Shown here one piece after another: positions 1 to 30,589 of a stretch of 30,589 bases of DNA (position 1 is the stretch's first letter; each line of letters starts with the position of its first letter). The notes beneath the pieces are model-generated. The model saw only the letters and a list, made by a program, of their open reading frames with translations. It searched no databases and was not told the DNA's origin. Where the stretch lies: positions 1-30,589 of IMG/VR virus record IMGVR_UViG_3300008255_000343; one strand, written 5' to 3'. The DNA is from a virus (lineage: Duplodnaviria; Caudoviricetes). The translations under genes were made by a program, and so were the position numbers.

Positions 1-2
1 AT

Positions 3-131
3 GCACGGTACGATCCGCTGCCTCGAATCTTCCCGAGCCAGGTGCTACGCGAGCGGGGCCTGCAAAACAAACTGTTATCGGATTCGTTGAGACGAGTCCT
101 CGAAGATCAATTTACCGAAGGGAAAAACTAA
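3..131 (+). CDS. 3' end of an upstream gene, truncated by the window edge; product unknown
   Basis: Frame 3 is open from the edge (ARYDPLPRIFPSQVLRERG...EGKN) to TAA 129-131, 1 nt before the next ATG. Confidence 0.55.
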   Translation, partial: ARYDPLPRIFPSQVLRERGLQNKLLSDSLRRVLEDQFTEGKN

Positions 132-132
132 A

Positions 133-819
133 ATGAAGTTCATCTCACTCGACATCGAAACCACCGGGCTCGACCCCCTCGTTCACGACGTACTCGAAGT
201 CGTGGCGATCGTGGAGGATTTAAACCTCCCCGCCGAAGACGTGGCGAACCGGCCCGTGTTCCGCGCCGTGTTGTTGCCGCCTAACGGTGACGGGGCCACG
301 GGTCAGGATTACGTGTGTGAGCCGTACTGCGCAGGCATACACACCGAACTCTGGAAGGAGATCAACGCCATCGACGTTGCGATGGTCGATGAGCAGGAAT
401 GGCAGGCCGGGTTCTACTACGACGGCAAGATCAACACCGAGCCCGCCTTGTTCTACGAACCCCACACCACGTACCTGCGGCCTCGTCACCTGATGCACCA
501 TCTCGCGTCGTTCCTCGCGGATCACTTCCCTACAGACGAGAACGATGTCGTGCGAAGCGTGAACGTCGCGGGCAAGAACGCGGCGGGGTTCGATCTTCCA
601 TTTCTGAAGATGCTCCCTGAGTCCGACCTGATCTGGTTCTCGCACAGGGTCATCGACCCGTCGATCCTGTTTTGGGAAGTCGGAAATGGCAAGCTGCCCG
701 ACATCCGCGAGGTTGCACATCGGGCCGGAATACACGTCGAGAAGTTCCACACGGCCCTTGTGGACGCGGACGTGATCCGACGGGCCGTAAGAATCGGCTT
801 AGGTAACTTGACACGTTGA
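133..819 (+). CDS. DEDDh 3'-5' exonuclease (DnaQ/epsilon-like)
   Basis: Motifs LDIETTG (ExoI), GKNAAGFDLPFL (ExoII), HTALVDA (ExoIII). Confidence 0.88.
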   Translation: MKFISLDIETTGLDPLVHDVLEVVAIVEDLNLPAEDVANRPVFRAVLLPPNGDGATGQDYVCEPYCAGIHTELWKEINAIDVAMVDEQEWQAGFYYDGKINTEPALFYEPHTTYLRPRHLMHHLASFLADHFPTDENDVVRSVNVAGKNAAGFDLPFLKMLPESDLIWFSHRVIDPSILFWEVGNGKLPDIREVAHRAGIHVEKFHTALVDADVIRRAVRIGLGNLTR

Positions 820-835
820 TAATAGATGCTATACT
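808..835 (+). promoter_or_regulatory. sigma70-type promoter upstream of the SSB-like/polymerase genes
   Basis: TTGACA (808-813), 16 nt spacer, extended -10 TGcTATACT (827-835), in an AT-rich gap. Confidence 0.75.
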
Positions 836-889
836 GGAACCATTCCTAGCATCCAATACCTGAAACCGCTCCAACACAAGGAACAGAAA

Positions 890-1744
890 ATGTCGCAGTA
901 CCCGAACCAGATGCCTCAAGGCTACCAACCCCAACCGACCCAGCCCCAATACGGCGGGTATCCCCAGCCCCAATACGGCGGGTATCCCCAGCAGCCTCAA
1001 CAGCCCCCGCAGCAATGGCACCCGCCGCAGATTCCGCAGCAAGGCCCGCCGCCCGGATACGCCCCGAACCCCGTCCAGCAGCCCGGTGGTATGAACCCGC
1101 TCGCGGGCATGTTCACCGGCATCCAGAACGCTCGTCCCTCGATGAACCGCGACTTCCTGCGACCGGGCCGCTACTGGCTCAAGATCGACACGTGTCGCGT
1201 CGGGCAGAAGCGGAACATGATCCCCTTCGCCTGTGCCGACTTCGTGGTCATCGCCGTTCTCGACAACGACAACGGCCTCGGCCATCGCGTCGGCGACGAG
1301 GTTTCGTTCTTTTGCGGCAAGGACCAGCCGGAAATCTTCCTCCGGGAGATTCAGAACTTCGTCGGTGGCACGATGGAGATCGAACCGACCTCGCTCACCG
1401 AACTCGACTGCATGGAGGTCTTCGGCCCCGGCCAACCCCTCCGCGGCACGGTGGTCGAATCCATCGGTCGCACGAAGGTGACTAAAACAGGCAAGCAGCT
1501 CACGACGACCAAGTTCCAGCGGGAGGTCCCCCCCGCCGAGTTGCTGAACTGCCTGCCCGACGACCTCGTACAGCGGTTCTGGCCGGATGGCGCCCTGGCA
1601 CGCATGGCCCAGCACGGCCAACCCGCCCCCGCCGCTCAGCCCCCGATGCAGCAACCCCCTCAGCAGGCCCCCTCGTCCCAGCCCGCCCAACAGCCGTGGG
1701 CGAACCCGCAGCAGCCCCCGATGCAGTGGCCCCCGCGACAGTGA
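890..1744 (+). CDS. Replication-module protein, possibly ssDNA-binding; globular core flanked by Q/P/G/Y-rich tails
   Basis: AAGGA RBS; lies between exonuclease and polymerase; beta-rich core (FLRPGRYWLKID...) with low-complexity termini. SSB call is inferred from position. Confidence 0.5.
   Translation: MSQYPNQMPQGYQPQPTQPQYGGYPQPQYGGYPQQPQQPPQQWHPPQIPQQGPPPGYAPNPVQQPGGMNPLAGMFTGIQNARPSMNRDFLRPGRYWLKIDTCRVGQKRNMIPFACADFVVIAVLDNDNGLGHRVGDEVSFFCGKDQPEIFLREIQNFVGGTMEIEPTSLTELDCMEVFGPGQPLRGTVVESIGRTKVTKTGKQLTTTKFQREVPPAELLNCLPDDLVQRFWPDGALARMAQHGQPAPAAQPPMQQPPQQAPSSQPAQQPWANPQQPPMQWPPRQ
939..992 (+). repeat. 24-nt tandem repeat (~2.25 copies) encoding QPQYGGYP
   Basis: cccagccccaatacggcgggtatc at 939-962 and 963-986, partial copy to 992. 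Confidence 0.9.
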
Positions 1745-1762
1745 CGGATGCTCCGTAGCTCC

Positions 1763-1797
1763 ACAGGCACGTGGGGGAAACCCCACGGCGTCTGTTT
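1763..1797 (+). promoter_or_regulatory. GAAA-tetraloop hairpin directly before the polymerase start (weak terminator or translational operator)
   Basis: CGTGGGG-GAAA-CCCCACG (1770-1787), extended by ACAGGC/GTCTGT, ending 2 nt before ATG 1798. Confidence 0.55.
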
Positions 1798-3981
1798 ATG
1801 ATCGACAAACACGACAAGACGGTTGTAGGGTTCGACACGGAAACGTACCCGATCAAAGAGGCACGGCTGATTCCCCCGATCGTGTGCGCCACGATGTCGA
1901 GCGGCGGGTCTTACGACCTGACCGCTATCGCTGACCACGGCCTTGACGAGCTTCTGGATAACCTCGTCAACGACCTGTCTTTGACGTTGGTTATGCACAA
2001 CCTCGGCTTCGATCTGGCGGTTCTCTATAAGCACAACCCCAAGTGGATCACGGCCATCTTCGACGGCTTCGAGAACGGGCGATGGCACGATACGATCATC
2101 CGCGAAAAACTCCTGCTACTGGCCGATACCGGCGACCTTGAGTTTTACCACATGCCGGGCGGTCAGAAGCGACCCATCGAATACAAACTCGGCTCGCTGG
2201 TGAAACACTACTTTGGCCACGACATCTCCGCGTCGAAAGAGGACGAGGATTCGTGGCGGATGCACTTCGAGCAGCTTGCCCCGTACCCGTCCGCTCAGTG
2301 GCCAGAGGAAGCCCGAGCCTACGCGGTGAACGACGCGATCTTTGTCGAGCAGTTGTGGCACCTTCAGGAAACCCGCCGTCACGATTTCTACGCACGCACC
2401 GGCATCGACCCTCTCGAAACGCAGGATTTCCAGGCGGCTGTATCGTTCGCGTTGATGTTGCAGTCCGCTCACGGGTTCCTGCTGGATCAGAACGAGCGTC
2501 GCAGGATCGAGGACATGCTGAATCAGGAACTCACGCCCGAGAAGATGGACCTGCTTCTCAAACACGGAATCCTCCGTCCCGGCACGCCCCCTGAGCCCTA
2601 CGCGAACGGCGCTAAGGATCACGTCGCGGGCTGCACGGACAAGAAGAACTGCGACTGTCCTGTGAAGATGAAATCGGGCTCGAAGGAAAGCATCAACAAG
2701 AAGATGCTCGAAGAGTACGTTACCGAGTGGTCGAAGCGTGACCCGAACGTCGAACTGAAGATGACCGACAAGGGCAACGTCTCGGTGGATGCCGAGTGGC
2801 GGACGGATTACGCCGCCCTCGACCCGGTGATCGAACAGCTTGACCACCGCGAGAAGTTGCAGAAGCTCGTCACGACGTACCTGCCGGCGATGAACCGCAA
2901 GGATGGCACCCCCGCCGTGCTGGTTCACCCCTCGTTCAACCCGCTGGTCAGCACGGGCCGCACGAGCAGCTACGCATCGAAGATCGTGCCGTCCCTGAAC
3001 ATCCAGAACATCGACCCCCGCGTGCGTGGGTGCTTCGTGCCGAGAGCCGGGTACGTGCTATTCTCAATTGACTATGGCGGCGCGGAACTCTGCACGTTGG
3101 CTCAGACATGCCTCGATCTGTTTGGGTTCTCGAAGCTGGCAGAACTCATCAACGCCGGGCAGGATGCTCACGAGTTCCTCGGGGCTCAGATCGCCTACCA
3201 TACCGACAAGAGCTTTCAACAGGTATGTGCTCAGAACGGTTGTCAGACCCCCGACGAGGTTTTCGCGGCGTTCCACCACTGCAAGTCTCAGGAAGGGCCT
3301 ATCAAAGAGTTTTGGGCACACTACCGCAAGCTGGCCAAGCCCACGGGTCTCGGGTATCCGGGCGGGCTGGGGCCGAAGACGTTCATCGCTTATGCCAAGA
3401 CCACGTTCGGCGTGAAGGTGGATTTCGAGACCGCCTCGTTCCTCCGCGATCTGTGGCGGACCACGTTTCCCGAGATGCCCCTGTATCACAAGTGGGTAAA
3501 TGACCACTGCGTTGATCCACACCACGCCGCGGAGTACCCCTCGGACGGCGGCAAGCCCCGCAAGAAGTACGCCTACTCGTCTCCGATGGGCATGTACCGA
3601 TCCAACGCCGATTTCTGTGCGGTGGCCAACGGCAAGGCTCTACAGACCCCTACGGGCGAGGGCGCGAAACTGGCGGTATTTAATGTGTCGAGGGCTTGCT
3701 ATGACCCGTCCCTTGGGAGTATACTACTACCCGACGAGCATGGACACACCCTCGCACCTATGGCGTTTGTACACGACGAGCTTCTCGGCGAGGTCCGCGA
3801 GGATTCGATGATGCAGGCCCGCGTCGAGGAAGTGTGTCGGATCATGGCCGAGTCCATGCAGGGCGTGACACCTAATGTAAGAGTGAAGTGCGAACCCGCC
3901 CTGATGCGGCGATGGAACAAGAAAGCGGAACCCGTTTACGTGAACGGACAACTTCAGGTTTGGGAACCTGACAAACATTGA
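1798..3981 (+). CDS. polA: Phage family A DNA polymerase with N-terminal 3'-5' exonuclease
   Basis: Exo motifs FDTET, HNLGFDL, YAVNDA; polymerase motifs TGRTSS, NIQNI, A (IDYGGAEL), B (RKLAKPTGLGYPGG), C (VHDEL). ATG 1798 preferred to GTG 1771, which lies inside the hairpin. Confidence 0.95.
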   Translation: MIDKHDKTVVGFDTETYPIKEARLIPPIVCATMSSGGSYDLTAIADHGLDELLDNLVNDLSLTLVMHNLGFDLAVLYKHNPKWITAIFDGFENGRWHDTIIREKLLLLADTGDLEFYHMPGGQKRPIEYKLGSLVKHYFGHDISASKEDEDSWRMHFEQLAPYPSAQWPEEARAYAVNDAIFVEQLWHLQETRRHDFYARTGIDPLETQDFQAAVSFALMLQSAHGFLLDQNERRRIEDMLNQELTPEKMDLLLKHGILRPGTPPEPYANGAKDHVAGCTDKKNCDCPVKMKSGSKESINKKMLEEYVTEWSKRDPNVELKMTDKGNVSVDAEWRTDYAALDPVIEQLDHREKLQKLVTTYLPAMNRKDGTPAVLVHPSFNPLVSTGRTSSYASKIVPSLNIQNIDPRVRGCFVPRAGYVLFSIDYGGAELCTLAQTCLDLFGFSKLAELINAGQDAHEFLGAQIAYHTDKSFQQVCAQNGCQTPDEVFAAFHHCKSQEGPIKEFWAHYRKLAKPTGLGYPGGLGPKTFIAYAKTTFGVKVDFETASFLRDLWRTTFPEMPLYHKWVNDHCVDPHHAAEYPSDGGKPRKKYAYSSPMGMYRSNADFCAVANGKALQTPTGEGAKLAVFNVSRACYDPSLGSILLPDEHGHTLAPMAFVHDELLGEVREDSMMQARVEEVCRIMAESMQGVTPNVRVKCEPALMRRWNKKAEPVYVNGQLQVWEPDKH

Positions 3982-3995
3982 CGGAAGGAATTGAA

Positions 3996-4340
3996 ATGGC
4001 AAAGAAGGTCAGCAAGAAGGTCAGCAAGAAGGTCAGCAGGGTCAGCGGGGGGGTCGCAGAGACGGTGGCCTCGGACTCGCTGAACCTGATCCCGAAGGGC
4101 GGCAACGGTGCCGACAAGTACGGATGGCTGCTCGACAAGCTCGCGGGATTGGGGTCGGGCCAGGCCGTGGTTGTCACCCCTGACGCCGGCGTGTCGTCCG
4201 CGACCCTGTGCAATCGCCTCGGCGCCTGCATCACCTACGCGATCTCTCGTGGTCGCGTCAAGGCGCCGAAGAACCATCGGTTCGCCTTGCGTCGCACGAA
4301 GGATAACAAGGTCGCGGTGATCTGTCAGAAGATCAAGTAA
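3996..4340 (+). CDS. Small basic hypothetical protein, possibly DNA-binding
   Basis: GAAGGA RBS before ATG 3996; N-terminal KKVS x3 encoded by a 12-nt tandem repeat (4002-4037). Confidence 0.7.
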   Translation: MAKKVSKKVSKKVSRVSGGVAETVASDSLNLIPKGGNGADKYGWLLDKLAGLGSGQAVVVTPDAGVSSATLCNRLGACITYAISRGRVKAPKNHRFALRRTKDNKVAVICQKIK

Positions 4341-4351
4341 ACCCCAGGACG

Positions 4352-4389
4352 CCGGGCCGTGTGAATCCCCTCCACGGCTCGGTTCCTTT
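4352..4389 (+). terminator. Possible intrinsic terminator or RNA hairpin
   Basis: CCGGGCCGTG/CACGGCTCGG 10-bp stem followed by TTCCTTT, just after a stop codon. Confidence 0.45.
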
Positions 4390-4512
4390 ACATCGGAACG
4401 GGAAGTAGCGAGGTTAGCTTTCAGGAGCGGTTACTAGGGATCGACAGGTTCTTACATAGCCGCACCAAAGATCGAGCCTTCTAAGACACGAGCCTGAACC
4501 TGTTCTGATTTT

Positions 4513-4602
4513 ACTCTCGTAGCTCAAATGGCAGAGCTTGTGATGGCTAACTCCCATCCGTAACGCCGGCGTTGGATGCAGGTTCGAGTCCTGCCGAGAG
4601 TA
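4513..4602 (+). tRNA. tRNA-like element or pseudo-tRNA with canonical acceptor, D and T arms and an abnormal anticodon/variable region
   Basis: Acceptor ACTCTCG/CGAGAGT, D arm GCTC-AAATGGCA-GAGC, T arm GCAGG-TTCGAGT-CCTGC; 40-nt centre; no encoded CCA. Confidence 0.7.
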
Positions 4603-4605
4603 TTT

Positions 4606-5175
4606 ATGTCAAGCGGAATCCATATCGGCGTTGATCCTGACACGCAATGCACGGGCATTGCGGCGGTTCAGTTCGACATGAACGGCAAGCCTCGTCTCTA
4701 CGGAGCGTGGGTGGTCAAGAGCGAGAGGGCGCTGATGGCTGGTATCTATGCTCAGGCTTGCCTCAGCGGACGTCTCGATTTGGGCGTGTACCCGGCTCAC
4801 GTAGCGATCGAGTCGCAAGACCTAGTGTACACCGCTAAGCAGCGGATCAGCCCGCAGTCCATGATCCCGTTGATTCAGGTGACGGGGGCGTACCTGAGTT
4901 CGATGATGGCGAGATGGTCTACAGCCGAGTTCAAACTGGTCAAGCCCCGTGAATGGAAGGGCCAGCAACCGAAGAAGATCAACCAGGCCCGCACGTTCAA
5001 CAAGTTGGGGATCGAGTACAAGATGATGGGCGGGAAAGACCCCTATTGCGTGCCTACTAAGTTCCCTTTGCTCGATGGTATGGAGCCGTGGATCAACGTG
5101 AAGAACGACGGCGACTGGAAACACGTAAGCGACGCGGTGGGGATCGCCCTATGGTCGCTGCTGAATCATAAGTGA
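4606..5175 (+). CDS. RuvC-like Holliday junction resolvase
   Basis: IGVDPD...TGIA, IESQ, VKPREWKG, DAVGIALW acidic RNase H-fold pattern; ATG 4606 lies just after the tRNA-like element. Confidence 0.8.
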   Translation: MSSGIHIGVDPDTQCTGIAAVQFDMNGKPRLYGAWVVKSERALMAGIYAQACLSGRLDLGVYPAHVAIESQDLVYTAKQRISPQSMIPLIQVTGAYLSSMMARWSTAEFKLVKPREWKGQQPKKINQARTFNKLGIEYKMMGGKDPYCVPTKFPLLDGMEPWINVKNDGDWKHVSDAVGIALWSLLNHK

Positions 5176-5185
5176 GGGGTCCGCG

Positions 5186-5434
5186 ATGACAACGTGGTCA
5201 GATGATCAAAAAGAACAGGTTGCGGACGCCCTTCTAGGTACGTGTATGTCGATCTCGGAGGCTTGCGAGAAGTGCGGAGTCCCCGAAATAGAGGATATGG
5301 AAGATGTCTTGCTGGATACGGGCATCGAACACTGTACAGAATGCGGTTGGTGGGACGAGTCAACGAGGTTTAACGAGTACGGCATCTGTGCAGAATGCCA
5401 GGAAGATTACGAGGGTGACGTAGATGACGATTGA
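5186..5434 (+). CDS. Small acidic Cys-rich hypothetical protein
   Basis: GAGGGG RBS; CxxC pairs (CEKC, CTEC, CAEC). Confidence 0.7.
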   Translation: MTTWSDDQKEQVADALLGTCMSISEACEKCGVPEIEDMEDVLLDTGIEHCTECGWWDESTRFNEYGICAECQEDYEGDVDDD

Positions 5435-5615
5435 GTTCTGGTGCATCTTGTTCGCGTTCTTCGTGGCATGTGCTCGTTGTGCCGTGATGACTTCGCAGAT
5501 CAACAAGCTCCGCGAAGTTGCCCATCATCTCGAGATGCACATAGCCAACCTTGAAGCGGCGGTCAAGAGGCGTAAGGTTTACCAGTCCGCGGCGAGGCGA
5601 AAGGGTAGGGGTTAA
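5424..5615 (+). CDS. Small membrane-anchored hypothetical protein
   Basis: GAGGG RBS; hydrophobic N-terminus, coiled-coil, basic tail; tightly packed with its neighbours. Confidence 0.6.
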   Translation: MTIEFWCILFAFFVACARCAVMTSQINKLREVAHHLEMHIANLEAAVKRRKVYQSAARRKGRG

Positions 5616-5617
5616 CC

Positions 5618-5806
5618 ATGACTAAGTGGAACGAAGCGTTTTGGGCTGTAGAAGTAGACGACCCTTGGGATTTTCATCCCATCCCCGCCGAGGTCGCCGC
5701 GCAACGAGTCGTGCTTCTCAAAGACCCTCGGGTAGTGTTGGTGTCAACGCCGTCCGGCCCCGACAGCCCCCTCAAAGCGATGTACGAAGCGAAGCAAGGG
5801 AAATAA
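5618..5806 (+). CDS. Hypothetical protein
   Basis: AGGGG RBS; fills the gap between adjacent genes exactly. Confidence 0.6.
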   Translation: MTKWNEAFWAVEVDDPWDFHPIPAEVAAQRVVLLKDPRVVLVSTPSGPDSPLKAMYEAKQGK

Positions 5807-5807
5807 C

Positions 5808-6998
5808 GTGTGGGTTTATATACCGGGAACATCATCTCATTCTGCTCAGGCGTCGGCGGACTCGATCTCGGAGTCCGACTGGCGAGTCCAGGGGCTCGCA
5901 CGATCTGCTACGTGGAGAGGGAAATCGCCTGCTGCGAAATCCTTGCAACGCGGATGCAGGAAGCATCCCTTGATCTCGCGCCTCTTTGGACGAATGCCCG
6001 AACCTTCGATGGCCGACCGTGGCGTGGCCTTGTGGATGGAATCATTGGCGGAATCCCTTGTCAGCCCCACTCACTCGCGGGCTCTCGCCGGGGAAGTGAC
6101 GACGAACGCGATCTATGGGATGACTTCAAGAGAGTGCTTCTTGAATGTGAGGCTACTTGGGCTCTCATCGAGAACGTCTACGGCTTTCTCGTGCCGTCCA
6201 AATCGAAAGGGCTCCCCGCCGCCATTGTACGGGTTCTTCAAGAGCTTTCCGAAATCGGGTGGGATGCGGAATGGGTTACTCTTCGAGCGTCCGATGTTGG
6301 AGCCGCTCATCAACGCCGCCGCGTGTTCGTCCTTGCACGAAAGCGGAACGTGGCCCACGTCACAGGCAACGGACGGCGAAAAGATGTCGCACCCACGCCG
6401 CGAGGGAGATCGGACGCTTTCATCAACAACAACAACATGGACAACCCCCAAGGCCATGACAGGAGGGGCGAACTCGAACAGAGCAGCCCGAAGAGCGGGC
6501 GGTCCTTGTCTTCAGGAACAGACGCAGCATTGGCAAACCCCTCGGACAGTCGCCGGGGGCTACACGAGGGATCAAGGGAACCCGGACAAGGAACGCCTCT
6601 CGCTGATCGGGCAGGCTCGGGCTTGGCCGACGCCGAACTCGCGGGATGTGAAGGGCAGCGGACCCGCCCACACGAAGGGTGGTCGCGATCTGTCGAAGGA
6701 TGCGGAGAATTGGCCGACGCCGAACTCCAACGAGGACAAGTACAGACTTCAAGGCAGCAGCCAGCAGTCCAAGGGATTGACAGCTACTGTGATCCGCCGC
6801 TCTTCGCAGCCGGCCCCGATGACCCCCGATGGTCAGAAATCCTCGAAGCCTTCCCGTCGCTTGAACCCGCTCTTTGTGGAGTGGTTGATGGGCTGGCCGG
6901 TCGGGTGGACCGAATTAGAGCCTGTGGAAATGGCGTCGTACCTCTACAAGCTGCGATCGCACTACGAATACTTGCTGCAAGGCTTGAACAAAGCCTAG
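5808..6998 (+). CDS. Overlapping-frame methyltransferase partner (beta-type polypeptide) with W-x-T-P repeats and motif IX
   Basis: 396 open codons; five W-x-T-[PS] units; RRLNPLFVEWLMGWPVGWT is motif IX-like. True start could be internal. Confidence 0.7.
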   Translation: MWVYIPGTSSHSAQASADSISESDWRVQGLARSATWRGKSPAAKSLQRGCRKHPLISRLFGRMPEPSMADRGVALWMESLAESLVSPTHSRALAGEVTTNAIYGMTSRECFLNVRLLGLSSRTSTAFSCRPNRKGSPPPLYGFFKSFPKSGGMRNGLLFERPMLEPLINAAACSSLHESGTWPTSQATDGEKMSHPRREGDRTLSSTTTTWTTPKAMTGGANSNRAARRAGGPCLQEQTQHWQTPRTVAGGYTRDQGNPDKERLSLIGQARAWPTPNSRDVKGSGPAHTKGGRDLSKDAENWPTPNSNEDKYRLQGSSQQSKGLTATVIRRSSQPAPMTPDGQKSSKPSRRLNPLFVEWLMGWPVGWTELEPVEMASYLYKLRSHYEYLLQGLNKA

Positions 6999-7027
6999 AC
7001 ACTCGCTATACTCTCCATAGAAAGTGA
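5810..7027 (+). CDS. C5-cytosine DNA methyltransferase, alpha-type polypeptide (motifs I-VIII and X)
   Basis: SFCSGVGG (I), YVERE (II), GGIPCQPHS (IV), IENV (VI), HQRRRVF (VIII), RACGNGVVP (X); no motif IX in this frame. Confidence 0.9.
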   Translation: MGLYTGNIISFCSGVGGLDLGVRLASPGARTICYVEREIACCEILATRMQEASLDLAPLWTNARTFDGRPWRGLVDGIIGGIPCQPHSLAGSRRGSDDERDLWDDFKRVLLECEATWALIENVYGFLVPSKSKGLPAAIVRVLQELSEIGWDAEWVTLRASDVGAAHQRRRVFVLARKRNVAHVTGNGRRKDVAPTPRGRSDAFINNNNMDNPQGHDRRGELEQSSPKSGRSLSSGTDAALANPSDSRRGLHEGSREPGQGTPLADRAGSGLADAELAGCEGQRTRPHEGWSRSVEGCGELADAELQRGQVQTSRQQPAVQGIDSYCDPPLFAAGPDDPRWSEILEAFPSLEPALCGVVDGLAGRVDRIRACGNGVVPLQAAIALRILAARLEQSLDTRYTLHRK

Positions 7028-7040
7028 GAATAGAACTATG
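6979..7040 (+). promoter_or_regulatory. Promoter/RBS cassette, copy 1
   Basis: TTGAAC (6984-6989), 17 nt, TATACT (7007-7012); 23-nt core identical to 8766-8788. Confidence 0.75.
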
Positions 7041-7775
7041 TCGTACCCCATTAATCTTGACGAACTGCCCGAATCTACGCTTCAACAGGAACTTGATCGC
7101 CGACATCGCTTGAGGACAAACGGCGTGTGCGACTACTGCGGGCGGGCACCCCACGAAATCCCCTGCAAGTTCCCCGACCGCCACCTTGCCACGGGCTCCC
7201 TCGGGTCACCCGAGGACGGCAAGCCCATCGAACGCCACGAGGGAACCGTATCCTTCCAAGCGAAGTGCCCGGACTGTGACGAGCAAGCCGACTTCGTACT
7301 CACCTGTACAACGCTTCTAAGGAACGAGTCCTCCGGGGCGGGGACGACTAACTTTGTCCTGCGGCACCGCGTCGTGGGCAAGTCGCACACCCTGAAATGG
7401 GAATGCCCCCACTGCGGCTCGACGGACAGGCACCGCAGGCATCCCGCCAGTACGGTGAACGATCTCATGGTGCGTGCCCACGCGAACTCCAAGGCCCACG
7501 GTTTTTGGGATGGTCCGCAGAACACTTCCGAGAAGCTGATGCTGATCGTCACCGAACTCGCCGAGGCGTGCGAATGGCTCCGCATGGATACTGGCGACGG
7601 TCCCGCCCCATCCAACCACATCCCCGAGTTCAGCGGCTTCACGGAAGAACTGGCCGACGTGGTGATCCGCGCCATGGACCTCGCGGGGAGCCGTAAGGCG
7701 GACCTCGGCGGTGCGATCCTCGCCAAGATGAAGTACAACGAGAGCCGTCCGATCAAGCACGGGAAGGGGTTTTGA
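7038..7775 (+). CDS. MazG-like nucleotide pyrophosphohydrolase with N-terminal Zn-binding modules
   Basis: C-terminal EKLMLIVTELAEACE...EELADVVIRAMDL...KMKYNESRPIKHGK; N-terminal CDYC...C...H, CPDC, CPHC. Confidence 0.8.
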   Translation: MSYPINLDELPESTLQQELDRRHRLRTNGVCDYCGRAPHEIPCKFPDRHLATGSLGSPEDGKPIERHEGTVSFQAKCPDCDEQADFVLTCTTLLRNESSGAGTTNFVLRHRVVGKSHTLKWECPHCGSTDRHRRHPASTVNDLMVRAHANSKAHGFWDGPQNTSEKLMLIVTELAEACEWLRMDTGDGPAPSNHIPEFSGFTEELADVVIRAMDLAGSRKADLGGAILAKMKYNESRPIKHGKGF

Positions 7776-7778
7776 GCG

Positions 7779-8273
7779 ATGTTCATATCCACCAACATAC
7801 CCTGCCCCACCTGCTTGAGTACCGATTGCTACATTCGAGGAATGCAGGACGGTCACCTGGTCGTCAAGTGCTGCAACAACCACCTGTTCACTTCCAAGGA
7901 TACCCCCATGCCGAAAGACAAGAATACTGTAGACCTGCCTGAAGTGGCCGAGCCGTACTACGTGATGCCGATAGAAAAGAGAGACTGTTCGCCTACTGTG
8001 TATGGCATTGTCTGCTCATCGGGTAAGATAATCGCCCGGTGCGGGATCGAAAGTAACGCAAACCTTGTCTGCCGGTTGTTGAACAAATCAGTCAAGACAC
8101 CCGATCCTGTCAAAGACCAACCCCCGACGCCCCGTACCGTTGCTGTGATCTATTCGGACAAACCGATGTATCAGGCCGCGTTGTCAGACCTCACAGAGAG
8201 CCTCGGTATGCCCGTCATCCAACTGCCGAAAGACGCTTCGATCTCGTTCGAGTACGTGGTCAAAAGCGAGTGA
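7779..8273 (+). CDS. Hypothetical protein with N-terminal Zn ribbon
   Basis: CPTC...CCNNH; operon-like spacing. Confidence 0.65.
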   Translation: MFISTNIPCPTCLSTDCYIRGMQDGHLVVKCCNNHLFTSKDTPMPKDKNTVDLPEVAEPYYVMPIEKRDCSPTVYGIVCSSGKIIARCGIESNANLVCRLLNKSVKTPDPVKDQPPTPRTVAVIYSDKPMYQAALSDLTESLGMPVIQLPKDASISFEYVVKSE

Positions 8274-8383
8274 CCTACGTACTCGCAGCTTTCTGCATGT
8301 GGGTCGTCGTCAGCGGCGGTGTCGTGCTGTCGCGGAAGTACGATGTATCTAAGAAGGAATCTAAGAAGGAATCTGAGAAATGA
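8270..8383 (+). CDS. 37-aa membrane microprotein (absent from the ORF track)
   Basis: GTGA overlap with the upstream stop and ATGA overlap with the downstream start; MTYVLAAFCMWVVVSGGVVLSRKYDVSKKESKKESEK. Confidence 0.65.
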   Translation: MTYVLAAFCMWVVVSGGVVLSRKYDVSKKESKKESEK

Positions 8384-8727
8384 AACTCATCATCGCAGGT
8401 TCCAGGAACATCTTCCCCACAACGATTCAAATCTCTGAAGCGTTCGATCACTACAGCATTCCCGAGCCTTCCGAGATCGTGTCGGGCTCTGCTGCCGGGG
8501 TGGATGCCTTTGGCGAGCAGTGGGCGATGCACTATGGCATTGACCTTGTGATGTTCCCCGCGAACTGGAAGCGGCACGGCAAGGCCGCTGGTCCGATACG
8601 CAACGCGAAGATGGCCGACTACGCCGACGCCCTGTTGCTGATCTGGAACGGACATTCGCCCGGATCAAGGAACATGAAACAACAGATGATCGACCGAGGC
8701 AAGCCGGTCTACGAGATCATCTTGTAA
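8380..8727 (+). CDS. SLOG-superfamily YspA/DUF2493-like nucleotide-binding protein
   Basis: MKLIIAGSR, IVSGSAAGVD, GKAAGPIRNAKMA, WNGHSPGS. Confidence 0.85.
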   Translation: MKLIIAGSRNIFPTTIQISEAFDHYSIPEPSEIVSGSAAGVDAFGEQWAMHYGIDLVMFPANWKRHGKAAGPIRNAKMADYADALLLIWNGHSPGSRNMKQQMIDRGKPVYEIIL

Positions 8728-8738
8728 TTCAGAACTCT

Positions 8739-8800
8739 AAGGCTTGACATGTCCTAGAAATCTTCCTATACTCTCCATAGAAAGTGAGGATAGGGTCATG
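8739..8800 (+). promoter_or_regulatory. Promoter/RBS cassette, copy 2
   Basis: TTGACA (8744-8749), 17 nt, TATACT (8767-8772), then GAGGA RBS and ATG 8798. Confidence 0.85.
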
Positions 8801-9007
8801 CGATACGAGATATCCGAAGATGTTAATCATGGCTGTTGTTACGCCTACTCTGTCGTGGATACTGATGATGTTCGACTCTACGACAACAAGCCGAACATGG
8901 TGTGTGAGGTGGGGACATTAGAGGAAGCGGCAATGATAGCAGACGCCTTGAATCTTTCCGACGAGATGAAAAAGCGTGAAGCTATTGCACAGAAATTAAA
9001 ACTCTAA
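8798..9007 (+). CDS. Small hypothetical protein (MRYEISEDVNHGCC...)
   Basis: Start moved to ATG 8798 because the track's TTG 8744 is the -35 box; good RBS. Confidence 0.7.
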   Translation: MRYEISEDVNHGCCYAYSVVDTDDVRLYDNKPNMVCEVGTLEEAAMIADALNLSDEMKKREAIAQKLKL

Positions 9008-9523
9008 GGTCTCTTTGACGTTCAAGTCCTTGCCCATGAACCGCACGACGTGCTCGCCAAACCGCTTGGCCGCGAGTGCCCCCGCCTTCTGAGGGTATCC
9101 GAACATACCACCCCCCGGCTCGTTGCTGAAGAACGGTTGGGGGTCTTGTTTCTTGACCTTCTGAGCGATGATGAGCAGATTCTTTTTACGGGCCTTTTTG
9201 AACTCGTCTTTGGTCAGACGCCGCGGTCGGCCCTTCGTCGGTGACTTGCCCTGGAACAGGCGGGGGTCTTTCCGGGGGTTCTTGTACCAGATCAACGGAC
9301 GTTTCTTGCCTCGTTGGTCGATCGCTCCACGTCCGTCGTGAACCAGCCTCGCCCATTCCTCATCCGTGTGCAGGCGACCGACGCCGAGCCCGAGTATCTG
9401 CCGCTTGATCGAACGCCTGAGATGGCCGAGGCGGACGGGGATGTGTGGGCGTACCGTGTCCTCGGCGAGCTTCAGCATCTCCGAGGTCAGCCGCTTCAGG
9501 AAGGCGTCGTGAGATACGGCCAT
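8996..9523 (-). CDS. HK97 gp10-like virion morphogenesis/neck protein
   Basis: Basic; IPVRLGHLRRSI, WARLVHDG and QPFF pattern; downstream of the portal. Confidence 0.55.
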   Translation of the reverse strand: MAVSHDAFLKRLTSEMLKLAEDTVRPHIPVRLGHLRRSIKRQILGLGVGRLHTDEEWARLVHDGRGAIDQRGKKRPLIWYKNPRKDPRLFQGKSPTKGRPRRLTKDEFKKARKKNLLIIAQKVKKQDPQPFFSNEPGGGMFGYPQKAGALAAKRFGEHVVRFMGKDLNVKETLEF

Positions 9524-9756
9524 CAGTCCTCAACGGGCGAGAGGTCGATGTAGAACAGGTCGCCGTACTTGAGGGCGTCGATCTTCGGGAACGCATCGGT
9601 ATTCGTGACCCACATCTGAAACGATCCCGAGGGCGTCCACCTTGACCAATCCACGTTGTCGCCGTCCTTGTCCACGCACGCCGACATGCGGACATCACGA
9701 GCTTCGCCGTCGTTCTCAACCGTCACCGAATCCACTCTGTACTTGCATCGAAACAT
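9523..9756 (-). CDS. Phage hypothetical protein (MFRCKYRV...WTPSG...YIDL)
   Basis: AAGGAGA RBS upstream of ATG 9756; TGATG coupling to the next gene. Confidence 0.75.
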   Translation of the reverse strand: MFRCKYRVDSVTVENDGEARDVRMSACVDKDGDNVDWSRWTPSGSFQMWVTNTDAFPKIDALKYGDLFYIDLSPVED

Positions 9757-9796
9757 AGGTAGTCTCCTTGTAGTGTTATGCGTTGTCACGTTACAA

Positions 9797-11179
9797 TCAG
9801 TCCTTGAGCCCCTCGCTCACGTCACGGCCCTGAGCCTGAGCCTGAGTCACGGGCGTCCGCATCCCACCTACCGTGGTCATCATGTCCAGGTTCATCTCTT
9901 CGAGGATGGTCCGCTGCTTGAAGTTCTTCTGAGTCAGCCCGAGCCCGCCGTTGATCGTCGGGTTACCGAGCGTCGCGCCGAGGGTCTGCTGGAACGTCCG
10001 CTGTGCCGGGCCGACCTTGAGCAACTGGAACGCCATCAGAGCGTTCGGCAGTTCGTTTGTGGCGCCGAGCTTGCCGGGAATCTGAATACCCGCGAGAAGC
10101 GGCGGTACACCGTGGGCTGTGACGACGGACAGAGCCAGCCCGTCGAGTTCCTTGCTTTGTTCCTCGGTCTTGGAATCCATCGCCAGCTTCTCAAGCTGCA
10201 CGGTGATGTTCTCGTTACCGAGGTTCAGGGCGAGGGACTTGTGGGAGTTGCCGAGGCCGATGTTGGCTTTCATCGCGTTCTCGACCTTCTCCCAATCCTC
10301 TTTCGTGAGCTTCTGGCCCGTGATGAACAGCATGAACTCCGGCACGCCTCGGTTCAGGAAGAAGTCGTAGCGGTGCTGTCGGAAGCACGCCACCAGTTCG
10401 ATCGCGACCACGGCGGCGGTCCACTCGGGATACCCATACCACCGCGACAGCGACGACGACTGGCGAATCTGGATCGCCTCGCTCACGTCGTCGGCGTTGA
10501 CGGTCGTGAAACCGTGCCCGCCCGCCTTCCACCGTTCTATGAACCCTTCCTTGTCGCCGAACACAGCGAAGGCCCGCTCGCCGCCGTCATCGTCCGAGCC
10601 TCGGACGACGTAGTGGCGGTTGTAGGACTTGTCTTCGATATAGACGTGGGTGTTCGCGGCGGGCAGGTGGTGGATGCCCGTGATCTGCTCACCGTCCCCC
10701 CGACGCACCGCCTCGATGTACCCCTCCCCAACTTGGAAGTAATCTTCTCCCACGTCGTTCATCACGTCCTGTGCCGTGATGCTGGTGAGTGGGTTAAGAA
10801 CCTTGTCTACCTTGCTCTCTTGTTCTTCGACCTTTTCGGTTCCATCGGGGTTCTTAGTTGTCTTGCGGCTGTCCGCCCATCCCAACCCCACCGTGCAGGC
10901 GGTCTTGGCCTTGATGCACGCCGCGTGGTGCTCGTTGATCGTCTGGAAAGACGTGACGGTCTGCCGGTCGAACGGGTGCGGAACCTCGCCGATGTACACG
11001 CCCTGACTGCTGGCTTTGACCGACGGTTTCGCGACACGATCCGCGGCCTTCATGATCGTCACGAGGGACTCATTAACCATCAACCCATCCCCGTACAAAG
11101 GCCTGGAAAGTCGATGGATTTCGAGCACTCGATCCACTTGCTCCACGACGGATTTAGGCGGCGATATAAGTTCTGGCAT
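9797..11179 (-). CDS. Portal protein, PBSX/P2-like family
   Basis: HAACIKAK, GEGYIEAVR, WYGYPEW, FFLNRGVPEFML, AHGVPPLLAGI; GAGGG RBS before ATG 11179. Confidence 0.9.
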   Translation of the reverse strand: MPELISPPKSVVEQVDRVLEIHRLSRPLYGDGLMVNESLVTIMKAADRVAKPSVKASSQGVYIGEVPHPFDRQTVTSFQTINEHHAACIKAKTACTVGLGWADSRKTTKNPDGTEKVEEQESKVDKVLNPLTSITAQDVMNDVGEDYFQVGEGYIEAVRRGDGEQITGIHHLPAANTHVYIEDKSYNRHYVVRGSDDDGGERAFAVFGDKEGFIERWKAGGHGFTTVNADDVSEAIQIRQSSSLSRWYGYPEWTAAVVAIELVACFRQHRYDFFLNRGVPEFMLFITGQKLTKEDWEKVENAMKANIGLGNSHKSLALNLGNENITVQLEKLAMDSKTEEQSKELDGLALSVVTAHGVPPLLAGIQIPGKLGATNELPNALMAFQLLKVGPAQRTFQQTLGATLGNPTINGGLGLTQKNFKQRTILEEMNLDMMTTVGGMRTPVTQAQAQGRDVSEGLKD

Positions 11180-11220
11180 GTCAATCCCTCGTGATAGATT
11201 TAGCATGTTCTGTTTTATGC

Positions 11221-11249
11221 TTGCGTTCGGTATATGGGCAGTATATAGT
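11221..11249 (+). promoter_or_regulatory. Candidate promoter for the head-tail operon in the divergent intergenic region
   Basis: TTGCGT, 17 nt, TATAGT in the AT-rich 11180-11291 gap. Confidence 0.55.
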
Positions 11250-11291
11250 GCTGACGGTGTAAAGGGAATACCGATCTGCCAAGGATGGTCC

Positions 11292-12422
11292 ATGCGGCGA
11301 AGAATCAAACAGGCGAAGATCAAGTTCATCTCGCTCGTCCCTCGCGGGGCGAACCAGATTCCCGTGATCTTCAAGTCCGATGATTCCTTCGATCTCCAAA
11401 TGCTCACTAAGGCCCCCTTGTCCTTCGCGGAACGCGGCGAACTTCTCGCCGTGGTCTACGCCCCCGAGATTCGCGACAGCCAGGGCGACATCGCCGACGC
11501 GAGCGTGATCCGCGACATGATGCACGATTTCGCCAAGAGCGGCGAGGGCATCGACATCACCCATGACGGCAAGGCGGTCGCCAAGGCCGAAGCCTTCGTT
11601 GCAGAGTCGTTTGAAATCCAGAAGGGCGACGAACGGTTCGCCGACATGAAGGATTACAACGGCAAGCCCATCGACGTGACGGGCGGCTGGGGCGTGGTGA
11701 TCAAGATCACAAAAGAAGAACTCAAAGACAAGTACCGCAAGGGCGAATGGAACGGCGTGTCGATGAGCGGAACGGCGGTTGTGGAAGCCGAGAAATCCGA
11801 CCTCGATCCTGCCGGTTTCATCAAAGCCCTCGCGGACCATCTCAAGCAAACCACCGACTCAGGAGACCTGAAGATGACGAACGAAGAACTCAAGAAAATG
11901 CTCGAAGAGAACAACAAGACCCTGCTCTCCGAGATGGACAAGAAGATCGAGACCGTGACCGGCAAGGGTGCCGATCCCGCCCCGAAGCCCGCCGACAAGG
12001 GTGGCGACGCGACGGACGACAAGGCCCCCGTGTTCAAGGGCGAGCCCACCGTCGAGAACCTCCGCAAGCACCGCCTCGCGGTCCGTCGCTTCAACGTCCT
12101 GAAGGACATCGACTGGTCGAACGACGAGTCCGTTCTGAAGGCCGAAACCGATCTCGCCGAGATCGAGAAGGAACTGAAGGGCAAGCCCGCCGACGCCTCC
12201 GAGATCGAGAAGGCCGCTGGTATCGAGTCCGGTGACTCCGATGAGGTCAAGGCCCTGAAGATCGAAAAGGCCCGCGTCGAAGCCAAGCTCGCCTCGACGC
12301 TCAAGAAGTCCAACCAGCCCGGCAACGAAGGCAACAACCACCTCGGCGATGGCGACGAGGACGGCTCGTTCGACATCGGCAAGAAGATGGGCACGTTCAT
12401 CAACAAGAGCCGGGGCTACTAA
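11292..12422 (+). CDS. XkdF-like prohead serine protease with C-terminal scaffold region
   Basis: ISLVPRGAN, VVYAPEIRDSQGD, IDITHD, VAESF, GEWNGVSMSG; charged helical C-terminus; AAGGA RBS before ATG 11292. Confidence 0.85.
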   Translation: MRRRIKQAKIKFISLVPRGANQIPVIFKSDDSFDLQMLTKAPLSFAERGELLAVVYAPEIRDSQGDIADASVIRDMMHDFAKSGEGIDITHDGKAVAKAEAFVAESFEIQKGDERFADMKDYNGKPIDVTGGWGVVIKITKEELKDKYRKGEWNGVSMSGTAVVEAEKSDLDPAGFIKALADHLKQTTDSGDLKMTNEELKKMLEENNKTLLSEMDKKIETVTGKGADPAPKPADKGGDATDDKAPVFKGEPTVENLRKHRLAVRRFNVLKDIDWSNDESVLKAETDLAEIEKELKGKPADASEIEKAAGIESGDSDEVKALKIEKARVEAKLASTLKKSNQPGNEGNNHLGDGDEDGSFDIGKKMGTFINKSRGY

Positions 12423-12485
12423 ACCCCGCAGCAGCCCTGATCCGTTTGCAACCACCTGACAACCACTCCAACAGGAGATACCGCC

Positions 12486-13565
12486 ATGCTCACCGCTCTC
12501 ACTTTCATCGTCGCCGCGATCGCCCTCTCCGGGCTGTTCGCCCTCAACCCCCGTGAACTGTTCGCGTCCGCCGACGGCATCGGCTCGTCCAAGAGGGTGT
12601 TCCCGTCCTCGATTCGGCCCGTGAAGTTCGCGGCTGGCTCGGGCACGTTGGCCCCTGTAACACCGGTGTCCTTTAACACCAACACGAATACGTATCAGGT
12701 GTGGGGCGACATCGTGGCGACATCCGTGTACCGACTCACCGCGGCTTCGACCACGGCGACGGACGGTACGTTCACCATCACCGTCGATGACGAAACGACC
12801 GGCGCGTTGAACCACGATGACGCCGCTGCGACCATCCAGACCGCCCTCGAAGCCCTCACCAGCATTGCGTCCGGTGAGGTCTATTGCTTCGACACCGATG
12901 GCGGACTGGCGAGCAACAACGGCTATACCACGATCGTCTTCGTGAACCGCACACCCGACGTGTCCGTGACCCTCTCGCTGACCGGCAACGATCACACGCT
13001 GTCCACGATCTCCACCGCTGTCGGTGAGATTGCCGTGGCTACAGCCGCTTCGACCACGGCGACCGATGGTACGTTCACCATCACGGTCAACAACGAGACC
13101 ACGGCGGCTCTCGACCACGACACAACGCCCGCCGCGGCCCTCGCCGCCCTCGAAGCCCTCGGTGGCATCTCCCCCGGTGATGTGATCGTGTTCGACACGC
13201 TCGCGGCCGGCCTGGGCACGAACAGCGGCAAGCTCATCATCCTGTTCACCGGCAACCTGACTTACACGAACCCGACCGTCACGATGGCGTTCGGTTCACT
13301 GATCGGCAACGCCCACGTCGCCAGTACGCTCGTCGCGGGTGCGGACGACTACGGCAGCAAGGCCATCGACGGCTTCGTGTGGCCAGACTCGATCGTCCTC
13401 GACAGCGACGAAGAGGTTCTCGGCAACGTGATGCTGGCCGGGGACGTTCACTACGGCGACATCGTTCTGCCCTCCGGCGAGGCTACGGAAAGCCTCAAGG
13501 CGGCTCTGCGTAGCGGCCCGCGTCAGAAGGGTCTCAACATCAAGGGTCTGTCCCAGGTCCACTAA
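12486..13565 (+). CDS. Head decoration protein with a hydrophobic leader and two inserted repeat domains
   Basis: Sits between scaffold and gpE-type capsid gene, the lambda gpD position; internal ~101-aa duplication. Confidence 0.7.
   Translation: MLTALTFIVAAIALSGLFALNPRELFASADGIGSSKRVFPSSIRPVKFAAGSGTLAPVTPVSFNTNTNTYQVWGDIVATSVYRLTAASTTATDGTFTITVDDETTGALNHDDAAATIQTALEALTSIASGEVYCFDTDGGLASNNGYTTIVFVNRTPDVSVTLSLTGNDHTLSTISTAVGEIAVATAASTTATDGTFTITVNNETTAALDHDTTPAAALAALEALGGISPGDVIVFDTLAAGLGTNSGKLIILFTGNLTYTNPTVTMAFGSLIGNAHVASTLVAGADDYGSKAIDGFVWPDSIVLDSDEEVLGNVMLAGDVHYGDIVLPSGEATESLKAALRSGPRQKGLNIKGLSQVH
12744..13088 (+). repeat. Intragenic direct repeat, 42-nt cores 303 nt apart
   Basis: 12744-12785 vs 13047-13088, both encoding ASTTATDGTFTITV. 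Confidence 0.9.
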
Positions 13566-13625
13566 ACCACCAACGCCGCCGCTTGATGTCACTGTCAAGG
13601 AAGGCATTCAACAGGAGATACGCAG

Positions 13626-14687
13626 ATGGCCGCCATCACCGAACTCAAGTGGAAGTCCCTCACGGGCACCGTCAACGAGATCAAGTCGCCGAACCAGTTC
13701 CTTCACCGCCTGCTGTACGGGCGAAACCCCCGCACGCTGGCGACCGAGGACATCGAGTTCTCGACGCTGCACAAGGGCCGCGAGATCGCCCCGTTCGTTC
13801 GCAAGAACGGCGAGGGTCTGATGGTCGAAGGCCACACGTCCACGAACCGGACGGTCGAGGCCCCGAACATCCGCATCAAGAAGCCGTTCACGCCGAGCGA
13901 ACTGCTGTTCGGTCGGCAGCCCGGCACCATCATCTACACCAACGCCGCCGAGCAGATGTCCGCCGTGCAGGAGCACATCGCCCGCGACATGCAGGTGATG
14001 GCGGACCTCATCACGAACGCTCAGGAGTGGCTCGCCGCCCTGTCGATCCGTGGTACGATCACCTACCTCGTGGAAGATGAAGAGGTCTTCGAGATCACCT
14101 TCCCCAAACCCTCGACCAACAACGTCACCCTCACGACGTTTTGGGATGACGCCACCCCCGCCGACGTGAAGATCAGCAACGACTTCCACACGGCCAAGAC
14201 CCTGATCTCCGATGAGGTCGGCTTGCAGGTCACGGACTGCGTGATGGGCACCGAGGCCGCGACCTCGTTCCGCAACCTGGTCGCGGGCGGTCACGTCAAG
14301 ACCCTCGACCTGCGTTCGGTCCAGAGCGGCCTCGTGACCTTCGTGGAGCAGTTCCGCGAGGACGGGGCGATCTTCCTTGGCTCGTTCGACGGCATCCGCT
14401 GCTGGGAGTACGGTCGCTCGGCCAGCCTCAACGGTACGGCCACCAGCATGATCCGCTCCAAGTATGCCGAGTTCGTCGCCGCGACGCCCGCCGCGGAGTT
14501 CGTGGAATACTTCGGCGCCATCGCCGACTTCAAGGCGATGCAGGGCCGTCGATTCCAGGCTCAGCGTTTCAGCAAGTCGTGGGAACGGGAAGACCCGTCC
14601 GCGATGATGGCCCTCGTCCACTCCCGCCCGCTGACGGTCCCCCGTCGTCCGGGTGCGACGGTCTCGATGAAGGTCGTCAGCGGCTAA
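13626..14687 (+). CDS. Major capsid protein, lambda gpE-like family
   Basis: 353 aa; IAPFV, QEWLAALSIRGTI, KSWEREDPS...HSRPL; very strong codon bias; followed by a terminator. Confidence 0.9.
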   Translation: MAAITELKWKSLTGTVNEIKSPNQFLHRLLYGRNPRTLATEDIEFSTLHKGREIAPFVRKNGEGLMVEGHTSTNRTVEAPNIRIKKPFTPSELLFGRQPGTIIYTNAAEQMSAVQEHIARDMQVMADLITNAQEWLAALSIRGTITYLVEDEEVFEITFPKPSTNNVTLTTFWDDATPADVKISNDFHTAKTLISDEVGLQVTDCVMGTEAATSFRNLVAGGHVKTLDLRSVQSGLVTFVEQFREDGAIFLGSFDGIRCWEYGRSASLNGTATSMIRSKYAEFVAATPAAEFVEYFGAIADFKAMQGRRFQAQRFSKSWEREDPSAMMALVHSRPLTVPRRPGATVSMKVVSG

Positions 14688-14711
14688 ACCGCTACGCTCA
14701 CAAGAACCTCT

Positions 14712-14744
14712 CGTGTCGTGGCTTGACCGCCGCGACACGTTTTT
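14712..14744 (+). terminator. Rho-independent terminator after the capsid gene
   Basis: CGTGTCGTGGC-TTGACC-GCCGCGACACG-TTTTT. Confidence 0.85.
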
Positions 14745-14786
14745 CGGAAATCACAAGAACCCTCCTGACGGAAAGGGACGACTATC

Positions 14787-15347
14787 ATGGCTGAGGCTCA
14801 GAAGTTTATCGTTGCTCGCGGGTGCATGATTATGGCACCGGACGGCTCCGCGCGTATCGTGGCCGGCTCTATCGTGCAAGCCAATCAACCGATCTTTCAC
14901 CCCGTTGAGCGTCGCGTGGTGTGGCAGCACGGGTTGACAGCGAAGCAGGTCGAGAACCACGTTCAAAGCGGCTTCCTCAAGCGGTACATGGGTGCGGACG
15001 AAGCTCAGATCATCACGCCTGAACAACTCACCGATCGTGTACCCGGCGTCGAGGTTCCCCAAGCCCTGAAGGGCAAGGGCAGGGGCGAGGAAGAAGCCAT
15101 CGACCACCGTGAGGCTCTGACCACCAAAGCGGGTCTCCGTGAGGATGAGCGGGTCATGCAGGCCCCCGTCAGCGGTCCGCGTGTCGCCCCGCCGAGCCCG
15201 TACACGTACAACCCCGAGGAACTCCACGAACGCGACCTTGACAGCCTGAACCTGCTGTCGCAGGAACTCGGCATCCTCGAACCGTTCACGACCAAAGAAG
15301 AGGCCGTCGCGGTGCTGTCGAAAGACTACGCCCCGGCACAGGACTGA
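14787..15347 (+). CDS. Hypothetical head-region protein, possible short helical C-terminal domain
   Basis: AAGGGA RBS; position immediately after the capsid gene. Confidence 0.7.
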   Translation: MAEAQKFIVARGCMIMAPDGSARIVAGSIVQANQPIFHPVERRVVWQHGLTAKQVENHVQSGFLKRYMGADEAQIITPEQLTDRVPGVEVPQALKGKGRGEEEAIDHREALTTKAGLREDERVMQAPVSGPRVAPPSPYTYNPEELHERDLDSLNLLSQELGILEPFTTKEEAVAVLSKDYAPAQD

Positions 15348-15391
15348 AGGATCGCCTAACGGATCAAGGATGATCCCCGGAGTTAAACGAG

Positions 15392-15910
15392 ATGGCCGTT
15401 ACCGCCCTGTTCAACACCGATGTAGCCTCGATCAAGTCGCAACTGCGACTGAGCGGTACTGCGTCGAACAACGGGCAGGCCCTTATCGACAACGCGATCC
15501 AGCTGGCTCGCATCCGCCTGTACGATGCCCTTGGCGTGAGTCGAGTTAACGCCACCCTCGCGTTCGCCCTGACGGACAACCCCACGTCCGCCAACGATGT
15601 CATGCGGCTCAAGGCGGCGAAAGCCGAGCTACTGATCGTCAAGTCGATCCTGCTCCGCGACATGCCTGTGTTGTTCTACGACGAGGGCGCCAAAGACCTG
15701 CGAACGTGGAACGAAGAGGGTTTGACGCGGGACGCGGATAGGGATGATCTCGCTGACGAACTGACGCGACTCGAAAGCGAGATCGCGGACCTGATCGACG
15801 GTCTCCGCGGCGAGTCGCCAGAGGGTTCGATCCTGAACGTGAGTACTATCGGTCCCGACGAGGTTCCTGATCGGCCCGGGGCGTCCATCGCTACGCGAGT
15901 GCGGCTCTGA
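15392..15910 (+). CDS. Putative head-tail adaptor
   Basis: Size, helical character and synteny only. Confidence 0.5.
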   Translation: MAVTALFNTDVASIKSQLRLSGTASNNGQALIDNAIQLARIRLYDALGVSRVNATLAFALTDNPTSANDVMRLKAAKAELLIVKSILLRDMPVLFYDEGAKDLRTWNEEGLTRDADRDDLADELTRLESEIADLIDGLRGESPEGSILNVSTIGPDEVPDRPGASIATRVRL

Positions 15911-16338
15911 TGACGAAGCAACGAACCAGGATTCAGAACGAATTGATGTCGGTGGCGAAAGCCTTTGACTTTGTGACGGCGGCATACGATGATGCGGGAG
16001 CGGCCTCGGCGAGCGATACCGACACGGTGAACCCGGAGACGGCGTTCGCGAACGAGATCGCGAGCGTATACGAACAAGACCCCAAGTACATGATTGGGGT
16101 CAGGCGGAAAAAAACGAACTGGCGGTTTATCCTGATCTTGAAATTCAACGTGGAAGTCATCCTCGAAGACTTTGAAGATTACCTCAGAGAGAACCCGCCC
16201 CGTCTTGATAAGGACGGCGACCTGCCCCCTGTCAGACTGGACATCGAAAACGTAGAAGTAGACCACCCGGTAACGCAAACGCCGGGCAGAGGAACGGAAG
16301 CCAAAATCGAGTTTACCGCCTGGCAAGGGCGACAATAA
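15910..16338 (+). CDS. Putative tail completion/terminator protein
   Basis: Directly precedes the tail tube; TGATG coupling. Confidence 0.5.
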   Translation: MTKQRTRIQNELMSVAKAFDFVTAAYDDAGAASASDTDTVNPETAFANEIASVYEQDPKYMIGVRRKKTNWRFILILKFNVEVILEDFEDYLRENPPRLDKDGDLPPVRLDIENVEVDHPVTQTPGRGTEAKIEFTAWQGRQ

Positions 16339-16349
16339 GGAGACTCGCA

Positions 16350-17201
16350 ATGTCTGGACCCAGCACCACAGGAAAAACGAACCCGGAAGATTACAACCTC
16401 GGTCGCGGCAAGCTCTACTTCGCCGCTATCGACGCGACGACCGAGAAGCCCATCAGTTGGCGGTTCCTCGGCAACGCGCCCGCGTTCACCATCACCACCG
16501 ACATCGAGACGCTGGAGCACTTCTCTTCGCAGGAGGGTCTCAAGACGCTCGACAAGGAAGTGACCGTCTCTCGCAAGGTGACGATGAACTGGACGCTGGA
16601 CGAGTGGAACGACGAGAACCTCGCCGACCTGTTCTCGGGTGGCAAGTCTACCCCGACCAACGCCGCCGTCGCCGGCTTCTCCGAGTACCAGATGGTCGCT
16701 GACGGCGACATTACCGCCCTGCGGTATTACGACGTCGTGAACTCGTCCGGTGTACGTGCCTACGACCTCGACACGGGCGATCTGACCGTCAAGACCACCA
16801 ACGCCACGCCGGTCACGCTGGCCTTGGGCACGGACTACGAGGAAGACCTGGAGTTCGGTCGCATCTTCCTGCTGAACTCGTCGGCTGTCCAAACTGCCAT
16901 CACCAACGTCGAGGGTCTCGACATCACGCTGGCGGCAAAGGCCGGTGCTGTGGACATCAACGAGGTTCGCGTCCAGACGCAGACCGCGATCACCGGCGCC
17001 ATCAAGTTCATCAGCGAGAACGCGGTGGACGGCTTCAAGCGAGAGTTCCAGTTCCACAAGGTGACGGTCAAGGCCGACGGCGAACTGGCCCTCATCGGCG
17101 ACGATTGGGGCGAGATGCCCTTCACGGGTTCCGCCGAGTCCAGCGTCCTCGCCGACTCGACCAGCCCGACGTTCCGCATCCGCTCGCTCGCCTCGGCGTA
17201 A
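16350..17201 (+). CDS. Major tail tube protein
   Basis: AAGGAG RBS; YNLGRGKLYF, FLGNAP, GELALIGDDW; high-expression codon bias; terminator downstream; no sheath gene present. Confidence 0.85.
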   Translation: MSGPSTTGKTNPEDYNLGRGKLYFAAIDATTEKPISWRFLGNAPAFTITTDIETLEHFSSQEGLKTLDKEVTVSRKVTMNWTLDEWNDENLADLFSGGKSTPTNAAVAGFSEYQMVADGDITALRYYDVVNSSGVRAYDLDTGDLTVKTTNATPVTLALGTDYEEDLEFGRIFLLNSSAVQTAITNVEGLDITLAAKAGAVDINEVRVQTQTAITGAIKFISENAVDGFKREFQFHKVTVKADGELALIGDDWGEMPFTGSAESSVLADSTSPTFRIRSLASA

Positions 17202-17232
17202 TGAGAACGTCACATAACCCTGATCTGTAAAG

Positions 17233-17266
17233 GGCCTGCCCGTTAAGTGAGCGGGCAGGCCTTTTT
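17233..17266 (+). terminator. Rho-independent terminator after the tail tube gene
   Basis: GGCCTGCCCG...CGGGCAGGCC followed by TTTTT. Confidence 0.9.
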
Positions 17267-17298
17267 CGATAACCCTCATCCCTGACGGAGATGATCCA

Positions 17299-17925
17299 AT
17301 GTATGAAAGCAAAGTGATTCCGTTCCTGAGCATGTCCCCGATTGACCACAAGGTCGGCGACAAGATCATGCAATTCTGGCCCGTGAGCGTCGAGGCGGCG
17401 TTCAAGCTCAAGGACACCTTCAAGCCGCTCGCCAAGGCTGTCACAACCCTGTTCCAGAGCAACGGGTCCGACACAGGCAGCGTGCAGCGAAGCCTCCCCG
17501 ACGAGAACGGCGGCACGCTCACGGAGATCATCGTGGAGGCCCTGACCCCCGCGATGGCTGAAACACGTCTCAACCAGCGGATGGCCGCTATTGACGAACT
17601 GATCGAGGCGTTCACCAGCGAGAAGAACAGCGAGATGGTCGGGTCACTGATTCTGGACTCGATCTACCGCGGCATCGAGGAATGGCAGAACGACCGCAAG
17701 CTCTGCCCGCCCGCCAAGACCTTCGTGAAGGAACTGCCCCTGTCCCTGTATGGCCTGCTGCTCATGGGTGTAGCGATGGCGAACAAGGATACGTTCGGCC
17801 CTTTAGCTTCACTCGTGGGCGACTCGATGGCGAAGCTGAAGGAAACAGCCGAGCGGCGGGTCGCGAACGCGATGGGGTCACAAAACGAGGGGGAGGCGGC
17901 AAGCAACCCCGAGACAACGGCCTAG
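17299..17925 (+). CDS. Tail assembly chaperone (gpG-like)
   Basis: Lies between tail tube and tape measure; GGAG RBS. Confidence 0.7.
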   Translation: MYESKVIPFLSMSPIDHKVGDKIMQFWPVSVEAAFKLKDTFKPLAKAVTTLFQSNGSDTGSVQRSLPDENGGTLTEIIVEALTPAMAETRLNQRMAAIDELIEAFTSEKNSEMVGSLILDSIYRGIEEWQNDRKLCPPAKTFVKELPLSLYGLLLMGVAMANKDTFGPLASLVGDSMAKLKETAERRVANAMGSQNEGEAASNPETTA

Positions 17926-18215
17926 ACCCGTGGGTAGAGTTTCAAGACTCTATCGTGTGGGTCACGATGCAGGGCTTCCCGCTGGGGTACGTGATCTCGT
18001 TGCCGATCCCCGCGTTCTCGGCCTTGCACAAGTCCCTCGTGAGAGTCAGGGCGCAGGAGAAGATCGAGAAGGCGTACACGAGCTTCGTAGCTGCTCAAGC
18101 GAGTGGTAAGGATTTGAAAAAGTGGGTGAACCAGTGGAAGCCCGCTCTGGACCTCGATCGAGACACCACTGGCGGTATGAAGGCGTTCCTGGCAAAGTTC
18201 GGTGACGGTGTGTAG
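17889..18215 (+). CDS. -1 frame extension of the chaperone (gpGT-like)
   Basis: Open -1 frame overlapping the end of gpG, no good RBS of its own; G-GGG-GAG at 17889-17895. Confidence 0.6.
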   Translation, partial: GGGGKQPRDNGLDPWVEFQDSIVWVTMQGFPLGYVISLPIPAFSALHKSLVRVRAQEKIEKAYTSFVAAQASGKDLKKWVNQWKPALDLDRDTTGGMKAFLAKFGDGV

Positions 18216-18227
18216 GAGATCACGGCT

Positions 18228-21200
18228 ATGACCGAACGCGGAGGATTAGACTACACCATCAAGGTCCGTCAGGACTTCCGCAAGCCCCTTGAAGATTTCA
18301 AGAGGGGTGTTGCGGGTGTACGCCAAGAAATCGCCGCCTTGAAACGTCAAGCCGCGGCATTCAAATCCATTGGCAAAGACGTACAAGCAGGCGCCGCAGC
18401 CATCGCCGCAAGCCAGGCCCGTTCTGCGAAATCCTCAAAGGACGACGCCACCGAGACATCAAGAGCGGCTCGGGCTGCTAAAGAACTCCTGACTATTAGG
18501 AACCAACTTGCGTCTCAGGCGAGACGCCTGCGTACCATCCGATCGAATAAAGACCTCGCCGTTCTTCGTCAGGAACTTCAACTTGAGCGAGAGAAGGCGT
18601 CCCTCGCCGCCGCTTCGCAACGAGCCCAGCAGCGGGACACCGCCGCGGCTTCCCGTAGAACCGCTGTGTTTCGGGCACATGTGGCCGCGGCCAACAAGCT
18701 CGCCGTAGCGACGGACCAGCAAGCCAAGAAGATGCAGATCGTGGCGGACGCCGCGGCGAGGCTGACCCGCATCGAGCGGGAACGGGCCGCACTCAATAAC
18801 AGGACGTTGCGGCAGGCCGAGGCACAGGTAGCCGCCGAACGTGCTATCGCCAAGTTCAAGAGCGATCAGGTCAAGTTCGAGAAGCTGGCCGCGTTCGCTC
18901 GTTCGCGGGGACTCGCGGGGAACGCCGCGGCATTGAAGCAACTCGGGTTCAACCAGGCCCGCCTCGAACAGTTCGGGTTCGATCTAGGCAAACAGCTAGG
19001 CCCCGACCAGGCACCGTCGCCATCTGTCCCCGACAAGGGACTCGCCCAACGTGTTAAAGAGTTCCTCGGATTCGGTGATGTGCTCAGTCGCGTGAATAAT
19101 CAAGCCAACCGGGTCAGCTTCACCTTCCGACGACTGTTCGGCATCCTTGCTGCGTTCACCCTCGCACGTGTGCTGATACAACAGTTCGTTGATCTCGTAA
19201 AAACGATGGCGACCTTCAACTCGCGAATCGAGCAGGTCCGCATCGGGGTCGCCGCCCTTTTGATTGCTGTAGGCGCCGTGTCCGACGCAACAGGTACGGC
19301 GGCAGAGGGCGCCGAATCCCTCGCCATCGCACAGCAGGAGGCTCGACGCCAGACCGACCTATTGCGTCGGGACGCCATCAAAACAGTGGCCACGTTTGAT
19401 CAACTTGCCGAGACTTTCCAGACAGCCATCGCCCCCGGGTTACAGGCCGGGTTGGACATAGATCAAATCAGAGCCTTCACCGTATCTATCTCCCAAGCCG
19501 CCGCCGCTATCGGCGTGTCGCAGGATCAATTGGCGGAAGAGGTTCGTTCCATATTCGGGGGTACAATCTCAGCGAGACAGACACGCATCGCCACAGCCCT
19601 CGGTATCACCAACGACGATATCAAAAATGCCAAAGAACTAGGCAACCTGTTCGGGTTCCTCCAAGATCGCTTCCAGGCGTTCGGTTTGGCTGGAGAGGTC
19701 GTATTCGATACCTTTGAATCACTGGTTACAAACGTAAAGGACGCGTTCCTGTTGCTGCTGGGCGAGGGCGGGGTCGATTTCTTTGAGTCCATAAAGACCC
19801 AACTTCGCGACATCCGTTCGTTGCTGATCACAGAGGATGCCACAGGGTTGATCACGCCCAATCCCGCTGTGGTGGCGATCTTTAAGGAAATAGGCGACGC
19901 TCTTGTGTTCGCGGTGGCTCAAGGCCGCGCCCTCTCTGAGCAACTCACCTTAGAGGATGCGGTCAACGGGGCTCAGGCAATAGGCAATATCATAAAAGGC
20001 CTTGCCGCCACCCTTCGTCCAGTTGTGGCGGGTATCTCGAAAGCCGTCTCTGATCTCAGCTTTGTGTTTGATACTTTAAGTTTTGTATTCGACCAGTCCG
20101 ATGTATTCAGCGGCATTGTCACACAGCTAGTCCGTATCGTGGCCCTCAGCTTCTCGGTACTTACGATTTGGGGGCTGTTTCGAGGCGTCCTCAGCCCCAT
20201 TATCACACTACTCGGAAGAGTTCTGGTGTTGATGAAGGTCCAAGAAGCTACCATCACATCAATCCAAGCCAAGACATTCCTGTGGCTGGGTCGATTCTTC
20301 GCATTGGCCGCTGTCGCGGGGGTTCTGTTCAGCCTGTTCGCTGGCAACCCACTGAGTGGTGAATTGACCAACGCGGCTACCGCATCGGGACGCATCGCGG
20401 AAGACCTCGGCAAAATACCTGGTATTGTTCGTCAGTCCAACCAACAGCTTAGGGTTCAGGCTGAGGTCTTGAAACAGATCGCGGACGACCTAGAAGAATC
20501 TCAAGACTCCCTACGGCAAACCACAGCAACCCTCGGGCTGGAGGGCGCCGTTGGCGGTCAGCGAGAAGAGATAATCAAGAAATCCATAGCTCTCCGCAAG
20601 GACGCTCTGAAGATAGATCAACAGAGGGACGCTTTGCTGGAACGGCAGGCTCAAATACAGAGCCAGTTGCAGGCCAAACAAAGGGAAGTGGTTAACGAGT
20701 TTATCCTTCAGAAAAACGCTATTGAGGAATCTGTAAAACTCGGGCAGGAATTGATCCGTCAGCAGAGTAAACTCGCCGCCGTAAGACAGCAACTAAACCC
20801 GCTGGTGTCGCGTCGCGAATCACTGAGCGATACAGAACTCGATAGGTTGTCGACACTGCAACGGGAAGAAGCGACCCTCAACCGTAACATAGACCAGATC
20901 GCGGAGAGGATTCGCACACTGGCCGAAGATGCCACTCAAGATATAGGCACTAAACTCTCTGCCAATGTGACGGACGCGGTTATCGAAGGTTTGAAAGCCG
21001 TTGGTCTGGAAGAACCCGGGAAAAACGCCGGTCGGGAAATTGAACAAGCTACACGTGCATCCGCCCGTAAGAGCCTTGAGGACATCGTAGGTATTACTAA
21101 AGAGATCATAACCCTGGAAGGTCAGCAGGTCTCTACGGAGGATCAACTTGTATTCATAGCCCAGCAGAGGCTCGACCTCGAAAGCAAACTCGCAGAGGTA

Positions 21201-22607
21201 GCAGCTCTCCGAAATATAGCGAGGTCTCGCGAAGATATCTTCCAGAGCGACATCAACGAACGGCTGCTGGAGGCCGAGGCCCGTACCCGTGCCGTCACTA
21301 AACAAAACGAGTTTGGTAACGTGGCCTTGGCCGCGGCGGTTGCCCGCATTGACGAGTTCAAGACAAAGTTCGGTGACGTGGAGCAACTTTCGGCAAAGAC
21401 GCGAGACAACCTCAAAGAGTTCCAGCAAGGGGTATCCCCAGGCGAAACGGTCAACGAGGCCCTATCTACATTCGGTATAGAGGAACAACGGAGACTCCGC
21501 GAGGAACTAGACCTGTTGGACCAAATCGGGGACGCGGAAGCTGAGCGAGACAGGGCGCAAAACAGGCCCGAACAACTCGCCCTGATCGAATCTGTTTCGA
21601 CCCTCGAAAATCAGCTTACACAAACCCTCAAAGAGAATAACCAGGAACGGGACAAGGAACGATTCAACCTTGAGGAATTGCAGAGGACCGCAGAACGGGC
21701 ACTCCCGTCTGTCGCCAACTTAGGGAATGGCGTATTGGAGGGCATTCGTCGTGCCAACGAAGAACTGCCAACTATTTTCGAGCAGACCGCACAGATAACA
21801 CAGGATGCCATAGGCAGCATCGCTAGTTTTATTTCGTCCACAATCTCTGCCGCCTTTGACCCGTCCAACGACAAAAGCATTAGAGAACGCCTGTCCGACC
21901 TGCTGCGAGGCATTGGCGAATCCATCGTGCAGTCCGTCATACAAAATGTGATCGTTCAAATCCTGAGTGTAATACCCGGCTTTGCTGCTGCCGCCGTGCC
22001 CATGCAGATCGCAGCCAACACACTTATTGCCGCCACGCCGGGGCTCCAGACATTCGCAAGCACCCTGCTTGTCGCCGCCTCACTACTGGTTGGCGCCGGA
22101 GGGTTCGTTGGGGCTCACACGGGCGGCAACGTCGGCGACGCTTTCAAGAAAGCTCGCGGGTTCGCGGCGGGCGGTGCCCCCAACGGCATCCCCAACACCC
22201 CCGTTCCGTCGTCCGCCCGCCCCCGAGGTTTGCACCCGTCCGACACGGTTCCGATATGGGCCTCCCCGAACGAGTGGGTGATCCGCGCCAACGCTGTCGC
22301 CAAGTATGGTTCTACGGTCATGGACGCTATCAACCGCGGCCTGATTGACCCCTTCGAGCTACGCTCCCTCGCGGGGACACGCAGAGCCCCCATGCGACGA
22401 CGCCACCGCCTCGGCTTCGCCGAGGGTGGTTCGGTGTCTGGTGCATCTCCTGCGTCAAGCACGGGCGAGGGACGTGGCTCTGTGTCTGTTGCCTTCGTGG
22501 TCGGCGACGAAACGGCGATGGAGACCTTGCTAAAGGGTGGCGAAAACGCCATGCTCTCGTTCCTCGAAAGCCGGTCCAGTAAAATCAACGCGATCCTGAA
22601 GCGATAA
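18228..22607 (+). CDS. Tape measure protein
   Basis: 1459 aa, Ala/Gln-rich helical, hydrophobic central segments, C-terminal FAAGG...SDTVPIWASPNEWVI...FAEGG. Confidence 0.92.
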   Translation: MTERGGLDYTIKVRQDFRKPLEDFKRGVAGVRQEIAALKRQAAAFKSIGKDVQAGAAAIAASQARSAKSSKDDATETSRAARAAKELLTIRNQLASQARRLRTIRSNKDLAVLRQELQLEREKASLAAASQRAQQRDTAAASRRTAVFRAHVAAANKLAVATDQQAKKMQIVADAAARLTRIERERAALNNRTLRQAEAQVAAERAIAKFKSDQVKFEKLAAFARSRGLAGNAAALKQLGFNQARLEQFGFDLGKQLGPDQAPSPSVPDKGLAQRVKEFLGFGDVLSRVNNQANRVSFTFRRLFGILAAFTLARVLIQQFVDLVKTMATFNSRIEQVRIGVAALLIAVGAVSDATGTAAEGAESLAIAQQEARRQTDLLRRDAIKTVATFDQLAETFQTAIAPGLQAGLDIDQIRAFTVSISQAAAAIGVSQDQLAEEVRSIFGGTISARQTRIATALGITNDDIKNAKELGNLFGFLQDRFQAFGLAGEVVFDTFESLVTNVKDAFLLLLGEGGVDFFESIKTQLRDIRSLLITEDATGLITPNPAVVAIFKEIGDALVFAVAQGRALSEQLTLEDAVNGAQAIGNIIKGLAATLRPVVAGISKAVSDLSFVFDTLSFVFDQSDVFSGIVTQLVRIVALSFSVLTIWGLFRGVLSPIITLLGRVLVLMKVQEATITSIQAKTFLWLGRFFALAAVAGVLFSLFAGNPLSGELTNAATASGRIAEDLGKIPGIVRQSNQQLRVQAEVLKQIADDLEESQDSLRQTTATLGLEGAVGGQREEIIKKSIALRKDALKIDQQRDALLERQAQIQSQLQAKQREVVNEFILQKNAIEESVKLGQELIRQQSKLAAVRQQLNPLVSRRESLSDTELDRLSTLQREEATLNRNIDQIAERIRTLAEDATQDIGTKLSANVTDAVIEGLKAVGLEEPGKNAGREIEQATRASARKSLEDIVGITKEIITLEGQQVSTEDQLVFIAQQRLDLESKLAEVAALRNIARSREDIFQSDINERLLEAEARTRAVTKQNEFGNVALAAAVARIDEFKTKFGDVEQLSAKTRDNLKEFQQGVSPGETVNEALSTFGIEEQRRLREELDLLDQIGDAEAERDRAQNRPEQLALIESVSTLENQLTQTLKENNQERDKERFNLEELQRTAERALPSVANLGNGVLEGIRRANEELPTIFEQTAQITQDAIGSIASFISSTISAAFDPSNDKSIRERLSDLLRGIGESIVQSVIQNVIVQILSVIPGFAAAAVPMQIAANTLIAATPGLQTFASTLLVAASLLVGAGGFVGAHTGGNVGDAFKKARGFAAGGAPNGIPNTPVPSSARPRGLHPSDTVPIWASPNEWVIRANAVAKYGSTVMDAINRGLIDPFELRSLAGTRRAPMRRRHRLGFAEGGSVSGASPASSTGEGRGSVSVAFVVGDETAMETLLKGGENAMLSFLESRSSKINAILKR

Positions 22608-23927
22608 ATGCCCGACATCACCCCCACATCCCTCGTGGCCGTTACATCGGTTCCTACGGCGAACCAGGTGTGGGCGATGGCGTACCTGTTCAACTTGGAT
22701 TGGGGCCGCGGTGTTAAGGTCCGTCGCAGTTATCTCTCGGAGGTCCAGAACGCCCTCTCGATGGCTGAGCAGCGACGGTCCCTTCAGGGGCGTCCTCGCC
22801 ACGGTCTCGATCTCAGGTTCATCGCCTCGACTCAGGCCGAGATTCAAAACTACCTCATGTTCCTGCACCGCGCGGCGATGGCCAGTTGGCTTTGCCCCCT
22901 GTTCAGCGACTTCGGCACGCTCGACGCCGAACTTGCGTCTGCCGGCACGGTCATGTCCCTCGACACGACCCACCGCCGATTCCACACAGGGATGCGGGTC
23001 GCGGTACTCGACCCGGACGGGTCATCGTTCGACGTAGGGGTCATAGATTCCATCACAGACACCACCATCACACTCTCAGCGGGTTTCACACCCGCGTACC
23101 CCGCTGGCTCACTCGTGTTTCCGCTTCACGAGGTACGGGCGTTGCTCAAGAGCAAGCAGGATGTCGTCACAGACTTGCTCACGATCCTTACCGCGTCGAC
23201 CCTTGAAACGGCGGGGCAGCAGACGATGCCCGCCCTCGAAGATGCGAACACCGTGCCGACAGGCTTCACTAGCCACAGCGGGTATCCCATCATGCCTCCC
23301 GAGTGGGATGACTTCGGCAAGCCAATCAGCTATGAACTGATCCGTGCGGGGTCTTTGAGTGCGACGGGCATCTCTCAGACCGCGACACTCTACGGTGATC
23401 GCCCTTACTACAGCTTCGATGTCAACGTGCTCTGCGAAACGCGGGAACTGGCGTTCGACGTAATCCGGTTCTTCGATTCTCGCCGAGGTCGCACGTACCC
23501 GTTCTGGCACATCAGCCCGTTGACCGACGCCGCGTTCCTGAGCTTCGCGTCCACGTCACAGATGACGGTCACGGCGAATGGCCCGGTGGGGGATTGGGAA
23601 CTGTTCAGGCCCTACATCGCTGTTGTATACAACGACGGCACGTTAGTCATCCGCCAGACCGACAACGCCCTCGACAACATGGACGGCACCTATGAGATCG
23701 CTTTGACTTCGCCAATCCCTTCGACCTCGGGCATTTCTCGGGTTTCCCTTGCACGGCTTTGTCGATTCGATGATGATGAATTGGTAGAGGAATGGGATAC
23801 CAATACCCACATGAGCACCACGCTCAAGGTCGTGGAGATCATCAACGAAGTCACAGTGGCGGACACGAACTTCACCCCAGCGAGCACGACGGCGTTGACT
23901 AAGAAATACAGCGTGACGGACCTGTAA
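22608..23927 (+). CDS. Distal tail-like protein
   Basis: Follows the tape measure; two related halves (EQRRSL...FLHR...WLCP; FFDSRRGRTYPFW). Confidence 0.65.
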   Translation: MPDITPTSLVAVTSVPTANQVWAMAYLFNLDWGRGVKVRRSYLSEVQNALSMAEQRRSLQGRPRHGLDLRFIASTQAEIQNYLMFLHRAAMASWLCPLFSDFGTLDAELASAGTVMSLDTTHRRFHTGMRVAVLDPDGSSFDVGVIDSITDTTITLSAGFTPAYPAGSLVFPLHEVRALLKSKQDVVTDLLTILTASTLETAGQQTMPALEDANTVPTGFTSHSGYPIMPPEWDDFGKPISYELIRAGSLSATGISQTATLYGDRPYYSFDVNVLCETRELAFDVIRFFDSRRGRTYPFWHISPLTDAAFLSFASTSQMTVTANGPVGDWELFRPYIAVVYNDGTLVIRQTDNALDNMDGTYEIALTSPIPSTSGISRVSLARLCRFDDDELVEEWDTNTHMSTTLKVVEIINEVTVADTNFTPASTTALTKKYSVTDL

Positions 23928-23928
23928 A

Positions 23929-24753
23929 ATGGCAGACATAGATACAAAACCAGCTATTGACTACACGGTGCTCGTAGAGTTCTCGTGGGGGAACACACCA
24001 ACTGTAGCGAGGTACGCTCGATGGGAAGACGACATCGTGACGGGCGGCGACACGTTCACGTCACACCCCGAACTCGATGTCGAGATACCCGAGCAACAAG
24101 GTGGGTTTGATGAGGAAGCCGCAAAGATCACGACACGCACGACGATCAGCCCCCTTGACGAACTCGTAACAGGGCACCCCCATGCACCCGTTACGGTCAC
24201 GATCTACCAGTACAACGTCACAGACGACGCCGCGGTGATCCTGTTCAAAGGCAAGATATCCCGCGTGACGAAGAACCCCTCGGGGCGCCCGTCTCTTGTG
24301 CGGGTCGAGGCTATCAACGTAAAGAGCCAGGTCAAGGGCGTGAGCCTCGGCATCTCCGCGAACACAACCTGCTCATGGCGGTTCGGGGACGCTCAGTGTC
24401 AGTTCAACGTGGCGGGTGAGCAGGTCACGGCGACGGTGGACGCGGGTAGCGGGGGCACAATGACCCTGCAAACCAGTGGACACTCACCGGGCAGCCCTGA
24501 CTTCTCCGACGCCCGCTGGCGTCGAGGGTACGTCGAGCTCGACGGCAACCGAATTATGATCCGCGAAAGCACAGGGAGCGGTGATTTCAAGCTCGCTACC
24601 ACGATCCCCCCGTCTTGGGAGGGGGAGACCGTGACGCTGGTGCCTGGGTGCGACAAGAACATCTCCACGTGTCGTGACGTGTGGGATAACGAAGAACACT
24701 TCGGAGGCTTCGGGATAGCGATCCCCGCCAGAAATCCCCTGATCGAAGTATGA
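23929..24753 (+). CDS. DUF2163/BR0599-family tail hub protein
   Basis: CSWRFGDAQC and GCDKNISTC...NEEHFGGF four-Cys signature. Confidence 0.85.
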   Translation: MADIDTKPAIDYTVLVEFSWGNTPTVARYARWEDDIVTGGDTFTSHPELDVEIPEQQGGFDEEAAKITTRTTISPLDELVTGHPHAPVTVTIYQYNVTDDAAVILFKGKISRVTKNPSGRPSLVRVEAINVKSQVKGVSLGISANTTCSWRFGDAQCQFNVAGEQVTATVDAGSGGTMTLQTSGHSPGSPDFSDARWRRGYVELDGNRIMIRESTGSGDFKLATTIPPSWEGETVTLVPGCDKNISTCRDVWDNEEHFGGFGIAIPARNPLIEV

Positions 24754-25238
24754 CGAACGAGCAATACACATGGGAGCCTTGGGGCACGGGTTACGATGAA
24801 CGTGTTCGGGAAGCCGCTCACGCATGGATCGGCACGCCGTATCAAGCCGGGCAGCGATGCCGAGGGGCTGGCGTCGATTGCGTGCAACTGATCGCGGGGG
24901 TGATGGATTCCTTGGCCTCTAAGGTCGAGCCTACGTTCGTGCCGAGGCTCCCCCAACTCGCGTCGATCCACAGCACCAGAACAGCGTACCGCTCAATCAC
25001 AGCGTTGCTGCGAGCCTACAAGCCCCGCGTCGTGCGTGATTTCACCCTGCGCCCCGGTGATGTGCTGGTTGCCCGTGCCGTCAGAAATCCGGGGTCGTTG
25101 AAAAGGCCGGGTCATGCTATGATAGTGGGGGCAGACCCGTACAGCGTGATTCACGCCGTCAAGCCCCGTGTAGCGAAATCAAGCGTTCACGGCGTCGAGG
25201 AAATTATCAGGGTCTACAGACCGGGATGGGCTTTGTGA
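24750..25238 (+). CDS. NlpC/P60 tail-associated peptidase
   Basis: WIGTPY...GVDCVQLI...PGDVL...GHAMI...IHA. Confidence 0.88.
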   Translation: MTNEQYTWEPWGTGYDERVREAAHAWIGTPYQAGQRCRGAGVDCVQLIAGVMDSLASKVEPTFVPRLPQLASIHSTRTAYRSITALLRAYKPRVVRDFTLRPGDVLVARAVRNPGSLKRPGHAMIVGADPYSVIHAVKPRVAKSSVHGVEEIIRVYRPGWAL

Positions 25239-27556
25239 CGTTCCACGCTCCCCTAACTCTGGCGTTCGGACCCGAGACCCTGATCCTTCTCGCGGTAGGT
25301 GTTGCTGCCCTCGCCGCAAGCTATTTCCTCATCCCAAAGCCCAAGAACAAATCCCGTCGCTTCGAGCCTACGACGCTCTCCGAACGAGGGTCTTACGTGC
25401 CTCTGCTGATCGGTCGTCGCCGTGTAGGCGCCGTGTTCGCGTGGGCGGGTCGTAGAAAATCCAGTAAGAGTAGCGGTGGGGGCAAGGGCGGGGTTCTTGG
25501 GGGCGGTGGGGGTGGTGCGAAAGAGTACAAAGAAGACGGCTGGCACCTGCTATGTGTTGGTCCCGCGACGAAACTCTACGGCATCTGTGAAAATAACAAG
25601 CTGATATGGGAAGGCCCTATTAACAGTACCACGTCCCCCAGCGGCACCACAGTCTCCACCGGACGGGGCAGCTTCACGATCTATTGGGGGGAGTTGAACC
25701 AGCCCATTAATGAAGACCTCGCCCTAGATTCGGCGGTAGGTGTTCGGAGCCGATGGCCTCTGATGTGTTACATTCAGTGGACGGGCAAGAACCTCGGGGG
25801 AACCCCTACGTGGCCTCAGCTTGAATACGATCTCGAAACATCCCTCGATGGCGACGGGTCTGTGATCCCGCTCGCGGAGGCCCGTATTCCAGACGGTGCG
25901 GAAATCGGAACCAATCCGGCGTTCATGTTGTTCATGCTGTTGACCGGCAACTTCCCCCACGGGGTAGGTCTATCCGCCGATGATCTGGACGAGACATCGC
26001 TACAAGCCATCTCTGCGATCCTCGACACCGAGTCGATCCCCGGGAACGTGGTAGTGAATGATGGGGACACCATAGACAACCTCGTAAAGAGCATCATGGC
26101 GGATACGGGAATGATGATGCCGATGCACGAGGGGCGTCTGGTGTTCAAACTGATCCGTGACACGACAGGTGAGTCGCTGCCTACCATCACCGAGGACATG
26201 ATCACGCAACCCGAGACCGAGATTGACATCGACACGCGAGTCACGGTGATCGACCGCATCGTCTACACGTTCAACGACATCGAGCTACAGTACAAGGTGC
26301 AGGATGTCAAGATTGACAACGATTCATCGGCACTTGAGCACGGTCGATTCACCGAGGAACAGAACGAACTCGTGCTGCCCACCGATATCGGCACGGCGAT
26401 CAAGATAGCGGATCGCCGGTCGCAAGAGGCGTTCGCCAACCTCGCCAAGTTCTCGTTTGCCGGCGTTCGGTCGCCGAACCTGTTGATTCCCGGCATGGCC
26501 GCAGAGGTCGAGAACGTAGGCACCGTTCGCATCCTCTCCGTAAAGCGTGACACGTTCACGCCTCGCGTTGATCTCGAATGTATCCTAGACTCACTGGCGG
26601 TTACGGAGTCTGGCGCCGGTCAGGACGACAACACCGCTCAAGATTCCACACTAGACCCCGCCGAAGACACTGATTTCACATGGATTCAAGCCCCTGAATC
26701 GTTCTTGAGCCGCGACACTGTTCCGAGCGGTATGGACCTGCCCTCCATCGCCATCCTAGTGTTCCGCCATAGGGCACACGATCAGATCGAGGGGGCGTTC
26801 ATTCATGCGTCCATCGACGCCGCGGACTACCAGGTCGTGGGGCTGCAGAACACCCACGCGTCGGGCGGGATAATGTCCGATGCCCTGTCCGCTTCCACTG
26901 ACGATATTGTGGCTACGGGGCCTACGTTCGAGGCGTCATCCTTTGACATCCTCGACGTGCTCGACCTCAGTTCCAGTGAGCAGCAGTGGAAGAATGGGCG
27001 GCAGCTTTGCGTGATTGACTCCGAAGTATTCTTCCTAGAACATATAGACGTGGTGGCGGTCAGCGATTGGGCCGCGGCGACCGTGTACTCTTCAGGCTCC
27101 GTGGTTCAACCCACATCATCCGGCAAACAAACGGGTCTTCGTTACGTAAGAACCGCTGGCGGTACGTCCGGTGCCTCTGAACCAGATTGGCCCGAGACCG
27201 TAGGGGACACAGTGGTGGACAACGGGGTAACATGGAGGGCTCACCACTACCAGTACACCTTGAAGAACATGATCAGGGCACGCTTCAACACCGTTAAGGC
27301 GTCCCACAGCATCAACGATCGCGTGTACATCATCAATCAGGCCGACCTCGTGGTGATCTCTGACTCTATCATCACGCCGGGTGTGAGCCTGTGTGTGAAA
27401 ACGCAGCCCTTCACAAACCTCGCCGAAGTGGACGTGGGCCTCGTAACGCCCGTCTGCCAGTTCCTCGACAGCGACGTGATCAACGCCACATTCTTGTCTT
27501 CGCTCGGCGGCGTCGATATAGTAATAACGCACACCGGGGACGGGATTAGATTCTAA
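25226..27556 (+). CDS. Tail tip/central fibre (host specificity) protein
   Basis: Follows hub and NlpC as in GTA-like tails; VPLLIGRRRV, Gly-rich loop, TNPAFML, RARFNT. Confidence 0.8.
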   Translation: MGFVTFHAPLTLAFGPETLILLAVGVAALAASYFLIPKPKNKSRRFEPTTLSERGSYVPLLIGRRRVGAVFAWAGRRKSSKSSGGGKGGVLGGGGGGAKEYKEDGWHLLCVGPATKLYGICENNKLIWEGPINSTTSPSGTTVSTGRGSFTIYWGELNQPINEDLALDSAVGVRSRWPLMCYIQWTGKNLGGTPTWPQLEYDLETSLDGDGSVIPLAEARIPDGAEIGTNPAFMLFMLLTGNFPHGVGLSADDLDETSLQAISAILDTESIPGNVVVNDGDTIDNLVKSIMADTGMMMPMHEGRLVFKLIRDTTGESLPTITEDMITQPETEIDIDTRVTVIDRIVYTFNDIELQYKVQDVKIDNDSSALEHGRFTEEQNELVLPTDIGTAIKIADRRSQEAFANLAKFSFAGVRSPNLLIPGMAAEVENVGTVRILSVKRDTFTPRVDLECILDSLAVTESGAGQDDNTAQDSTLDPAEDTDFTWIQAPESFLSRDTVPSGMDLPSIAILVFRHRAHDQIEGAFIHASIDAADYQVVGLQNTHASGGIMSDALSASTDDIVATGPTFEASSFDILDVLDLSSSEQQWKNGRQLCVIDSEVFFLEHIDVVAVSDWAAATVYSSGSVVQPTSSGKQTGLRYVRTAGGTSGASEPDWPETVGDTVVDNGVTWRAHHYQYTLKNMIRARFNTVKASHSINDRVYIINQADLVVISDSIITPGVSLCVKTQPFTNLAEVDVGLVTPVCQFLDSDVINATFLSSLGGVDIVITHTGDGIRF

Positions 27557-27837
27557 TGGGTATTCAAGCAATAGATGATCTTGACGAGGACGTGTCTCTC
27601 GACGGAGAGGACATGCTACTTGTCCAGGAAGATGATTCCGTAGGGGTCAACAAGAAGGTCAAGATCAAGAATCTATATGCAGGGCGCGACCCTCTTCGAG
27701 TCATCCCCAACACGGCGCATCCCGAACCTACAACCCCCGGTTTTGCCGGGCGGTTCTTATTCGCGGTTGTAGTAGGGGTGCCCGAGGTTCGATTTGATGA
27801 TGGTTCGGCGTGGATCAACGCACATACGGGAGTCTGA
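27556..27837 (+). CDS. Small tail-associated protein, paralogue 1
   Basis: TAATG coupling; shares IxxLDED and DGSAWINxH with the next gene. Confidence 0.7.
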   Translation: MGIQAIDDLDEDVSLDGEDMLLVQEDDSVGVNKKVKIKNLYAGRDPLRVIPNTAHPEPTTPGFAGRFLFAVVVGVPEVRFDDGSAWINAHTGV

Positions 27838-28121
27838 TGAGCATCCAGATCAACGAACTCGATGAAGATACAGCCCCGGCGTCCACCGACCTCGTGCTGG
27901 GGGATGCCGATGTCTCTATCCCTATCCCCGATCTTATGGCGGGCGCCGCGATCAAGTATGCGTATGCGTCCCTTCCGTCCCCGGCAACCGAGGGGTTGTT
28001 GGCCTTCGTATCGAATGGTCGTAAGCCTAGCGAGGGTGCAGGGACGGGCACAGGCGTGCTCGCGTACAGTGACGGTTCTGCATGGATCAACTCCCACGAC
28101 AGCGTAGCGGTGAGTATATAA
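27837..28121 (+). CDS. Small tail-associated protein, paralogue 2
   Basis: TGATG coupling; SNGRKPSEGAGTGTGVLAY. Confidence 0.75.
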   Translation: MSIQINELDEDTAPASTDLVLGDADVSIPIPDLMAGAAIKYAYASLPSPATEGLLAFVSNGRKPSEGAGTGTGVLAYSDGSAWINSHDSVAVSI

Positions 28122-28122
28122 C

Positions 28123-28428
28123 ATGGCCCTGAAAACCATCAAAGACTTCCCCGGAGGCACGGGCACAGGATACGCTTACCTCCTGGTGCAGAAATCAGAC
28201 AATACCCACTACAAGCACCGCCTCGACAAGATGATCGCCTCTCAGGTCGGGGTGTACACGGTGGCTGCTCTGCCGGCCCTGCCTACGTCGGGTCTGTTCA
28301 TTGCCTTCGCGTCCAATGGCCGTAAGGCTGGCGAGGGTGCCGGGGCGGGCACGGGCGTGCTCGTGTACGCTCATAGCGTTGATGGCATCTGGCGAAACTT
28401 CCACGACAAAGCGGCTGTCGCCGCGTAA
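28123..28428 (+). CDS. Small tail-associated protein, paralogue 3
   Basis: SNGRKAGEGAGAGTGVLVY...W.N.HD..AV. Confidence 0.75.
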   Translation: MALKTIKDFPGGTGTGYAYLLVQKSDNTHYKHRLDKMIASQVGVYTVAALPALPTSGLFIAFASNGRKAGEGAGAGTGVLVYAHSVDGIWRNFHDKAAVAA

Positions 28429-28434
28429 CAGGAG

Positions 28435-28686
28435 ATGATCATGCGAGTCACAGAGTTTATTCGAGGCAAGGGTCCGGGCGAGTCGTTCGACATCAACCCC
28501 GAGGACGTGCGGGACATCTCCCCGCGGACGAATCTCGCGGGCAGGCTCGCGTCCCCGGGCAGCACGATCACGTTCGTGGATGGCTCCGTTATGTGTGCTG
28601 TGGAGACCCCCGACGCGATCCTCGACAGGCGGGCTCAGATCGCCTCTGAGCCGCTCGTGGTCGACGCCGACGATTCGGGCGACTGA
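28435..28686 (+). CDS. Hypothetical protein
   Basis: AGGAG RBS, which better fits ATG 28441; last gene of the + strand operon. Confidence 0.65.
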   Translation: MIMRVTEFIRGKGPGESFDINPEDVRDISPRTNLAGRLASPGSTITFVDGSVMCAVETPDAILDRRAQIASEPLVVDADDSGD

Positions 28687-28895
28687 GATACCTTTTCGTG
28701 AGCCCGGATCATCCTGCGTGCAAGGGCGGCTGCCCCTCGCCCCCTCTTGGGGTTAATCGCCACGATCGCCACCTGAGTCGTTACCACCGTGCCGCAACCC
28801 GACGCTAAACACTCGCGACGTTGAGCCATGCCCCCCGGCGTTTTGTACGTGTGGGTGACGGCCAGCGTGCCTCTGTCGCAGATGGGGCAGTTCAT
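28635..28895 (-). CDS. Zn-ribbon protein, Ogr/Delta- or NrdR-N-terminal-like; possible late regulator
   Basis: MNCPIC...QRRECLASGC; ATGA overlap with the terminase stop. Confidence 0.65.
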   Translation of the reverse strand: MNCPICDRGTLAVTHTYKTPGGMAQRRECLASGCGTVVTTQVAIVAINPKRGRGAAALARRMIRAHEKVSQSPESSASTTSGSEAI

Positions 28896-30337
28896 CGTCG
28901 TCCTATCGTTCCCTTGTAGGCGGATGATCCTACTCGCTTGCCGGACCTGCGGGTTCCTGAGACCCATCCATCGGCCTCGACCTCATCATAGAATGTCATC
29001 ACAGCCATGTCAGCCCTATCGGGCGATCCCCCGTTGCGCTTCTTATAGTCATCTTTCTTCTCGACCACTATCTTGCCTTTTCTATTGACAAAATACTGGC
29101 GAGTTGTTAGCTGCTGGATCATCAACGGGTCTTTGGGCAGGTAGCACTTGCCCTTCTTGCACAGCGACGCGAGGTTGAACCACGCCTCGGTGATCCGGTT
29201 CTCATACTGGTTGTTGATCGAGTGATTCAGGGAGTGGAACTCCATGACGTTCTTCTGAGCCTCATAGAACAACGCCATCGCACCGCCGCCAATACCGTCT
29301 GCGTCCGGAACGTACCAGGTGTCCTCGTCCTTCCAGAAGGCGTCGTGCTGCATCCTGAACGCCTCGTCAACGACGTTCATGGGCTCAACGTGGTGGAATA
29401 CCCTCGTCGACACCAGAGCGTTCCCGTGCCGGCGACCAATGACCGATTCGTCGTCGCCGAAGCGGGCGATGTCGAGGCCGATCTGTCGCGCCAGTTTGCC
29501 ATTCGGCCGCCTGATCTGAGACGCCCAAAGCATCTGGCCTTTGTCCAAGCACTTCTCCAAGTCCTCGATCGAGATGATGCAGTTCGGATCGGCGATCGGG
29601 AACTCGCCGAGCACGCGGACGCGGTACACGTCGGAATCCCTGCCGAACTCTTCTTCGAGGTCTTTGTTGCGTTTAGGATCGAACCATTCCGATGCGGGGG
29701 TCTCTTCGGCGTTCCAGTGAAGGCACGTCCACTTCGCCCGGTCCCGAGTGAAACAGTCGAAGAACGCACAGTCGCGTGTGTTGGGGTTCCCGATTTGAAG
29801 GAACATGGCGTTGGGGTTGGTTAAAGTGCCTTTGTACTGTTCTATGATCTCTCTCTTCACGCCCGAGGCTTCTTCACAGATAATATCCATGTCCTTGCGG
29901 TGCTGGCCCTGAGCGGATTCCGTTCTCGTGGACGTGACGAGCAACGCACCCCAATCACGGGGCTTCTGTCCGCACACACCGATCTGCGTGTTTGTGACCT
30001 TGAACAGCTTTTGAACCATCGGATGTGCGTCTCGAAGGACAAGCGAGACCTCCCCGAGCCACACGTCTTTACACTGCTTCATCGTAGGGGCTGTCACAAC
30101 GAGCTTCGACCACGGCTTGCGGATCAAACGGAACAGGCCCACCACCGCCGAGGTTCGAGACTTCCCCGGCCCCTGCCCCGATCGACAGGCTATCTTGCTG
30201 TCACCCCGTTGGACGGCATCAAGTAGCTGCCTCTGCTGCCACGTAGGATGGAAATTAACAGCAGCACAGAACTTGTAGATGTCTTGACTGATGGCTCTGT
30301 AGACTTGCTCGAATTGTCGAGCCATTAGACTCATCAA
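28892..30337 (-). CDS. terL: Terminase large subunit
   Basis: PTWQQ, Walker A SGQGPGKS, Walker B IICEEASG, GNP, nuclease GLDIARFGDD, DADGIG, SPDRAD. Confidence 0.95.
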   Translation of the reverse strand: MMSLMARQFEQVYRAISQDIYKFCAAVNFHPTWQQRQLLDAVQRGDSKIACRSGQGPGKSRTSAVVGLFRLIRKPWSKLVVTAPTMKQCKDVWLGEVSLVLRDAHPMVQKLFKVTNTQIGVCGQKPRDWGALLVTSTRTESAQGQHRKDMDIICEEASGVKREIIEQYKGTLTNPNAMFLQIGNPNTRDCAFFDCFTRDRAKWTCLHWNAEETPASEWFDPKRNKDLEEEFGRDSDVYRVRVLGEFPIADPNCIISIEDLEKCLDKGQMLWASQIRRPNGKLARQIGLDIARFGDDESVIGRRHGNALVSTRVFHHVEPMNVVDEAFRMQHDAFWKDEDTWYVPDADGIGGGAMALFYEAQKNVMEFHSLNHSINNQYENRITEAWFNLASLCKKGKCYLPKDPLMIQQLTTRQYFVNRKGKIVVEKKDDYKKRNGGSPDRADMAVMTFYDEVEADGWVSGTRRSGKRVGSSAYKGTIGRR

Positions 30338-30344
30338 GCACCTG

Positions 30345-30587
30345 TCAAGGCCTGCCCTGGCTCTGGATCGACTTCAGCCGCTCGTCCATTCGAGCTAGGA
30401 TTTCGTTGGTTTTCTGCTGGGCTTCGGCCATTGTCTCGATCTTTTTCGTGTTCGCGGACGCTGCCTCAGCGGTTCGCGTGAGGGCTGTGTCGACGCTTGT
30501 CATCCACGCCGCGGCACCCGCTACGCTGCTCAAGAACACAGCCACGGCGCCAGCCGCACCTATCCAAAAGGACGCCCTGGCGGGGCG
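30345..30587 (-). CDS. Membrane protein with a coiled-coil tail, 5'-truncated; possibly lysis-related
   Basis: Frame open to the window edge (RPARASFWIGAAGAVAVFLSSVAGAAAW...); one hydrophobic segment. Confidence 0.55.
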   Translation of the reverse strand, partial: RPARASFWIGAAGAVAVFLSSVAGAAAWMTSVDTALTRTAEAASANTKKIETMAEAQQKTNEILARMDERLKSIQSQGRP

Positions 30588-30589
30588 AA

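Follow-up and report, generated by a model that had tools for sequence, protein, structure and literature searches.

M.EcoHK31I, which recognizes YGGCCR, is a heterodimeric C5 DNA methyltransferase in which both chains are required, according to the accessible parts of the published accounts (PMC2836561, PMC3404938). Its β chain initiates independently and the split genes complement each other; activity was lost when the β start and two internal Met codons were removed, and β chains that begin at internal Met codons or carry N-terminal deletions were still active (accessible part of PMC2836561). M.AquI (CYCGRG) is a C5 methyltransferase in which two polypeptides complete one enzyme, as far as the available text describes it (PMC3404938). 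The locus presented here resembles M.EcoHK31I, within what those excerpts contain, in that the α chain carries motifs I–VIII together with X, and a β chain read in another frame of the same DNA carries motif IX. In M.EcoHK31I, as so described, β is smaller and lies wholly inside α, whereas here it has 396 residues and starts 2 nt before α; M.EcoHK31I's target-recognition domain is assigned to α (accessible parts of PMC2836561 and PMC3404938), whereas the variable region here is on β; and β here has an extra N-terminal domain, the comparison being with the published description. The split in M.AquI, on the same partial account, falls between motifs I–VIII and IX–X; here motif X returns to α, which sets the locus apart from the M.AquI type. 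A split like that of M.AquI, with partly overlapping frames, was seen in four relatives (L251–L253 and L255: the mycobacteriophages Darrell and Ryadel and the Streptomyces phages Vash and phiBT1).

The multispecific methyltransferases of Bacillus phages are single chains. M.SPR, M.phi3T and M.H2I are C5 enzymes of this kind, with tandem variable-region units and proven multiple targets, in the available part of PMC8936443. The present locus is like them, as described there, in being an apparently orphan phage C5 enzyme with tandem exchangeable units, a likeness of layout, and unlike them in that its units of ~30 aa lie in a second frame. We propose, with a probability of roughly 0.8, that two independently initiated chains form one enzyme, an extended variant of M.EcoHK31I.

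The window, meaning the whole stretch of DNA that was analysed (30,589 nt), is a 30.6-kb tailed-phage contig with family A DNA polymerase, portal, major head, tail, tape-measure and terminase genes. The locus is situated in the replication module, 3' of the polymerase and a few small genes and 5' of a pyrophosphatase-like gene. No restriction endonuclease was named among the flanking ORFs scanned, several of which have no family, and the locus therefore looks like an orphan phage methyltransferase. Both the portal gene (9000–11407), which faces the opposite way from the head and tail genes, and the terminase-like gene (28892–30337) are encoded on the minus strand. The ORF at 4576–5175 has no library match; its N-terminus looks RuvC-like when judged by eye, and in one relative (L005) a RuvC gene also lies 5' of the methyltransferase. 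A 28-nt direct repeat, whose copies at 7006–7033 and 8766–8793 are 96% identical, contains TATACT; its first copy overlaps the last α codons, and a promoter-like match is found at 6984–7012.

The two ORFs lie on the plus strand, β at 5808–6998 (GTG start, 396 aa) and α at 5810–7027 (GTG start, 405 aa). Both frames are open together over 5810–6998, or 1,189 nt, β being +1 relative to α. The earlier note had described two frames open for ~1.19 kb, with GTG codons at 5808 and 5810 behind one AAGGGA; these coordinates are confirmed, as are all of its motif positions in both frames. The double start GTGTG occupies 5808–5812, and the SD-like AAGGGA (5796–5801) ends 6 nt before the β GTG and 8 nt before the α GTG, in a start region with weak structure (z +1.37). 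In its own frame, each GTG is the earliest ATG, GTG or TTG to follow the preceding stop. The α frame opens only at 5807, and GTG 5810 is the sole ATG, GTG or TTG before motif I, because the stop of the upstream gene closes the frame three bases earlier. This upstream gene, an ORF of 62 aa (5618–5806, plus strand), has its stop 1 nt before the β GTG and 3 nt before the α GTG, and translational coupling is possible. Both frames are likely to be translated from the adjacent GTGs. No RNA data set was listed as containing the stretch, a result that has no bearing on its expression. We lean slightly towards a mechanism in which ribosomes at the single SD, or re-initiating from the upstream stop, would choose either GTG; it is plausible that one ribosome-binding site would then set the α:β stoichiometry.

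Such an overlap is seldom obtained by chance. Of 5000 recodings of α with the codon usage of the phage, one kept the +1 frame open, the mean being 7.8 stops; when the β variable region was recoded, the α frame stayed open in 6 of 5000; and the longest open +1 stretch in eight other genes of the window was 40–143 codons. An assembly artefact, in which two compensating indel errors have broken a single-chain gene, has a negligible probability, and no point was found in its favour. Contigs over 5400–7400 show no indels, and overlapping pieces from run X1 (possibly the source sample) cover this region without gaps; a contig of another study is identical to the window over 5768–6036; and the conserved layout of the relatives described below refutes such an error.

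The α chain (5810–7027) has an M.HaeIII-like model and was expected from the earlier note to carry motifs I–VIII and X. PF00145 matches residues 7–181 at 97.9 bits against a cut-off of 22, and motifs I, IV (Pro-Cys), VI (ENV), VIII (RxR) and X are intact: motif I (FCSGVGG) is at 5840–5860, the PC motif at 6050–6073, ENV from 6170, RRRVF at 6314–6328 and motif X (GNGVVP) at 6905–6943. Judged by these motifs, α has the SAM-binding element and the catalytic Pro-Cys as well as ENV, RxR and motif X. The chain scores 73.3 bits over residues 8–191 with the NCBIfam model dcm (TIGR00675), below the whole-protein cut-off of 100.65, as expected because it is without the variable region and motif IX. The top Foldseek match of the α model is 1dct (M.HaeIII; E 2.1e-14, rmsd 2.6 over 177 columns), and M.HhaI was also matched. 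The model is confident over the catalytic domain and motif X, and not over most of residues 183–329. This segment (6356–6796) is an unconserved linker which, being kept open, allows motif X to stay on α.

The β chain (5808–6998) is less easily named. The two chains fall in two 'DNA methyltransferase' families, α in PHROG 363 and β in PHROG 1008 (E 1.4e-23); in the Pfam search of each frame α matched PF00145, and β on its own belongs to no Pfam or NCBIfam family, with two stray weak matches among 84 aligned members. By sequence, its sole match in the PDB is to 26 residues of the MS2 coat protein, which was judged to be chance. Foldseek with β matched two unnamed viral entries and nothing in the PDB at E≤0.001; in the ESM Atlas residues 1–180 matched unnamed viral clusters, and residues 180–396 unnamed or 'methyltransferase' clusters. 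Modelled alone, β is poor (pLDDT 61.6, pTM 0.31). Among 8000 candidates scored, 259 are β homologues.

Residues 1–89 of β (5808–6074) form an N-terminal domain that begins MWxxxP, has helices with W and L, lies over α motifs I–IV and is predicted to clamp onto α. With a cut-off of E≤1e-10 a profile of these residues matches 3,660 clusters (50% identity), and with 1e-3 it matches 5,072; 137 of the 142 newly listed top matches start with M(x)W, and of those with at least 250 aa, 109 of 128 have the IX segment at their end, although these are gene calls and not proof of translation. On this profile, the first 89 residues of β define an unnamed family of ~3,660 clusters. Further on, a GxMRNG-like hairpin (6246–6293) lies over α motif VII and is predicted to pair with α 152–157; it is found in relatives with a short β too. 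The segment LNPxFVEWLMGWP (6855–6911) is conserved among homologues and predicted to pack on motif X. We take it to be motif IX by position; no library names it. The label was given mainly because in four relatives (L002, L008, L242, L244) the segment directly precedes motif X in the α frame; the frame switch in relatives and the predicted packing also underlie it. The earlier assignment of the variable region (from 6351) and motif IX to frame 5808 thus stands for both elements and was incomplete in that it omitted the conserved N-terminal domain.

The conservation of the layout was analysed in loci fetched with an alignment of α homologues, in order to avoid selecting for an open β frame. The best 80 each of 583, 539 and 547 confirmed stretches, from viral, genome and metagenome collections respectively, were joined by ten previously fetched loci and by the window itself; a contig identical to the window was left out. 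Of the 250 loci examined, 220 have motifs I–VIII intact and fall into 81 clusters at 70% identity, the window included; three of the 81 were picked from a β search. The other 30 were dropped (29 failed the motif filter and one was cut at its 5' end), which may make the count of broken copies too low. Over motifs I–VIII the +1 frame has no stop in 73 of 81 clusters, where GC3-weighted recoding predicts 0.3 and permutation of codons within the gene 11.8; the +2 frame is stop-free in none of the 81. Correction of three mis-placed motif-I anchors raises the count to 76 of 81, and all 71 clusters fetched by the α profile alone have the +1 frame open; what remains as true exceptions are five more distant loci in which the second frame is short. 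In a reciprocal fetch that used a β homologue, both frames are open from motif I to motif X in 68 of 80 loci. Homologues thus keep frame 5808 free of stops. The earlier note had taken the arrangement for an extreme version; it is instead common, and belongs to a widespread family. The median length of β is 362 aa in 45 complete clusters.

The start of β is also conserved. In 72 of the 76 open clusters a start codon is followed one or two codons later by Trp, then by L/I, mostly Y/H, mostly V/I, and P (62/72), while the overlapping α residues vary. A start codon followed by TGG necessarily contains a GTG two bases on, so that the double start is built into this signature. Among 51 start pentamers 30 are ATGTG, 17 GTGTG and four TTGTG; in 18 of the 51 that GTG is the only nearby start of α, and in 35 an exact SD match of at least 4 nt is present, mostly 5–9 nt upstream. 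The shared initiation region is real in sequence. In 23 of 72 clusters there is an additional α-frame start codon 4 nt before that of β, and a single shared pentamer is therefore not universal. The GTGTG start of the earlier note is accordingly best regarded as one form of a start-codon-plus-Trp signature.

A quick tree separates the long-β loci (77) from the short-β loci (10) by one branch with an SH-aLRT of 91; as the tree is unrooted and the short-β set was picked by hand, it gives no direction of change. The frame assignment of the modules, IX and X varies among several groups of relatives (L001, L020, L167; L002, L242, L244; L008; L251–L255): the variants seen have X on β, or IX and X on α with the modules on β, or are nearly single-chain with a short second frame. 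In Streptococcus phage P0093 (L254:1049-1468) a nested +1 gene is annotated within what looks like a conventional single-chain methyltransferase, and similar sequence lies under dcm genes in 96 plasmid records. A plasmid route to an EcoHK31I-like locus was also tried, and led to other families instead.

Inserts were seen in some homologues of both chains. Two α homologues (P0383, P0384) have an intein just before the catalytic Cys, and two β homologues (P0270, P0297) have an insert of ~300 aa at the matching place, which ends in the apparent +1 frame of the α intein junction; these proteins suggest that the β frame stays open through an intein, and a search for DNA of the β homologues with the long insert found none. 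In two other β homologues (P0259, P0339) there is a LAGLIDADG-like insert in the β frame (Pfam E 0.005–0.008, below cut-off), and in P0247 and P0377 the N-terminal domain occurs twice with an insert between.

Selection in both frames can be read from the bases that one frame leaves free. At five columns, four-fold wobble bases of α are fixed to 0.79–0.92, against a null of 0.38 and a simulated maximum of 0.51–0.55; averaged over all 49 columns, fixation is 0.53 against the same null. The five columns yield L59, P66, A69, W76 and R161 of β, of which L59, W76 and R161 fall in the predicted interface described below, and stop avoidance fails to explain all of the bases. A frame-switch table was compiled from 63 pairs of related loci, drawn from 170 loci. 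Differences at α codon positions 1, 2 and 3 are 0.09, 0.06 and 0.26 over motifs IV–VIII, 0.27, 0.11 and 0.12 from VIII to IX, and 0.10, 0.04 and 0.24 over motif X. The most variable position is the third of α over I–VIII and X, and the first of α, which is the wobble position of β, between VIII and IX, so that the variable region belongs to β. Within the repeats the alignment is unreliable and counts of indel lengths are uninformative. These substitutions indicate that selection leaves the α frame for the β frame beyond motif VIII and returns to α at motif X; the earlier note had reported colinear motifs that switch frame out and back. Over motifs I–IV amino-acid change is 0.23 per codon in β versus 0.12 in α, about twofold, so that constraint on the N-terminal half of β is real but weaker. 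As far as comparison of sequences goes, the overlap is real and conserved, and each of its frames is under selection.

These data bear on whether β is made at full length. If the working β were a short chain made from an internal start, such as the ATG at 6120, one of the internal ATGs in β, the open 5' half would be a by-product or have only a regulatory role; three short-β relatives (L006, L007, L009) have +1 stops in I–IV, and β of M.EcoHK31I tolerates internal starts (accessible part of PMC2836561). We consider this unlikely. The 45 codons that follow the PC motif lack an ATG in 41 of the 76 open clusters, and no internal ATG position is conserved, the best being found in 13 of 76. The start-plus-Trp signature and the wobble fixation lie upstream of 6120; the N-terminal profile recovers its 3,660 clusters, and nearly all of the newly listed top matches have M(x)W starts; and residues 1–6 of β, against α 58–60, are among the most confident predicted contacts.

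The colinear motifs would also be expected from one polypeptide made by double recoding, with a +1 shift after motif VIII and a −1 shift after motif IX, as would the constant IX-to-X spacing of 65 nt in 30 of the 45 complete clusters. Double recoding leaves unexplained the open and selected β frame upstream of the first shift, the open α linker (6/5000 by chance) and the conserved β start. The earlier note had seen no clear slippery site, and in agreement no −1 slippery heptamer was found in a frame or place able to join the motifs. In the precedent of M.EcoHK31I, β initiates independently, according to the accessible part of PMC2836561. Double recoding is thus very improbable, and two separately initiated chains remain the preferred reading.

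The two chains were also modelled as a complex. Co-folding of α, SAM and β gave a score of 0.88, above all three controls (best 0.25). The mark is one that 116 of 157 solved complexes attain, along with 2 of 215 mismatched pairs, a calibration that is only roughly valid with our own alignments and the ligand. The runs share at least 54% of contacts, with a partner pLDDT of at least 52. The predicted interface includes β residues 1–6, 30–41, 52–62, 73–81, 143–164 and 349–393, and β is predicted to wrap α at three places, with its N-terminal domain, its hairpin, and motif IX together with the last helix. The helices at 30–81 have no solved counterpart. It is possible that the pass is partly due to the likeness of the IX–X region to solved single-chain enzymes; this likeness does not obviously explain the contacts of β 1–6 or the helices at 30–81. 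Only one of the modules (residues 299–332) makes confident contacts in the complex.

It could be argued that both chains are made and that the long β serves mainly in regulation or as a structural element elsewhere, for example by targeting or repressing α or through binding to some other protein of the phage: no homologue of the N-terminal domain has a solved structure, and most modules have no confident contact with α. This is improbable, as packing of the IX segment on motif X is predicted, and α, in which neither a conserved variable region nor motif IX is present, must obtain both from a partner. The two-chain, full-overlap reading of the earlier note is supported by the open frame in homologues, the indel-free contigs and the predicted pair compared with its controls.

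The variable region of β contains five tandem WxT[P/S] modules (6351–6818) of ~30 aa each, which start at 6351, 6438, 6531, 6624 and 6711 and are putative target-recognition cassettes. Modules 2, 3 and 5 recur at different positions in distant homologues with 71–79% identity, the four-residue head excluded; the best matches of modules 1 and 4 are 54–58%. The background identity of modules has a median of 0.17–0.23, and the homologues that host them are mostly ~27–43% identical overall. Of 201 proteins, 199 contain between one and nine units each. In this they resemble target-recognition cassettes that have been shuffled. That they do recognize targets, and that the enzyme may methylate several sequences, we hold at a little under even odds. 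A minority variant in run X1 differs at seven bases within 6609–6670, with both frames open, and alters residues just after the fourth WPTP head, in the fourth module. Palindromic hexamers are avoided in the window (166 seen versus 456 expected; 28 of 64 absent), as is GCGC (41 versus 171), which points to restriction pressure on the phage; palindrome counts in the window indicate no target site.

Public annotation captures the arrangement in part. In each of five full-overlap records inspected only one frame is annotated, namely α in phi1026b, Yong-M2-251 and ABMM1, and β in Alfacinha3 and a Sphingomonas replicon; a recoded clone of the annotated protein would therefore likely be an inactive half-enzyme. 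RefSeq annotates the nested second frame of Streptococcus phage P0093, and partial and nested overlaps are thus already present in public annotation. No description of the full-length form was found in the literature searched, in which subscription papers are little covered, so that this is weak evidence; the accessible parts of PMC10885494, PMC6070908, PMC13732428, PMC5009743 and PMC12707154 contain nothing on it.

The two chains are predicted to form one heterodimeric C5 DNA methyltransferase, which would methylate the DNA of the phage itself and so likely protect it from host restriction. Long same-strand overlaps that encode two subunits of one enzyme are rare, and here the overlap extends over nearly the whole gene; the family of the second chain numbers thousands of clusters and has no Pfam model. 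Tentatively, and with somewhat less confidence than for the cassettes themselves, a large phage clade may encode a multispecific methyltransferase as two fully overprinted chains from a five-base double start, with a new N-terminal clamp domain, gained by the second chain and laid over the catalytic motifs that are most conserved in the enzyme, and with swappable 30-residue DNA-recognition cassettes. The locus offers a natural test of how ribosomes choose between starts 2 nt apart, of how overprinting on conserved codons can give rise to a domain, and of whether methylation specificity can be reprogrammed through 30-residue modules.
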